Positions 1-64,000 of a stretch of DNA of 64,000 nucleotides are shown in pieces. The notes under the pieces are model-generated. The model searched no databases. It had not been told where the DNA came from and saw only the letters and a program-made list of their open reading frames with translations. The stretch is taken from the sequence record DRR723986_13540. One strand, given 5' to 3'. Position numbers and translations under genes: made by a program. Position 1 is the stretch's first letter, and every line of letters begins with the position of its first letter.

Positions 1-84
1 GGCAAATGGTTTTTGGTGCAAAGCGCTTCCTTTCAGAATCACACGTTAAATCTTACGTACAAGCATTTTCAAATTGCTGTCAAC

Positions 85-114
85 TATCGAGAAAAGATTT
101 TCATTTATCGAGAA
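85..114 (+). promoter_or_regulatory. Direct repeat TATCGAGAA x2 with 12-bp spacer (LytTR-type operator geometry)
   Basis: Perfect 9-mers at 85-93 and 106-114; upstream of a TACCTTTA -7-like element at 172-179. Confidence 0.5.
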
Positions 115-202
115 TTGAGAACCATTCATCTATATGAACTCACGAAACATTCTATATTCACGTCTATATAGTACCTTTAAAGCTGTAAGAACAAGACAAA
201 CA

Positions 203-1144
203 GTGAATACAAACAATCAACATAGCGACCATAAAAACACCAGATTAGCTTATTCTGGAGTTTGCAATGATCATATCACAGTGCGTCTTATTGAAATATT
301 CTCACAGAATCAGAATTTAAATATTGATAGAACAACTCAAAAACGAATTCCTTTTCTTATTGCCGAATCATTTCAGAACATCATACGCCATGGTGCTAAA
401 CCATCAAGTGCATTACTAAATGATCAGCACGAGTGTTTTGAAGTTGAGTTGTCTGAAGATTTTCTAAATATCATTTCCACTAACCTAGTAGCGAATGACG
501 AAGTTAAAGACTTGATTGATCAACTAAACGTTATCAACGGTGCTTCTCAAGAAGAATTAAAAGCTATGAGGTTTGAGATAATATCTACTGGTACCTTATC
601 TGAAAAAGGAGGAGCAGGCCTAGGATTAATTGAGTTAGCACGTAAAAGTGAAAACAATATCTTATTTGCGGTTCACGAAATAGATGAGAATTACTCTACG
701 ATTACCTTTGATATAAAGATGAATTTACACGATCACAATCCACGTGAAAACAAGTCTATCGCTAACAGAAAATCTACTTGTCTAAAGGATACGATCCTTT
801 ATTATAAAGGAAAAATTGGCAAGAAAATAAAATCTCAGATTCAGCAAATATTATCTGAAAACTTCTCGCAAATTGATGCTGACAAACCTTTTAATTGGTT
901 GGATCAAGTGGTGTCAATATTTGGAGACTCACAAGAAATGGCAAACAAGCCGAAAACGAACCGAGTTGAAATGGTTTTCAAAAAGATTCATGAAAATATT
1001 GACTTCATAGCGAATCAAAAAATTATCAAAACTCAGATTGAGCAAATTCAATCAATTGCAGAAAAATTGAACTTTGATAGAAATTTCAGTTTTAAGACAA
1101 TTGATGAAAACCGAGTAATGGCTTCGCTTAAAACCAATTCTTAG
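203..1144 (+). CDS. SiaB-family (DUF6272) GHKL-like protein kinase with a degenerate C-terminal second domain
   Basis: ESFQNIIRH and KGGAGLGLIELARKS motifs; ORF is open from 134, but GTG 203 lies downstream of the -7-like element. Confidence 0.75.
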   Translation: MNTNNQHSDHKNTRLAYSGVCNDHITVRLIEIFSQNQNLNIDRTTQKRIPFLIAESFQNIIRHGAKPSSALLNDQHECFEVELSEDFLNIISTNLVANDEVKDLIDQLNVINGASQEELKAMRFEIISTGTLSEKGGAGLGLIELARKSENNILFAVHEIDENYSTITFDIKMNLHDHNPRENKSIANRKSTCLKDTILYYKGKIGKKIKSQIQQILSENFSQIDADKPFNWLDQVVSIFGDSQEMANKPKTNRVEMVFKKIHENIDFIANQKIIKTQIEQIQSIAEKLNFDRNFSFKTIDENRVMASLKTNS

Positions 1145-1304
1145 CCTGAATAATTTTCTATTCATCCTCATTTACAACCATCTATACATTTCATTTTTTC
1201 ATTAGGAAAAATATACTATCTTTGCAACCCGCTGAAAACGACTGATTAAAATTATTTTTCTTTAATCAATTTTATTATAAGCGGTTGATTTTTAACTTTT
1301 TGAG

Positions 1305-1694
1305 ATGAGTGATAAAGTGAAATACGAAATGGAGTTTGAAGTAAAATCTTCAACTTCTGTTTTATTCAATATGATTTCTACACCGAGTGGATTAAGTGAG
1401 TGGTTTGCTGATGATGTAAACATCAAAGGAGACATGTTCAGTTTCTTTTGGGATGGTGCTACTGAATCTGCCAAGCTGCTAACCAAGAAAAAAGGTGAAT
1501 CAGTTAAATTCCAATGGGAAGATGATATTGAAGAAGGATTAAAAACTTACTTTGAAATCGCTATTAAAGTTGATGACTTAACCAATGATGTGGCATTGAT
1601 TATCACTGATCACGCCGAAGAAGATGAGATGGAAGAGTCTCAGAGATTATGGGAAAACCAAATCAATGATCTTAAAATGGTCATAGGATCTTAA
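1305..1694 (+). CDS. START-like (SRPBCC/START_2) domain protein
   Basis: ISTPSGLSEWFADDV and ITD..E..LW motifs typical of Bacteroidota START_2 proteins; TATCTTTG promoter at 1217-1224. Confidence 0.85.
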   Translation: MSDKVKYEMEFEVKSSTSVLFNMISTPSGLSEWFADDVNIKGDMFSFFWDGATESAKLLTKKKGESVKFQWEDDIEEGLKTYFEIAIKVDDLTNDVALIITDHAEEDEMEESQRLWENQINDLKMVIGS

Positions 1695-1754
1695 GATTTT
1701 CTACCTTTCTACGTACTTTTACGCGCATTAATGCGTTTCTGAAAATAAAACATC

Positions 1755-3200
1755 TTGAAAAGATTACATATTTTCATTATTAAATCGTTTATCGGGCCTT
1801 TCTTGATGACGTTCTTCATTGCCATGTTCTTTTTGGTAATGCAATTTTTGTGGAAGTATATTGACGATCTTATTGGCAAAGGATTAGAAATTTCAATTCT
1901 GTTGAAACTCATGTTCTATGTTTCTGCAACGCTTATTCCTTTAGCTCTTCCATTGGCCGTTTTGTTCTCATCAATTATGACCTATGGTAATTTAGCAGAA
2001 CACAACGAACTAACTGCCCTCAAAGCAAGCGGTTTATCCTTAATGAAAGTAATGCGACCCATGCTCTTTTTTGTAATCTTTTTAAGTTTAGGTGCATTCT
2101 ATTTTAACAATTACCTTTTGCCAGTTGCTAATTATAAATGGCGTGCAATTATATACGACATACAAGAGAAAAAGCCAACTTTTGGAATAACAGAAGGTGT
2201 TTTTTATAATGATATTGAGAATTATAGTATCCGCGTTGACAAGAAAAACAACGATACAGGACATCTAGAAGGAGTGCTTATTTACGCCTACTCAGATGTA
2301 TTTGTAACGAAGACTATCAAAGCTAAATCAGGGGACATGTTAAAGTCTGATGATGACCGATATTTGATGCTAAAATTGAATGATGGTGCTATGTATGAAA
2401 AAATTGGCCCCAGTCAAATTCAACGAGACAAATATCCTTTTCAAAAATCCTTTTTTAGCGAAGCCATTATCAAATTTGATTTGAGCGGATTTCAGCTCGA
2501 TCAGAGTGATGAAGACCTATTCAAACGGGATTATGAAATGTTCAACTTTATTCAACTACAGGGTGCCATTGACACAATGGAAGCCGAAATGACTCAAATT
2601 CGTTATGACTTTCAACAAACATTAGCCAATCAAATTGTCATTTTGAATGATGGCTTTCAAACCGATTCAGTACCAGATTCAACCGGTAAAATGGTCATTC
2701 CTGACATTGAACCAATAGACAGTATTATTCGAATTGACGAAATGAGCGAAAGCCAACATACTGCTGCTTTGAACTTTGCACAGGTTGAAATCAGATCTAC
2801 CAAAGACATGATTTATGGCCAATTAAAGCTTAAAGAAAGTCAGGCAAACCATGTATTACAGCATAAGGCCACATGGCATAAGAAGTTTACGCTTTCAATT
2901 GCAGTTCTTGTTCTCTTCTTTGTAGGAGCACCTTTAGGAGCAATTATAAAAAAGGGAGGGCTTGGAACGCCATTGGTGTTTGCCACTCTATTCTTTCTAC
3001 TCTATTATGTATTGACCATTATGGGAGAAAATATGGTGGATTCTGGATTTATGACACCGTGGAAAGGAATGTGGATAAGCACATTCATTTTAGCCCCCTT
3101 AGGCGCATTTTTAACGTACAAAGCAGCAAATGATTCTGCTTTATTCGATAGAGACGTTTATAAAAAGTATTTTAGTAAACTTTTTAAACGATCAAATTAA
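1755..3200 (+). CDS. lptF: LptF/LptG (YjgP/YjgQ) LPS export permease
   Basis: ELTALKASGLS motif, three N-terminal plus three C-terminal TM helices, GAPLGAIIKKGG; LptF versus LptG not certain. Confidence 0.9.
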   Translation: MKRLHIFIIKSFIGPFLMTFFIAMFFLVMQFLWKYIDDLIGKGLEISILLKLMFYVSATLIPLALPLAVLFSSIMTYGNLAEHNELTALKASGLSLMKVMRPMLFFVIFLSLGAFYFNNYLLPVANYKWRAIIYDIQEKKPTFGITEGVFYNDIENYSIRVDKKNNDTGHLEGVLIYAYSDVFVTKTIKAKSGDMLKSDDDRYLMLKLNDGAMYEKIGPSQIQRDKYPFQKSFFSEAIIKFDLSGFQLDQSDEDLFKRDYEMFNFIQLQGAIDTMEAEMTQIRYDFQQTLANQIVILNDGFQTDSVPDSTGKMVIPDIEPIDSIIRIDEMSESQHTAALNFAQVEIRSTKDMIYGQLKLKESQANHVLQHKATWHKKFTLSIAVLVLFFVGAPLGAIIKKGGLGTPLVFATLFFLLYYVLTIMGENMVDSGFMTPWKGMWISTFILAPLGAFLTYKAANDSALFDRDVYKKYFSKLFKRSN

Positions 3201-4390
3201 TGAAGGTACTCCAGCTCTGTAACAAACCTCCTTTCCCGAAAGTTGATGGCGGGTGCATTGCTATAAGTAATATTTCTTTAGGGTTAATCGCATCAGGAAT
3301 TCAACTAAAAACCTTTACAGTATCAACCGGAAAGCATCCCTTTTTAGAAGATGAAATTCCGGCTGAATTCAAAAAGAAAAGCAAAATTGAAGGCGTATTT
3401 TTAGATACCCGGGTCAATGTAATTGATGCTTTCTCTGCACTTGTTACTGCTGATTCGTATAATGTAAACCGATTTTTCTCACCAGATTTTGATAAACGAT
3501 TGGTTGAAATTTTACAAGAAGACGAATACGACATTGTGCACCTTGAAAGTTTGTTCATGACTCCTTACATTAATTCAATCCGAAAGAATTCAAGTGCAAA
3601 GATTGTTTTGAGATCGCACAACCTTGAGCATTTGATTTGGGAGAGACTAGCTAATTCGACCGGTAACAAAGCAAAAAAAATGTACTTAAGGCACCTTGCT
3701 TCCAAATTGAAAAAGTACGAGCTAAAAACCATTAATGAGGTTGATGGAATAGCAACCATTTCGAATGAGGATACGGATAGATTTGCATCATTCAAATGCG
3801 AAAAAAAAATGATCACTATTCCTTTTGGCATTAACATTTCAGATTATCCTTACGAAAAAAGAGAAACGCAAAACAGAAATGCCCTCTATCATATAGGTGC
3901 CATGAACTGGGAACCTAATAAAGAGGCTATCAACTGGTTTCTGGACGAGATATGGCCAAAAGTAAAACAGGAAAGCCTTAGCCTAAATTTGGCTGGAAGG
4001 GATTTCCCTAATTACCTCAAAGAGCTCGAAAGTGATCAACTGATAATTCATGGAGAAGTTGAAAGTGCTATCCAATTCATGCAGTCACATGACATCATGA
4101 TCGTTCCACTTCTGTCAGGAAGTGGAATGCGAATTAAAATAATTGAGGCCATGGCACTTGGCAAAGCAGTTATCTCAACATCAATTGGTGTCGAAGGAAT
4201 AAACGCAATCCACAATGAACATATCATCATTGCAGATACCGCAAAAGATTTTGCTCAAGCAATTATTGACTTAAGCAAAGATCCAGATAAAGTAATTCGT
4301 ATTGGTGAAAACGCTAGAATGATGGTTGAAAGTCAATATGACAACTCGAAAATCATTCAAAATCTCGTGAATTTTTACAAGGAGATATGA
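3200..4390 (+). CDS. Glycosyltransferase family 4
   Basis: GT-B fold, GSGMRIKIIEAMALG motif. Confidence 0.9.
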   Translation: MKVLQLCNKPPFPKVDGGCIAISNISLGLIASGIQLKTFTVSTGKHPFLEDEIPAEFKKKSKIEGVFLDTRVNVIDAFSALVTADSYNVNRFFSPDFDKRLVEILQEDEYDIVHLESLFMTPYINSIRKNSSAKIVLRSHNLEHLIWERLANSTGNKAKKMYLRHLASKLKKYELKTINEVDGIATISNEDTDRFASFKCEKKMITIPFGINISDYPYEKRETQNRNALYHIGAMNWEPNKEAINWFLDEIWPKVKQESLSLNLAGRDFPNYLKELESDQLIIHGEVESAIQFMQSHDIMIVPLLSGSGMRIKIIEAMALGKAVISTSIGVEGINAIHNEHIIIADTAKDFAQAIIDLSKDPDKVIRIGENARMMVESQYDNSKIIQNLVNFYKEI

Positions 4391-5547
4391 AGTTATACGT
4401 CTTACTTTCTAGGTTTCCTTATCCCTTAGAAAAAGGAGACAAGCTGAGAGCTTATCACCAAATTAAAGCCCTTTCAGTTAACCACGAAATCCACTTGTGT
4501 TGTTTGAGTGATTGTGAAATACAAAAAGAGTGGATCCAGGAACTTGACCAGTATTGCAAAAGTGTTACGGTTCACAAACTATCGAAGCTACTGATTTTTT
4601 GGAATACGGTTAAGAAGCTATTTACTGATCAACCCTTTCAGGTGGGCTATTTTTATCAAAAAAACATCCAACGAAAAATCAATCAACAGATTCAGGTACT
4701 CAAACCTAATCATATCTACTGTCAGTTAATCAGAACTGCTAACTATGTAAAAGATTTTCATGACATTCCGAAAACCATAGATTATATGGATGCCCTGAGT
4801 ATGGGTATGATCAGAAGAAGTCAGATTAGTTCAGGATTAAAAAAACGGTTATTTAGAACCGAGGGAAAAAGATTGAGTGAATTTGAAAACAGAATTTTTG
4901 ACTACTTCAATTTTCATACGATTATTTCAGAGCAAGATCGACAGTTGATCAATCATCCTCAAAATTCAGAAATCACCATAGTAGAAAACGGAATAGCTGA
5001 GGACTATTTTAATTATCCGATTCCTGAAAATAAATCTATAGACATTCTATTCACTGGAAACATGAGTTATCCGCCAAATATAGAATGCAGCGAGTTTTTG
5101 ATAAATGAGATCAAACCGCTACTTCAATCTGACCTTAAAATTGGGATTACGGGAGCTTCACCACATCAACGAATACTTGATTTAAAACAAGAAAATGTGA
5201 CCATTACCGGATGGGTTGAAGACATTAAAACGGCATATGCGTCAGCTAATGTATTTGCAGCTCCTTTATTTATTGGAACCGGTTTACAGAATAAATTATT
5301 AGAAGCAATGGCTATGGGACTGCCTTGCATCACTACAACCTTGGCAAATAATGCGCTTAAAGCCAACCCGAACCAGGAGATACTGATAGCGAATTCGGCA
5401 GAAGAATTTAAGGAACATATTGAACGACTAATGCAGGATAAAGACTTTTATCAATCTGTATCAAATGCCGGTAAAGCGTATGTTCGCAATAACTTTAGCT
5501 GGGAACAATCTGTCACCAAAATCGAAAACTTAATTCAAGCAAAATAA
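4387..5547 (+). CDS. Glycosyltransferase family 4
   Basis: SRFPYPLEKGDKLR N-terminus, GTGLQNKLLEAMAMG motif. Confidence 0.9.
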   Translation: MKLYVLLSRFPYPLEKGDKLRAYHQIKALSVNHEIHLCCLSDCEIQKEWIQELDQYCKSVTVHKLSKLLIFWNTVKKLFTDQPFQVGYFYQKNIQRKINQQIQVLKPNHIYCQLIRTANYVKDFHDIPKTIDYMDALSMGMIRRSQISSGLKKRLFRTEGKRLSEFENRIFDYFNFHTIISEQDRQLINHPQNSEITIVENGIAEDYFNYPIPENKSIDILFTGNMSYPPNIECSEFLINEIKPLLQSDLKIGITGASPHQRILDLKQENVTITGWVEDIKTAYASANVFAAPLFIGTGLQNKLLEAMAMGLPCITTTLANNALKANPNQEILIANSAEEFKEHIERLMQDKDFYQSVSNAGKAYVRNNFSWEQSVTKIENLIQAK

Positions 5548-5603
5548 TCCAGATTTGGAAGGATCTCTTGGCCTAATGTCAAAGAAAGCCGTATTTTTGC
5601 ACC

Positions 5604-6722
5604 ATGGAAACTGTAGAGATGAGTTTAGCATTGAATACTATAGAAGAGGCAATAGCCGATATTAAAGCAGGTAAAGTAATCATAGTTGTGGATGATGAAG
5701 ATCGTGAGAACGAGGGGGATTTCTTAACCGCAGCACGTAATGTAACTCCTGAAATCATCAATTTCATGGCCACTCACGGTAGAGGACTAATTTGTGCTCC
5801 GCTTGTTGAACATGAATGCGACAGACTAGGCTTAGAGATGATGGTTCAAAGCAACAGTGCAGCATATGAAACTCCATTTACCGTTTCTATTGATTTAATT
5901 GGCCATGGATGTACAACGGGTATATCAGTTACAGATAGAGCAAAAACCGTTCAAGCATTAATTGACCCGAACATCCGACCAGAAGAACTAGGTAAACCAG
6001 GACATATCTTTCCTTTAAGAGCAAAAAAAGGTGGAGTTTTAAGAAGGGCTGGGCATACAGAAGCAGCAATTGACCTTGCAAGATTAGCTGGATTTGAGGA
6101 AGCAGGAGTGATTGTAGAAATCATGAATGAAGATGGCTCAATGGCACGTCTTCCTGAACTAAAGGAAATTGCTAAAAAATTCGACCTAAAGATCGTTTCG
6201 ATAGCTGATTTGATAGCTTATCGAATGAGGCATGAGTCTTTGATTGAAAAAATAGTTGAAACGCAGTTAAAAACCCTATGGGGTGATTTTAAGCTAGTGG
6301 CTTTCAGGCAAACAACTACAGATGAAGAGCATCTTGCTTTTGTTAAAGGTGAATGGACCGAAGAAGAACCGGTACTTGTAAGAGTTGAATCTGCCTCATT
6401 CACACATAATTTATTGGATGCAGTTCGTTCTGATAAACAATCTAATTTAAGCGCAGCATTAAAAATGATTAATGATGCTGGTAAAGGGATGTTGCTGTTT
6501 ATGCAGCAAAAAGAAAAGCAAATGGGCTTAATTGAAAAATTAAAAGCCTATGATGGAGAACGTACAACCAAAGAAGATAAAAAGGATTACGGAATTGGAG
6601 CGCAGATTTTATTGCACTTTGATGTGACCAAACTGAAATTGATATCTAATTCAGCTTCAACAAACAATCCTGTAATCAATGCTTACGGGCTGGAAGTGAC
6701 GGAAGTTGTTCCGTTTTCTTAA
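5604..6722 (+). CDS. ribB: 3,4-dihydroxy-2-butanone-4-phosphate synthase with degenerate GTP cyclohydrolase II domain (RibBX type)
   Basis: [17 protein letters not shown] and RAGHTEA motifs; C-terminal domain lacks the zinc-binding cysteines. Confidence 0.92.
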
Positions 6723-8254
6723 TTCGGTTTAGAAGTTTTCGCAACTGCCTCCGACAGGCTGGTCCCATTCAATTTTGAATCAAGCCAAGCTCTTAAGTCG
6801 AAGTACTCTAGAATTACATTTTCTCTGTCAATTAACAGGAGTTTTTGCAATTTATTCTTGAAACTCAAAAAGATCTCCTTTTGTTCGGCATCCGTATTTA
6901 CACGTGCCAAAAGGCGCATTTGTTTCATGAACAATTTCTCAACTTCGTAATCTTTATCGTGCTTATTTAAATACCTTGCCGTTGATTTCATATCATACTC
7001 AAGGAAATCGTGATTGTTCAATTCGAAATGAATGATCAAATTGAAAATTCGAGAGAAAGAGTAAATATCTTGACGCAACATTTTTTCATTGTCATTCAAC
7101 ACCTGATTGATATACCTCAAGGCCGTTTTGTATTCTCCTATTCCAAAGTAAGCATATGCCGTATTGTAGGTGAAAAGTAGAATTTTTTCTTTATTCACCT
7201 TTTCGCCATAACCTTCTAAATCTTGTTCGATTTGAGGAACCATTTCGAGTGTTTTTTTGAAATGTCCCTGTCTGTTATAAAGCTGTATTTCTCCAATTTT
7301 TCGAGCAGTAAAGAGACGTACCTTAGCGTCAAGAGAAGTATAAGCCTTATGCCCCTCTAAGGCCGCTAATTGATTGACAATGTCGTCTGCCTTTTCAAAG
7401 CGATAACTATCAATATAACAATGCAATAAAAAGCTCAACGTGTGAATGTACCTTGTCTGTAGATCGTCTTTGATTTTTGGCTTGGCCTCCATCACTGATT
7501 TGGCCTTTTTAAAATTGACCAAAGCATCCTCATAATCCCTGATTGACGCCGCACATAATCCCTTGATGTAATAACAAATGGTGGTTGCCCTTGTCGAAAT
7601 AGCCGTATTCTTTCCTTTAATCAAATGATAATCTGCAATCTCTGCTACAACTTCACGTTCTTTCTCGTTTCGCGTAAATCCACCCGATCTAAAAATGTAA
7701 TTGATTTTAGAGTAAAGGATATGATATTCAGCCAAATTCCTCAGTTTTTCTATAACCTCAGTTTCCTCTTTAATTAACTCATCTAAATTTTGATTAAAAA
7801 CCCCCGATTCATAGGCCTCTTCCAATAATTTTCGCTCCCAATTTATCAGTTCAAACCAGTAGTAGAATTTCTCATATTCCCTAGCCGTTTCTTTGGCTCT
7901 CTTCACAAACTTTCCGCATTCTTTATACAAGGCCTTCTTGTATAAAATTTCTACGTTTTTAATTTCTTGTTTGAGCTGCGAGCTAATTGTTCTATCAGAA
8001 TAATAAGCCCGTAAACTTTTCAGTAAGAGTTTATACAGGTGATTTTTTTCTGAAGGCAAATGCTTAACAAAGGTTTCATTTTTAAAATGATTCTTTAGAT
8101 CTTCTTCGTCATAGCGCTTTTGTTTCTCAATGAAATCAAAAATCTTTAAATAGTTCTTATCCCCTGTTTGAAGAGATGAATTCAATTTAAAAAAGCGTTT
8201 TTCTGATTTAGTCAATGACTTAATCAGGCTAAAAAGTTCTGTAGACGGTTTCAT
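6719..8254 (-). CDS. Conserved Bacteroidota helical/TPR-like hypothetical protein
   Basis: 511-aa ORF, LFSLIKSLTKSEKRFFK N-terminus, TPR-like helical repeats. Confidence 0.75.
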   Translation of the reverse strand: MKPSTELFSLIKSLTKSEKRFFKLNSSLQTGDKNYLKIFDFIEKQKRYDEEDLKNHFKNETFVKHLPSEKNHLYKLLLKSLRAYYSDRTISSQLKQEIKNVEILYKKALYKECGKFVKRAKETAREYEKFYYWFELINWERKLLEEAYESGVFNQNLDELIKEETEVIEKLRNLAEYHILYSKINYIFRSGGFTRNEKEREVVAEIADYHLIKGKNTAISTRATTICYYIKGLCAASIRDYEDALVNFKKAKSVMEAKPKIKDDLQTRYIHTLSFLLHCYIDSYRFEKADDIVNQLAALEGHKAYTSLDAKVRLFTARKIGEIQLYNRQGHFKKTLEMVPQIEQDLEGYGEKVNKEKILLFTYNTAYAYFGIGEYKTALRYINQVLNDNEKMLRQDIYSFSRIFNLIIHFELNNHDFLEYDMKSTARYLNKHDKDYEVEKLFMKQMRLLARVNTDAEQKEIFLSFKNKLQKLLLIDRENVILEYFDLRAWLDSKLNGTSLSEAVAKTSKPN

Positions 8255-8529
8255 AGCTGTTTTTCATGTATTGAATCCTATTTTGAGGTCTAGGAATTCA
8301 ATAATATCTTGCATTAAATATAACGCTTCTAGATTGAAAAAAGTTTGGTCACAGATTTTTTCTTAACCTTATTGACTCACCTAAGCCTTTCTTTTAGTGA
8401 ACGGTACGGGAAACATAATCTATCGAACAACTAGATTTATACCAACCAACCGAAGTGCTATGCGCACCTAATATTATTGGATTACTTTCAGCTAAAATCC
8501 TAGTTGAAAATTCAAGAATGATTAAAAGC

Positions 8530-8557
8530 GAAAAGGGAGCAACCACGCTCCCTTTTC
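8530..8557. terminator. Bidirectional intrinsic terminator
   Basis: GAAAAGGGAGC-AACCAC-GCTCCCTTTTC perfect stem flanked by A and T tracts. Confidence 0.8.
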
Positions 8558-8593
8558 TAACAACAAACCAAAAACCCTCCTATCGATTCACGA

Positions 8594-9574
8594 TTATCGG
8601 AGGATAACCTTTGTACCTTTTGGCAGTCTTGTATCGGCGGTGTCACCGAAGTTGTATTTTAATAGTTTTTTTAGTTTTATTCCTTCCATCTGCGAGATAT
8701 CTCTCAAAGACATTTCTTCAGGACATACAAACACATTATATCCTCTTTTTGATTTAGACCTCTTGGGATCTAAGTAAATGAGTTCGCCTTCTTTTAATAC
8801 ATCACGTCTTCCTAAATCATTGTATTTATACAATTGCCAGATACCTAAATCGAATTCTTTCGCAATTCTGTAATAAGTATCGCCTTGCTGAACTTTGATG
8901 TAACGAGCGCGGTATTTATTAATCAATAGTTCATGTTTACCAGCTGCAACTTCCAACTCTTGAATTTTTTCTGCTTCAATGTCCAGCTCTTCCTTTGTAT
9001 CTACAATGGCCACCACTGGCTCATCTATATTGATTTTAATGTCTTTGTTCTTTTCCTGCTGTGGCAAATAGGGCATGTTGTCGTATTGATCTAAATCATA
9101 TTTCTCAATGATATCGATTAACAAATGAGCATACTTAGGATTGGTAGCATAGCCGGCAGATTTTAAACCTTTCGCCCAGCCTTTATAATCCGTTAATTTC
9201 AAATCAAAAAGCTTTGCATACCTACTTCTACCTGTCAAAAATTGCGAATGATCATCATAAGATTGTGCCGCATTGGGGTAAGACCTAAAGCATTCATTCT
9301 TAAGATCATCATCTTGAAAGAAAGTTCCACCATCCCAATTCTTATGGCATTTGATTCCAAAGTGATTGTTGGCAGTTCTAGCTAACTTGCTATTTCCATT
9401 ACCACTTTCAAGTATTCCTTGAGCCAATGTTATGCTGGCAGGAATTTGATGCGCATTCATCTGTTCAATAGCGGTAATTTTCCACATCTCTACATAATCC
9501 TCCGTGGAATTTTTAGATGCCTGGGTAAATTGGCTTATGAAAAGTAAGCCCGAGAAAAATATCAGCCTTTTCAT
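8594..9574 (-). CDS. Glucosaminidase (GH73) plus LysM peptidoglycan hydrolase
   Basis: Signal peptide, AQGILESG, NNHFGIKC, GYATNPKY, C-terminal LysM repeats. Confidence 0.92.
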   Translation of the reverse strand: MKRLIFFSGLLFISQFTQASKNSTEDYVEMWKITAIEQMNAHQIPASITLAQGILESGNGNSKLARTANNHFGIKCHKNWDGGTFFQDDDLKNECFRSYPNAAQSYDDHSQFLTGRSRYAKLFDLKLTDYKGWAKGLKSAGYATNPKYAHLLIDIIEKYDLDQYDNMPYLPQQEKNKDIKINIDEPVVAIVDTKEELDIEAEKIQELEVAAGKHELLINKYRARYIKVQQGDTYYRIAKEFDLGIWQLYKYNDLGRRDVLKEGELIYLDPKRSKSKRGYNVFVCPEEMSLRDISQMEGIKLKKLLKYNFGDTADTRLPKGTKVILR

Positions 9575-9606
9575 TGTTATTAATTTTTTGGTTGTTGTTG
9601 TAGAGT

Positions 9607-9634
9607 ATTACGGCAGCATCAAATCTGGGTTACA
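9607..9634 (-). promoter_or_regulatory. Putative ECF sigma promoter
   Basis: Minus strand TGTAAC-N16-CGTAA upstream of the GH73-LysM gene. Confidence 0.5.
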
Positions 9635-9730
9635 GAATTTAATCACAGAAATAGGGAAACCAGAGACATAAACTAGTCGTCAACCCTTTAAAACATTGAA
9701 CAATTTGAAATAGTAAAAAAGATAGAAATA

Positions 9731-10834
9731 TTAGAATGCTTCGCCAATTGTCAGATAAAAACCTGATGTTTGCTTGCCTATTCCATAGTCTAATCGGATA
9801 TTAATTTTTCTTTTTGGATCGAGCATAAATCGAATTCCACCTCCCGCAGTCCATCTCCATTCATTTATTTGCAAATATTTCAATTTAGAATATACTTGAC
9901 CAACATCCGCAAAGGCTACTAATCCCAGACGCCAAGGTAACTGAACACGATACTCCGCTTGAAGAATTATGGAATTTTTATCTCGAAATCTTCCTTCATA
10001 GTAACCTCGCATCCTTTTTGTCCCACCAAGCATTGACATCATATTGAACGGCACACTACCAGATGAAAACTGATAATTTAAATGACTGGCAATGATTCCG
10101 TTCTTGTGAATTGTGCTATAATTTACCACATCCAATCCTCCTTTATGAAAATTATAAGAAGAGCCTAGCCAATTTTGAAAAGTCATTGCTTTTGCCTCAA
10201 TATACCAGCCTTTACCAGGATAAAAGACATGATCACGCGTATCGTAAACCACCAAGGGCCCTACACCAGTTGTTGGTCCACCTGCTCCACCCAAAGTGTT
10301 TTCTATCAAATTACTCGTGGTTGAAGTAATATTAAAATCTTCGTACCATGCAGCGGCTCCTAAGCTTAAATGCTCACCAATTTTTCGTGAATAATGCACT
10401 CTAATTCTGGGGAAATTCAATCGAACTGTATCAACGTTTTCAGCTAAAGAATTGGGGCCATTCCCCCAATACGCATAGAAGTATTTGAAATAGCCAATTT
10501 CTCCAAAAGAATAATTCTTGTTTTGATCCCAAAATATTTTCCAAGGAAGATAAGTCAGCACCTGCTTTTCAAGCGTATACGCACCACCTAGAATTATTTG
10601 GGAATCATTCAAAAGTGTATCAGATTTAGGACCAGCTTTAAAAGCTAGGGCTCCAGCAGCCCCAAATCCAAAACTCGTTTCGGGAGAATAAAAGAACAAG
10701 GGATAACCAGATAAACTCCAATTCCTTGCAGCTTTTTTTTGTTTGCGGATTTCTTTTTTAGTTAAGGTATCACTTTGACTGAACCCTTGATGGCCGATAA
10801 GTAGCAATAAGAATATGAGTGTTAACACCCTCAC
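9731..10834 (-). CDS. Omp85/BamA-TamA family outer membrane beta-barrel protein (no POTRA domains)
   Basis: RMRGYYEGRFRD loop-6 motif, YDTRD, C-terminal IGEAF. Confidence 0.88.
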   Translation of the reverse strand: MRVLTLIFLLLLIGHQGFSQSDTLTKKEIRKQKKAARNWSLSGYPLFFYSPETSFGFGAAGALAFKAGPKSDTLLNDSQIILGGAYTLEKQVLTYLPWKIFWDQNKNYSFGEIGYFKYFYAYWGNGPNSLAENVDTVRLNFPRIRVHYSRKIGEHLSLGAAAWYEDFNITSTTSNLIENTLGGAGGPTTGVGPLVVYDTRDHVFYPGKGWYIEAKAMTFQNWLGSSYNFHKGGLDVVNYSTIHKNGIIASHLNYQFSSGSVPFNMMSMLGGTKRMRGYYEGRFRDKNSIILQAEYRVQLPWRLGLVAFADVGQVYSKLKYLQINEWRWTAGGGIRFMLDPKRKINIRLDYGIGKQTSGFYLTIGEAF

Positions 10835-11607
10835 TATCCTCTCAAGTATACAAACTCATTTTCTGAGCTATCTTTTGGGCTATATGAATATCCTCCGGTA
10901 TCGAATCCTTTTAAATCCTCTGACTTTTTTATATTGTTTTGAATGATGTATCGAGCCATTGCCCCTCTCGACAATTTTGCGAACTGCATATTTACTTTGT
11001 ACGCTCCATCTTTGGCTCGATCTTTAAACACCGTTGTAATCACTGGCGTTTTAAGTTTTTGAAGTTGTAAAGCTTTTGAATATTCGTTAGAAGCTGCATT
11101 GACCAATATTGGTGACTGATCATTCTTCAATTCTTCCTCTAAAGTTAGCCTGAGTTTGTCTCCCCAAAAAAGATAAAGGTTTTTAACCTTTGGTGTTACC
11201 TTAAAACTTGTCCCCATTTCTAATCGATATGAATGGATAAGATCAAGCGGCTTAATTATGCCATACAGGCCAGATAAGATTCTTAATTTTTCTTGACCGA
11301 TCTGCTGTTCTTTTTTACTCAGAGATGCGTAATCTAATGATTGGTAAGCTGCACCTGTAAAAAGATACCCAGCTGGTCGGCTATTATTTTCATCAAAAGG
11401 TAAACTCCAATTTTGGAAGCGTTCATAATTGAGCTCCGCAATATCCTGGCTTACACCCATCAACTTTTTAATTTGCCTGGCTGATAACTTTTTGAGCTTT
11501 CCTACAAGGCGAGCGCTTTCATCCTGAAATTGATGTTGTGTGCAGTCTTCAATTGAAAATTGTACATCTTCATTAATTGATTTTGCTGGGGATAAAATGA
11601 CTTTCAT
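10834..11607 (-). CDS. yaaA: Peroxide stress protein YaaA (DUF328)
   Basis: ILSPAK, LRILSGLYG..PLD, YRLEMG, ASNEYSK motifs. Confidence 0.92.
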   Translation of the reverse strand: MKVILSPAKSINEDVQFSIEDCTQHQFQDESARLVGKLKKLSARQIKKLMGVSQDIAELNYERFQNWSLPFDENNSRPAGYLFTGAAYQSLDYASLSKKEQQIGQEKLRILSGLYGIIKPLDLIHSYRLEMGTSFKVTPKVKNLYLFWGDKLRLTLEEELKNDQSPILVNAASNEYSKALQLQKLKTPVITTVFKDRAKDGAYKVNMQFAKLSRGAMARYIIQNNIKKSEDLKGFDTGGYSYSPKDSSENEFVYLRG

Positions 11608-11613
11608 AGGGTA

Positions 11614-12102
11614 TTAAAATCTTTTAATGTACGAATGGCAGTATGGCGTTCCTCCTTTATTCGAATAGTAGTTTTCATGATAATCTTCAGCATCCCAAAA
11701 CTTTGAAGCCTTCGTTACTTTAGTTGCTACTTTCAAACCATCTTCTTCAAGAATAGAAATTAACTTTTCAGCAATTTCTTTTTGTTCCTCATCCAAATAG
11801 AAAATCTCTGTTCTGTATTGCTCACCGATATCTGGCCCTTGTCTGTTGACATGAGTTGGGTCATGGGTTTCAAAGAATAGTTTAGCCAACTTCTCGTAAT
11901 CAGTTTGATCTGCATCATATTCAACCTTAACAGCCTCTGCATGGCCGGTGGTATGTGCACATACTTCTTTATATGTAGGATTTTCTTTATGACCTCCGAT
12001 ATAACCAACTTGCGTGGAAATTACGCCCTCAGCTTTTTCAAAAAAATACTCTGTTCCCCAGAAACATCCTGAGGCAAATATTGCAGTTTTTAATGTCGCC
12101 AT
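11614..12102 (-). CDS. msrA: Peptide-methionine (S)-S-oxide reductase MsrA
   Basis: GCFWG and AEDYH motifs; ATG at 12102 lies 1 nt after the msrB stop. Confidence 0.95.
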   Translation of the reverse strand: MATLKTAIFASGCFWGTEYFFEKAEGVISTQVGYIGGHKENPTYKEVCAHTTGHAEAVKVEYDADQTDYEKLAKLFFETHDPTHVNRQGPDIGEQYRTEIFYLDEEQKEIAEKLISILEEDGLKVATKVTKASKFWDAEDYHENYYSNKGGTPYCHSYIKRF

Positions 12103-12103
12103 A

Positions 12104-12607
12104 TTATTCTTCTTCGGCAATGAATTTCATGGATATTGAATTCACGCAGTGCCTCGTGTTTTTATCTGTAAAATGTTCTCCTTTAAATACGTGACCTAGA
12201 TGCCCTTTACAATTTGAACAAACAATTTCGGTTCGGTAACCGTCTGCATCTAAAACTTCTGTCACAGCTCCTTCAACGCAATCATCAAATGCTGGCCATC
12301 CACTTCTTGAGTCAAATTTAGCATCCGAATTAAAAAGTGGCGCATTACATCTCCTACAAATATAAGTACCGTCTTCGTGATTATCTACATACTCACCTAC
12401 CCAGCTCATTTCCGTTCCTTTGTTCACGATTACTCTCGCCTCTTCTGGTGTAAGTTCATTCCAATTATTCGAATCTGTCATAACTTCTATGTTTGTAAAT
12501 GTACTGACCTTATCTACTTTAAGGGTATCCTCATTTTGGCCGCAAGCAACCATGGCGAAAAGTACCGTAAATGCAGAAAGACCTAATCTAAGAATTCTAA
12601 GTTTCAT
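12104..12607 (-). CDS. msrB: Methionine-R-sulfoxide reductase MsrB with lipoprotein signal
   Basis: CRRC/CSNC zinc pairs, GWPAF, HLGHVF, RHCVNS; VACG lipobox after ATG 12607. Confidence 0.93.
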   Translation of the reverse strand: MKLRILRLGLSAFTVLFAMVACGQNEDTLKVDKVSTFTNIEVMTDSNNWNELTPEEARVIVNKGTEMSWVGEYVDNHEDGTYICRRCNAPLFNSDAKFDSRSGWPAFDDCVEGAVTEVLDADGYRTEIVCSNCKGHLGHVFKGEHFTDKNTRHCVNSISMKFIAEEE

Positions 12608-12751
12608 AGTTTTATTTTTTTTGACGTTTATCAAACTAAAAACTTTCACATCCCCCTTTAAATCCTTGAACAAATTAACTACTAAAAAGTTCGTTGAAAA
12701 TATTTCAATCTGAGTGTCAAATATATCGGATAATCATTAAATTTACCTCTC

Positions 12752-14134
12752 ATGCGTTTAGTGAAAAAATATTTAGCGCTCATAACCTTGATGAGTATGT
12801 TTCCTATCTGCTGGATAATCGGTAAGAATTTCATTACTGAGGCCAAAACTGATATTTACGGATACATCCCTCAAGAAAGTGATATTGTCATTGAGATCAA
12901 TTCTAGAAATTTCATTTCTGAAATCATCTATCAAAGAGTTTATAACGAAGAGTATGTCTTGAACAAGGTCGAAGTTCAGGAATCAGATGTTGAAGAAACC
13001 GGTATAGACTATTTTTCAAAAGTTGTGTTATTCAGAGAAAAATGGGCTGAAGATAACGTTTGGATAGCAGTAGTTGGTGTAAAAAATAAAAAGGCGTTTA
13101 AAAAGTACGCACAGAATAAAGTGGGCGATTTAAAAATTGAATTTGGAAAAAGCCATGCTATTATTCAGCTTACAGCCTCTAATAATCAAGATAAGCTGGA
13201 TGAGCATCTTAAAAACATAGCTGCCCAAAACATAAAACCATTTACTGCAAGAATTGATTTAAAAAAGTACTTTAAAAAGGATAAGGAAATCAACTGCTAT
13301 ATGATTCCCCAATCTTCAGATGCAAATCACCAACTAATAGATGGATACATTAACATGGATTTCCATCAAGATCACATTGACATTGGAGGAGAATTCAATA
13401 CCGTTTCAACTTTCGGAGAAACTCCAGGAATTGCATACGCTATGAATGAAGATGTTGGCTTTAGTCTAAGGTCCTCTTTAAACGTATTTAATAGCCTTTG
13501 GTGGTTTAGTGAAGAAGAGATTGAAGACGTTCCAGACTACAAGCAAATGGCTGTTGATTATGACGGGGTTAAAATGTTTATGGTCGATTTAAACTGGGGA
13601 TATCAATTCCCTTTCAAAACCTTCCCTGAAATGCAGATGCGTGTTGATGCTGTGAATGGTGCTCATTGGAAAAAATTCTTTGATGAAATACAAGAAGAAG
13701 GCAAAGTTAAGGCAGATACCTTAACTAAATCTTTGATTACTGAGCAGGGCGCTTTCTTCCAATACAATTTAACAGACGAATCATTTGAACTTAGTCGAAG
13801 CGGAGTAAACTTTCAATCTTCAACTGATACGGATGTTTGTTTTGACTTTCAGATGAAAATAGAATCATTATTAAACAATACCAAGTTCGCAGTTGACGAA
13901 GATAATCCACCATCAGAATTTGAACAAATGGTTGGAATGAGTGTTGCGAATGACATGGTTTCTGAGATGCATGTTTTTGATGATATCGAAGAGATCAGAT
14001 TTCAAATGAAGAAATCTGGTGAGGCCAAAATTGCGGCTAACGGCAAAGTTCAGATGAAGAATCGTGAAGGTCAATCTATTGTAGAATGTATGTTCTTTAT
14101 GACTGAAGCCTTGTTATTTGTTAAAGGGTTCTAA
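12752..14134 (+). CDS. Hypothetical membrane-anchored protein
   Basis: 460-aa ORF with N-terminal TM segment; no motif recognised. Confidence 0.7.
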   Translation: MRLVKKYLALITLMSMFPICWIIGKNFITEAKTDIYGYIPQESDIVIEINSRNFISEIIYQRVYNEEYVLNKVEVQESDVEETGIDYFSKVVLFREKWAEDNVWIAVVGVKNKKAFKKYAQNKVGDLKIEFGKSHAIIQLTASNNQDKLDEHLKNIAAQNIKPFTARIDLKKYFKKDKEINCYMIPQSSDANHQLIDGYINMDFHQDHIDIGGEFNTVSTFGETPGIAYAMNEDVGFSLRSSLNVFNSLWWFSEEEIEDVPDYKQMAVDYDGVKMFMVDLNWGYQFPFKTFPEMQMRVDAVNGAHWKKFFDEIQEEGKVKADTLTKSLITEQGAFFQYNLTDESFELSRSGVNFQSSTDTDVCFDFQMKIESLLNNTKFAVDEDNPPSEFEQMVGMSVANDMVSEMHVFDDIEEIRFQMKKSGEAKIAANGKVQMKNREGQSIVECMFFMTEALLFVKGF

Positions 14135-14892
14135 AAAATTCTATTGAAGTAGTCTTTCATTAGCAACATTCTTGATCCATACCAAGAAAACAATTCTCCA
14201 TCTACAATTTTTACATCAGCATCTGTAAGAGTTTTCAAGGTCTCTACATCTTCTGTTTTGAAAGGATAGGGTTCTGTGCTTAATAGCACCACATCAGGTT
14301 GCAACTTATTAATTTGTTCAGCGCTCAATTCAATATATCGTGGTTCAGATATTACATTGTACAAACCAATCTCTTTAAGAACGGCATCTATAAAATTATT
14401 AGATCCACACACCATGTACGGATCTTTCCAAATGAAATATAGCACACGTTTAGATACTTGCTTAATTTCTGCAAAACCTTCTTGAATTTCATCTATCAAA
14501 TCAACAGCCATTTGCTGTTTATCACAAAGCATCCCAACATCTTTGATCATATCGTAAGCATCTTGTAGGATGTTGACATCAGAAATATACACATTGAATT
14601 CAGCAGAAAGCTGCTCTATCTGCTCTTTCGTATTCTCTTCTTTATTCGCAATGATTAAATCAGGTTGGAGCTTCCTTATTTTATCAAGATTTAGATTTTT
14701 GGTTCCCCCCACTCGATCTTTGGTCTGGAACCAATTATTAGGATGAATACAAAACTTAGTAATCCCAACAGTTTCATTTTCCAAGCCAAAATAATGAAGT
14801 AATTCTGTTTGAGAAGGCACCAAAGAAACGATTTTCTTCGGAGCTGATTCGAGTGAAACAGTATTACCAACTTGGTCAATGACCTCAATCAT
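14131..14892 (-). CDS. BtuF-like helical-backbone metal/cobalamin receptor
   Basis: IVSLVPSQTE, VGGTKN, ANKEEN, DGELFSWYGSR motifs. Confidence 0.88.
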   Translation of the reverse strand: MIEVIDQVGNTVSLESAPKKIVSLVPSQTELLHYFGLENETVGITKFCIHPNNWFQTKDRVGGTKNLNLDKIRKLQPDLIIANKEENTKEQIEQLSAEFNVYISDVNILQDAYDMIKDVGMLCDKQQMAVDLIDEIQEGFAEIKQVSKRVLYFIWKDPYMVCGSNNFIDAVLKEIGLYNVISEPRYIELSAEQINKLQPDVVLLSTEPYPFKTEDVETLKTLTDADVKIVDGELFSWYGSRMLLMKDYFNRIF

Positions 14893-16253
14893 TATGCGAT
14901 CGCATTTATTAAATCATGTCGTGTGATGATATGAAATTTCCCATCACCGAGCTCAACAAGAACCGCTGGAACTTGTTTACTCATTTTCTCTGATACTTGA
15001 TCAAGTTTCGTATTAGCATCTACAACTGGAAGTGCTGGTTCCATCACGGAGCTCAGTGGCGCATCCATAGTCGTTGATTCGTCAATAATTTGCTGATAAA
15101 GCTTCGTTTCATCAACGAAACCAGCAAACTGACCATCTTTCGTAATTGGAATTTGGGAAATGTTATAGGTTTTCATTTTTGCAACCGCGTGTGACACTAA
15201 TTCTTCGCTTCCGCATGTCACCAATCCTTTATCGCCATGTTGACTAACTAAATCCAATGCGTTTTTAAATCCTTCGTCCAAGAATCCTCTTTCTCTCATC
15301 CAATCGTCATTGAACATTTTACCTACATATCTTGAACCATGATCATGGAACAACACAACCACAACATCACCTTCTTTAAATTTATCTTTCATTTGTAGGA
15401 TTCCGGCAATGGCTGCACCAGCAGAATTTCCAACAAAAATCCCTTCTTCTCTAGCTAATCTTCTTGTATATACGGCAGCATCTTTATCCGTTACCTTTTC
15501 AAAATGATCGATCACTGAAAAGTCAACATTTTTAGGAAGGATATCTTCTCCAATACCTTCGGTGATATATGGATAAATTTCATTTTCATCAAAAACGCCT
15601 GTTTCGTGATACTTTTTGAACACTGAACCATAGGTGTCAATACCTAAGTTCTGAACGTTTGGATTTTGCTCCTTTAAATATTTACCGACTCCAGAGATAG
15701 TTCCTCCTGTTCCAACACCGACTACGAAATGTGTAATCTCCCCCTCAGTTTGCTCCCAAATTTCAGGTCCTGTTTGCTCGTAATGCGCAATCGCATTTGA
15801 TGGATTATCATATTGATTGACATACCAAGAATTAGGAGTTTCCTCAGCTAATCTTTTAGATACTGAGTAATATGATCTTGGATCTTCTGGTTCTACATTC
15901 GTTGGACAAACAACTACCTCTGCTCCAACGGCTCTGAGGATATCCATCTTTTCTTTACTTTGTTTATCACTCAATACGCAAATTAACTTATATCCATAAG
16001 CAATACAAGCTAAGGCCAGCCCCATACCAGTATTCCCTGAAGTTCCTTCAATTACGGTTCCTCCTTTTTTAATTAAACCTTGAGCCTCAGCATCCTGAAT
16101 CATTTTTAGTGCCATTCTATCCTTAACAGAGTTACCTGGATTGGTTGTTTCAACTTTAGCTAAAACAGTGGCTTTAATATCTTTCGTTAAGTGGTTCAAC
16201 TTAATTAAAGGCGTATTTCCGATTGTCTCAAGGACATTATTGAAGTATTTCAT
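14892..16253 (-). CDS. cbs: Cystathionine beta-synthase (PLP enzyme plus CBS pair)
   Basis: NPGNSVKDR, TSGNTG, GTGGT motifs, C-terminal CBS domains. Confidence 0.9.
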   Translation of the reverse strand: MKYFNNVLETIGNTPLIKLNHLTKDIKATVLAKVETTNPGNSVKDRMALKMIQDAEAQGLIKKGGTVIEGTSGNTGMGLALACIAYGYKLICVLSDKQSKEKMDILRAVGAEVVVCPTNVEPEDPRSYYSVSKRLAEETPNSWYVNQYDNPSNAIAHYEQTGPEIWEQTEGEITHFVVGVGTGGTISGVGKYLKEQNPNVQNLGIDTYGSVFKKYHETGVFDENEIYPYITEGIGEDILPKNVDFSVIDHFEKVTDKDAAVYTRRLAREEGIFVGNSAGAAIAGILQMKDKFKEGDVVVVLFHDHGSRYVGKMFNDDWMRERGFLDEGFKNALDLVSQHGDKGLVTCGSEELVSHAVAKMKTYNISQIPITKDGQFAGFVDETKLYQQIIDESTTMDAPLSSVMEPALPVVDANTKLDQVSEKMSKQVPAVLVELGDGKFHIITRHDLINAIA

Positions 16254-16314
16254 AAGAAAATTTTATTCGACAGCAAAGGTAACAATTCAGATTGGCTGAT
16301 AAACTATTGAGCAT

Positions 16315-16351
16315 AAAAAAACCCTGACGTCTCGACAGAGAGTCAGGGTTT
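16315..16351 (-). terminator. Intrinsic terminator
   Basis: AAACCCTGAC...GTCAGGGTTT stem, T tract on minus strand, downstream of the beta-barrel gene. Confidence 0.8.
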
Positions 16352-16372
16352 ATTTATTTCTTATTCTATTTA

Positions 16373-17251
16373 CTAGAAGTAGAAGTGGAAGTACAATTGA
16401 GAATTGAAGTTGTCAATTCCAGATTGGATATTCCATCCACCTAAGCTAGTTTCGTCTTTATAAGTAACAATACCACCGGCACCGTTATCATAGAAAGGAT
16501 CGAACTTTTCATAGGTTCTTTTATCTTTTCCAGTTTTACTGAACATTAAGTTGAATCCGAACTCAGTTCCGATACAAATCTTAGGTGCAATAAAGTACTC
16601 AACTCCAGCAAAAGCTCTTGCTCCTACTCCGAATGTCGCACCGTTTCTGATTTCAATTGTTCTACCATGCTGCGCATTGTAACCTGGCATAAACGCGTGA
16701 TCAGTTGGTGTGATATTATCAAAAGCTAAGTCATTACCATAAGTATAATGGCTATGGCTATTCACCCATGACAACATAACCTCAGCACCATAAACACCTC
16801 TCAAACGAGTTTTACCTCTTCTCCACTCTAATCCAGCAGAAACGTACGTTGTTGAGTTGTTTGTTCTGATTTTATCAGTAACTAATGAATCTGGATCATT
16901 TGCTCTATCATCATAAACTTCGTAAGAATTGGTGAAATCTCCACCTGAATTAAAAAAGCTTACTCTCATAGCCTGATTATCAGACATCATGTATTTACCG
17001 TAAATACTGATACTTGGTGCAAACAAAGGGTTTGACAAGTAAGTATTACCGATATTGTTGTTTGTGTTATTGTTGAATAAATTTCCAACAAAACCTGTTA
17101 ACGTACCAACATTTGTTCCTAGTCCAATAGCGTACTCGCCTGAAACTGGCATAATGTCAACACCTTTTTTATTTTGAATTTGCTCGTTAGATTGAGCTGA
17201 TGCCGCAACACCAAACCCAACTGCCAATGCAATTGTTAAAATCTTTTTCAT
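16373..17251 (-). CDS. Outer membrane beta-barrel protein
   Basis: Signal peptide, GVEYFIAPKICIGTEFG, alternating aromatic C-terminus YFHFYF. Confidence 0.85.
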   Translation of the reverse strand: MKKILTIALAVGFGVAASAQSNEQIQNKKGVDIMPVSGEYAIGLGTNVGTLTGFVGNLFNNNTNNNIGNTYLSNPLFAPSISIYGKYMMSDNQAMRVSFFNSGGDFTNSYEVYDDRANDPDSLVTDKIRTNNSTTYVSAGLEWRRGKTRLRGVYGAEVMLSWVNSHSHYTYGNDLAFDNITPTDHAFMPGYNAQHGRTIEIRNGATFGVGARAFAGVEYFIAPKICIGTEFGFNLMFSKTGKDKRTYEKFDPFYDNGAGGIVTYKDETSLGGWNIQSGIDNFNSQLYFHFYF

Positions 17252-17302
17252 CTTAAAAAATCGTTTTAATTAATACTTAATTTATATCGTATTATCTAAC
17301 GA

Positions 17303-18214
17303 CTAGTAAGGTGTGAATCCTAAAGAAACATTGTTAATGATAATATCTCCAGCATTGATACAGTTGTACTCAGCATAGATACCACCCATTGAGTAGATAC
17401 CAGTTACTGTTGAATCAGCTGTTCCAGCGCTATTATCCTGTGTTCTTGTTCCTTCGAAATCTAAGATTCCATAATCAACACATACAGCACCTCCACTTAA
17501 ACCTTCAGTGGCAATAGTGATTGTATACGTACCATTTGATAAATCGATATCAACAGAAGTCACAGCTTCATTAGTGACACCAAATGGTCCATTTCCATTG
17601 TTATAAATCCAGTGCATTTGTTGTTGACCTAAACCAGAAGCAGTGTTTAATACTTGATCTCCAGTTGGAACAGCAGGTGCTTGCCAGAAAGTATTGTCAT
17701 AAACAACATTGATATTTCCTTTAATCCAAGCTTCACCACCTGTAGATCCAGTTCCTGTTGATTCAGTTACAGTTGCCTCATCTTTTGTAGAAATAGCAGC
17801 ACCAGCGTAAATATTCTTAGTGATGTTACCTCTTGTTACCTTAACATCTTGACTTCCACTAGCAGTTGTTCTTGTAGTGTATAAATCTTCGAATTGGATT
17901 GTAATGTTGTAACCATCTTCTGTCGCTGGAATAGTAAGGGTATAATCTCCATTTGCATCAGTTACAGCAGTATAAACTCTTTTGTCGTAAGTATAAGCTG
18001 GGTCGGGTTGTTGGTCCCAAGACATAGTGTTTACTTCAACTTTTACAGTCATACCTTCAACTCCTTCAACGTCATTGTCAGTCTGATCCATGTCAGCCCA
18101 AACATTACCACTGATGGTAGCATCTCTAAGCTCGCTAGAAACGGGCTCATCTTTTTTACATGACGTCATTGCAATTGCAGCGATCGCCAAAATTGAAAAC
18201 ATTTTTCTTTTCAT
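17303..18214 (-). CDS. Surface lipoprotein with two beta-sandwich-like domains
   Basis: MTSC lipobox followed by KKDE; TDANGDYTLTIP carboxypeptidase-regulatory-like motif; start taken at ATG 18214. Confidence 0.75.
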   Translation of the reverse strand: MKRKMFSILAIAAIAMTSCKKDEPVSSELRDATISGNVWADMDQTDNDVEGVEGMTVKVEVNTMSWDQQPDPAYTYDKRVYTAVTDANGDYTLTIPATEDGYNITIQFEDLYTTRTTASGSQDVKVTRGNITKNIYAGAAISTKDEATVTESTGTGSTGGEAWIKGNINVVYDNTFWQAPAVPTGDQVLNTASGLGQQQMHWIYNNGNGPFGVTNEAVTSVDIDLSNGTYTITIATEGLSGGAVCVDYGILDFEGTRTQDNSAGTADSTVTGIYSMGGIYAEYNCINAGDIIINNVSLGFTPY

Positions 18215-18360
18215 AATAGTGTTTATTAATTTTCGACAAATATAAAGCTCTAGGTAAAACAAACAAGTCTTTTTTTAAATCAATTTTCCCTAAAGCATGG
18301 TTAATAATCACTCCCTTTAACGAGAGTCTTTTAAAAAAGGTTTGGTTGTAAACTATAAAA

Positions 18361-20049
18361 TTAGTCGACTATGAGTTTTTTAAACCTGACTCGCTTCGGT
18401 GTTGTATCTCCTAAACGCTTCATTTTATTTTCTTCATATTCAGAGAAAGTTCCTTCAAACCAATACACTTGTGACTCATTTTCAAAGGCCAAAATATGTG
18501 TGCAAATTCTATCCAAGAACCATCTATCGTGCGAGATTACAACCACACAACCCGCAAAATTCTCTATACCTTCTTCTAAAGCACGTATCGTATTTACATC
18601 CAAGTCATTCGTTGGCTCATCCAATAACAATACATTCGCCTCCGTTTTCAAAGTCATGGCTAAGTGCAGTCTATTTCTTTCTCCTCCAGATAAAACACCG
18701 ACTTTTTTATTTTGATCGGATCCGTTAAAATTGAACCGACTAAGATAAGCTCTCGAGTTAATTTTCTGATTACCTACTTCAATATACTCTGTTCCACCTG
18801 TAACTACTTCGAAAATTGTTTTTTCGGGATCCATCTCTTTATGGTCTTGATCTACATAGCCAATTTCCACAGTTTCTCCAACTTTAAAATCTCCTTTATC
18901 AGGTTGAATTTCATTCATGATCATTTTAAAGATGGTTGTTTTACCAGCTCCATTTGGTCCAATAATCCCTACAATTCCGTTAGGAGGTAATGAAAAATTC
19001 AAATCATCATACAGTAACTTTTGATCAAAGGCCTTTGCCACATTCACTGCATCTATCACATTAGTTCCTAGTCTTGGCCCATTAGGAATTGGCAGTTCTA
19101 AAGTTTCTTCTTTAGCTGCTGATTCTTCAGCCATCAGTTTATCATAATTATTTAAACGCGCCTTATTTTTTGCATGACGCCCCTTAGGATTCAATCGCAC
19201 CCACTCTAACTCACGCTCCAATATTTTTCTTCTCTTGCTCGCCTGCTTTTCTTCTTGCTGCATGCGTGTGGTTTTCTGGTCTAACCATGAAGAGTAGTTT
19301 CCTTTCCAAGGAATCCCCTCTCCTCTATCAAGCTCTAATATCCAACCCGCCACGTTATCTAAGAAATAACGGTCGTGTGTGATTGCAATCACGGTACCCG
19401 GATAATGCTGCAAATACTGCTCTAACCATAAAACAGATTCGGCATCAAGGTGGTTAGTAGGCTCATCCAACAATAAAATATCAGGATTTTGCAATAACAA
19501 TCTGCACAAGGCTACTCTTCTTTTTTCACCACCAGATAAGGTCTCAATTTTTTGATCTTCAGGCGGACAACGAAGTGCATCCATTGCTCGCTCTAATTTA
19601 GAATCAAGATCCCAGGCATCCAATTGATCAATTTTCTCTTGCACTTCCCCTTGACGCTCAATCAATTTGTTCATTTTATCTGGATCGTTCATAACGGCCT
19701 CATCCATAAAGCCGTTGTTGATTTCCTCATACTCTTTTAACAAATCTACTGTTGCCTGAACCCCTTCTTGAACAATTTCTTTTACAGTTTTATCACCATC
19801 TAATACTGGTTCTTGCGCTAAATACCCTACAGAATGTTCTTTTGAAAAAACAACATCCCCTTGGTAGGCAGCATCTAATCCTGCAATTATTTTTAATACA
19901 GTGGACTTACCCGAACCATTCATCCCAATGATGCCGATTTTTGCACCATAGAAAAAGGATAGGTATATATTTTTAATAATTGGTTTTCCTTGAGGAGTTG
20001 ATTTGGAAACTCCTACCATTGAAAAAATTATCTTTTTATCGTCTGACAT
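18361..20049 (-). CDS. ettA: Energy-dependent translational throttle ABC-F ATPase EttA
   Basis: Two ABC cassettes, LSFFYGAKIG, WILELDRG, ELEWVR motifs. Confidence 0.95.
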   Translation of the reverse strand: MSDDKKIIFSMVGVSKSTPQGKPIIKNIYLSFFYGAKIGIIGMNGSGKSTVLKIIAGLDAAYQGDVVFSKEHSVGYLAQEPVLDGDKTVKEIVQEGVQATVDLLKEYEEINNGFMDEAVMNDPDKMNKLIERQGEVQEKIDQLDAWDLDSKLERAMDALRCPPEDQKIETLSGGEKRRVALCRLLLQNPDILLLDEPTNHLDAESVLWLEQYLQHYPGTVIAITHDRYFLDNVAGWILELDRGEGIPWKGNYSSWLDQKTTRMQQEEKQASKRRKILERELEWVRLNPKGRHAKNKARLNNYDKLMAEESAAKEETLELPIPNGPRLGTNVIDAVNVAKAFDQKLLYDDLNFSLPPNGIVGIIGPNGAGKTTIFKMIMNEIQPDKGDFKVGETVEIGYVDQDHKEMDPEKTIFEVVTGGTEYIEVGNQKINSRAYLSRFNFNGSDQNKKVGVLSGGERNRLHLAMTLKTEANVLLLDEPTNDLDVNTIRALEEGIENFAGCVVVISHDRWFLDRICTHILAFENESQVYWFEGTFSEYEENKMKRLGDTTPKRVRFKKLIVD

Positions 20050-20068
20050 ATTTTGATTTTAAGGCATT

Positions 20069-20099
20069 AAAAAGGCCTGCTTCTCTTAAGAAGCAGGCC
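20069..20099 (-). terminator. Intrinsic terminator-like hairpin
   Basis: GGCCTGCTTCT-CTTA-AGAAGCAGGCC followed by T5 on minus strand. Confidence 0.7.
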
Positions 20100-20119
20100 A
20101 ATAAATATAATTCTTTTAT

Positions 20120-20758
20120 TTAGATTTCAGAGAATGAATTGATCATTTTCTCCATGTCTTTTTTGAATCGAGACTTTTGATCCTTCAAGGTCCAAGATAA
20201 CACCTGATAATAGGCGTTTTCTCCTTCAAAAACTCCCATTAGATAGTAAATTTCTACAACTCCGGCTTCACCAACATCAATTCCACCTTGTAATTCTGTT
20301 ATAACAGCCTGCATACCATTGATCTCAGTTGCCTCAGCATCTGGAGTTAAAATCTCATGCGATACCAATCCGTCTGTCATTCCTTCAACACATACATCAT
20401 TATAAGATGCTAAATCAAATTCAAAATCGAATTCGTAGGCCTCAATTTCTTCATAAGTTTCAGGTATGACAATAACATAATTTTCATAAACTTGATCCCC
20501 TGATCTTTCCACGGATCCAAACTTGATTGATGCCAATGGATTTAATTCATCCATTTCTTCCATTGAATTTGGAATATGCATTTGACAAAATTCCATGTCG
20601 GTTTGAATTTCCCATCCTGAATCTACTTCGTCTAAGTCCAATAAATCCATTAAATCTTCAGTTGCGTTTTCTGCCGTTTCTTCTGCCGATTCACTTTCTC
20701 CACAAGAGAGCATTCCAACTACTAAAAATGAGGCTACTGCCAATTGATATATTTTCAT
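20120..20758 (-). CDS. Acidic lipoprotein, PsbP-like fold possible
   Basis: MLSC lipobox; EINGMQA, YYQVLSW and MINSF motifs; start taken at ATG 20758. Confidence 0.7.
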   Translation of the reverse strand: MKIYQLAVASFLVVGMLSCGESESAEETAENATEDLMDLLDLDEVDSGWEIQTDMEFCQMHIPNSMEEMDELNPLASIKFGSVERSGDQVYENYVIVIPETYEEIEAYEFDFEFDLASYNDVCVEGMTDGLVSHEILTPDAEATEINGMQAVITELQGGIDVGEAGVVEIYYLMGVFEGENAYYQVLSWTLKDQKSRFKKDMEKMINSFSEI

Positions 20759-20899
20759 TTTAATTTTTTTTGCTAAGCTAATCATTTCTTAAAAGCTAAT
20801 TGTAGATCACAACTATTATCTCATGTTTTAGTTTTTATTATCGATATAATAATTTAGGGCTTCGAATGAGTTCAAATAATCGTTATTTTCGCACTTGTT

Positions 20900-21619
20900 A
20901 TGAATATTGCCTTGTTTGGATACGGTAAAATGGGAAAGGTTATTGAAAAGATAGCTGAACAAAGAGGACACCAAATTGTCGCTCGTGTGAATCGTGAACA
21001 TCCCAAAGAATCTTTCGACCTCAACAATGTGGATGCGGTTATTGAATTCTCTATTCCAGAAAAGGCGAAAGAAAACATCACTTTTTGTCTTGAAAATAAT
21101 CTACCCATAATTATCGGAACCACTGGTTGGTATGATCATTTGACGGAACTCACAGAAGTAGCAACTAGAAAAAATGGCGCTTTTTTGCATTCAACTAATT
21201 TCAGTTTGGGCGTCAACGTATTTTTTGAATTGAATAGACAATTGGCTAAAATCATGAATCAGTTTAAGGATTATGACGCCTCGGTAGTTGAGATTCATCA
21301 TACTGAAAAATTGGATGCACCAAGTGGAACAGGCATCTCTTTGTGTGAAGGCTTGATTGCAAATCATGACAGCTATAGCACATGGCAAAATGTTAAAAAA
21401 ACTGAAATAACAGATCATCAAACACTATCAATTGAAAGCCTTCGTTTACCAGACGTTCCTGGAACGCATGAAGTAAAATACGAATCTTCAATTGACACGA
21501 TAGAAATTAAACACACTGCTCATAACCGAGAAGGATTTGGTTTAGGCAGTGTTATTGCCGCAGAGTGGATTGCCGGAAAACAAGGCGTATTCACCATGCA
21601 AGACGTTTTAAAATTTTAA
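20900..21619 (+). CDS. dapB: 4-hydroxy-tetrahydrodipicolinate reductase
   Basis: GYGKMG, IGTTGW, EIHHTEKLDAPSGT motifs. Confidence 0.96.
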   Translation: MNIALFGYGKMGKVIEKIAEQRGHQIVARVNREHPKESFDLNNVDAVIEFSIPEKAKENITFCLENNLPIIIGTTGWYDHLTELTEVATRKNGAFLHSTNFSLGVNVFFELNRQLAKIMNQFKDYDASVVEIHHTEKLDAPSGTGISLCEGLIANHDSYSTWQNVKKTEITDHQTLSIESLRLPDVPGTHEVKYESSIDTIEIKHTAHNREGFGLGSVIAAEWIAGKQGVFTMQDVLKF

Positions 21620-21620
21620 T

Positions 21621-23459
21621 ATGGAATATTTAGGATTAATCATAGGGTATTTAATTATTTGGCTAACACCAGTTTTTGGAATGTGGCACAATCGTTTCCC
21701 TGATCTAGACAAAAAGTCTTCAGATGTATTCATCCCGTTCTACAATTACTTTCAGCTATTAAAAGCATGTAAGCTCCCATGGTACTGGGTGATTTTTCTA
21801 TTATTCCCGGGTGCACAATTTATCATGTGGGCCTCTTTAAACGTCACATACATCAGAAAATTCGGTGAATTTGGCATAAAAGAAACCATTTTAGGAATAC
21901 TATTTCCTTTTCCTGTATTTTATAAAATCGCTAAGAAGCCTGAAGAATTCAAAGTTGCGGAACCAACTAACTGGGATGTCGCTAAACAAGTAGACGCACG
22001 AACACCTAGTGACCACGTTGCTTTGTTTTTCGCCCTTCCAGTCATTGGACATGTCATTGCTGTACCAATGTCTATGTTAGGATTTAAGAGGAAACCAGGC
22101 AAGAAATCGATTTTTAAAGAATGGGGGGACGCCATCATCTTTGCCATTATTGCCGCATCTGTTATCAGAACTTACGTTTTTGAACCTTTTAAAATTCCGA
22201 CAGGTTCAATGGAGAAAACCTTATTAGTTGGTGATCAACTATTCGTTGATAAACTGACCTATGGAGCAAGGTTACCAATGACTCCATTTTCCTACCCGAT
22301 TGTGCACAACAGTTTTGCACCACTTATTAATATCAAATCATATATCGGTTTACAAAAAATCCCATACACGCGTTTGCCGGGCTTCAGAAATGTGAACAGA
22401 AATGATGTAGTCGTATTTAACTTTCCTGCTGGGGACACTGCTTTAAATGACCCGCGCATGCCTAACGGTTTAATTGGACACAACTATTATGGGATACTTC
22501 GAGATGAAGCTTATCATATAGCTTATTCAGAAGGCAAGGGACTTGATTTTTTCGAAGGCAATTACAATTACTACTTAGATAAGGCCCGAGCAAACTTTGA
22601 TAAAGGAAAGGTGTATTCTGCAATGGTTGATGAAGAGGATCAAAAAAGAGGATACACAGCCATTTCAGGCGTATTGACTCGTCCTGTGGATAAAAAAGAG
22701 AATTATATAAAAAGGTGTGTGGCCATACCTGGAGATGAAATTGAAATAAAGGATAAAGAGCTTTATGTAAATGGAGAACTCGCATGGAAAGCAGAGTATA
22801 TGCAATATAGTTACGTGCTAAGTGGCTACTACAACCCTAATGCATTCGGACAAGGTTGGACTTTGGAGCAAGACGCCTTTTTCAAAGGAGCCTTTAAAGC
22901 ATCTGTATATGAATTGGGTTATAATGATTCTGCTTATGTTTCGATTCCTATGAACCAAAAAACATACAATGAGGTAAAAGCGAAATACCCGAACTTACAA
23001 ACTAACATCAAAAAGAAAGGGTATTATAGAAAAGCATTGGAAAGTGGTACAACTAGAAGCTATTGCCCAATATTCCCTAACGATCCTCAATACAATTGGA
23101 CAGAAGATAATTTTGGTCCGTTGCGCATTCCAAAAGCTGGAGATGTTCTTGAATTGAATGCGAAAACGATTCCGTTATACAGAAGATTGATTCATGCTTA
23201 CGAGGGCCATACTTTAGAAGAGAAGGCTGATGGCATCTATATTGACGGCAAAAAGACGGATAAATATGTAGTTGAATCGAACTATTATTGGATGATGGGA
23301 GATAACCGAAATGGATCGGCAGATTCAAGATTCTGGGGATTTGTTCCTGAAGACCATGTGGTTGGTCATGCAGCCTTTACTTGGTTATCTGTAGATCAAG
23401 AAAAAGGAATGTTTGGAGGAGGAATGAGATGGAGTAGAATGTTCAATTCTATTAAATAA
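21621..23459 (+). CDS. lepB: Signal peptidase I with N-terminal DUF5684-like membrane domain
   Basis: IPTGSMEKTL (catalytic Ser), YIKRC (catalytic Lys), MGDNRNGSADSRFWG. Confidence 0.95.
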   Translation: MEYLGLIIGYLIIWLTPVFGMWHNRFPDLDKKSSDVFIPFYNYFQLLKACKLPWYWVIFLLFPGAQFIMWASLNVTYIRKFGEFGIKETILGILFPFPVFYKIAKKPEEFKVAEPTNWDVAKQVDARTPSDHVALFFALPVIGHVIAVPMSMLGFKRKPGKKSIFKEWGDAIIFAIIAASVIRTYVFEPFKIPTGSMEKTLLVGDQLFVDKLTYGARLPMTPFSYPIVHNSFAPLINIKSYIGLQKIPYTRLPGFRNVNRNDVVVFNFPAGDTALNDPRMPNGLIGHNYYGILRDEAYHIAYSEGKGLDFFEGNYNYYLDKARANFDKGKVYSAMVDEEDQKRGYTAISGVLTRPVDKKENYIKRCVAIPGDEIEIKDKELYVNGELAWKAEYMQYSYVLSGYYNPNAFGQGWTLEQDAFFKGAFKASVYELGYNDSAYVSIPMNQKTYNEVKAKYPNLQTNIKKKGYYRKALESGTTRSYCPIFPNDPQYNWTEDNFGPLRIPKAGDVLELNAKTIPLYRRLIHAYEGHTLEEKADGIYIDGKKTDKYVVESNYYWMMGDNRNGSADSRFWGFVPEDHVVGHAAFTWLSVDQEKGMFGGGMRWSRMFNSIK

Positions 23460-23465
23460 CCATTT

Positions 23466-24083
23466 CTGACAGTTTTACCAACAACTTATTTTGGGAATGT
23501 AGAGTTTTACAAAATTCTCTACTCAAGTGATTTGGTATTCATAGACGAGCACGAATTTTACCCAAAACAGACTTACCGAAATCGCACAACCATTTTAACA
23601 GCTAATGGAATTCAGAATTTAAGTGTTCCAGTAATTCGCCCTCAGGGTAAAAATTCATTAGTGCATGAAATTGAAATCAGCTATGCTGAAAATTGGATAA
23701 AAGACCATATCAAAGCTATTGAAAGTGCATATCGAAACAGCCCCTATTACCAGTATTACTCTGATCAATTAATTGGAATTTTGAAGAAAGGTCATGCCAA
23801 GCTATCAGAATTAAATTGGGTTTTAATTCAATTTTTTATTCAGAAAATTGGCTTGGCTGTTGAGCTCCAAAAAAGTGAGGAGAGCCCAAATTTTACCGAA
23901 AATGACTATCGCAAAACACTACATCCAAAAGTGGATACGGGCTTTAAAAGCTATCATTACATTCAAACCTTTGAAGAACGACATGGCTTTCATCCGAACC
24001 CAAGCATCTTAGACCTCCTGTTTAACGAAGGCCCAAATAGCATCAGTATTCTCCAAGAAACGAAACTCCCTAGTCTTCTTTGA
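23466..24083 (+). CDS. WbqC family protein, probable CTG start
   Basis: KQTYRNR, AYRNSPYY, SILDLLFNEGP motifs; WbqC-like LPTTYF N-terminus lies upstream of the TTG at 23532. Confidence 0.85.
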   Translation: MTVLPTTYFGNVEFYKILYSSDLVFIDEHEFYPKQTYRNRTTILTANGIQNLSVPVIRPQGKNSLVHEIEISYAENWIKDHIKAIESAYRNSPYYQYYSDQLIGILKKGHAKLSELNWVLIQFFIQKIGLAVELQKSEESPNFTENDYRKTLHPKVDTGFKSYHYIQTFEERHGFHPNPSILDLLFNEGPNSISILQETKLPSLL

Positions 24084-27000
24084 AGTTTTGTCGGTTCGGA
24101 GTATATGGTATTCCCGCCGCATTCAATTTTTCTTCTAAGGCATACACCATTGCTTGCAACGATTTCACTTTCGCATCAATTTCAGTATACTCCTCTTTCG
24201 AAATAGCGAACTGCTCTTTTTGAGTATTGGTCGGATCAGAAGTTGAATACCATGATTGGTATACAATGGTTTCTAACTTACCAGCTGCACCATCAACAGT
24301 TTCAATGTCACGTTTTGATTTATGCCAATCTCCCCATAACAAGATATTAATATCATGGATGTTCGTTTTCATCAAATTCACTTGAGTCATCCAATCTAAA
24401 TCTGCCCCTGGATACTGCTGAATTGCTGCCTCAAAATAACCTACCTTTTCTTCATTAGCATTCACAATTTTAGCCATCCCTCTGAATTTTCTGCGCAGTT
24501 CTGCTAATTCATTTTTAAAAGCAATGTTTGCAGCTGTTTGTCTCGCAATTGTAGAATTTTCTAAAGCTTTCACCTTAAAAGGAACCGGCTCTACTAATTT
24601 AGCGAAAACGCCTTCTACGTTTTCGTAAAGTTCAACTGTAAAGTCTCCAGGCACCACCAACGGTCCTTCATCTGGATAAGAGTATCTCCCCACTTTTCCT
24701 TTATTAATTTTTATTGGATTCGTTGAAGGGTGACGCAAATTCCAAGTAACTCTGTGCACTCCTTGACTGTGCCCAGTCTTCATTTTTCTGATCTCATTTC
24801 CTTCTGCATCTTTAATTACAAACAGTAAATAAGCATCTTCTTCTAAATCTTCTTTTTTCAAATCTTCATTTGAAGGATAGGTAATCTCCCCTCCTTCTTT
24901 TTGAATCTCTGCTTCATTTTTTCTTCTTTGAGATTTAAATGATGTTGGACTTTCTTTGATGTAATAAGTGAACGTTGCCCCATACTCAGGATTATCAGCT
25001 GTGTAATGTTGAGCACCTTGGGTATTACCATGTGGTGTTGACTCAATAAATTGAAGCGCCGTTTTAATAGGATAAATTGTCGCTTTATTATTTAAGGCCT
25101 CTTCGCTAATTGCTCTTAAAGGGGAATAATCATCAAGAATATAGAAACTACGCCCAAATGTTCCTAAAACGAGGTCATTTTCTCTTTCCTGAATGGCAAT
25201 ATCCCTAACCGCAACAGTTGGTAAACCTGCCGATAACTGAACCCAATTTTTCCCACCGTTAATGGTAAAAAATACGCCAAACTCCGTTCCAGCGAACAAT
25301 AAATTCGGATTCACATGATCTTCGGCTATTGCATAAACAGAACCTCTTTCTGGTAAATCACCTGCAATTGACACCCAAGAGTCACCTGAATTGGTTGATT
25401 TCAATAAATACGGCTTAAAGTCTCCTTTTTTGTGATTATTGAAGGCTGCATAAACCGTGCCCTCATCATGTTTAGAAGTCAACAACATATTAACATAAGT
25501 CATTGAAGGCACACCAGGGAATGATTCTTTCTTCGTCCAGTTAGCGCCTCCATCTTTTGTGACATGAATTAAACCATCATCCGTACCGGCATACAATAAC
25601 TTTTCATTTTTACTTGATTCATCCAAGGCGACAATATTTCCAAACATAGTGGTTGATTTATGTTTCATTGCCACATCTGGAGATTGAATTTTGCCCATCA
25701 CCTTCATTTGATTTCGATCTAATTGTCTTGATAAATCTGGAGATATTGTTTGCCAAGTATTTCCCTGATCATCACTTTTAAACACTTTGTTCGCTGCAAA
25801 ATAAATACGCTTGTTGTTGTGTTTCGAAATAACCAAAGGCGCGTCCCAATTCCAACGATACGCAGGCTCACCTTTTCCTGGCATGGGTTGAATCCCGATT
25901 TTTTCACCCGATTTTTTATCATAACGAACTAACCAACCATACTGGGCTTGTGCATAAACGATATTTGGATCTTTAGGATCAATTTGTGATTCAAAACCAT
26001 CTCCCCCATTGGTAATGAACCAATCTTCATTACTGATACCCGTTTTCTTAATTACACGTGAAGGCCCTCCAATGGAGTTGTTATCTTGCGTTCCACCGTA
26101 AACGTTGTAGAAAGGATAGTCATTATCTACCGCTACTTTATAAAATTGGGTAATTGGTAAGTTTTGTTTGTAGTGCCAGTTTTCTGCATGATCCCAAGTC
26201 TCGTAGACACCTCCATCACATCCAACGATAAAATGATTCGTATTATTTGGATTAATCCAGATGGCGTGGTTATCCACGTGCTTTTTAGATTCACCAGTCA
26301 TTTGAAATGTTTTTCCACCGTCTTCAGTATGATTTAACCAAGTGTTCATTGAAAATACTTTGTTCTTATCTAAAGGATCACAAAACAATTCTAAGTAATA
26401 GTTCCCTGGAGATCCCGGAAGATAATCACTCATTTTGGTGAAGTTTTCACCTTGATTAGTTGAGCGATAAACACCTTGTTGTTCTTTTTCAGCCTCACAA
26501 ATAACATACACGTAATTGTGATCTGCTGGTGAAATCGAAATGGCCAATCTTCCCATGTTTGAAGAAGGAAGACCATTGGTAATTTCAGTCCAAGTTTTTC
26601 CACCGTCTACACTTTTATGCAGTCCAGAACCTGGTCCGCTACTCACATAAGTAAATACGTGCCTTCTTCTTTGATGAGCACAGGCAAAAATGACATCCGG
26701 ATTAGTTGGATCCATTTCTATATCTGAAATCCCCGTGTGTTCATCAATAGAAAGTACTTTCTCCCAATTCTCTCCTCCATCCGTAGTTTTATATAGTCCT
26801 CTATCTCCACCTGTTGACCAAAGCGGTCCGTAAGCGGCAACGAAAACGATATCTGAATTTGTTGGATGTACAATGATTTTTCCAATGTGCTCCGAGTTTT
26901 TTAAACCCATATTTTTCCATGACTTTCCGCCATCTAATGATTTATAAACACCATCACCATATCCAACAGATCGTTGATTATGATTTTCTCCAGATCCTAC

Positions 27001-27336
27001 CCAAATGGTATTCGTATTGCTCGGATCAATTGTCACACAAGCAATAGAATTTGATCCTTCACCATCAAAAATTGGTTCGTAAGTATTTCCATGATTTGAA
27101 GTTTTCCAAACCCCTCCTGATGCAACTGCCAAATAATATTCATCTGGATTATTCGGGTTGACAGCTATATCTGCAATTCTACCTGCGGTTAAGGCAGGAC
27201 CGATACAACGAAAACTCAATCCAGAAACAAGAGAAGAATTAATTTTTGAATTTGACTCTTCATCTTTATTCTTTTGGGCGAACAATGACGTTGAAAGTAA
27301 GAATACAGTTAAGGTGGACAGGATGGATAATTTCAT
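24070..27336 (-). CDS. BNR/Asp-box (VPS10/sortilin-like) beta-propeller glycosyl hydrolase-like protein
   Basis: Multiple SxDGGxxW Asp boxes, GGTQDN, signal peptide from ATG 27336. Confidence 0.88.
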   Translation of the reverse strand: MKLSILSTLTVFLLSTSLFAQKNKDEESNSKINSSLVSGLSFRCIGPALTAGRIADIAVNPNNPDEYYLAVASGGVWKTSNHGNTYEPIFDGEGSNSIACVTIDPSNTNTIWVGSGENHNQRSVGYGDGVYKSLDGGKSWKNMGLKNSEHIGKIIVHPTNSDIVFVAAYGPLWSTGGDRGLYKTTDGGENWEKVLSIDEHTGISDIEMDPTNPDVIFACAHQRRRHVFTYVSSGPGSGLHKSVDGGKTWTEITNGLPSSNMGRLAISISPADHNYVYVICEAEKEQQGVYRSTNQGENFTKMSDYLPGSPGNYYLELFCDPLDKNKVFSMNTWLNHTEDGGKTFQMTGESKKHVDNHAIWINPNNTNHFIVGCDGGVYETWDHAENWHYKQNLPITQFYKVAVDNDYPFYNVYGGTQDNNSIGGPSRVIKKTGISNEDWFITNGGDGFESQIDPKDPNIVYAQAQYGWLVRYDKKSGEKIGIQPMPGKGEPAYRWNWDAPLVISKHNNKRIYFAANKVFKSDDQGNTWQTISPDLSRQLDRNQMKVMGKIQSPDVAMKHKSTTMFGNIVALDESSKNEKLLYAGTDDGLIHVTKDGGANWTKKESFPGVPSMTYVNMLLTSKHDEGTVYAAFNNHKKGDFKPYLLKSTNSGDSWVSIAGDLPERGSVYAIAEDHVNPNLLFAGTEFGVFFTINGGKNWVQLSAGLPTVAVRDIAIQERENDLVLGTFGRSFYILDDYSPLRAISEEALNNKATIYPIKTALQFIESTPHGNTQGAQHYTADNPEYGATFTYYIKESPTSFKSQRRKNEAEIQKEGGEITYPSNEDLKKEDLEEDAYLLFVIKDAEGNEIRKMKTGHSQGVHRVTWNLRHPSTNPIKINKGKVGRYSYPDEGPLVVPGDFTVELYENVEGVFAKLVEPVPFKVKALENSTIARQTAANIAFKNELAELRRKFRGMAKIVNANEEKVGYFEAAIQQYPGADLDWMTQVNLMKTNIHDINILLWGDWHKSKRDIETVDGAAGKLETIVYQSWYSTSDPTNTQKEQFAISKEEYTEIDAKVKSLQAMVYALEEKLNAAGIPYTPNRQNFKED

Positions 27337-27439
27337 GATAAATAATTTGAAGCCTAAATTAATAAGAATTCGCTGCGGTTTAGCATCAAAAGTATGAAAG
27401 CCACATTTTCTGGTCAAAAGGTTTAATTTTGATAAATCA

Positions 27440-27937
27440 ATGGAATTTCACATTCGAAAAATAGAGCGAAAAGATAATGCAGCATTAGCTCGGATCATCA
27501 GAGCATCTCTTGAAGATTTAGGCTATGCCATTCCAGGAACGGTATATACTGATGAAGCCACCGACCATCTATATGATGGCTTTCAAGGTGAAAAATCAGT
27601 CTATTACGTGGCAGAATCAAAAGGGATACTGTTAGGGGGATCGGGAATTGGCCCCATCCCGAATCAAGATGAGAACTATTGTGAATTAATGCGAATGTTT
27701 CTTTCAAAAGATGCCCGAGGCTTAGGAATTGGATCTGCACTCATGAAGAAATGTATTGACTTTGCAAATGAACAGCAATTCGACATGGTGTATATTGAAA
27801 CATTTGAGCACATGCCTGCCGCCAGAAAACTATACGAGCGCACCGGATTTAAGTATGTTGATTATTCTTTAGGCGATACGGGCCATTACTCATGTGATGT
27901 TAAAATGGTACTGCCCTTGAATAAAAAAAGGAAGTAA
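27440..27937 (+). CDS. GNAT N-acetyltransferase (YjgM-like)
   Basis: ARGLGIG acetyl-CoA motif, LYERTGF, GDTGH..C. Confidence 0.9.
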   Translation: MEFHIRKIERKDNAALARIIRASLEDLGYAIPGTVYTDEATDHLYDGFQGEKSVYYVAESKGILLGGSGIGPIPNQDENYCELMRMFLSKDARGLGIGSALMKKCIDFANEQQFDMVYIETFEHMPAARKLYERTGFKYVDYSLGDTGHYSCDVKMVLPLNKKRK

Positions 27938-28010
27938 CCGATTGGATCACTTCCTTTTCTCTTGCAAAAACTATAAAACCTGAAACCTACCTATGAGAGC
28001 AGATAACATG
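27922..28010 (-). ncRNA. Candidate stand-alone small RNA (~88 nt)
   Basis: TAACTTTG -7 element (28014-28021), U/G-rich body containing CAUAGG, terminator with G-U pairs that fit the minus strand followed by U7. Confidence 0.5.
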
Positions 28011-28060
28011 GTGCAAAGTTATATATAAATCGGTTTAGAAAAATATTCTTTGTCGATTTT

Positions 28061-31000
28061 CTAACCGCGTTTGACGATTATTTTCTGGGTTCCAACTTTT
28101 TCAGTGTCAGATACTCGCAAGAAATAAATGCCATCCGTCAAGTTTTCTTGAATAATATTAATGTTATAATAACCAGATGAATTTCCGGATTGGCTGTATA
28201 CAATTCTACCTCGAGAATCCATTAACTGAATGATGGCATCTTTAGACCATGAATCGTCCAATTCTATATACAATTCACTATCAGTTGGATTTGGGTAAAC
28301 TTGTGCCCCAGTCAATTCAGCCATTAATCCTAAATCATCCACCACATTAATTATTTGAGACGTGGTATCATTAGGGCAATTACCATTAACTGCAACCAAC
28401 ATCACATCATAAGAACCCACCGCATTGAACTGATGCCATGGACTTACATCCGTAGATATAGAACCATCTGCAAAATCCCATAAATATCCATTAGCATGTT
28501 GCGAAGCATTCGTAAAAGTAACAAAGGCATTGCTGATATCAACTGTTGATGCACTAGGGGTGTAAGCAGCAGCAGGCACAGTATCTATGTTTACATAAAT
28601 AGTTTGGACCTCAGTATCTGTACCTCCCGGTCCTGTTGCTGTTAATGTGATATCATAATATCCTGTAGCCGTATATGTGAAAGTTGGATTAACAGCTGTA
28701 GAAGTTGGTGGCGTACCTCCGGGAGCTGACCATGAATACGTTTGTGCATCTAGACTTGAATTTGAAACCTGAACAGCTTCAAATGAACAGATGTATGAAT
28801 TTTGAATAATGAAATTTGCGTCTGGTGTAGCCGTTGGTGCTTGAACAGTTTGACCATCTGAACAAATAGTATCTGAAAATAAGCCCGCTCCATTTTCAGC
28901 ATATACACAGAAATAATAAGTTGTTCCTTCAACTAAATTCAGGCCAGAATGAGTCACGGTATCTTGATACCAATTATCTGTCCATGGAACAACATCTGTT
29001 AATCCAGGTGAAGTTCCGATTGAATACCAATAGCTCGCTATATCTGAATGTTGATCTGATGATGGCAACCAATTTGCACTTAACTCAGTATTTGATGTAG
29101 TTACGTTAATGTCAGCTCCTAATCCGTCATTTATAGATGGAATTGAAACCGGTGAAGACCAATCAACATTGACTAACTGCTCTGCAATAGAAGAGATATT
29201 TTGTGCGCTATCAATCGTTATCGATTTGATTTTAGCGGCATGTGTGAAAGGATCAAAATTTTGTTGCTGAATATCATTACCTGAGTTTATCGTGATCAAC
29301 TCTGAATTACCTCTATTGTGATATACTTTTATATTGTTTGCTTGCAGCACACAATCCCCTGATCTAAATGAAATTGCATTTCCTAAAGTGTAAGGAGAGG
29401 CATCTATCCAATTAGCCACTATCACATTATCAATATATAATTCTATTTCACCAGTAGTTTTATCGAATACCGTTTTCAAATCATACCATTGATTATCATT
29501 CACCGTATAAGGCTCATCTACCTCCAAAGTAAACACGTCATTTACTGTTTTATAAATTTGAACTTTGTTGTCATCTGATCTTAACCAAATGAAGTAGGAA
29601 TTTCCTCTATTCGGTAAAGTGGCATCATCACACATGAAGTGAAAACCTGCGCGCTTATTTCCTCCTGCTCCACTGATCTTACCTTGAAAATGATACAACC
29701 ATTTGTCAAAATTATCCTGATTTACTGCCGCATGGAGGTTGGTGTTTGTATTTGCCTCATCTGATTGTTCCAAAACAGATGCGTTTATCCCCCAAACACC
29801 AGTTTGTGAAGTCCATTCAGGATGAATAGCCACATCAAAGTTGTCAGAATAAAAACCGTTTGATCCATTTGCTCTCCAATCGGCTCCATCAAAATCAATC
29901 ACTTGGTAAAAATGATGTTCAACACCACTACCACCAGCATTATCAGCATCCGTAAAGTTTGCCGTAAAATTTGTTGTGTGCCAGCCTGTTCCAGCAGAAA
30001 CAGCAGTTGTTGGAGCAATAACATCTGCTGGGCCTGGGCCTGGTGTAGATGTCCAACTAATTTCCCATCCAATATCTTGCGTAGCACAATCAGATCTAAA
30101 TTCTAATAAAATTGCTCCTCCCGTAGAAGTTAAAGATGCCGGCACGGCAGTACCTGTATACACTCCTAATACTGGGTCAGTTGTAGAATTCCCGTCATAT
30201 ACATATAGGTAATCCCAATTCGCCTCAATGCTAAAAACATCAAAGTTTATAGTTACGTTAGTAACCCCAACAGGCTCAATCAAATACAATTCTCTTTCAT
30301 CATCTTGATAATTCCCGCCAGCTCCGCCAGAATCGTAAGTCACTCCAGAAGTAGCGGTTAAACTAGTTACTGCTGGATTATCATTAATTAGCTGATAATA
30401 ATATTCCCAATCCCAGTTAATTCCTGGATCAGTATGAGATTGACTTGGATAATGTTGATGTCCCTTTATTGTTGTACAAGAACCCAAAGTATTTGTTCCA
30501 GTTGATGATGGGCCGTAATAAGTTCTCAAAGGATTAATGCCATATCCGCTTTGAGTAATATCTTTTACCAAATTGGCTGATCCAATATACATAGCCACTG
30601 TGTACCAAGCCGGATCACTAACATAACCTTCATGCTCAATCCCTATTGTATATGGGTTAGCAGAACCTACATGCCAGCCTTTGTCCGCTTCATACACCAT
30701 TTGTGTAATTTGTCCGTCAGTTGATCTTGCAACGTAATGATAAGATACATTGGCAGAACAATTTTGGGCCCATGAAATGGCCCCTGCATAAGAACCTTGA
30801 ATGGTGTGTACCGTTACCGCAGAAATTGGTGTTCCAGATCTAGAAGAATAATTGCAAGATGGTGTTGCAACCCACAAAGCTGGTCCATACTCCGCCGATT
30901 TATTCTGCGCTACGTAAACTGTTCCATTTGCGTCCACTGTGTTTTGAGATATTTCTACTTTTTTACTCGTCAAAACTTCAAAATTGCTAGCGCCATAAAT

Positions 31001-31564
31001 TGACATCAAATCAATGTTATGGTTTGGAAATCCGTAAATCGCTTGATTTTCTTCATCTCTTAAAAAATTCAACACCTCATAGGTAAAGCAGCTTTTCGCA
31101 TATGAATTTACTGGGTTATTATCTTCAGGGATTTCGGATAAAGAACGCAGAATTGATTCGTGTCCAATGAAGTCATTTGATTGAATATTGTTCGTACTCA
31201 TCAGTTGGGCATAAGCTTTGGCATAAGCCATGATATCATTTGCAGGAACGCCCAACGTTGATGGATGCACTCCAGCAAGGTTTGCAACTAAAGAAAGGGT
31301 ATTATTAAAATAACCTTCTCCATCAGCAACTAGTCCCATAACTCCTTTTACTTCTGGAAGACCAATACAGCTGTGTTCAGGGTTCTGAATGTCTTTAAAA
31401 CGCGTTTGCGCAAAAGATACAGCTTCTAACAGACCATCTGGAATTTCAGGATATTGATTGTAAGCCGCATCAAACTCATTTTGATAAGCATTTAAATTTT
31501 GTGCTGTGGAATTAAAAGATATTCCTAAAAGGATTAAGATTGCTAAAAGCCCAGTGTTTTTCAT
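28061..31564 (-). CDS. T9SS-secreted N-acetylmuramoyl-L-alanine amidase (Amidase_2) with SLT-like, CUB, LamG-like, FN3 and PKD domains
   Basis: VHTIQG, HY, WHVG, IGIEHEG and HTDPG zinc-amidase motifs; YDYLYVYDG-type CUB motif (WDYLYVYDG); WDFADG PKD; VYPNP...GIYFL type-A CTD. Confidence 0.9.
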   Translation of the reverse strand: MKNTGLLAILILLGISFNSTAQNLNAYQNEFDAAYNQYPEIPDGLLEAVSFAQTRFKDIQNPEHSCIGLPEVKGVMGLVADGEGYFNNTLSLVANLAGVHPSTLGVPANDIMAYAKAYAQLMSTNNIQSNDFIGHESILRSLSEIPEDNNPVNSYAKSCFTYEVLNFLRDEENQAIYGFPNHNIDLMSIYGASNFEVLTSKKVEISQNTVDANGTVYVAQNKSAEYGPALWVATPSCNYSSRSGTPISAVTVHTIQGSYAGAISWAQNCSANVSYHYVARSTDGQITQMVYEADKGWHVGSANPYTIGIEHEGYVSDPAWYTVAMYIGSANLVKDITQSGYGINPLRTYYGPSSTGTNTLGSCTTIKGHQHYPSQSHTDPGINWDWEYYYQLINDNPAVTSLTATSGVTYDSGGAGGNYQDDERELYLIEPVGVTNVTINFDVFSIEANWDYLYVYDGNSTTDPVLGVYTGTAVPASLTSTGGAILLEFRSDCATQDIGWEISWTSTPGPGPADVIAPTTAVSAGTGWHTTNFTANFTDADNAGGSGVEHHFYQVIDFDGADWRANGSNGFYSDNFDVAIHPEWTSQTGVWGINASVLEQSDEANTNTNLHAAVNQDNFDKWLYHFQGKISGAGGNKRAGFHFMCDDATLPNRGNSYFIWLRSDDNKVQIYKTVNDVFTLEVDEPYTVNDNQWYDLKTVFDKTTGEIELYIDNVIVANWIDASPYTLGNAISFRSGDCVLQANNIKVYHNRGNSELITINSGNDIQQQNFDPFTHAAKIKSITIDSAQNISSIAEQLVNVDWSSPVSIPSINDGLGADINVTTSNTELSANWLPSSDQHSDIASYWYSIGTSPGLTDVVPWTDNWYQDTVTHSGLNLVEGTTYYFCVYAENGAGLFSDTICSDGQTVQAPTATPDANFIIQNSYICSFEAVQVSNSSLDAQTYSWSAPGGTPPTSTAVNPTFTYTATGYYDITLTATGPGGTDTEVQTIYVNIDTVPAAAYTPSASTVDISNAFVTFTNASQHANGYLWDFADGSISTDVSPWHQFNAVGSYDVMLVAVNGNCPNDTTSQIINVVDDLGLMAELTGAQVYPNPTDSELYIELDDSWSKDAIIQLMDSRGRIVYSQSGNSSGYYNINIIQENLTDGIYFLRVSDTEKVGTQKIIVKRG

Positions 31565-31701
31565 ACTTTAAGTAGTTCGTATTCAGGCGAAAAATAAGCA
31601 ATCTTTCTTTAATTTAATAATTATGCTTGCATAAATTATTCACCGTCTTAACTAAAAACGATTTAGATGACCAAGATTAAAAATTAAAGTATTTTTTTGG
31701 A

Positions 31702-33771
31702 TCAGTAGGCGCCGTTAAACTTTCTGAAGAACCATTCTACTGTTAAGACCAAAATAATTAGAAAGAATAAAAACTTGTAATCGATTAGGTCGTCAAAAGT
31801 TTTCTCTTGATACACAACCGTTACCAAATCATCTCTGTTTTGAATGTCGTTTTTAAGTTTCTCTAGTTCTGTTGGTAAATAAAACTCACCTCCTGAGTTT
31901 TGCGACATATTTCTTAACAACCTATGATTAGCCTCTATATTCAACTGTTCAACGTTAATTTGTTTCACTAAGAACGTTCCCGTTTTCTTGTAAGTCTTAT
32001 CTTGAAAAGTGGTATTTGCCTCCCAAGAGAAAACTCCCGCTTCTAAGCGCCCAAGGTCCAATTGGTATGCATTGCCCAATCTCACAAAATGAGGAGCGAA
32101 GGTTTTTTCATTTTCATTGGTATATTCAAAAATTACTTCGGGTTCGTTAATCAGCTCATACGATTTATTGTATAACTCTGCTTTAATCACCACTTTTTCA
32201 TTTTCGTTATAAGTTTTAGCTACATGAACTTTGAAAGGATCCTTATTGTCTTTTACTGCAAGAAAAGTGATGATTTTGCCAATAAATTCTTGATAATTAT
32301 CAGTCGTTGAATTTTTCATTTGATCATGTAGTCTCCATCTCCAAATCCCCTCCCCCATAATCACACCAAAACGTGCGTTATTCTTTTTATTAAAATAGAT
32401 CAATGGTTTATCCAAAGTAATATTCCCTACTTTTTGATAGGCCAGTACTTCATTAGCAGATGAAAATTTAAAATCGCCAAATGGACTTTGTAATGGTGGA
32501 GCTGATGAAAGCATATCAATCACCTTTGGAGACAACAGAATTTCTTTAAAGGCAGAATTATGTTTAAAACCAACTTCTTCTAGATCCGTTTTTCTTCCTG
32601 AAAACCCAACCTTTGCGTTTGATAGGGCAGTAACTTCCGAACGGTTTCCTACAATAAAGAGACAAGGGGTACTTCCGCTAGCAATCGCATCATTTACCGT
32701 ATTGTTAATTGATGAATAATTGTGAATAATAGCTAAATCATAAGGTTTCAGTGATGACACCTCATTGATTTGTTTAACTTCAACTTCATAGTTTTTATTA
32801 TTCTCAATTACAAACCTCAAAGCAGCTATATCGGGATGTGGGCCGTTATGGGCAATCAAGATTTTTTGTCTTCCATCAATAACTTCAATGTAAAAGTCGG
32901 TTTCATTGTTAGCCGTGGTATATTCGTTTTCTAGACTAGATACTTTGACTGTATATTTTTGAAAGCCTATCCCACTCGCTGTTAACTCAAAGGGTACTGT
33001 AATTTGTTGATCATCCTGGTCAAACTGAATTTGCTTTTCTTGAAGTAACTTGTCATTTTTATAAACCCCTACTTTTACAGATTCACCTTTAAACTGACTT
33101 TGATCAATGCCAACATTAACAGGGAATTGGTTGCCCACAAACACAATTTCATTGTGTTTGACGAATTCAATTTTTACATCTTTTACCTTACTTGTATCTC
33201 CTAAACCAACAGTAAATACAGGAATAAAACTTTTGCGTGCAATGGTATAAATTGGATTTGACCCAACGTTATAGATACCATCTGTAGCCATAACAATACC
33301 ACCCACATTTCTATTGGTGTATTGATCAAAAATTTGCTCAAATACTTGAGAAATATTGGTTGTTTTACCAAAATAGTCATGCTGGAGTCCTTCTTGAACC
33401 GCGTCAGAAAAAGAATAATTTATTACTTCAAATTTTTCAGCAAGCCCTTCAGACAGGTCCTGTAAACTCTCTTTAAACTCAGACTTATAAAACAAAGAAT
33501 CTTTGGTTGAAATAACTGATTCAGAATTATCATTGGCAATAAAAATTATAGGTTTCTCTTTTCTATCTACTAAATTTTCAAGGACAATACCTAAGAGTAA
33601 TAATAAAATGAGAAAAACAGATAAAAATCTGAACGCTGCCATCATTATTTTGATGTTGCGTTTCACCTCTTCCAGTAATTGATCTTTTCGATATAAGAAA
33701 AAGCTATATGCAAATGCAACTATTGCACAAAGTATAAGATAGCCTGGGTGGTATGTAAATAGAAACTCCAA
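31702..33771 (-). CDS. vWA-domain membrane protein (conserved hypothetical)
   Basis: DNSES MIDAS-like, TDGIYN, VFTVGLGD, WRWRL, C-terminal EWFFRK. Confidence 0.8.
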   Translation of the reverse strand: MEFLFTYHPGYLILCAIVAFAYSFFLYRKDQLLEEVKRNIKIMMAAFRFLSVFLILLLLLGIVLENLVDRKEKPIIFIANDNSESVISTKDSLFYKSEFKESLQDLSEGLAEKFEVINYSFSDAVQEGLQHDYFGKTTNISQVFEQIFDQYTNRNVGGIVMATDGIYNVGSNPIYTIARKSFIPVFTVGLGDTSKVKDVKIEFVKHNEIVFVGNQFPVNVGIDQSQFKGESVKVGVYKNDKLLQEKQIQFDQDDQQITVPFELTASGIGFQKYTVKVSSLENEYTTANNETDFYIEVIDGRQKILIAHNGPHPDIAALRFVIENNKNYEVEVKQINEVSSLKPYDLAIIHNYSSINNTVNDAIASGSTPCLFIVGNRSEVTALSNAKVGFSGRKTDLEEVGFKHNSAFKEILLSPKVIDMLSSAPPLQSPFGDFKFSSANEVLAYQKVGNITLDKPLIYFNKKNNARFGVIMGEGIWRWRLHDQMKNSTTDNYQEFIGKIITFLAVKDNKDPFKVHVAKTYNENEKVVIKAELYNKSYELINEPEVIFEYTNENEKTFAPHFVRLGNAYQLDLGRLEAGVFSWEANTTFQDKTYKKTGTFLVKQINVEQLNIEANHRLLRNMSQNSGGEFYLPTELEKLKNDIQNRDDLVTVVYQEKTFDDLIDYKFLFFLIILVLTVEWFFRKFNGAY

Positions 33772-33881
33772 TGATTTAAAATCAGCTAAAAATAAGAAAT
33801 ACTTTTCGCTTGACGAGAATATAAATGCTTAAGAAGTTCCAAATTTAAATTGCATTTGTATTTTTATGACAAATTCATTGA

Positions 33882-34841
33882 ATGAAGTTTTTCAAATTAC
33901 TTGGAATAGGATATAAAAATTACTGGAATGGTTTAAAATTTTTATTCCAACATAAACTTTATTGGTTTTTAATATTTCCAATTGTGTTGTTTCTTGGAAT
34001 CTATGAAATGGGTAAATACTTTGAGGCCCTGGAAGGCTCCATTGGTTATGATTTAAAGCATCACATTGCGGAAATTGATTCATTGAATGGGGTTACCTGG
34101 ATGACATTGAAAATGATTTTCTATCAGAAAATGTACTACCTATTTACAAAGTCTACCCTTTACTTTGTCATTATCCTACTTTCACCAGTTTTAGCAGTAG
34201 TTTCAGAAAAGACAGAAGCAATTCTCACAGGCAATAAATATCCTTGGAATTTCATGCAATTGGTCAAAGATATTAAAAGAGCTCTCCGTTTAAATATTCG
34301 ATTAATTTTAGTGGAATACACCATAATACTTTTAGTAATAGCACTTGGAATGTTCTTGGATGGAGCAGCTAATATCATTCTGGTATATATCATTCCTGTA
34401 ATTATTGGTTTTTATTTCTACGGATTTGGTTTTATTGATTATGTCAATGAAAGAAGACGATTGAACATTGCACAAAGCATTCATTTTGTTTCTAGACACA
34501 AAGGATTGGCATTTGCGATAGGATCAGTTTACTCTTTATGTTTTCTTTCATTTCATTTAAGCTTCCTGAAATTCTCAAATGTCCCAATAGATACTGGGAC
34601 TCAACTTTTTTGGGGAACCATTCTTGTGGTGACTTTTGTACTGGCTTCCATTTCAACCTTGGTTGCTGTGACTTCTGCGACTTTGAGTATGCATGAATTG
34701 GTAGATTTATCTAAAAATGAATATGCTAAAAAAGGAGAACCGAAAATTGAAAAAACAACCGAGGAATCTAAAAAAATAACAAAAACGGAGGATACTGGTA
34801 CACAAATTGATTCTGAACAAAATGATGAAACGTCAAATTAA
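33882..34841 (+). CDS. EI24/CysZ-like membrane protein
   Basis: LSPVLAVVSEKTE and GFGFIDY..ERR motifs. Confidence 0.8.
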   Translation: MKFFKLLGIGYKNYWNGLKFLFQHKLYWFLIFPIVLFLGIYEMGKYFEALEGSIGYDLKHHIAEIDSLNGVTWMTLKMIFYQKMYYLFTKSTLYFVIILLSPVLAVVSEKTEAILTGNKYPWNFMQLVKDIKRALRLNIRLILVEYTIILLVIALGMFLDGAANIILVYIIPVIIGFYFYGFGFIDYVNERRRLNIAQSIHFVSRHKGLAFAIGSVYSLCFLSFHLSFLKFSNVPIDTGTQLFWGTILVVTFVLASISTLVAVTSATLSMHELVDLSKNEYAKKGEPKIEKTTEESKKITKTEDTGTQIDSEQNDETSN

Positions 34842-34865
34842 TTATATTTGACTAATATTACTATT

Positions 34866-36239
34866 ATGAAAAAAGCGCTATTCTATACCATTTGCTTGAT
34901 GTTTTCAGCAAACTCATTCGGATTTAATCCACCAGATTCTACTTCAACAATTTTTGAAAAAGGAACAGCACAGTATCTTATTTCTGAGGGTAAAAGACTC
35001 TACAATGAAGGACAATACAGAGTTGCTTTGGTTAAATTCCGAGAGTCATTAGTTAAAGATAAAGGTAATGCAATTGGGACTTATTGGCTTGGTGAATGCC
35101 ACAAAGCTTTAGGTAATTATGAGAAAGCGCTTGAATATGCAACTCAAGCATTAACTAAGAACCCAGAAGTTGATAAGGAGTCAGGCGTTTTATTGGGTGC
35201 TTGTTATCATAGGTTAGGTGAATTGGATAAGGCGATTGAGAATTATGAATCAGTTAGAGGAGTGGTTAATGATATTAGGTTAAAAGAACTTAAAGTAGAC
35301 TTCTATATCGCTCAGTGTAAATTGGCAAAAGAGCTCATGGCTAAACCAGTTCCAGTTAAAATCACCAATTTAGGATTAAATATTAATTCGGCATTTGATG
35401 ATTATTCTCCAGTTTTCGCTCCAGATGGAAAAGCATTGTATTTTACATCAAGAAGAGCTGACAATAAAGGTGGGGGAGTAAATCCAGCTGACCAAAGATA
35501 CTTTGAAGATGTTTATGTCTCTTTTTGGAATGAAGAGACGAAATCGTGGGGAGAAGCTACCAACTCTGATGAAGTAATCAGAAGAATTAACACGAATGGT
35601 TTTGATGCCGTAAACCATATTTCTCCTGACGGAAAAGAAATGTATTTAACCATAAATACAACGGCAATGGAAAAACCAAAGCCGAAATCAAAAAGCTCAG
35701 ATTTGTTCATGTGCAAAATGAACAATAGAGGTGGGTGGAATTCTCCCAAAACTCTTTCTAAACCTGTAAATTCAATTGTTTTTGACGCTGCAGCAAGTCT
35801 TACAGCAGATGGTAATACTATGTATTTCATTTCAGAAAGAAAAGGTGGACAAGGTTTAGCAGACATCTGGACATCTGTAAAGGTTGGTAAAACATGGGGT
35901 AAACCAACTAATCTAGGGCCAATTGTAAATAGTAAAGGACAAGAAACCACTGTTTATGTAACACCGGATGAAAAGTACCTGTTTTTTAGCTCAACAGGCC
36001 ATGCTGGTATGGGAGGATATGATGTTTTTGTTTGCGAAAATAAAGATGGTAATTGGTCTGCACCAGTAAACCTAGGTTATCCAATTAATACGGTATCAGA
36101 TGAGACACACTTTACGTTTGATCAGAAAAAAATGATAGCTCACTATGCTACCTTCTCATCTTCAGACAATAAAGGCTTAGGGGCTAGAGACATCTTTATG
36201 ATCAACATGAAAGATTATAAGTTTGAATTTCCTGAATAG
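34866..36239 (+). CDS. Exported TPR plus PD40 (WD40-like) repeat protein
   Basis: TPRs, then repeats of NLG..INS, PDGK.LYFTS and GMGGYDVF; no OmpA domain. Confidence 0.88.
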   Translation: MKKALFYTICLMFSANSFGFNPPDSTSTIFEKGTAQYLISEGKRLYNEGQYRVALVKFRESLVKDKGNAIGTYWLGECHKALGNYEKALEYATQALTKNPEVDKESGVLLGACYHRLGELDKAIENYESVRGVVNDIRLKELKVDFYIAQCKLAKELMAKPVPVKITNLGLNINSAFDDYSPVFAPDGKALYFTSRRADNKGGGVNPADQRYFEDVYVSFWNEETKSWGEATNSDEVIRRINTNGFDAVNHISPDGKEMYLTINTTAMEKPKPKSKSSDLFMCKMNNRGGWNSPKTLSKPVNSIVFDAAASLTADGNTMYFISERKGGQGLADIWTSVKVGKTWGKPTNLGPIVNSKGQETTVYVTPDEKYLFFSSTGHAGMGGYDVFVCENKDGNWSAPVNLGYPINTVSDETHFTFDQKKMIAHYATFSSSDNKGLGARDIFMINMKDYKFEFPE

Positions 36240-36336
36240 CCGAATTTAGGATACACCTTTTCAACATTCGGTGTTAATAATATTGGTATTTTACTTGACC
36301 TTATGCCCTAATTTCTTTTATCTTTAGTAAACTAAA

Positions 36337-38505
36337 GTGAAAATTTTGTCTAAATACCTACTCACAGCTTGCCTATTTTTAGGAATAAGCCATCAAATTC
36401 AAGCGCAAACTGACACTCTTGCTAGTGTTTTTAGACCTCGCATTGGTCTGGGAGTTGGAACCATGACTTATTATGGTGAAATTCAGAATTACCAAAAGAA
36501 GTTCATTCCTACGGTCAACAGATACTATGGAACTGCTTTTGTGAATTTCCCTATGACAAATTATTTTAATGCTGAATTTTCTGCAGCATATGGAAAGATA
36601 TCTGCAAATGAAAGAACTCTAGAACGCAATTTAAATTTCGAATCACGAATTCGAATGGCGACTATTCAACTTTATTATAATTTTTACCCAATGTTGAAAC
36701 CGGGTAAATCATTATTCCATCCATTTGTTGGAGTTGGTTTAACTTCATTTGAGTTTTTATCAAAAACCGATATGTATGATGCCAATGGAAATCAATATCA
36801 CTATTGGTCTGATGGTTCTATCATGAACATGCCAGAAAATAGCCCATCTTCGGCATTCGCAACAGAATTAAAAAGAGATTATACTTACGAAACTGATTTA
36901 AGAGAACAAAACTTAGACAGCTTAGGCGATTACCGCGAACAAAGTTTCGCAATTCCATTAAGTGTTGGTATTGAGTGGCACCTTACTCCTAGATGGGATT
37001 TTAGATTCGCTTCTACGTTCTATATGACATTTACCGATCTTATTGATAATATCTCACCTGCAGGAGAAGGTCCGCAAAGACATGGAGACGGCAGAAAAGA
37101 TAAATTATGGACGACTTATATCTCATTAAGTTATGACTTGCAGTTCCCAAGAGAAAAAGAGTTTGATCCAAATGACGATAGCGACATTGAATTATATGCT
37201 GAATTCGACCAGAGCGACTGGGATAAAGACGGCGTAATTGATGCTTATGATGAATGTCCTTACACTCCCCTTGAAGCTTTGGTAGATGAAAGAGGATGTC
37301 CGATAGATGGTGATGGTGATGGTGTTCCTGATTACAAAGATGACGAACCAAACACTCCAGAAGGCAATTTTGTGGACGAATATGGTGTTACCATGACAGA
37401 AGAGGATATTGCCAAACATTGGAGAGAATTCAATGATTCAACTGGATACGACCATGACTTTATTGAGAATAAAATGGTGGTTGAATTTGGTCACAAAGGT
37501 GAACCTCAGCTCGTAGATCCTTATGCAGATAAGAAACCTGAAGGTAAAAATTATGTGATTATCATTGGAAAAGAAAAGAAGGATGTTAATGCGAATGAAT
37601 TGCATAAGTATTTAGGATATAATGATTTCAAATCTGAGACTAGAGGAGATACCGTTTACTATATTTTAGGTGAGTATGCGACTATTGAAGAAGCGGTTGC
37701 AGCTAAAAACGGAATTGAAAATATAGGCATTGATGTTGAGTTAATCGGCCGAGATGGGTCTGACCAAAGTACATTCATTCCGGTAGATGAAAAAGTAATT
37801 GAAAAAGTTGAATTGGCAAACATTGAAAACGGAACGGAAAGTCCTGAAATTGCTAATAATAATCAGCAGTTGTATAGAGTACAGATTGGCGCATTCAAGA
37901 AGAAGGTAGACACTGAGGAGCTATTTCCTGGTGTTGAAATTACTGAAGCAACAGGTGAAGATGGAATTACCCGATACTATACCGGAAAGTATGAAGATTA
38001 TGAAGAAGCGAACAATCATAGAAAGAAAATGATTGGCAAAGGTTATAAAACAGCGTTTGTTGTAGCTTATAAAGGACAAGCACGTGTAACTTTAAAAGAA
38101 GCTGGGATTGCAGAGGTTAACTTACCTGATAATTATAACGAAGAAAAAGAATTGGCGAATTTTGTTGAGCCAAGAGACACTTCAAATGCTGGGAATTCAG
38201 AAAATTCTAACATTGTTAATGGATACGACTTGACGAAAGTTAAATACAGAGTTTTATTAGCAGAAACCAATACAACTTTATCAAATGAAATCGTAGATAT
38301 TCTTTACAATATCGGAAACATTAAACCTGTGAAGAAATTTGATGGAACAACTCAATACCTATCTCCTCAATTTACTACAATCGAAGATGCTAATAACGCC
38401 ATCATAGAATATAAAACTTACGGACTTGATAATATCAAGCCAATGGTGGATTATGAAGGTGAATTCATGACAGTTGAGGAATTCAAAGCGAAGACCAATC
38501 AATAA
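36337..38505 (+). CDS. Outer membrane beta-barrel plus TSP3 calcium-binding repeats plus SPOR-like domains
   Basis: N-terminal barrel strands, DWDKDGVID..D.CP and DGDGDGVPD repeats, YRVQIGAF...YYTG...AFVVAY SPOR. Confidence 0.8.
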   Translation: MKILSKYLLTACLFLGISHQIQAQTDTLASVFRPRIGLGVGTMTYYGEIQNYQKKFIPTVNRYYGTAFVNFPMTNYFNAEFSAAYGKISANERTLERNLNFESRIRMATIQLYYNFYPMLKPGKSLFHPFVGVGLTSFEFLSKTDMYDANGNQYHYWSDGSIMNMPENSPSSAFATELKRDYTYETDLREQNLDSLGDYREQSFAIPLSVGIEWHLTPRWDFRFASTFYMTFTDLIDNISPAGEGPQRHGDGRKDKLWTTYISLSYDLQFPREKEFDPNDDSDIELYAEFDQSDWDKDGVIDAYDECPYTPLEALVDERGCPIDGDGDGVPDYKDDEPNTPEGNFVDEYGVTMTEEDIAKHWREFNDSTGYDHDFIENKMVVEFGHKGEPQLVDPYADKKPEGKNYVIIIGKEKKDVNANELHKYLGYNDFKSETRGDTVYYILGEYATIEEAVAAKNGIENIGIDVELIGRDGSDQSTFIPVDEKVIEKVELANIENGTESPEIANNNQQLYRVQIGAFKKKVDTEELFPGVEITEATGEDGITRYYTGKYEDYEEANNHRKKMIGKGYKTAFVVAYKGQARVTLKEAGIAEVNLPDNYNEEKELANFVEPRDTSNAGNSENSNIVNGYDLTKVKYRVLLAETNTTLSNEIVDILYNIGNIKPVKKFDGTTQYLSPQFTTIEDANNAIIEYKTYGLDNIKPMVDYEGEFMTVEEFKAKTNQ

Positions 38506-38514
38506 GCATTGCAA

Positions 38515-39734
38515 TTAAGGCATTCGCTTTAATGCTGCATAAGCGAATATAGTTCCAATCGTTAAGAATACTGCTGCCAACACGAAAGGCGCACCAGGAA
38601 AATAAATCCCTTCAGTTTTATCAGAATAATAGAAGAACAACGCGGTATAAATGAGAGGACCTATAACCGCTGTTAAACTGATCATACTTGTTAATGCGCC
38701 TTGCAAATTCCCCTGCTCTGTATCCGGCACAGTATTAGACATTAATCCTTGTAAGGTTGGTCCGGCAATACCACCTAAAACGTAAGGAATTAATACAATG
38801 TAGAGAATTACTTCATTCACAGCAAAAGCAAAACCAATCATCCCCAGTGACCACAGACAAAAACCTAACATAATCACCTTTTTCTGGCCAAATTTCTTGA
38901 CAACCCAACCAATTAATCCACCCTGAACAACTCCTACCAAAAACCCTACAACTCCTAAGCTAATTCCTACTAAAGCTTCATCCCAACCATAGGCCTCCAT
39001 GGTAAAAAAAGACCAAACTGAATGCATGACTTGTCCTGCTAAATGTACCAACACGAATGCAATAATAAATAAGCCCAAAGATTTATATTTACTTAAATGT
39101 ATCAATGAAACCCCAGGAATCGCTTTTTTATAATCGAATGCCCTTCTTTTTTCTTTAGGTAAAGATTCAGGCAATACTAACAAACCGAAAATCAAGTTCA
39201 TCAGTGCCATTGCCGCCGCAACTAAAAACGGAACTTGATATCCCCATTGAGCACAAAAACCACCGATCATTGGACCAAGAAAAAAGCCCAATCCGAAAGC
39301 TGCACCGATCATACCAAAGTTTTTGGCTTTATTTTCAGGTGTACTAATATCGGCAATATAAGCTGTGGCAACCGTATGGGAAGCTCCAAAAACACCTGCC
39401 AACATTCTTCCAACAAATAACCAAGCAATGGTAGGAGCAAAAGCATGAAAAACATAATCAAGTCCCAATCCACCTAATGAGAGAAACAAAATAGGTCTTC
39501 GTCCAAAACGATCACTTAGCTCACCCATAAGCGGCGCAAATAAGAACTGCATGATAGCAAAAGAGCTAATCAACAATCCACCCCACAAACCAGCTTCATT
39601 TAACTCAAGCCCCGTAAGACTTTTAATTAAAGTAGGAAATACGGGAATAATGATTGCTACCCCATAATATCCACCAAAATGGTAATGAATATGAAGATTA
39701 AAGAACCTGATTTTACTTTTTTCTGATCATTCAT
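38515..39734 (-). pseudogene. TetA-like TCR/Tet family MFS transporter, frameshifted after codon 25 (possibly a sequencing indel)
   Basis: GELSDRFGRRP motif A; N-terminal TM1 (LIFIFITILVDIMG) is in another frame and joins VAIIIPVFP across a C4 run at 39660-39663. Confidence 0.8.
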
Positions 39735-39761
39735 TTAGCTGGTAAAGATAGTTTAAAGTAA

Positions 39762-42674
39762 CTATTTACCGACCATGTGAATATTTCCTTGCCCTTCAAA
39801 GGTAACTCCGTTTTCAGCTTTCCCCTTGTAAGAATAAAAATAAACTCCATTAGGACATAGATTTCCAGCCAAATTCTCACCATTCCATGATTGCGAAATA
39901 TCAGTGAATTCTGCAACCACTTTTCCCCAACGATTTACGATTGTACACTCAAATTCAATTACAGATTTAGCCAAATGGTTAAAAGTAAATTCATCATTAT
40001 CACCGTCTCCATTAGGTGTAAATATATTTGGTGCTACGAAAGTAAGCGGATCAAAAATGACCATCTCCTTGCACATGATATCTGAACAGCCATTGTCGTT
40101 CAGGACTTCAAGACAAACAGTGTAAACACCACCAATGGTATAAGTAGTATCCATAATCTCATTAAAATCATGAGTTAAATACCAAGGCAATCCATTTTCT
40201 TCGTGTAAAGTCCAGAAAAAATCTGGTTGGCTTGAGGGATCTAATGGATCTAAGTAGTTTTCAGAAGCATTAGTGAAAGAAACAGTTACATCTGCTGTTC
40301 CTTCACACAAACCAACTACTTCAAACTGATCAGAATCAACAGTAAAATTAGCAATTGGAGAAAGTGAATCAACTGTTACATTCCCAACTAAAACGCAGTT
40401 ATTATTATCAGTCACTGTCACTTCGTAGTTACCTGGATTCAGACCTCCCCAGGTGGAACTGCTAGCCGTTTGACCAGTCTGAGTATTGGTCCATAAATAA
40501 GTATACGCTGGGGAACCACCGATTGCTGATGCATAAACTACACCATTGCCGTTTTGATAAGAAAACACACGACATTGAGCAGGTTCAAATCCTAAACCTT
40601 GATTTGGAGCAAAAACAAGCTCATTTGGGTAGACTATATTAAAGGTTTGATTGGCAGTACAACCGTTGTCATCATTTAAGGTAACGGTATAAGTACCTTC
40701 ACCTACGTTCACTAGACTATCTTCAAAAAGGCCATTAGCTCCAGTTAGATTTGGAGTCCAGAAATAGCTGACACTGTCTAGTGCTCCCGTATAATTTATC
40801 AAATTATCAATGAATGCTAGACCCGTTGCTTCCCCATAACACAATGGATGCTCAACTTCAACATCAAACGACATAGGTGGAGGATCCTGCAAAAAGACAG
40901 AGTCAATATAGGTACATGGGAAATCGTCTGTTACTTCAAAATAATACCATCCTAAGCCTAAATTATTAGCAGTATTACTATTTCCTTGATTGACAATTAC
41001 TCCACTTGAATCAGTGATCACAAAAGTTACATTCCCGGTAATATTGGTCATATTAATCGTTGCAGAGCCATCTTCCAATCCAAAGCAAGTTGGGTTATTT
41101 GGAGATATCGTTCCTGTTAACGCACACCCAGCGGTGACAGTAATGGTAATGCAATCTTGGTCATCACAAGGCGGTGTACCAGCATCATAGCAAATTTGCC
41201 AATTTCCTACACCTGCTACTGCAGGGTCAAAAACTCCGGTATTGGCATCAATACATGCTCCACAATTAGACGACCATGTTCCGCCTGCCGGGCTAGCAGA
41301 TAAATTTTGTTGTCCACTTGAGGGAGAAAAAGGACCAGCTGGAGTAATGCTAGCATTCGCTTGCGGTATCACAACAACATCTACAACATCTGTAGCAACA
41401 CATCCGCTTAAATCTGCCGTCACAGTATAAGTTGTTGTTCCCACAGGAGGTGTAAAAGCTACACCATCTATAACGCCGTTATTCCAAGAAATTATTGCGC
41501 CATCAGGGTTAGTTGCAGTTAAAACTACCGTTTGACCTTCACAAACTGATTGATCGACTCCTGCTCCTACAGTCGGCGACCCGGGACTAGCAATGGATTC
41601 TACAGATGGATTCGTTCCTATACATCCTGCGGAATCTAAAGTAAAATTTGAATAAGATCCAGGTGCTAAATTTGAAACTATAATATTCCCTGAAGCATCT
41701 GCGGTTACAGAGATAGGACCCACTGGTCCTCCGTTTAAATATCCCAAATTATAAGTCTGACCAGGTGTTAATCCAGTTAAGGTTATTGAACCATCAAATG
41801 GAGCAGTGCAAGTTGTTGCATCAGTAGATGAAACCGTAAAAATGGGTCCTGATACCGTTGTAATAAGAGCTGAATCCATGGCTGAACATTGCCCTAATGT
41901 TGCTGTAGTCGTATACATAGTTGACCCTGAAGGAGGCGTAAAAGCAACACCATCAGTGATGCCGTTATTCCATGTAATTACAGCCATATCTGGATTGGTA
42001 GCCGTTAAAGTTACTTGCGACCCGTCACAAATTGATTGGTCTGGACCCGCATTTACAGAAGGACCAGTTGTACAATCAACCAAAATATTATCTATTCTCC
42101 AATACTCAGTTCCTGCCCAACACTGCACCCCTATTCTCAACTCTAATGTATTACCCGCTGCCACACAGCCAGTTGAGTAATTAAATCCTACGGCTGCACC
42201 ATCAACATCATAAATAATATTTAAAGATGCACATGCACCCGGACAGAAATATGAATTGGCCGGTGATTGCCATCCGGTATTATCAATATTATATTCAAAT
42301 GAAACCCAATCGGTTGCTGTACATCCATCTCCACATGGTTCGAATGTTCCTTGACCACTCAGATCGAACGACATTTCAATATAATTACATGATGAGATAT
42401 CGATTGGAGAGGTTGTTTCCCAGTAGGCGGGACCGTTTGTGTCTTGCGCCTCCAACTCCCCATTATTCACATGAAAATGATCTCCAGCTACACAAGTAGC
42501 ACAGGTTGTAGACCAGGTTACCGCACCAATATTTTCTGTTCCTGTAGTTGATGTATTTGCTTCATCAAAAGTCTCCAAAAAAATCTGCGAATCACTTTGA
42601 TACGGGTTTACAACTAGCAATAGAACTAAGGTAAATTGCAAGTATGCATACGTAGAATTTATAAGTTTTTTCAT
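39762..42674 (-). CDS. T9SS type-B (gliding motility-associated C-terminal domain) adhesin-like protein with Ig-like/SprB/PKD repeats
   Basis: PNIFTPNGDGDNDEF...NRWG...WNG...GVYFY CTD; two duplicated Ig-like units; start taken at ATG 42674. Confidence 0.9.
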   Translation of the reverse strand: MKKLINSTYAYLQFTLVLLLVVNPYQSDSQIFLETFDEANTSTTGTENIGAVTWSTTCATCVAGDHFHVNNGELEAQDTNGPAYWETTSPIDISSCNYIEMSFDLSGQGTFEPCGDGCTATDWVSFEYNIDNTGWQSPANSYFCPGACASLNIIYDVDGAAVGFNYSTGCVAAGNTLELRIGVQCWAGTEYWRIDNILVDCTTGPSVNAGPDQSICDGSQVTLTATNPDMAVITWNNGITDGVAFTPPSGSTMYTTTATLGQCSAMDSALITTVSGPIFTVSSTDATTCTAPFDGSITLTGLTPGQTYNLGYLNGGPVGPISVTADASGNIIVSNLAPGSYSNFTLDSAGCIGTNPSVESIASPGSPTVGAGVDQSVCEGQTVVLTATNPDGAIISWNNGVIDGVAFTPPVGTTTYTVTADLSGCVATDVVDVVVIPQANASITPAGPFSPSSGQQNLSASPAGGTWSSNCGACIDANTGVFDPAVAGVGNWQICYDAGTPPCDDQDCITITVTAGCALTGTISPNNPTCFGLEDGSATINMTNITGNVTFVITDSSGVIVNQGNSNTANNLGLGWYYFEVTDDFPCTYIDSVFLQDPPPMSFDVEVEHPLCYGEATGLAFIDNLINYTGALDSVSYFWTPNLTGANGLFEDSLVNVGEGTYTVTLNDDNGCTANQTFNIVYPNELVFAPNQGLGFEPAQCRVFSYQNGNGVVYASAIGGSPAYTYLWTNTQTGQTASSSTWGGLNPGNYEVTVTDNNNCVLVGNVTVDSLSPIANFTVDSDQFEVVGLCEGTADVTVSFTNASENYLDPLDPSSQPDFFWTLHEENGLPWYLTHDFNEIMDTTYTIGGVYTVCLEVLNDNGCSDIMCKEMVIFDPLTFVAPNIFTPNGDGDNDEFTFNHLAKSVIEFECTIVNRWGKVVAEFTDISQSWNGENLAGNLCPNGVYFYSYKGKAENGVTFEGQGNIHMVGK

Positions 42675-42829
42675 GTTACTAAAAGTAGAACACAAAGTTA
42701 GTTCAAAACACAGCACTATTCTTGATTTAATGTTAAAATTCGATTAACTATTTGAATCTAATTATGAACAAGATAAAATCTGGCATAACTATGGTAGTAG
42801 GATTAATAAATCAGATTAATTTTGTACCT

Positions 42830-43735
42830 ATGTCGAAATCAATTCTTTGTCTACTACTTATTGTATCAACTTCTTTAGGATATGCACAAGAATCCTTGTT
42901 ACTTGGTGAGTTAAAGGCTGAAGATATTCGTTTTACGCCAAGAACAGATGGCGCAGAAAAAATCACTTCTTATTTTTTTAAAGTATCGAAAAAAGAAGGT
43001 TATAATGCTTCTGATATCGTAGGATTTGAGCAGTATTATGAAAATGGATTGATTCGTTCTAAGGTTAGTTTTAGCGGAAAGAACAAACAAAACTCAAATT
43101 CATTCAATTACGAATATGACGGATTCAATATGGTTCGATTTAGTTTTCTATCAATTAGTGATGATGGAAATTATGGTAGACAAGGTGAATTCACTTATGA
43201 TGAATTCAATCGATTAGTTCTTCAAAAACATTCTTTGGCTAACATCCGATACGAATATTACCCGGATGGACGGATGAAAACGAAGGCGTACTATTACGAC
43301 AATAAGGGTGAATCAGAAACTGAACCTTGGATCAACTATTACTTTTATGATGATCAATTGAATTTAATTCACGTAGATCCGGATCCAAAAAGCACAGGTC
43401 AAACTTCATTTTATAATGATAAAAACGAATTGATTAAACACGACTATTATCCCGGTATCGCCTACTCTACCTATGCTTATGATTCTGTCGGAAATTGTAT
43501 CCAACAAGTGGATTATGAAATGGGTAAGAAACATTGGGATTCAACCAAATTTGTGTTCACTTATAATCAAAAAGGACAATTGGTCACTTCTGGGCAAATG
43601 AATAAAAAAGGAAAAATATTCTTAGATGAGGAACATAAATATTTACCCAACGGAGAGCCGAAAGAAATCATCTATTTCAGAAAGAACAAAGCTAAATTTG
43701 TGAAACACTTTAATTACGAGTATTTTGAAGAATAG
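42830..43735 (+). CDS. Exported hypothetical protein with YD/RHS-like beta-hairpin repeats
   Basis: Signal peptide; YEYD, YDEFNRL, YDSVGN, YNQKGQL; TAATTTTG promoter 5 nt before ATG 42830. Confidence 0.7.
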   Translation: MSKSILCLLLIVSTSLGYAQESLLLGELKAEDIRFTPRTDGAEKITSYFFKVSKKEGYNASDIVGFEQYYENGLIRSKVSFSGKNKQNSNSFNYEYDGFNMVRFSFLSISDDGNYGRQGEFTYDEFNRLVLQKHSLANIRYEYYPDGRMKTKAYYYDNKGESETEPWINYYFYDDQLNLIHVDPDPKSTGQTSFYNDKNELIKHDYYPGIAYSTYAYDSVGNCIQQVDYEMGKKHWDSTKFVFTYNQKGQLVTSGQMNKKGKIFLDEEHKYLPNGEPKEIIYFRKNKAKFVKHFNYEYFEE

Positions 43736-44570
43736 TCATTGTAGCTTCAATCAACTTTAATTGCTCATCAAAATGACCTTTTTGAGCCTCAATATTGATA
43801 TAGTTGATTCCGTTTTGACCACAATACACTGATAAAGACCCGTCATTCACATACTTTTCGTTGTCTTGAAGAATCACATTAATTCCCATTTTTTTGAATT
43901 CTTCAAAGTATGATTTTACAGTGGTATAGATGAAATCATCCGCATCCATATCCGGATTTACATAAACCTCAGCTGTATTTTCGCTTTCATCACCACCAGG
44001 AAGATAACTCTTAATTGTATAATTCACATCAGTGTTATTGTGCATAGCCACAATCACCGATTTATCATTGAGGTATTCAAGAATATATTCGGAAAAAATT
44101 CTGACTTCTTTTGCTGCTTTGAACGAAAATTTACCTCCGTCCTTTAGGGTATTTTTTCTTCCTTTTCTTGTGAATATTCGGTTTGGATCAACTGAATACG
44201 CTTTGCCTTTCAATTCAAACTCAAGTCTTCTGGTTTTAGCGTGTGCAATTCTGACAAAATGAACTGGTGTTGATTTTGCATATTCATGAACAGTCTCAAT
44301 GCTCGTATGCTCATCTTCATGAACATTTAAGAATAAGATGTCATCATTGATATCTCCGTATTCTTGAATCAACTGAAAAGTCGCGTTACCTAGTTTGACG
44401 GTTTTAATCATAGGATTTTCATTCTGGGCAATACCAGTTAGTGAATTCAAAAATAACAGTAAAAAGAAAAGGATGTAAAAAAGTGGTGAATAGAATTTTA
44501 CAATTCTATTATTTCCAGATTCTGATAACTGGAACCGTTCCGTTGTCTTCAACTTTTCCACCAGCAGCAA
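43710..44570 (-). CDS. Exported M14-like zinc hydrolase (start codon uncertain)
   Basis: HEDE (HxxE), DPNRIF, MHNN and IEA residues in M14-like order. Confidence 0.65.
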   Translation of the reverse strand: MLLVEKLKTTERFQLSESGNNRIVKFYSPLFYILFFLLLFLNSLTGIAQNENPMIKTVKLGNATFQLIQEYGDINDDILFLNVHEDEHTSIETVHEYAKSTPVHFVRIAHAKTRRLEFELKGKAYSVDPNRIFTRKGRKNTLKDGGKFSFKAAKEVRIFSEYILEYLNDKSVIVAMHNNTDVNYTIKSYLPGGDESENTAEVYVNPDMDADDFIYTTVKSYFEEFKKMGINVILQDNEKYVNDGSLSVYCGQNGINYINIEAQKGHFDEQLKLIEATMTILQNTRN

Positions 44571-44931
44571 GGTAATTAAATTCCCTTAAATCGTAGATAG
44601 CTTTTTTATATTGAACGACATGTTTCGCTTGATCGAATCCTAAGGCTTGGAATTTTGGCAGTTGCTTAGCTGCATCTTCTTCTGAGCTAAAAGCGGCAGT
44701 ATAGTATGTTGAAACTCCCTTTTGGCTTACCGGAGTTACGCCACCAATCTGGCGCATTAACTCTACTATATGTACCGGGATTGAGTTAGAAAATTCTCCT
44801 AATTGAATTCGGTGAACTGCTTTGTTCGTGTCAATTTTACCACTTAAGTTTCGAGCTTCTAAAAAAGAATTCTCTGAGGAATATCCAATAGACCCAACAG
44901 AAAGGGCAATAATTAGAACTATTGTTTTCAT
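44509..44931 (-). CDS. Small exported SPOR-like domain protein
   Basis: Signal peptide; HRIQLGEF...YYTAAF..EEDA...GF resembles the C-terminal SPOR-like domains of 36337-38505. Confidence 0.7.
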   Translation of the reverse strand: MKTIVLIIALSVGSIGYSSENSFLEARNLSGKIDTNKAVHRIQLGEFSNSIPVHIVELMRQIGGVTPVSQKGVSTYYTAAFSSEEDAAKQLPKFQALGFDQAKHVVQYKKAIYDLREFNYLAAGGKVEDNGTVPVIRIWK

Positions 44932-45007
44932 GTTTATTAGTTTGTTGTTGTCAAATTATACTGATAATGAGACAACAAGGTTACTTTCAACAAACACAGA
45001 TGAGTTC

Positions 45008-45241
45008 TTAGGCTGGTCTTTTTGCTTTAAAATCAATTTGACCTTTAAAGAATTTATTCAATTCTTGTGACCAGTGTTCATCTGGGTTTTCGGCTTTTTC
45101 GTTGGATACAAACATTAACTCTTGCTGCGAGCATTGGATGGTATCTACAAAAACTCCTTTTTTAATTAAAAACTGGATAATTGACAACTTTGGGTTCTTC
45201 AATCCTCCTGACTTAGGCATATAAACTACTCTTGTTTCCAT
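45008..45241 (-). CDS. Small hypothetical protein (77 aa)
   Basis: ATG 45241; upstream ORF extension is low-complexity AT-rich and probably untranslated. Confidence 0.45.
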   Translation of the reverse strand: METRVVYMPKSGGLKNPKLSIIQFLIKKGVFVDTIQCSQQELMFVSNEKAENPDEHWSQELNKFFKGQIDFKAKRPA

Positions 45242-45535
45242 ATCGAATAATCTACTAAATCGGTCGAATATAAAATTTAATTTTTTAAATCGACCAAATA
45301 GGGTTATTTTTTTTGTTTTAACTAAACGTTTTAGGTGTTTTTTAACGGTATTTAAATCCAACCGTGATAAATTGAACAACTAAATCGTTAGGTTCTGTAT
45401 ATTCTACTGATTACTAAGTCATGAGGTTACATTACTTAAATAATATGTTTTTAAAGCTTTGATTTTGAGGATTAAAAAATTAATTTGAAAAGAGAATCTC
45501 CAATTCAAATGCTTATTATAAATTTGCAGTCAATA

Positions 45536-45591
45536 ATTGGCCTCGTAGTTTGCTTCGACTTTGCTCCGCACAGGCGTTTCACTACGAGACC
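45536..45591 (+). repeat. 15-bp copy of the tRNA 5' end folded into a hairpin around a REP-like core
   Basis: ATTGGCCTCGTAGTT at 45536 and 45597; CTCGTAGT/ACTACGAG stem; CTTCGACTTTGCTCCGCACAGG inside. Confidence 0.75.
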
Positions 45592-45599
45592 AAAGTATT

Positions 45600-45673
45600 G
45601 GCCTCGTAGTTCAACTGAATAGAATACCTGATTACGGCTCAGGCGGTTGCAGGTTTGAATCCTGCCGAGGTCA
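45600..45673 (+). tRNA. tRNA-Arg (anticodon ACG), CCA not encoded
   Basis: Acceptor GGCCTCG/CGAGGTC, anticodon arm CCTGA-TTACGGC-TCAGG, T arm GCAGG-TTTGAAT-CCTGC; TAAATTTG promoter at 45519-45526. Confidence 0.96.
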
Positions 45674-45675
45674 CT

Positions 45676-45705
45676 AAAAAGCTCTTCTTACGAAGGGCTT
45701 TTTTT
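45676..45705 (+). terminator. Intrinsic terminator after the tRNA
   Basis: GCTCTTC-TTAC-GAAGGGC stem followed by T7. Confidence 0.85.
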
Positions 45706-45779
45706 GTATCTACACCCAAAAAGCACTAATAATGAGGGCTTCAGAGAAATAGCCATTTTTTCTGAATTCAAATGATATC

Positions 45780-45842
45780 AATTTGCTTGCTAAAAATAGC
45801 AAGCAAATTAGCAAGCAAGTGTTTTTCAAAATCTGCTTGCTA
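45780..45842. repeat. Four TAGCAAGCA copies, putative integrase arm-type sites
   Basis: 13-bp perfect inverted repeat 45780-45792/45797-45809, direct copy 45809-45818, inverted copy 45834-45842. Confidence 0.7.
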
Positions 45843-45933
45843 AATTCTGCGTAAATACATTACGTAGCTGAAAAGTAATCTTGTGTTGTTAGGATTTAAA
45901 GTGCATTGACACTGCAACTTAAATACATATAAT

Positions 45934-47202
45934 ATGAACACAACACAGAAACTTAAAGTAACCTTCTACCCTTATCTACAAAGGATTAAACAAGGTGAAG
46001 CACCATTGTATTGCAAAATCACAATTGATAGTGCAAGAGCTCAATTTTCTACTCCTCACAAAATCAATCCTGATCAGTGGGATAAGAAAAACATGAATCT
46101 TACTGGGAGTGGCACACAACAACTTGTAGTTAACGCGTACATCCAACAAGTCAAAAGTGAACTTAACAATCATTTCTTAAGAGCTGTAGCATCCAATAAG
46201 ATCATCTCAGCAAAAGAATTGAAAGCTGAGTATTTAGGAATTGAGATTCAACAACCAAAAAAGAAAACGCTTAGTGATGCTTTTGATTTTCACATTGCTA
46301 AACTTCAAGAAAAACTGGATGCTAAGTTGATTCACAAAAACACCATGCTGAGATACAAGGCCACTAAAAGTAAGATGCTTGATTTTATAAAGGCACAGTA
46401 TCGGATCAATGAAATTGAATTGGACGCTTTGAAATATTCGTTTATCACAGAATTTGAACACTACCTACTCACAAAAGAAAAACTCCTTCCCAATACAGCA
46501 CACAAGAACCTCATCAACCTCAAGAAGGTAATCAAGGTAGCTGTTCAATTAGAATGGCTCATAGTTAGCCCATTCACACAATTTCAATGCAAATACCGAA
46601 ACCCTGAAAGAGTCTTTCTTACTCAAGATGAGCTAGACCGAATAAAGAATAAAACCTTTACAATTGATCGCTTAACCAAAGTGAGAGATGTATTCTTATT
46701 TCAATGTTATACCGGATTTTCATTTGCAGACATTTTTAAGTTTGACCAAAATGCTTTATCAATCGGTATAGATGGTGATTACTGGATAACAACCCACAGA
46801 AGTAAAACGGGTAATCGTGAAAGTGTGCCCCTACTCCCTATCGCAATGGAGATAATCCAAAAGTATAAGGATCACGAAGAGTGCATCAAAAAAAATACAC
46901 TACTTCCGGTCAACACAAACGAGCGTTATAATTCTTACCTCAAAGAGATAGCAGATGCATGTGAAATAAGAAAAAATATCACAACACATGTGGCACGTCA
47001 TACTTTTGCAACTACTGTAACGCTTTCCAATGGTGTTCCTATTGAAACTGTATCAAAAATGTTAGGCCACACAAAATTGGCTACCACTCAGATTTATGCA
47101 AAAGTTTTAGACCGTAAAGTCAGTGAAGACATGAAGGTGTTGAGAGAAAAACTAGACCAAAAATCAGATGAAAAACAGAATAAAAATAAGGACGTAATTT
47201 GA
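45934..47202 (+). CDS. Tyrosine recombinase/integrase, IntDOT-like
   Basis: N-terminal arm-binding domain, YTGFSFAD, HVARHTFAT, LGH and TQIYA catalytic motifs. Confidence 0.95.
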   Translation: MNTTQKLKVTFYPYLQRIKQGEAPLYCKITIDSARAQFSTPHKINPDQWDKKNMNLTGSGTQQLVVNAYIQQVKSELNNHFLRAVASNKIISAKELKAEYLGIEIQQPKKKTLSDAFDFHIAKLQEKLDAKLIHKNTMLRYKATKSKMLDFIKAQYRINEIELDALKYSFITEFEHYLLTKEKLLPNTAHKNLINLKKVIKVAVQLEWLIVSPFTQFQCKYRNPERVFLTQDELDRIKNKTFTIDRLTKVRDVFLFQCYTGFSFADIFKFDQNALSIGIDGDYWITTHRSKTGNRESVPLLPIAMEIIQKYKDHEECIKKNTLLPVNTNERYNSYLKEIADACEIRKNITTHVARHTFATTVTLSNGVPIETVSKMLGHTKLATTQIYAKVLDRKVSEDMKVLREKLDQKSDEKQNKNKDVI

Positions 47203-47271
47203 TTACGGAATGACCTTCTTTCTTTGTTCTCTTCTCCAATAATTGAGTATTAACGATAAAAGAACAAAACC

Positions 47272-48105
47272 ATGGAAGAGTACATATCAGCAACAAAAAC
47301 CTTATGTGATGAATTGGAGCAATTACATGTAGAAGAAGCTGATGTAAGCTACAGAAGCACGAAAGCTGCAAAGCTCATTCGTAAAGTCTTAACCTCTTTT
47401 CGCAAACAGATTTGCGAAAAGGGGTTTTTAAACGAAGAGGATGAAATTCACTTCTTTAAATTCGTAAAGCCCAGGGTAAATTCTTACCTCATCTTCTTTT
47501 CAGTATTGCATGAAATTGAAACTGAAAAACACATGGTCAATGAGCAAGAGTTCAAAGATTGCGTAGACAAAAAGCAACGCATGTTCAGGTACATCATGAA
47601 AGAGAATCCAGAGTTTGTTTCTTATTACCGAGCCGGCCTTACTCACCTCGACAGAATCTACTTTCTTAGAGGTGCCAATTTAAGCGTGATGTCAAAACAC
47701 AGTACAAAACAATTAGACGACCCTGACTTCAATACCTCTCATGACACTGTAGCGGCTAACATCTTGGCCTTTGATTTATTTCAAAAGCACTTGTTTCCAA
47801 AATCTAAACTTCAGCCTCAATTCAAACCACCAGCTCCTAAACTCAAATGGACAGGTAGTAAGCTAGATTTGGTTGAATTGATTTATGCGCTTCAAGCTTC
47901 TAATGCCTTAAATTATGGTGAAGCTGAATTGAAAGATATCTGCTCATCATTTGAATCAATATTTCAAATTAAAGTAGGTGATTTGTACAGATCTTTTCAT
48001 GACATTTCGAATCGTAAAAAGAAACAGATCAAGTTTGTGAATACCCTTGAAGAGAGGTTATTGAACAAGATTGAAGAGTTGGATGGATATTATCCGGATA
48101 ATTGA
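47272..48105 (+). CDS. rteC: RteC domain regulator
   Basis: EIHFFKFVKP and LKWTGSKLDLVELIYAL motifs. Confidence 0.88.
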   Translation: MEEYISATKTLCDELEQLHVEEADVSYRSTKAAKLIRKVLTSFRKQICEKGFLNEEDEIHFFKFVKPRVNSYLIFFSVLHEIETEKHMVNEQEFKDCVDKKQRMFRYIMKENPEFVSYYRAGLTHLDRIYFLRGANLSVMSKHSTKQLDDPDFNTSHDTVAANILAFDLFQKHLFPKSKLQPQFKPPAPKLKWTGSKLDLVELIYALQASNALNYGEAELKDICSSFESIFQIKVGDLYRSFHDISNRKKKQIKFVNTLEERLLNKIEELDGYYPDN

Positions 48106-48230
48106 ATTTACGAATTTGAGTTTATCCAAATTCAAATAATGAGTTAGTACTAATTGAGAAACAAGCGTTTAGAGCAATCTGAAATGACAATTTAAATGAA
48201 TTAAAGTTATTTTTCCATATATTTGTTTCA

Positions 48231-48728
48231 GTGAAAGTGTTAAAAACATTCATATCATTTTTGTTTCTATCTACTTATTTGATAGGCTTTGGGCATGCTT
48301 TAACTCCCCATTGTCAAACAAGTTGCGATAATCATGATGTGGTTGAAAAAACGCATTCCCATGAACATCATGTACACAGTACGGATATGGGAAGTGAACA
48401 TGATCACGATCATGTAAGTCATGGAGATCATTTTGACGAAAATTGGATTGACCTTCTCGTTTGTTTGTTGAGTGATGTTGAACATCACAGTGCTGGCTGC
48501 CATGCACCTCACTTTTTTCAAACTGATAATTTAAATGATAAAAAATCGTGGTCTAAAGAAAAAGATGATAATCAAGAAGATATTGTAGCTGAATTTCAGT
48601 TACCTATTTCTTTTGAGTTGATTCTTGTAAAGACTACAATTAAATCAAATGCGCCTCCGCAGATTGATTACAGTTTTCTTCATTTTGAAGACTCGCCCCT
48701 AAGAGGCCCTCCTTTTTATTCTTGTTAA
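48231..48728 (+). CDS. His-rich exported leader protein with C-terminal RGPP (putative arrest peptide)
   Basis: N-terminal hydrophobic segment, His/Cys-rich core, SPLRGPP four residues before the stop; TATATTTG promoter at 48218-48225. Confidence 0.75.
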   Translation: MKVLKTFISFLFLSTYLIGFGHALTPHCQTSCDNHDVVEKTHSHEHHVHSTDMGSEHDHDHVSHGDHFDENWIDLLVCLLSDVEHHSAGCHAPHFFQTDNLNDKKSWSKEKDDNQEDIVAEFQLPISFELILVKTTIKSNAPPQIDYSFLHFEDSPLRGPPFYSC

Positions 48729-48814
48729 GCCAAATTGGCTTTTGTACAGCTCAAAGGATAGCTGTGCTTTGATTGTTTTTTCAAACAATCAGTTTCTTTT
48801 TAAACAAGAATAAA
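48715..48814 (+). promoter_or_regulatory. Multibranch RNA structure masking the czcA translation initiation region
   Basis: TTTATTCTTGTT (48715-48726) is the exact reverse complement of AACAAGAATAAA (48803-48814) and encloses three inner hairpins. Confidence 0.65.
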
Positions 48815-48822
48815 TTAAAATA

Positions 48823-51800
48823 ATGATAAATCGTATTATAAAATTTTCCATTGGCAATAAGCTAATCATTGGCTTACTTACGCTCGCCATAGTTGCTGGT
48901 GGTATTTGGAGCATTTCAAAAGTGCCCTTGGATGCTGTCCCTGACATCACTAATAATCAGGTTCAAGTAATTACGCAGTCACCTAATTTGGGAACTGAAG
49001 ATATAGAGCAGTTTGTCACTTATCCCGTTGAACTTTCAATGGCAAACTTGCCCGGAGTAGAAGAAATCCGATCTGTTTCAAGATTTGGTCTTTCTGTTGT
49101 TACAATTGTATTTTCTGATGACATGGGAACTTATCTTCCCAGACAATTAGTCTCAGAAAAACTAGTAGAAGTTCAACAAGATATACCAGCAGGATTTGGA
49201 GTCCCTGAAATGGGACCTATTTCAACAGGTCTAGGAGAAATCTATCAATATACCTTGGAAGTTGATGAAGACTACCGTGATGTTTATTCATCTTCAGACT
49301 TAAGGACAATGCAAGATTGGATAGTCAGAAGACAAATGGCAATGGTTCCAGGAGTTGTTGAGGTAAATGCTTTTGGTGGTGATATTAAACAATATGAAGT
49401 TGCAGTTGACCCAGATCAATTGAGATCTATGAATATTTCAATATCAGAAGTATTTGTAGCACTTGAAAACAATAATCAAAATTCAGGTGGTGCATATATA
49501 GAAAAAGATCATTACGCCAATTTCATTAGGGGTGAAGGATTAGCAAGGAGCTTAACTGATATTGAAAATATTGTCATCAAGAACATTAATGGAATTCCAA
49601 TCACGATTAAGGATGTGGGAACAGTCCGATTTGGTAAGGCAGTAAAATATGGTACGCTTACAATGGATGGCAAAGGAGAGGCCGTAGGCGGAATGATATT
49701 AATGTTAAAAGGGGCCAACTCAAATGATGTCATTGAATCAGTTAAATCTAGAGTGACAGACATTCAAAAATCACTGCCAGAAGGGGTTAAAATTGTTCCC
49801 TTTCTAGATAGAAGTTCTTTGATTGCAAAAACCACTGGAACAGTTACGCAGAATCTTTTAGAAGGAGCTTTGATCGTGATTTTTGTGTTGGTTTTCTTAT
49901 TAGGTAATTGGAGAGGTGGACTAATTGTAGCTTCTACCATTCCACTTTCATTATTATTTGCCTTTATCATGATGTACTTTTTTGGGGTATGGGCAAACCT
50001 AATGAGTTTAGGAGCAATTGACTTCGGAATCATCATAGATGGTGCCGTGATTATTGTTGAAGCCACCGTATTCATTTTGCATGGCAAAATATTGACCAAA
50101 CAAAAAATGAATCAAGAAGAGAAAGATCAGGTGGCTTATGAATCTTCAAGTAAAATGATGAATTCAGCCTTCTTTGGTCAGCTGATAATATTAATTGTAT
50201 TTATTCCAATTCTAGCCTTACAAGGTGTTGAGGGAAAAATGTTTCAACCAATGGCGCTCACCTTTATGTTCGCAATGGTTGGGGTGATGATTTTATGTTT
50301 GACGTATGTTCCAATGATGTCGGCACTCTTCTTAAAAGCGAGTAAAAAAGAAAGAAAATCATGGGGAGACAGACTTGTTTCTTGGCTGGAGAGAATTTAT
50401 GGATTAGCGCTAAGTCGCACATTAAAAGTAGGCAAATGGGTTGTGCTTGGTAGTATCCTTCTACTGAGTCTTGCGACTTACACTTTTACACGAATGGGAG
50501 GTGAATTTATTCCTCAATTGGATGAAGGAGATATCGCATTTCATGCTATTCTAAAACCAGGAAGTTCTTTAACGGAGACAATAGAAACTACTACACGTAT
50601 TGAAAAAATCGTAAAAGATCAGTTTCCTGAGGTTGATCATATTATCAGCCGGATTGGTGTGGCAGACGTGCCAACCGACCCTATGCCTATGGATATCGCG
50701 GACGTATTCGTAATTCTTAAACCTGAAGATCAATGGACAACTGTAAATAGCAAAGATCAATTGATTTCAGAAATGAAAGAGGCAGTAGGACAGGTTCCTG
50801 GTGTCAACTTTGAGTTCACACAACCAATAGAAATGAGGTTTAATGAATTGATTACTGGAGTAAGAGAAGATGTTGCTATCAAATTATTTGGAGATGATTT
50901 GGATATTCTCTCTGAAAAAGCAGAAGAAATAGGGTCTTTAATTGCTTCAATTGATGGAATTGGTGACATGAAAGTTGAAGCTACAAGCGGTTTGCCTCAG
51001 ATCACTGTAGTCTATAACCGATACGAAATAGCGAAACATGGTTTACAAATTTCAGATTTAAACAACTTGATTCAATCTGCTTTTGCTGGAGGAACAGCTG
51101 GAGTTGTATTTGAAGGAGAAAAACGATTTGATTTGGTTGTGAGACTTGATGAGGCACATAGAAAAAGCATTGATAATCTAAAGAATCTGTATATCACAAC
51201 TGCCACTGGAGCTCAAATTCCAATGTCTGAGGTAGCAGATATCAGCTATCAAACTGGTCCTATGCAAATCAGTAGAGACAATACGAATCGAAGAACCTAT
51301 GTTGGTATCAATGTTCGGGGTAGAGATGTTCAGTCGTTAGTAGAAGAAATACAAGAGAAACTAGATGCCGAGCTAGAATTACCTCCAGGGTATTATATCC
51401 GATATGGTGGTGCATTTGAAAACCTTGAACGGGCGAGTAATAGATTAAAAATAGTAGTACCGGTAGCGTTAGCGCTCATCTTGCTATTGATTTTCATGGC
51501 GCTTAAATCTTTAAAACAAACCCTGATGATTTTCATGGCAATTCCTTTGGCGGCAATAGGTGGTATTTTCTTTTTATGGTTAAGAGATATGCCGTTTAGT
51601 ATATCTGCAGGAGTTGGATTTATAGTGCTTTTTGGGGTGGCAGTTTTAAATGGACTCGTGCTAATTGGAGGATGGAATGAGCTAAAAGGAGAAGGAGTAA
51701 CTGATTTAAATGAGAGAATCAAACAAGGAGCTAAACGAAGAATAAGACCTATTCTCTTAACTGCATTGACAGATATACTAGGATTCTTACCAATGGCAAT

Positions 51801-53184
51801 TTCTTCTTCCGCGGGTGCAGAGGTTCAACAACCTTTAGCCACGGTGGTAATTGGAGGGATGTTAACGGCAACATTCTTAACATTATTTGTATTACCAATC
51901 CTATATAAATGGACAGAGAAAAATGAGAATAAGATGAAGATAAAAGGAAGTACCATTATGGCAAGCGGACTATTATTGATTGGATTGCTGTTGGTTCCAA
52001 ATTTGAGTCAAGCTCAAACTAGCTTAGAATCTGTTGATCAAGCAATAAACCTTGGTATGGCTAATAACGCAAATGTGACTATTGCCAAGTCGAGAATTGA
52101 ATTAAGTCAGCAAGATAAAAAGGGAACATTTAATCCAGGTAAAACCAGCTTGGATATGCAATATGGTCAATACAACAGTTTTGAAAATGATTTCGGGTTT
52201 AACATCAATCAGAGCTTTGAATTTCCAACGGTTTATGTTTCACAGTGGAATTTAGCCAAAGAAAAAATAGAGGGTTCTGAATTGCAATTAAAAGTTGTTC
52301 AAAACCAGTTGCGTTGGTATATCCGACAATCATGGACTAACCTCAGTTATCTGCACGCTAAACAAGAAGTGCTTATGTATTACGATTCTTTAATGGATAT
52401 TTTCGTTCATGCTGCCACTGTTAGATATGACGTTGAAGAAACATCATTGTTAGAGAAAGTAATGGCAGAAACGAAAAAAGCTGAAATTTCGAACAGGCTG
52501 CAATTAATTAAGTCAGAGATTTTTGCTCAAGAAAGGGAAATAGAGATTTTATTGAATGATTCAACACAACTTGAGTTCATAGCAGATGAATTTATTGAGA
52601 TGAATATTTCAATGGATCAAGACACCTCTGTCTTGAACAATAATCCACTCAAGGCTTTCACCAATCAGCAAATCAACATTGCTCAAGCTGAAATTAAAGT
52701 CAATCAATCTAAGATGCTCCCTGATATTTCTGTTGGTTATTTTAATCAATCATTAATTGGAAGTCCTACTTCTAATGGAAATATTGGCGGAATTGGCGAT
52801 CGATTTTCAGGGGTACAAGTAGGTGTAACAATTCCAATATTCTTTGGGTCATACAAATCAGCAATAAAGACTGCAAAAATTCAACAAGAAATTGCTCAAG
52901 TGGATGCTGACTATTATTACACCAACTTGAGTAACCAATTTGAGTTGCAATTGCAGCAAGTCATTTCTTCGTTAAAAAGTTTGAGTTTTTACAAGACAGT
53001 AGGTGTTGCTCAAGCAGATTTGATGATCAGCAATGCACAAAAAAGTTATGAATCTGGGTCTATTGGCTACCTAGAGTACTTCCAGAGTCTTGAATACGGC
53101 ATTCAACTTAAGTTAGACCATTTAAACGCATTAAATAATTACAATCAAGCGGTAGTGAAATTACAGTACCTACTTGGAGAATAA
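48823..53184 (+). CDS. czcA: CzcA/CusA heavy-metal RND transporter fused to a C-terminal TolC-like outer membrane factor
   Basis: DAVPDITNNQVQ, SLGAIDFGIIIDG, RIRPILLTAL; ~400-aa OEP-like C-terminal region. Confidence 0.94.
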   Translation: MINRIIKFSIGNKLIIGLLTLAIVAGGIWSISKVPLDAVPDITNNQVQVITQSPNLGTEDIEQFVTYPVELSMANLPGVEEIRSVSRFGLSVVTIVFSDDMGTYLPRQLVSEKLVEVQQDIPAGFGVPEMGPISTGLGEIYQYTLEVDEDYRDVYSSSDLRTMQDWIVRRQMAMVPGVVEVNAFGGDIKQYEVAVDPDQLRSMNISISEVFVALENNNQNSGGAYIEKDHYANFIRGEGLARSLTDIENIVIKNINGIPITIKDVGTVRFGKAVKYGTLTMDGKGEAVGGMILMLKGANSNDVIESVKSRVTDIQKSLPEGVKIVPFLDRSSLIAKTTGTVTQNLLEGALIVIFVLVFLLGNWRGGLIVASTIPLSLLFAFIMMYFFGVWANLMSLGAIDFGIIIDGAVIIVEATVFILHGKILTKQKMNQEEKDQVAYESSSKMMNSAFFGQLIILIVFIPILALQGVEGKMFQPMALTFMFAMVGVMILCLTYVPMMSALFLKASKKERKSWGDRLVSWLERIYGLALSRTLKVGKWVVLGSILLLSLATYTFTRMGGEFIPQLDEGDIAFHAILKPGSSLTETIETTTRIEKIVKDQFPEVDHIISRIGVADVPTDPMPMDIADVFVILKPEDQWTTVNSKDQLISEMKEAVGQVPGVNFEFTQPIEMRFNELITGVREDVAIKLFGDDLDILSEKAEEIGSLIASIDGIGDMKVEATSGLPQITVVYNRYEIAKHGLQISDLNNLIQSAFAGGTAGVVFEGEKRFDLVVRLDEAHRKSIDNLKNLYITTATGAQIPMSEVADISYQTGPMQISRDNTNRRTYVGINVRGRDVQSLVEEIQEKLDAELELPPGYYIRYGGAFENLERASNRLKIVVPVALALILLLIFMALKSLKQTLMIFMAIPLAAIGGIFFLWLRDMPFSISAGVGFIVLFGVAVLNGLVLIGGWNELKGEGVTDLNERIKQGAKRRIRPILLTALTDILGFLPMAISSSAGAEVQQPLATVVIGGMLTATFLTLFVLPILYKWTEKNENKMKIKGSTIMASGLLLIGLLLVPNLSQAQTSLESVDQAINLGMANNANVTIAKSRIELSQQDKKGTFNPGKTSLDMQYGQYNSFENDFGFNINQSFEFPTVYVSQWNLAKEKIEGSELQLKVVQNQLRWYIRQSWTNLSYLHAKQEVLMYYDSLMDIFVHAATVRYDVEETSLLEKVMAETKKAEISNRLQLIKSEIFAQEREIEILLNDSTQLEFIADEFIEMNISMDQDTSVLNNNPLKAFTNQQINIAQAEIKVNQSKMLPDISVGYFNQSLIGSPTSNGNIGGIGDRFSGVQVGVTIPIFFGSYKSAIKTAKIQQEIAQVDADYYYTNLSNQFELQLQQVISSLKSLSFYKTVGVAQADLMISNAQKSYESGSIGYLEYFQSLEYGIQLKLDHLNALNNYNQAVVKLQYLLGE

Positions 53185-53201
53185 TACTATAAAAAAAAGA
53201 T

Positions 53202-54416
53202 ATGAAAACATTAACTAAACAAATGGTCCTATTGATTACAATAGCACTATTTACCTTTGCTTGTGGTGGTTCAGAGAATCAACATAGCGAAGGTGATGGA
53301 CATGACCACGGTCATGATCATGATGATGAGCATGGTGGAGAACACAGTGAAGAAATTCACTTCTCAATGCAACAATTTAGCTCACTAAATATGATGGTGG
53401 ACACATTAGCTTTGAGAAACATGAATTCATTCGTAACGGCAAACGGTGAATTAGAAGTACCTCCCCAAAGTGAAGCAGAAGTTACGGCCGTTATAGGTGC
53501 AAATGTTAAATCTATTAAAGTAATTGAAGGTGAAAAAGTAAGAAAAGGCCAAGTCTTAGCTTACTTATCTCATCCTGATTTAATTCAGTTACAAACAGAT
53601 TACATAACTAATTGGAGCGAACTTGAATATTTACAAACAGAGTATGAAAGACAAGAAAAACTTTATGCTGAAAAAGTTGGTTCTGGTAAAGAATTTCAGA
53701 AAATTCAATCTGAATTAAAAGTCAAAAAAGGCACAGTTGCGGGATTAAAAGCGCAATTGAACATCATAGGAATTAGCACTCAGAGCTTAGAAAAGAACGA
53801 GATTACTCAATCTGTTGCTGTTCGCAGCCCAATAGATGGCTTTGTAAGATTGGTTGAAATAAAACTAGGACAATATGTTAACCCTGAAGCGTCTATGTTT
53901 GAAATTGTAAACTCTGATCATGTCCATGCAGATTTAATGGTGTTTGAAAAGGATGCTTACAAAATAAAGGTTGGGCAGAAAGTTACTTTCAATGTTCAGT
54001 CAGCCCCAGGTCAAGAATTGTCAGCAGTAATTTATTCAGTTGGGCAAAATTTTGAACAAGATCCTAAAGCAATTCATGTTCATGCTGAAATTGAAAACAA
54101 AGATCATGAACTCATTCCCGGCATGTATGTACAAGGAAAAATCTATACTGAGAATGTATTGAGTTATGCAATTCCTGAAGAAGGTTTGGTTCGAGAAGGT
54201 GACAAGTATTTCATTTTCTCAGCAAAGAAAGAACAGGATCATGATGAAGAGCAATGGGCTTTTGAACCGATAGAAGTTGTGCCTGGAATATCTGAGGATG
54301 GTTGGGTTGAAATAAAACTCCTGACCCCATTAGAGCCAGCAACAAAAATAGCTTGGAACAATGCGTATAATTTAATTGCCGAAATGAAAAAAGGCGAAAC
54401 AGAACATAGTCACTAA
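53202..54416 (+). CDS. czcB: RND periplasmic adaptor (CzcB-like) lipoprotein with His-rich N-terminus
   Basis: FACG lipobox, HDHGHDH tract, VRSPIDG, LIPGMYV. Confidence 0.92.
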   Translation: MKTLTKQMVLLITIALFTFACGGSENQHSEGDGHDHGHDHDDEHGGEHSEEIHFSMQQFSSLNMMVDTLALRNMNSFVTANGELEVPPQSEAEVTAVIGANVKSIKVIEGEKVRKGQVLAYLSHPDLIQLQTDYITNWSELEYLQTEYERQEKLYAEKVGSGKEFQKIQSELKVKKGTVAGLKAQLNIIGISTQSLEKNEITQSVAVRSPIDGFVRLVEIKLGQYVNPEASMFEIVNSDHVHADLMVFEKDAYKIKVGQKVTFNVQSAPGQELSAVIYSVGQNFEQDPKAIHVHAEIENKDHELIPGMYVQGKIYTENVLSYAIPEEGLVREGDKYFIFSAKKEQDHDEEQWAFEPIEVVPGISEDGWVEIKLLTPLEPATKIAWNNAYNLIAEMKKGETEHSH

Positions 54417-54430
54417 TTAAATATCTAAAT

Positions 54431-54607
54431 ATGAAAACGAAGTACCTAAGAATTGCTTTAATAGCAACATTGTTAATTGGATCAATCTCATTCACATCAT
54501 GCGGTGGTAATGAAGAAGAAGCCAATACTGAAGAAAATCATGATGGACATGATCACGGAGATCATGAACATGGTGATGGAGAGGACCATGAAGGACACGA
54601 ACATTAA
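54431..54607 (+). CDS. 58-aa His/acidic lipoprotein (not in the ORF track)
   Basis: MKTKYLRIALIATLLIGSISFTS-CGGNEEEANTEENHDGHDHGDHEHGDGEDHEGHEH; A-rich initiation region. Confidence 0.85.
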   Translation: MKTKYLRIALIATLLIGSISFTSCGGNEEEANTEENHDGHDHGDHEHGDGEDHEGHEH

Positions 54608-54613
54608 TTAATT

Positions 54614-54642
54614 GTGCCGCTTGGTGTAAAATCAGGCGGCAC
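54614..54642 (+). terminator. GC-rich intercistronic hairpin (partial terminator or mRNA stabiliser)
   Basis: GTGCCGC...GCGGCAC stem followed by TTATTT. Confidence 0.55.
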
Positions 54643-54655
54643 TTATTTAGCTCTT

Positions 54656-54883
54656 ATGAAAGATAAAATTTATACAATTCTGAAAGCAGAATTAGATTTT
54701 AATAGTGAAATCAAAACTGAATATTGTCTATATGACGATTTAGGTATGGATTCAATTAGTGTAATAGATGTAATGGTGAAAGTTGAAAACGAGTTTGACA
54801 TCTCTTTTACAGATGATGAAGTAAAAGAAATTAAAATGGTAAATCATTTGGTTGAAGCCGTTTCTAAAAAATTAAAGAATTAG
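54656..54883 (+). CDS. Acyl carrier protein
   Basis: DDLGMDSI phosphopantetheine serine motif, ENEFDI; start taken at ATG 54656. Confidence 0.88.
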   Translation: MKDKIYTILKAELDFNSEIKTEYCLYDDLGMDSISVIDVMVKVENEFDISFTDDEVKEIKMVNHLVEAVSKKLKN

Positions 54884-54892
54884 TTTGTTGAT

Positions 54893-55495
54893 ATGACTGT
54901 TTTTCAAATATTCTTACCCGCTTTTATGCTGGTATACTTTTTTCAAGTTTTCGTAATCAGAAGTTACGTGCAATGGAAAAAAACAGGACAAAACCCATTT
55001 GTGTTTAGTCGATCTGAAAACGCCCATGATTACATAGGTTTTGTATTTAAAATCATGACGGTTTTGAGTTTAACGGTTATCGTGCTCTTTAGTTTTTTTC
55101 AAGGATTCTATACCAAGTACCTTGGAGAATTAACTTACTTAAACTTAATAGAGTTACAATGGATAGGTTCAGGGCTTTTGGTCTTTTCATTGATCTGGAC
55201 AATTATTGCTCAATATCAAATGTCTAATTCATGGAGGATTGGAATAGATTATGAAGAAAAAACTACTCTTGTAGATGAAGGTATCTTCAAATTATCAAGA
55301 AATCCAGTTTTTCTTGGTGTATTACTGATCTACTTAGGGATATTTTTAATAGCCCCAAATGTCTTGTCTTTCACCTTGTTTGCTTTATGTTATTTCATTC
55401 TTCAAATCCAATCAAGATTAGAAGAAGAATACCTTGAGGACATTCATGGCAAAACATACCTTGATTATAAGAAGAAAGTAAGGAGATGGATTTAA
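54893..55495 (+). CDS. Isoprenylcysteine carboxyl methyltransferase/PEMT family membrane protein
   Basis: MSNSWRIGID, SRNP.FLG, EEEYL, Y..YKKKVRRWI motifs. Confidence 0.88.
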   Translation: MTVFQIFLPAFMLVYFFQVFVIRSYVQWKKTGQNPFVFSRSENAHDYIGFVFKIMTVLSLTVIVLFSFFQGFYTKYLGELTYLNLIELQWIGSGLLVFSLIWTIIAQYQMSNSWRIGIDYEEKTTLVDEGIFKLSRNPVFLGVLLIYLGIFLIAPNVLSFTLFALCYFILQIQSRLEEEYLEDIHGKTYLDYKKKVRRWI

Positions 55496-55505
55496 AACTG
55501 ATAGT

Positions 55506-57491
55506 ATGAAACCAGAAAAAAAACACTTTCATGATTACAACGAACACGGCGAAATAACCTGTTGCAATTTAGAAGAGAAAATAAATCAAGAAGCCGCTCA
55601 AATCGGTGAAGAGGATTCAGATGGTGCATTGAAGATATTAAGGCCATACCTACTTTCAATAGTAACATTTGTGCTCTTAATGTCTGCACTAATATTAGAG
55701 CATTTGATAAAACCAATTTGGTTCAACGAAAATATCAAACTTACATTCTACCTATTGGCCTATTTACCAGTAGCACTACCTGTGTTTAAAGACGCCGGTA
55801 AAGCAATGGTGAAAAAGGATATTTTCTCAGAATTCACTTTGATGATTATCGCCACGCTTGGAGCGTTTTACATTGGAGAGTATCCTGAGGCAGTTGCAGT
55901 AATGTTGTTTTATTCAGTTGGTGAGTTGTTTCAGTCAGCTGCGGTAAGAAAAGCTAAAAGTAACATTAAGTCACTACTTGATTTGCGTCCTTCTTCAGCG
56001 ACTGTCATAAGAAATGATAAAGCTATTGAGGTAGATCCTTTCACCGTACATATTGACGAAATAATTCAAATTAAATCAGGCGAAAAAGTGCCTTTGGATG
56101 GCGTATTACTAAATGAAACGGCATCTCTCAACACAGCTGCTTTAACTGGTGAAAGTGCTCCGGCAACCATCTTAAAAAATGAGAAAGTACTGGCCGGAAT
56201 GATTAATACGGGTCCAGTTATTGAAGTGCATGTAACAAAAGAATTTGCCGATAGTTCTATTTCTAAAATTCTTGAAATGGTTGAAAATGCCAATTCGCAA
56301 AAGGCACCAACAGAGCTTTTTATCCGAAAATTTGCAAGAATTTATACTCCAATTGTGGTAGGATTAGCCTTAATAATTACACTTGCCCCCTATCTAATTG
56401 TGCAAGATTACGTCTTTCAAGATTGGTTGTACCGAGCATTAATTTTCTTGGTGATTTCTTGCCCCTGCGCCCTAGTAATATCTATTCCGTTGGGATATTT
56501 TGGAGGTATTGGTGCTGCTTCAAGAAATGGTATATTATTCAAAGGATCGAATTATTTGGATGTGTTTACAAAAGTAAATACTGTGGTAATGGATAAAACA
56601 GGAACGCTAACCAAAGGATCTTTCATTGTCAATGAAATTAATTCCGTTTTATTGCCAAAAGATGAATTCGTAAATATTGTGGCGGCTGTTGAAGCCAATT
56701 CAACTCATCCAATTGCCAAAGCAATTGTGCAATCAGCTTCAAAAGAATATTTGAATGTGAAAATTGAAAACGCCAATGAAATAGCTGGTCATGGCATTCA
56801 AGCCTCACACAACGAGCATGAAGTTTTAGTAGGGAATGCGAAACTGCTCCAAAAATATGAGATTGATTTTCCTTCAGAAATTAATCAAATTATAGAAAGT
56901 ATTGTTGTTGTAGCGTATGATAAAAATTATGCCGGATATATTACAGTTTCAGATGAGATTAAAGAAGATGCAGCTCAAACAATTACAGAATTAAAGAAGA
57001 AAGAAATTGAACCAGTAATGTTATCAGGAGACAAGCAGTCAATAGTTGCAAAAGTGGCAGGGATATTAAAAATTTCAAAAGCTTTTGGTAACCTGCTTCC
57101 CGCTGATAAAGTAGAAAAAGTGAAAGACATTAAAAGTGATTCAACACGTTTTATCGCTTTTGTAGGGGATGGAATAAATGATGCGCCTGTTTTGGCAATA
57201 AGTGATGTTGGGGTAGCCATGGGAGGCTTAGGAAGTGATGCTGCTATTGAAACGGCAGATGTTGTAATTCAAACCGATCAACCTTCCAAAATATGCACGG
57301 CCATTGACATTAGTAAAGCCACTAAGAAAATTGTCATTCAAAACATCATTCTTGCTTTTGGTGTAAAATTAATTGTGTTGATTTTAGGAGCTGGCGGTTT
57401 AGCCACAATGTGGGAGGCTGTGTTTGCAGATGTGGGCGTAGCACTACTGGCTATTTTAAACGCGATTAGAATACAAAGAATGAAGTTTTAA
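55506..57491 (+). CDS. cadA: P1B-type heavy-metal (Zn/Cd/Pb) ATPase
   Basis: TGES, CPC, DKTGTLT, HP, GDGINDAP motifs; N-terminal His/CC segment. Confidence 0.93.
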   Translation: MKPEKKHFHDYNEHGEITCCNLEEKINQEAAQIGEEDSDGALKILRPYLLSIVTFVLLMSALILEHLIKPIWFNENIKLTFYLLAYLPVALPVFKDAGKAMVKKDIFSEFTLMIIATLGAFYIGEYPEAVAVMLFYSVGELFQSAAVRKAKSNIKSLLDLRPSSATVIRNDKAIEVDPFTVHIDEIIQIKSGEKVPLDGVLLNETASLNTAALTGESAPATILKNEKVLAGMINTGPVIEVHVTKEFADSSISKILEMVENANSQKAPTELFIRKFARIYTPIVVGLALIITLAPYLIVQDYVFQDWLYRALIFLVISCPCALVISIPLGYFGGIGAASRNGILFKGSNYLDVFTKVNTVVMDKTGTLTKGSFIVNEINSVLLPKDEFVNIVAAVEANSTHPIAKAIVQSASKEYLNVKIENANEIAGHGIQASHNEHEVLVGNAKLLQKYEIDFPSEINQIIESIVVVAYDKNYAGYITVSDEIKEDAAQTITELKKKEIEPVMLSGDKQSIVAKVAGILKISKAFGNLLPADKVEKVKDIKSDSTRFIAFVGDGINDAPVLAISDVGVAMGGLGSDAAIETADVVIQTDQPSKICTAIDISKATKKIVIQNIILAFGVKLIVLILGAGGLATMWEAVFADVGVALLAILNAIRIQRMKF

Positions 57492-57497
57492 TTTTGG

Positions 57498-58586
57498 ATG
57501 CGTAATTCTATGTCAAAGATATTAATTCTAGGAGGCTATGGAAGAGCAGGTAAAAACATTGCTCGTTTATTAGCCGATTATTCAGACCATCAAATAACAA
57601 TTGCAGGTAGAGATTTAGCTAAAGCCAAAAACTGTGCAAGAGAATTGAATAGTGTCTTTAAAACTACTTGCCTTGATTACAAAAAAGTAGATGTTCAAGA
57701 AAGAATTGAATTAAAAAGTGCACTAGATGAAGTAGACTTAGTAATAGTTTGTTTGCCTCTAAATAAGGAGTTAACTGAAAACCTTATTTATTCTGTACTC
57801 AGCAGTAGGTGTAAAACATATCTTGACATTAGCCCTAGTAGTGAAAAACATACGGCCTTCCAATTAAATCAGCAACTGATAGCTGAAAGTAACAAAACCT
57901 TTGTGTTAGATGCAGGATGTGAACCGGGAATGCCGTCTGTATTAATTAAGTTTTTAAAGACGATTAATTCAGATATAAAGGATGTAAGAATCAATGTAGT
58001 TTACAGAGATAAAGAAATGCCAGATGCCAGTATTCAAGACTTACTTTCGCATCACGAAAAAGGGCAGATTTTAAAAGATGGGATTTGGCATCAAACTAGT
58101 AACTCAATTAAGAAAATTAACTTCTCAAAGGGCTTTGGTAAACTAAGAACAATACCAGTTTGGATACCAGAATTAGAAAACATTCACCTTCAAGCAGAAA
58201 TTACTGATTTAGAATATCGTCATGCAGGAATTAACGGTGTATCTAATTTGGTTTCCTTGATGTGGAAGAGCTTTTTAAGGTTCATTTTACCTATCAGTGT
58301 TGGAGTAAAATTATTTAAATGGGCGATTAAAAGGTTTACTAAAAAACCCTTAGGCGGTTTAGTTGATGTTGAAGGATTTTGCGGAGATGAAAAAATAGTA
58401 ATTCAAGCCTATCACGAAGATATTTATATGGCCACCGCTATTCCTGCGGTTTCATGTGCTCTTTTATTATTCACAAATCCCTTAAAATCTTCAGGCGTTT
58501 ATTATATGAATGAAACTGTTAACATTAAGGATTTTATTGCTCTATGTAAAAAGATGGGATTTGAAATTGAGATATTCAGAGAGTAA
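57498..58586 (+). CDS. Saccharopine dehydrogenase-like NAD(P)-binding oxidoreductase
   Basis: ILGGYGRAG Rossmann motif, IAGRD, AGCEPG. Confidence 0.8.
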   Translation: MRNSMSKILILGGYGRAGKNIARLLADYSDHQITIAGRDLAKAKNCARELNSVFKTTCLDYKKVDVQERIELKSALDEVDLVIVCLPLNKELTENLIYSVLSSRCKTYLDISPSSEKHTAFQLNQQLIAESNKTFVLDAGCEPGMPSVLIKFLKTINSDIKDVRINVVYRDKEMPDASIQDLLSHHEKGQILKDGIWHQTSNSIKKINFSKGFGKLRTIPVWIPELENIHLQAEITDLEYRHAGINGVSNLVSLMWKSFLRFILPISVGVKLFKWAIKRFTKKPLGGLVDVEGFCGDEKIVIQAYHEDIYMATAIPAVSCALLLFTNPLKSSGVYYMNETVNIKDFIALCKKMGFEIEIFRE

Positions 58587-58599
58587 TTAAACTTACATT

Positions 58600-59847
58600 C
58601 TAAAAATAGGTACTAAATCCAAATAGCCAACTAGAGGTTAAAGCTGCGGGATTGTTCACGATATCTTTCTGCCAAGAATATCTGTAATTCAACCTGAAAA
58701 CTGTTTGCGAAGAAGGCCTGAAGCTAACAGCTGGCGTAATCGCAAATATATCGTCACCGATTAAAGCAGTCGTACCATTAAACATTCCCATATTCCAATC
58801 TACATAATCAAATCTCATGGCTAAATTCAAGGTTGAATTTTCCCAATTAAACCACTTTGGACGAAGAATTGGTTGCACAACATCTACAAACATACCCCAT
58901 TGAGATTCTCCAAATTGTTCGGTATAAGTTCCTGGCACATCAATATAAGCGTAAACAGCTTCTCCAATGATGTTCGTATTAATTTTAGGGATGGTAAAAT
59001 TAATATCAAAAGCGGCAACATCAACTCTCCTTTTCTTGTCTAAAGTTAAACCATCAGCTTCAAATTGATTGTAAACACCTCCCATATAGGAAAAGCCCAC
59101 CTCTCCTATTTTTCTATTCTTAATTGCAAGCTTAGCGCTTATCATTGGTAGTCCACTATTGTTATGTTCAAACCTTTCTTCATTGTCCTTTGAAGCAGGT
59201 AAAAAAGTCTTATTTTCTTCATTGTCAATAATACGATCATCAAATCCATTTGAAACATAAAACTCATAGCCAAAAACCCAATTGTTTTTGTTCGTTTTAC
59301 CGTAAATTCCGAATCCGGCATTTGACCACGTTGCAGGTACAATATTTGTTGAAACATCTGGTCGCTCAATGAATTCCCATTTTGGCCCATCATGGTTTTG
59401 ATTGAATGCACCTATTGGATTCATAATAATTCCTCCTCTAAAATTAATTAGAGGATGAATAGTAAAGTCTAATGCAGCAAACTCAATTGCGATTTCTTTG
59501 GTTCCATCTTCGAATTCTAATTCTGTTAAAAATTTTAACCTATTTTTTATTGAAGAAGATAAAAACAAAGTCAGCCTTCGAGCTTGAAAAGAAAGTCCGT
59601 CTGTTACCCCATCCGTTATTGTGTAAATTGAATTCGTTTCTAAATAACCACCAACTGCTACAGGTACTTTCTTGTAGGTAAGAAAAGGTCTATTGTAAAC
59701 GGCATCCATATTCAGTTTGGTTGTGCTTGTATCATAAGGCACTTTAAAGAAAGTAGTGTCCTTTTGCGCTAATCCAATATTTGAAAATATTAGAAAAAGT
59801 CCCAAACTAATTGATAATTTAAATGGTAACATAAATATTTTTTTCAT
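58600..59847 (-). CDS. Outer membrane porin (OprO/P-like beta-barrel)
   Basis: Signal peptide, ELEFEDG..EIAIEFA, NQNHD, C-terminal STYF. Confidence 0.78.
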   Translation of the reverse strand: MKKIFMLPFKLSISLGLFLIFSNIGLAQKDTTFFKVPYDTSTTKLNMDAVYNRPFLTYKKVPVAVGGYLETNSIYTITDGVTDGLSFQARRLTLFLSSSIKNRLKFLTELEFEDGTKEIAIEFAALDFTIHPLINFRGGIIMNPIGAFNQNHDGPKWEFIERPDVSTNIVPATWSNAGFGIYGKTNKNNWVFGYEFYVSNGFDDRIIDNEENKTFLPASKDNEERFEHNNSGLPMISAKLAIKNRKIGEVGFSYMGGVYNQFEADGLTLDKKRRVDVAAFDINFTIPKINTNIIGEAVYAYIDVPGTYTEQFGESQWGMFVDVVQPILRPKWFNWENSTLNLAMRFDYVDWNMGMFNGTTALIGDDIFAITPAVSFRPSSQTVFRLNYRYSWQKDIVNNPAALTSSWLFGFSTYF

Positions 59848-60256
59848 CTACTTTAGTTTCAAATGTTGTAAGATCATGTTCTGCTGGTCCTTCAAGTAAT
59901 TTTCCCTGTACAGAAAATTCACTCCCATGACAAGGACAACTATAGGCTCCACCGCCAACGTTTAATTCGCAACCCTGATGCGTGCACTCCATGAGCGAAG
60001 AGGTATATTCGTTTTTACCAGTTCGATAAACACAAATAGGAAACTGAAATTTATCAGAATTGAACAGCACATATTTGCGCATCTTCGTTTTGTTTTCTTT
60101 TACAATTTCAAACTCAGAAAGAGGAATTATGACTCTTCCATCTTTTTCAGTCTGTTTGGTTACATAATAGATTCCTTCGCATCCCGTCAATGCAATACCA
60201 ATTGGTATTGACAACAATGCTGAACAGCTCGTGCGTAAAAACTTTCTGCGTTCCAT
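59819..60256 (-). CDS. Tat-exported Rieske [2Fe-2S] lipoprotein
   Basis: ERRKFL Tat motif, LTGC lipobox, CTHQGC and CPCHGSEF. Confidence 0.9.
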   Translation of the reverse strand: MERRKFLRTSCSALLSIPIGIALTGCEGIYYVTKQTEKDGRVIIPLSEFEIVKENKTKMRKYVLFNSDKFQFPICVYRTGKNEYTSSLMECTHQGCELNVGGGAYSCPCHGSEFSVQGKLLEGPAEHDLTTFETKVDEKNIYVTI

Positions 60257-61447
60257 TTAGAGCGATTCTAGGAATTTGATCAATTGTTCTTTTTCAGAAC
60301 TACTCAGTTGTTCATACTGCTGACGGGACAATTCTGCTTCACCACCATGCAAAAGAATTGCTTCTTCAATACTCTTAGCTCTGCCATCATGCATTAATAA
60401 ATATTGACCTCCCTGAGAATCCTTAGAAAGCCCTAATCCCCATAGAGCTGGTGTTTTCCATTCTGAAACTAAAGCGTATCCTTCAGTATAATTATCATTT
60501 AATTGTGGTCCCATGTCATGAAGCAATAAATCAGTATAAGGATAAAATTCTTTGAATGACAGTGCATCTATAGGTGAATAAGATGTTTGCATAACGTCAA
60601 CATGACATTTAACACAACTCACTGAAGTGAATAAATTTTTTCCTGCAATAACATCTGGGTCGTCTTGATTTCTTGGTATAGGTGCTTTGAGTGTTTTAAG
60701 ATAAAATACAACTTGATGAATAACCGATTCATTGACTTCTGGTTCTACCGCCAATCCTGAATAAGGGTCAATAGGTTCAAATACTGAAGTAATTCCCATG
60801 TCTTGATTATAAGCCCCTGCGGTTTGAGCTAATAAATCATAAGCAGCACCTTTTTTTCCAAATCGACTGATATATCTGCCATTTGATTCAACAGCATCTG
60901 GTCTAAGACTTACATAATTCGGAATGACATTCCAATGCACTCGTCCACTAATGCCGTCTCCATCTATATCCAATGGATCCTCTATTGCCAACAAATCGGC
61001 ATCTGACACAGCATCCAAATATCCTAACCCTGTTACAGCTGGTGCTATTAAATTAGTGCTTGTAACACCCACTGGCAAAATCTCTGGATTATATCCCGGT
61101 ATTGCTTTGTGCTGTAATTGAGGTCCACCTTGAGATAGAAATTGATTTCCTGAAGTATCGGCCTGACCAAAACGGGTAAAACTTACATATTCGGTTCCTT
61201 TTCCGTCTCCAATATGACAAGCAGAACATTGATTTGCTACAAAAACAGGTCCCAATCCTTCATTCACAGTAAAAACATCAGCAAAGGCCTCATCTCCTTT
61301 TAAAAACTCAACTTTTTCTTCTGCGGTTAAACCTTCGATAGGTCCATCTAAAACTTCATTTTCAAAGGGTTCTAAAGGCCCTAATTTTTTGCAAGATTGA
61401 GTTAAAACAAGCAACAATAACGATAAAATACAACTGATAAGTTTCAT
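60257..61447 (-). CDS. Di-heme oxidoreductase (DHOR family) lipoprotein
   Basis: TQSC lipobox, GLGP..CSACH, CVKCH, YTDLLLHDMG, WKTPALWG, HDGRA..IEEAILLHGGE. Confidence 0.9.
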   Translation of the reverse strand: MKLISCILSLLLLVLTQSCKKLGPLEPFENEVLDGPIEGLTAEEKVEFLKGDEAFADVFTVNEGLGPVFVANQCSACHIGDGKGTEYVSFTRFGQADTSGNQFLSQGGPQLQHKAIPGYNPEILPVGVTSTNLIAPAVTGLGYLDAVSDADLLAIEDPLDIDGDGISGRVHWNVIPNYVSLRPDAVESNGRYISRFGKKGAAYDLLAQTAGAYNQDMGITSVFEPIDPYSGLAVEPEVNESVIHQVVFYLKTLKAPIPRNQDDPDVIAGKNLFTSVSCVKCHVDVMQTSYSPIDALSFKEFYPYTDLLLHDMGPQLNDNYTEGYALVSEWKTPALWGLGLSKDSQGGQYLLMHDGRAKSIEEAILLHGGEAELSRQQYEQLSSSEKEQLIKFLESL

Positions 61448-61480
61448 GCGATTTTATTTTGATTACGCAAATCTAACAAA

Positions 61481-61502
61481 ATTATTAGATAAGCCTAATA
61501 AT
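61481..61502. promoter_or_regulatory. DtxR/MntR-type operator palindrome
   Basis: ATTATTAG-ATAAGC-CTAATAAT; core TTAGATAAGCCTAA resembles the TTAGG-N4-CCTAA box; next to minus-strand TAGATTTG (61468-61475). Confidence 0.75.
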
Positions 61503-61537
61503 ATGATTATTCAAACAAAAACTTTACCTTTATACCT

Positions 61538-62194
61538 ATGAAATATAGTAGAGCAGAAGAAAATTATTTAAAGGCCATTTACAAATTATCCAGGGTACAG
61601 AAAAATGAAGTTTCTACTAAAGCAATTGGTGAACTACTTAACATTAAACCACCAACTGTATCAGACATGCTTAAGAAATTAGCTACTAAAAAGTTAGCGA
61701 ATTACGAAAAATACAAAGGCGTGAGTTTGACTAAGAAAGGAGAACTTCACGCTTTAAAAGTGATAAGAAAACACAGGTTATGGGAAACCTTTTTAGTTGA
61801 AAAACTGGATTTCACATGGGATAAAGTGCATGATATCGCTGAACAATTGGAGCATATTCATTCAATTGATTTAGTTAATCGGTTAGATAAATTCCTAAAC
61901 TATCCAAAATTTGATCCGCATGGTGATCCAATACCTAATGAAGAAGGCATTATAGAACTAAGGCATGAAAAAACCTTAGATACAATAGCCGTAGGAATGA
62001 CCGCAATTATGGTGGGCGTTAAAGATCACTCACCGCAATTTTTAAAATACTTAGACAGTATTACTCTGAATTTAGGATTAGAAATTGAAATAACGGATAA
62101 AATTGAGTTTGATAACTCTATTCGCGTAAAACTAAAAGACTCAAACGAGCACCAACTTTCTCAACTAGTTGCCCAAAATATTATTGTAAAGTAA
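61538..62194 (+). CDS. DtxR/MntR family metal-dependent repressor with FeoA/SH3-like domain
   Basis: EENYLKAIY, RKHRLWETFL, AEQLEH, DPHGDPIP motifs. Confidence 0.94.
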   Translation: MKYSRAEENYLKAIYKLSRVQKNEVSTKAIGELLNIKPPTVSDMLKKLATKKLANYEKYKGVSLTKKGELHALKVIRKHRLWETFLVEKLDFTWDKVHDIAEQLEHIHSIDLVNRLDKFLNYPKFDPHGDPIPNEEGIIELRHEKTLDTIAVGMTAIMVGVKDHSPQFLKYLDSITLNLGLEIEITDKIEFDNSIRVKLKDSNEHQLSQLVAQNIIVK

Positions 62195-62394
62195 TTTCCT
62201 TTATAGAATATTTAAATTTTCTTAGCAGCAATCTTTTAATCCAAGTTTCCTAGAATAAACTAGTACTTGGCATGTAATCTTATTTCCCTCTCTCGTTTCT
62301 GAGTAGAATTTATTTCACCCAAGATGCACCCAACTTGGCAAAAACTCAAATCAAACTGCCGCAATTTTGTCCAGAACATTAAAAACAAAATGAT

Positions 62395-62700
62395 ATGGCA
62401 ACAAACATTATTACCCCAGATGATTTAGAACAGTTCAAATGGGAACTACTTGCGGACATTAAAGAGTACCTGGATAAAAAAGTAGGAACAACGCCCGCAC
62501 AAAAAGAAGAAGATTGGATCAAATCTCATCAGGTCCAAAGGTTACTTGGAATTTCTCCAGGCACATTACAAAACCTTAGAGTGAATGGCACTATCCCCTA
62601 TTCAAAAGTTGGAGGAGTACTCTTCTATAAGAAGGCCGATATCCAGCACATCTTGGAACAAAATATGAGAAACAGTGATCAATCAATTAACAACCATTAA
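62395..62700 (+). CDS. HTH_17 excisionase-like protein
   Basis: IITPDDL, WIKS, ISPGTLQNLRVNGTIPYSKVGG motifs. Confidence 0.9.
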   Translation: MATNIITPDDLEQFKWELLADIKEYLDKKVGTTPAQKEEDWIKSHQVQRLLGISPGTLQNLRVNGTIPYSKVGGVLFYKKADIQHILEQNMRNSDQSINNH

Positions 62701-62712
62701 ATCAAAAATATT

Positions 62713-62967
62713 ATGTCAAAACACTGCAGAATTAAACCCATTGAAACTCAAAACAATGTTATGAACATTAGAACAGAATGGATGAATGGATTAGAGGTAA
62801 GCCACGCCTTAGGAATGAGCTACAAAACACTTTTACGTTTGCGCAAAAGTGGAGCTCTTCCATACAGTAAGGTCAATGGAAAAATCTATTTTAAAAGAGA
62901 GGATATAGACAAATTGCTGGCTAACAGCTACCGCCAGTTTTACTGTCAATGTTGTAATAAAAAATAA
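62713..62967 (+). CDS. HTH_17 excisionase-like protein (start may be 62761)
   Basis: WMNG.EV...LGMS.KTL.RLR.SGALPYSKVNGKIYF. Confidence 0.85.
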   Translation: MSKHCRIKPIETQNNVMNIRTEWMNGLEVSHALGMSYKTLLRLRKSGALPYSKVNGKIYFKREDIDKLLANSYRQFYCQCCNKK

Positions 62968-63015
62968 AGAATCTATTCCCCCTTTGGAGGGGGGGCGTTA
63001 GGGGGAGGATATTCA

Positions 63016-63690
63016 GTGAAACAAACCGTAAATTACATAAAACACCTTGAATCATGGGCGGATAGAATCTGTTGTGATGACCGGCTAACGCCTCATCACA
63101 TCAGTCTGTACTATGCAATGTTTCACCAATGGAATTTAGCCAAATTCAAAAATCCGATATCCATTTGCAGGTCCGAGCTAATGCTCGCCTGCAAAATAGG
63201 GTCGGCCAACACTTATACAAAGTGTTTAAAACAGTTAGATATTTGGGGATATATTGAATACAAACCATCCTATAATCCAGCAAGAGGCAGCCTTGTGAAC
63301 CTGTACAATTTTGATCATAGTACTAGTAAAGGTAGTGATAAGGGTACTGATAAAGGTGCTGTAATAGCAGTGCGACCTTCATTAAACAGTATAAACAATA
63401 AAAACATTAAAACAGATAAAACAAGTAAGGTGAAAAACAAGTTTTCACCACCCTCCCTTGATGAAGTAAAAGAGTTTTTTCTTGATTTAAAAAGTACGGT
63501 AAGTGAAGCAGAAAATTTCCACAATTATTTTGAATCCAATGGCTGGTTAGTAGGTGGTAAAGCAAAAATGAAAAACTGGCAAGCTGCTGCACGAAATTGG
63601 ATTAAGAGATCCGGGAACTTCAATAAAAGCTCAACAGCGAAGGAAAGACTTCACACAAATGATGATAAAGAATATGCAACGCCTTTGTAA
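63016..63690 (+). CDS. Putative replication initiator-like DNA-binding protein of Bacteroidota mobile elements
   Basis: N-terminal wHTH (HISLYYAMFHQWN, TYTKCLKQL), low-complexity linker, C-terminal F.NYFESNGW...MKNWQAAARNW. Confidence 0.7.
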   Translation: MKQTVNYIKHLESWADRICCDDRLTPHHISLYYAMFHQWNLAKFKNPISICRSELMLACKIGSANTYTKCLKQLDIWGYIEYKPSYNPARGSLVNLYNFDHSTSKGSDKGTDKGAVIAVRPSLNSINNKNIKTDKTSKVKNKFSPPSLDEVKEFFLDLKSTVSEAENFHNYFESNGWLVGGKAKMKNWQAAARNWIKRSGNFNKSSTAKERLHTNDDKEYATPL

Positions 63691-63691
63691 A

Positions 63692-64000
63692 ATGAAAGAA
63701 ACCGTCAAGCCAAAAATAGAATGCCCGTATAGTATCGTGAATAATTATCGTCTCTATGATTTTAAAAAATCATGGGCTTATCTTGAATTTTTAGGTCGCG
63801 AAAAATTCGGCCCAAAATTCAAATTACAAAATGGTGATCGCGAAATCATTTACAAGTTATTCATCTACTTTATTGGTGATGAAGAAAATTGCAAACGGCA
63901 TGGACTGGAATTAGAAAAGGGCATTTTATTAAATGGTCCAGTTGGTTGTGGTAAAACATCATTAATGCATTTGATGAAAAAGTTTGCTCATCCAAATTTG
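63692..64000 (+). CDS. P-loop ATPase (DnaC/IstB-like), truncated by window end
   Basis: MKETVKPKIECPY...GILLNGPVGCGKTSLM (Walker A); frame open to the edge. Confidence 0.85.
   Translation, partial: MKETVKPKIECPYSIVNNYRLYDFKKSWAYLEFLGREKFGPKFKLQNGDREIIYKLFIYFIGDEENCKRHGLELEKGILLNGPVGCGKTSLMHLMKKFAHPNL

Follow-up and report, generated by a model that had tools for sequence, protein, structure and literature searches.

Arrest peptides such as SecM, VemP and MifM monitor export capacity, control sec or yidC genes and carry no metal-binding module. In peptides of the RAPP/RGPP class (ApdA, ApdP, the RQH family and several upstream ORFs [uORFs] of Streptomyces lividans), the motif lies near the C terminus of a protein of less than 300 aa that has an N-terminal localisation signal and is encoded 5′ of the regulated gene (PMC12992588, PMC10987492). 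RGPP and RAPP are reported as the most robust arrest cores; in RAPP-type arrest, the P site holds the first Pro codon and the A site the second (PMC12992588). The targets named in the main text of these surveys are Sec/YidC genes, TonB receptors, YcnI, PCuAC, PepSY and thioredoxin-like genes, and some of the S. lividans uORFs have conserved Cys/His residues and metal-related downstream genes (PMC12992588, PMC10987492). The words “efflux”, “RND”, “CusA” and “zinc” are absent from the main text of PMC12992588, where Cu-related uORFs are stated as not found in Bacteroidota.

Two proteins of the DUF2946 family are tied to copper in this way. CutF, from the cutFOG locus of Rhodobacter capsulatus, has a signal peptide, a metal motif and a C-terminal Pro-rich stall sequence, followed by a stem-loop that masks the following gene's ribosome-binding site; copper prolongs the stall, and CutF acts only in cis (PMC9973294). 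In Bordetella pertussis, the uORF CruR carries a metal motif and a C-terminal RAPP and governs metal-transport genes located downstream. In vitro work demonstrated its arrest at the two Pro codons (PMC12992588), and copper relieves this arrest, leading to Rho-dependent termination and shutdown of the uptake receptor (PMC9426467). Regulation by CruR reportedly does not depend on the signal sequence, and the spacer measures 162 nt (PMC9973294). The arrest-sensor principle is already published for copper (CutF, PMC9973294; CruR, PMC9426467; RAPP/RGPP surveys, PMC12992588), and the experimentally tested examples found in the literature were copper-responsive only (CutF and CruR).

Here, we analyzed a 64,000-nucleotide stretch of sequence record DRR723986_13540 (the window), in which a 165-aa ORF, the leader, stands on the same strand 94 nt ahead of a czcA-type gene. 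We estimate a probability of roughly 0.7 that the leader is a CutF-like sensor and arrest peptide, cis-acting and of the RAPP/RGPP class, that heads a czcA(-czcC)-czcB divalent-metal efflux operon. Like members of the class, it has a candidate arrest core near the C terminus and a predicted N-terminal signal or transmembrane segment. The likeness to CutF extends to a small, predictedly Sec-targeted protein directly 5′ of a metal-detoxification gene, a candidate metal-binding motif in the part presumed to be exported, a proline-rich motif, predicted to stall ribosomes, that precedes the stop by a few codons, RNA structure between the genes that masks the initiation region of the second one and, by analogy, a logic in which metal would lengthen the stall and turn the gene on; like CutF, the leader would act in cis. 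In terms of the features used to define CutF-like proteins, the leader has a predicted signal, PP within its last 15 residues, a Cys/His motif and, less than 1000 nt downstream on the same strand, a gene for metal homeostasis, and the fold and comparative data place an RNA structure over the downstream initiation region, within reach of a stalled ribosome. At 165 aa, it falls outside the <150-aa length filter of PMC9973294.

Other features differ. In CutF, a DUF2946 protein, the copper site is a CxxxC located about 45 residues from the stall motif, and a multicopper oxidase is controlled by means of a local stem-loop that covers a Shine-Dalgarno sequence (PMC9973294), whereas the leader has a His-rich module plus two Cys, 74 to 88 residues ahead of RGPP, an RND pump as its presumed target and a long-range helix whose 5′ strand is formed by its own last codons and which masks a Shine-Dalgarno-less start. 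Unlike CruR, it precedes an efflux pump and is followed by a conserved RNA element that masks the start region. With SecM, VemP and MifM, it would share an arrest near the C terminus that opens the RNA over a downstream start, as well as release by pulling; it differs from these export monitors of sec/yidC in being His/Cys-rich and in preceding czcA. No match between the leader and Pfam DUF2946 (PF11162; the CutF/CruR family) was found at E ≤ 0.01 or E ≤ 1. The model matched 2 of 150 members of the leader family (best E = 0.04), and none of five carrier genomes contained a match at E ≤ 1.

The leader ORF and its efflux operon

Table 1. Features of the leader locus and its surroundings in the window
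Feature	Position	Strand	Remarks
RteC-family gene	47272-48105		directly upstream of leader
Candidate Bacteroidota -7 promoter box, TATATTTG (TAnnTTTG)	48218..48225	+	5 nt ahead of GTG start
Leader ORF (candidate sensor/arrest peptide)	48231..48728	+	165 aa, GTG start
Hydrophobic N-terminal helix, residues 2-24, predicted signal peptide or signal anchor	48234..48302	+	AlphaFold2, pLDDT about 93
Candidate metal-binding core, residues 27-90	48309..48500	+	invariant columns: PH, HxHxH, HxH, HGDHFD, C78, C90
Spacer, residues 91-157	48501..48701	+	poorly conserved, length constrained; mostly low model confidence
R158-G159-P160-P161 codons, predicted arrest site	48702..48713	+	P site 48708-48710, A site 48711-48713
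5′ strand of helix, TTTATTCTTGTT	48715..48726	+	last four sense codons and first stop-codon base
Hairpin 1	48727..48741	+	minimum-free-energy fold
Hairpin 2	48744..48767	+	minimum-free-energy fold; terminator-like by simple scan
Hairpin 3	48769..48792	+	minimum-free-energy fold; followed by T-rich run
3′ strand of helix (candidate anti-initiation strand)	48803..48814	+	-20 to -9 of czcA ATG at 48823
CzcA-type heavy-metal RND permease fused to TolC/CzcC-like outer-membrane factor	48823..53184	+	1453 aa; presumed regulated gene
CzcB-type membrane-fusion protein, His-rich N terminus	53202..54416	+	HlyD_D23, E = 4.3e-34
DtxR-type metalloregulator gene	61538-62194		on efflux island
HTH_17 gene	62395-62700		on efflux island

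The efflux operon czcA(-czcC)-czcB sits on an integrative element (Table 1). The CzcA part of its first product matched TIGR00914 over residues 1 to 1040 (E = 0; 1197 bits against a cut-off of 701), with a TolC-family match at residues 1270 to 1412, and the CzcA-TolC/CzcC fusion is kept in three other genomes. Zn, Co, Cd or Ni would be the favored metals because of the DFG...DGA...VE signature, which we take to mark the CzcA type, and of a CPC-type P1B ATPase encoded nearby. The downstream gene was CzcA-like in 27 of 28 loci and in 10 of 10 metagenome loci with a gene in reach; in distant family members it was a CzcC-like outer-membrane gene. At every locus examined with a gene in reach, the downstream gene belonged to a metal efflux operon and was never sec or yidC. 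The upstream neighbors of the leader vary among loci.

According to the original prediction, no ArsR, MerR, CsoR or two-component regulator adjoins the efflux operon. None of these regulators was detected when the larger ORFs from 43.7 to 63.7 kb were scanned with Pfam, so the statement stands for the named types, but not for regulators at large, since the RteC-family gene adjoins the leader and the DtxR-type gene lies 8 kb away. The adjacency of RteC and the presence of a DtxR-type regulator on the island weigh against the arrest reading.

The octamer TATATTTG, which fits the TAnnTTTG consensus that we assume to be the Bacteroidota -7 promoter box, was found where it had been described, 5 nt before the 165-aa ORF. 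In homologous loci, TAnnTTTG precedes the GTG or ATG start by 4 to 6 nt in 14 of the 18 upstream regions that are unique. Given that the box ends 5 nt before the start codon, the leader mRNA would be leaderless or nearly so. Short-fragment contigs from three public RNA runs (shares of 0.14 to 0.22) covered positions 48294-48531 and 48877-49047 only and are uninformative on transcript ends or continuity.

The His/Cys-rich core attributed to the leader was likewise confirmed, and the N terminus, described as export-type, forms a hydrophobic helix in the AlphaFold2 model in which S9, Y16, G19 and H22 are conserved in the family alignment. The leader is predicted to be exported. The modeled core comprises a beta hairpin (residues 62 to 69) and a helix (residues 72 to 84). 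Beyond the N-terminal helix and this small His/Cys module, the model is mostly coil, including the C-terminal part, with a pTM of 0.31 and pLDDT values below 50 at residues 92 to 117. Searches of the leader protein against Pfam and NCBIfam returned no family match. It belongs to an unannotated His-rich family, located here on a divalent-cation efflux island, which comprises 299 clusters at E ≤ 1e-3 with a median length of 159 aa and is found chiefly in Crocinitomicaceae and other Flavobacteriales; Crocinitomix algicola is one of its carriers. Outside the RGPP motif, the invariant residues in the family alignments are His, Cys and Asp. The distance to the R of R[AG]PP is a median of 88 residues from the H.DH motif (interquartile range [IQR], 86 to 89) and of 74 residues from the Cys (IQR, 73 to 76).

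A near-invariant R[AG]PP motif before the leader stop codon

RGPP was located at residues 158 to 161 of 165, as predicted, and is followed by FYSC and a TAA stop codon. Among all six-frame ORFs of at least 40 aa in the window, R[AG]P[PG] is unique to the leader. A lack of conservation of motif and stem among homologues had been named beforehand as an outcome that would speak against the proposed switch, and it was not seen. R[AG]PP is present 2 to 4 residues ahead of the stop in 28 of 29 homologous ORFs from the fetched loci and the window, the single exception (L005) being apparently frameshifted, and in 12 of 12 complete ORFs from metagenome loci retrieved by a scan using a 15-row family alignment. 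Among 150 representatives sharing ≤50% identity, 146 carry it 1 to 9 residues from the stop, mostly at 3 or 4; in these proteins it is spelled RGPP (140) or RAPP (6), lies within the last 14 residues and is absent elsewhere. The flanking residues vary freely in the 150 representatives, and position 2 is G or A only.

Across 24 unique loci, Arg is encoded by six codons, Gly/Ala by six and each Pro by three, while TAT and TCT, which come after the motif, do not vary among the 12 loci of the window's type. Since synonymous codons vary within the motif and TAT/TCT are fixed, this pattern points to selection at the protein level on RGPP and at the RNA level just after it.

These data bear on what the leader could be other than a metal sensor. 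It might be a monitor of Sec/YidC export like SecM or ApdP, its His-rich part being incidental or serving the mature protein; the model does have a signal-like N-terminal helix, and RAPP-like monitors of Sec are known from Flavobacteriales and Bacteroidales (PMC10987492). We consider this highly improbable in view of the constant position, at the loci examined with a gene in reach, ahead of metal efflux genes, never sec or yidC, and of the restriction of the invariant residues beyond the motif to His, Cys and Asp. An equally slim chance is given to the leader working in trans, as a stable, CzcI-like metal chaperone or regulator in the periplasm or membrane, in which case the RNA helix described below would lend structure or stability to the mRNA. 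In favor of this, both the N-terminal segment and the His/Cys module are conserved, and CzcI precedes czcCBA in Cupriavidus (PMC9973294). CzcI as described in that source, however, has no C-terminal proline motif, which is the most conserved feature here; the leader model has low confidence and little fold, and the last leader codons are constrained at the RNA level.

A covarying helix over the czcA start region

The 12-nt complementarity described originally is exact, TTTATTCTTGTT being the reverse complement of the 3′ strand, and in the minimum-free-energy fold of positions 48700-48840 the 12-bp helix encloses the three hairpins that it had been said to close. This fold reaches -38.3 kcal/mol (z = -4.68), and none of 200 shuffles folds as well. 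The helix scores 12, whereas 200 shuffles of the 3′ region average 6.9 and one of them reaches 12; the duplex energy of the helix is about -12 kcal/mol. A search of positions 48000-49000 against Rfam at E ≤ 1 yielded no known riboswitch or leader family, the two matches obtained being sub-threshold, at chance level and on the opposite strand.

Counting near-identical loci, a helix is found at the matching place in 31 of 40. Of 22 unique czcA-linked loci, 20 have a best gapless stem that scores 8 to 14, where shuffles average about 5.5 to 6.9, and this score is reached by at most 4 of 200 shuffles in 19 loci and by 15 of 200 in L011. Four of 8 distant loci have a stem as well, as do 7 of 10 metagenome loci. 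The position of the helix is conserved: its 5′ strand begins -1 to +4 nt after the PP codons, and its 3′ strand ends 3 to 10 nt 5′ of the ATG or, in L021, extends into it. The helix is spelled in about ten different complementary versions across loci. Its 5′ strand occurs as 12 different 12-mers, and Watson-Crick pairs with both sides changed occur at helix positions +4, +5, +8, +11 and +12. For eight divergent representatives, pairing averages 9.8 within a locus versus 6.2 across loci. Custom scripts were used for these measurements, as MAFFT lost the register of the 3′ strands of divergent loci. RNAalifold recovered 10 bp of the helix in the 12 closest loci with 0 compensatory changes, because the helix is invariant in the window's subgroup. 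Covariation of the stem, which the original prediction had put forward as a check, is therefore present between subgroups only.

Masking the footprint of a stalled ribosome raised the predicted unpaired probability of positions -20 to -1 of czcA from 0.31 to 0.61 in the window and, as a mean of 22 loci, from 0.36 to 0.54, a moderate gain in accessibility. Together, the conserved motif and helix support the reading that a ribosome stalled at RGPP would unmask the czcA start. Some features of the helix weigh against arrest: the stop codon is only four codons past PP and inside the helix, the helix is A/U-rich and the accessibility gain moderate, the window's own subgroup keeps it unchanged instead of covarying, and 9 of the 40 loci have no significant helix (L024, L025, L026, L028, L030, L033, L049, L050 and L052).

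Plain translational coupling could use the same layout, since any translating or terminating ribosome briefly opens the helix. Each finishing ribosome would then melt it and permit one czcA initiation, leader and pump would be made proportionally without stalling, and RGPP would be kept for the sake of the mature exported protein. This fits the weakness of the A/U-rich helix and the overlap of the stop codon (48726-48728) with the last base of the 5′ strand. It leaves unexplained the near-invariance of R[AG]PP so close to the stop amid free flanks and the restriction of position 2 to G or A, the two strongest arrest variants (PMC12992588); in addition, the C-terminal part of the leader is predicted coil. 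Coupling without regulated arrest thus appears unlikely to us.

Slightly less likely still is that the arrest controls transcription, with the stalled ribosome blocking Rho loading or altering a terminator in the 94-nt spacer, as does CruR in Bordetella, which acts via Rho-dependent termination (PMC9426467). An attenuation component is possible, as hairpin 2 is terminator-like and a T run follows hairpin 3 in the window, and the two helix-less metagenome loci with a spacer of 207 to 208 nt (L049 and L050) may work in this manner. The terminator features are nevertheless unconserved, the last hairpin of L006-type and L009-type spacers, for example, being without a T run, and the element that is conserved and covaries is the helix over the start region. 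Moreover, the hairpins would form with or without a stall because they are beyond the reach of the stalled ribosome. Attenuation by an intrinsic terminator was rejected as the main mechanism, the T run and terminator-like features being lost in other subgroups.

A proposed nascent-chain switch

In the favored reading of a cis-acting arrest peptide, the leader would use its own promoter and be translated from an mRNA that is probably leaderless, and its N-terminal signal or anchor would send the His/Cys-rich part to the Sec translocon. At the RGPP motif, bond formation between Pro160 and Pro161 would be slow. With these prolines in the P and A sites, the parked ribosome would cover most of the 5′ strand, about 15 nt past the P site to roughly 48723, i.e., 9 to 10 of its 12 bases. 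The helix could then not form, so that the A-rich, Shine-Dalgarno-less czcA start would be free and the pump translated. Initiation in Bacteroidia is described as proceeding without Shine-Dalgarno pairing and as tuned by mRNA structure (PMC6847099). Export would pull on the nascent chain, allowing four more codons to be read before termination, and once the ribosome had left, the helix would re-form and hide the czcA start region. On the model of CutF, the exported His/Cys module may, when it has bound metal, weaken or delay the pulling, thereby prolonging arrest and inducing the pump. That metal should prolong arrest for an efflux pump had been proposed originally; the direction matches the published CutF model (PMC9973294), and the logic is accordingly not new.

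Apart from the in-silico survey in PMC9973294, a literature search retrieved no paper on an RGPP/RAPP leader that precedes czcA in Bacteroidota; the supplements of PMC9973294 (File S1 and Fig. S6) and PMC12992588 (appendix and source data), which lay outside the search, may list the family. Within Bacteroidota, members L033 and L034 of DUF6769 (PF20558) resemble the leader in having an N-terminal hydrophobic segment that ends in PHHHH, a Cys/His-rich core, and GLRAPP followed by two residues and the stop. Both are located 5′ of a His-rich lipoprotein gene, taken to be the membrane-fusion gene of an efflux operon, and L034 has a 15-bp helix at the place matching that in the window. An hhalign comparison of the leader family with DUF6769 gave a probability of 94% over the N-terminal 38 columns only. 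The DUF6769 model had no match in the window leader or in 148 of 150 family members even at E ≤ 1, and the two members that matched did so with a best E of 0.11. DUF6769 is, to our knowledge, without functional annotation.

Two-component systems or MerR/ArsR-type regulators are usually credited with the regulation of heavy-metal RND pumps, a topic that has, as far as we know, been little studied in Bacteroidota. A wider reading, which we offer tentatively and at somewhat less than even odds, is that the leader represents the first nascent-chain switch for divalent metals (Zn/Co/Cd/Ni), acting in cis in place of two-component/MerR/ArsR control of RND pumps in Flavobacteriales and mobile with the pump on integrative elements, since no trans-acting partner would be needed. 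The sequence-free spacer of 74 to 88 residues would serve as a ruler that sets the His/Cys module just past the periplasmic exit of SecYEG at arrest, and the leader family and DUF6769 would together form a Bacteroidota-wide superfamily of leaderless, Shine-Dalgarno-independent arrest switches. The invariant motif, the covarying helix and the length-constrained spacer provide targets for mutagenesis. If the arrest reading is true, a ready-made, regulator-free induction mechanism would move with the resistance island, and a His-rich sensor before a CzcA-type pump would take nascent-chain metal sensing to further metals. The principle would also reach a phylum whose ribosomes ignore Shine-Dalgarno sequences and in which it is the unstructured, A-rich start region itself that has to be hidden.

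The leader ORF and its C-terminal motif

The promoter and the export-type, His/Cys-rich 165-aa leader ORF with RGPP near its stop are present in the sequence as the original prediction described them, the N-terminus being basic and then hydrophobic and the core rich in His and Cys. In 14 of 18 unique upstream regions, the leader start (GTG or ATG) is preceded at a distance of 4 to 6 nt by TAnnTTTG, which we take to be the promoter consensus; 6 further loci without the anchor pattern were left unscored. The genes found 5′ of the leader vary among loci (HEPN/NTase, cytochrome c peroxidase, HTH_17, ArsR with MerT/HMA, and Fur), as do the flanks. The closeness of the box to the start, together with these differing flanks and upstream genes, indicates that the leader heads its own transcription unit. 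The mRNA is probably leaderless, and the spacing of the box in the window (48218-48233) and at 14 other loci suggests that it often carries GUG at its 5′ end.

Features of the leader-czcA locus and its surroundings in the window
Feature	Coordinates	Strand	Remarks
tRNA-Arg	45600-45674		Upstream of the operon
Tyrosine integrase with Arm-DNA-binding domain	in stretch 45600-47202		After tRNA-Arg
RteC-family gene	47272-48105		Directly upstream of the leader unit
Promoter-like box TATATTTG	48218-48225	+	5 bases ahead of GTG 48231
Leader ORF	48231-48728	+	GTG start; 165 codons
RGPP codons	48702-48713	+	Protein C-terminus ...SPLRGPPFYSC
Helix 5′ strand TTTATTCTTGTT	48715-48726	+	Exact complement of 48803-48814
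Helix 3′ strand	48803-48814	+	-20 to -9 relative to ATG 48823
CusA/CzcA-family RND permease gene (czcA)	48823-53184	+	TIGR00914, 1197 bits; directly downstream of leader
ORF, 58 aa	54431-54607		Directly 3′ of czcB; lipoprotein-like N-terminus (…SFTSCGG), acidic His-rich tail
ACP-like ORF and PEMT/ICMT-type methyltransferase-like membrane protein	54614-55495		Between czcB and P-type ATPase
HTH_17 gene	62395-62700

The original prediction held that the motif should be conserved among homologues, and this is borne out. Among the 150 best representatives (pairwise identity at most 50%), it falls within the last 14 residues in 146 (140 RGPP, 6 RAPP), mostly with 3 or 4 residues past PP, and at no other position; the other four carry KGPP (two), no motif (one), or a frameshifted form (one). 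The motif is likewise present in each of 12 complete metagenome ORFs. Homologous loci (L001 to L052) were gathered by genome and metagenome scans, and 28 of 29 homologous ORFs (window and L001 to L028) end in R[AG]PP followed by 2 to 4 residues and the stop (25 RGPP, 3 RAPP). The exception, L005 (3001-3543; protein P0002), reads RGPS and continues through the hairpin region in a 30-residue tail, which looks like a frameshift of 1 nt at the Pro codons; the cause may be misassembly, or the switch may have been lost naturally. R158, P160, and P161 are invariant in a 15-row alignment, and residue 159 is Gly or Ala. No second R[AG]P[PG] was found in the window among six-frame ORFs of at least 40 aa. 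Over 24 unique loci, the motif is written with 6 codons for Arg, 6 for Gly/Ala, and 3 for each Pro, which places RGPP under amino-acid-level selection; the TAT and TCT codons after it do not vary in 12 window-type loci, which places these under RNA-level selection.

An AlphaFold2 model of the leader protein from 150 sequences (mean pLDDT 68, pTM 0.31) contains a confident N-terminal helix (residues 2-24), a small beta hairpin (62-69) over HGDHFD, and a helix (72-84) over the invariant Cys78, the remainder being coil. Between the His/Cys module and RGPP, conservation is weak and length is constrained, with a median distance of 88 from H.DH to R (IQR, 86-89; 88/149 sequences with both patterns) and of 74 from Cys to R (IQR, 73-76). 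Such a fixed-length, sequence-free spacer would suit a nascent chain that has to span both exit tunnel and translocon. That the proposed switch depends on metal, and in which direction, we infer from the conserved His/Cys residues, the efflux context, and the precedent of CutF, a copper-responsive system of Rhodobacter capsulatus.

A helix over the czcA start region

The 12-nt complementarity between the last leader codons and the region ahead of czcA is exact, as originally claimed, and the stem closes three hairpins in the minimum-free-energy fold of 48700-48840 (-38.3 kcal/mol; z = -4.68; 0/200 shuffles as good). Stems at other loci were searched between the 20 nt that begin at the second Pro codon and a 28-nt segment (-25 to +3 relative to the downstream ATG), as the best gapless fit picked per locus, with shuffles and shifted windows controlling for that picking. 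Of 22 unique czcA-linked loci, 20 had a best score of 8 to 14; the means of the shuffles were about 5.5-6.9, and control windows moved upstream or downstream mostly scored 4-7. L024 and L025 gave no stem in this search. The first base of the 5′ strand lies -1 to +4 nt past the PP codons, and the 3′ strand ends 3-10 nt ahead of the ATG, extending into it at L021.

Strand sequences differ among subgroups and retain their complementarity (for example, TTTATTCTTGTT/AACAAGAATAAA, ACTTATTTATAG/TTATAAATAAGT, TATTTTACTTGCTAG/TTAGCAAGTAAAATG, GTTTCCTGT/ACAGGAAAT, ATTTTCTTG/CAAGAAAAT, and TTCTTGTAT/ATACAAGAA), with Watson-Crick pairs changed on both sides at 5 positions. For 8 divergent representatives, the mean pairing score was 9.8 within the own locus versus 6.2 across loci. 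Since the helix is invariant inside the window's own subgroup, the covariation evidence lies between subgroups. Distant members retain RGPP and have a CzcC-like outer-membrane gene downstream, not czcA; a stem occurs in 4 of 8 distant loci (TCTTTGGGAT/ATCCCAAAGA at L029, 11 bp at L032, 8 bp at L031, and 15 bp at L034). Metagenome loci have a 9-11-bp stem, with additional sequence variants, in 7 of 10 cases. Two of the three without a stem, L049 and L050, end in RGPPLA, have 207-208 nt between the leader and czcA, and lack the helix where it normally lies; their read-out may differ, for example transcription termination like that of CruR from Bordetella pertussis. A same-place stem thus recurs with compensatory changes between subgroups and, the motif being conserved too, the proposed mechanism withstands the comparative test put forward with it.

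Bacteroidia ribosomes use no Shine-Dalgarno pairing, and mRNA structure tunes initiation (PMC6847099, PMC7797042), which makes masking of the A-rich start region a sensible control point. In RAPP-type arrest, codon three of the motif occupies the P site and codon four the A site, a position that toeprinting has also shown for CruR (PMC12992588). By this geometry, the P site in the window would be 48708-48710. A ribosome footprint reaches about 15 nt past the first P-site base, and the arrested ribosome would thus mask the greater part of the 5′ strand, from 48715 to about 48723. With the footprint forced unpaired, the predicted unpaired probability of -20 to -1 is 0.61 in the window, up from 0.31, and averages 0.54 over 22 loci, up from 0.36, a predicted gain that is genuine yet moderate. 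Plain translational coupling, the main rival explanation, draws support from the leader stop codon, which is placed within the helix. To the leader being an arrest-peptide and helix switch, we give a probability of about 0.7.

The leader family and its relatives

A word-based search found 11 relatives of the leader protein, and 299 clusters came up at E ≤ 1e-3 (202 at E ≤ 1e-10) when 1.84 billion representatives were searched with a profile. The family is common in genomes related to the nearest genome (17 of 61, and 13 of 37 within the same taxonomic family) and rare in an even phylum-wide sample (4 of 301); carriers with named records are Crocinitomicaceae, Fluviicola, Putridiphycobacter, and Crocinitomix. 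Pfam and NCBIfam contain no model that matches the family. A scan of 150 members at E ≤ 1 gave two matches each to DUF2946 (best E = 0.04) and to DUF6769 (best E = 0.11), and the DUF2946 model had zero matches in five carrier genomes. By this model test the family is not DUF2946; it is an unannotated His-rich group. Literature searches, which left supplements aside, found no paper on the family, which may already be a published cluster.

An Atlas look-up for the family pointed to DUF6769. Its members L033 (1462-1914) and L034 (1489-1908) end in GLRAPP, two residues, and the stop, and precede His-rich lipoprotein genes, presumably of efflux operons; one of the two, L034, has its helix at the leader-equivalent place. 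DUF6769 is thus a sister family that shares the layout of the leader family, and it probably also consists of arrest leaders. A DUF6769 member above the cut-off was also present in Bacteroides thetaiotaomicron in a control search.

Operon setting and known systems

The window czcA product (1453 aa) is an RND permease that continues in the same frame into a TolC/CzcC-like outer-membrane factor, and the gene is followed by one for a CzcB-type adaptor; the same fusion (about 1454-1463 aa), then czcB, occurs in three other genomes (L037, L038, and L039). Topologically, the joining of an inner-membrane pump to a channel of the outer membrane is odd. The 58-aa ORF matched no Pfam or NCBIfam model and is possibly a periplasmic metal-binding accessory. 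The ACP-like and PEMT/ICMT-like pair is unusual for a metal-resistance island. Further 3′ of the pump lie a P-type ATPase gene and, beyond it, genes for a DtxR-type regulator and an HTH_17 protein, which may be the element's excisionase or regulator, the operon being on an integrative (CTn/ICE-like) element. None of the ArsR, MerR, CsoR, or two-component families originally described as missing beside the operon was found there, with the qualification that RteC adjoins. At several other loci (L009, L010, L011, and L005), an ArsR-family gene and a MerT-HMA fusion gene lie just 5′ of the leader, with a Fur-family gene also at L011, and the czc unit is repeatedly joined with other metal modules.

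The design principle is already in print for CutF, in a study that surveys 5,334 CutF-like proteins under 150 aa, 19% from Bacteroidota, with CusA/CzcA-, CusB/CzcB-, and CusC/CzcC-type genes among their neighbors (PMC9973294). For CruR, copper is reported to relieve RAPP arrest, leading to Rho-dependent termination (PMC9426467), and RAPP-like Sec monitors are described in Flavobacteriales and Bacteroidales (PMC10987492). Fujiwara et al. show that no arrest cores are more robust than RAPP and RGPP and that the C-termini of small secretory proteins are enriched in these motifs, with a diverse range of genes downstream, some of them metal-related; they state that no Cu-related uORFs were found in Bacteroidota; the terms efflux, RND, CusA, and zinc are absent from the main text (PMC12992588). 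The leader family is set in a Shine-Dalgarno-less phylum, before a divalent-cation-type RND pump and on a mobile island, and its locus is a well-defined target for experiments, not a new principle.
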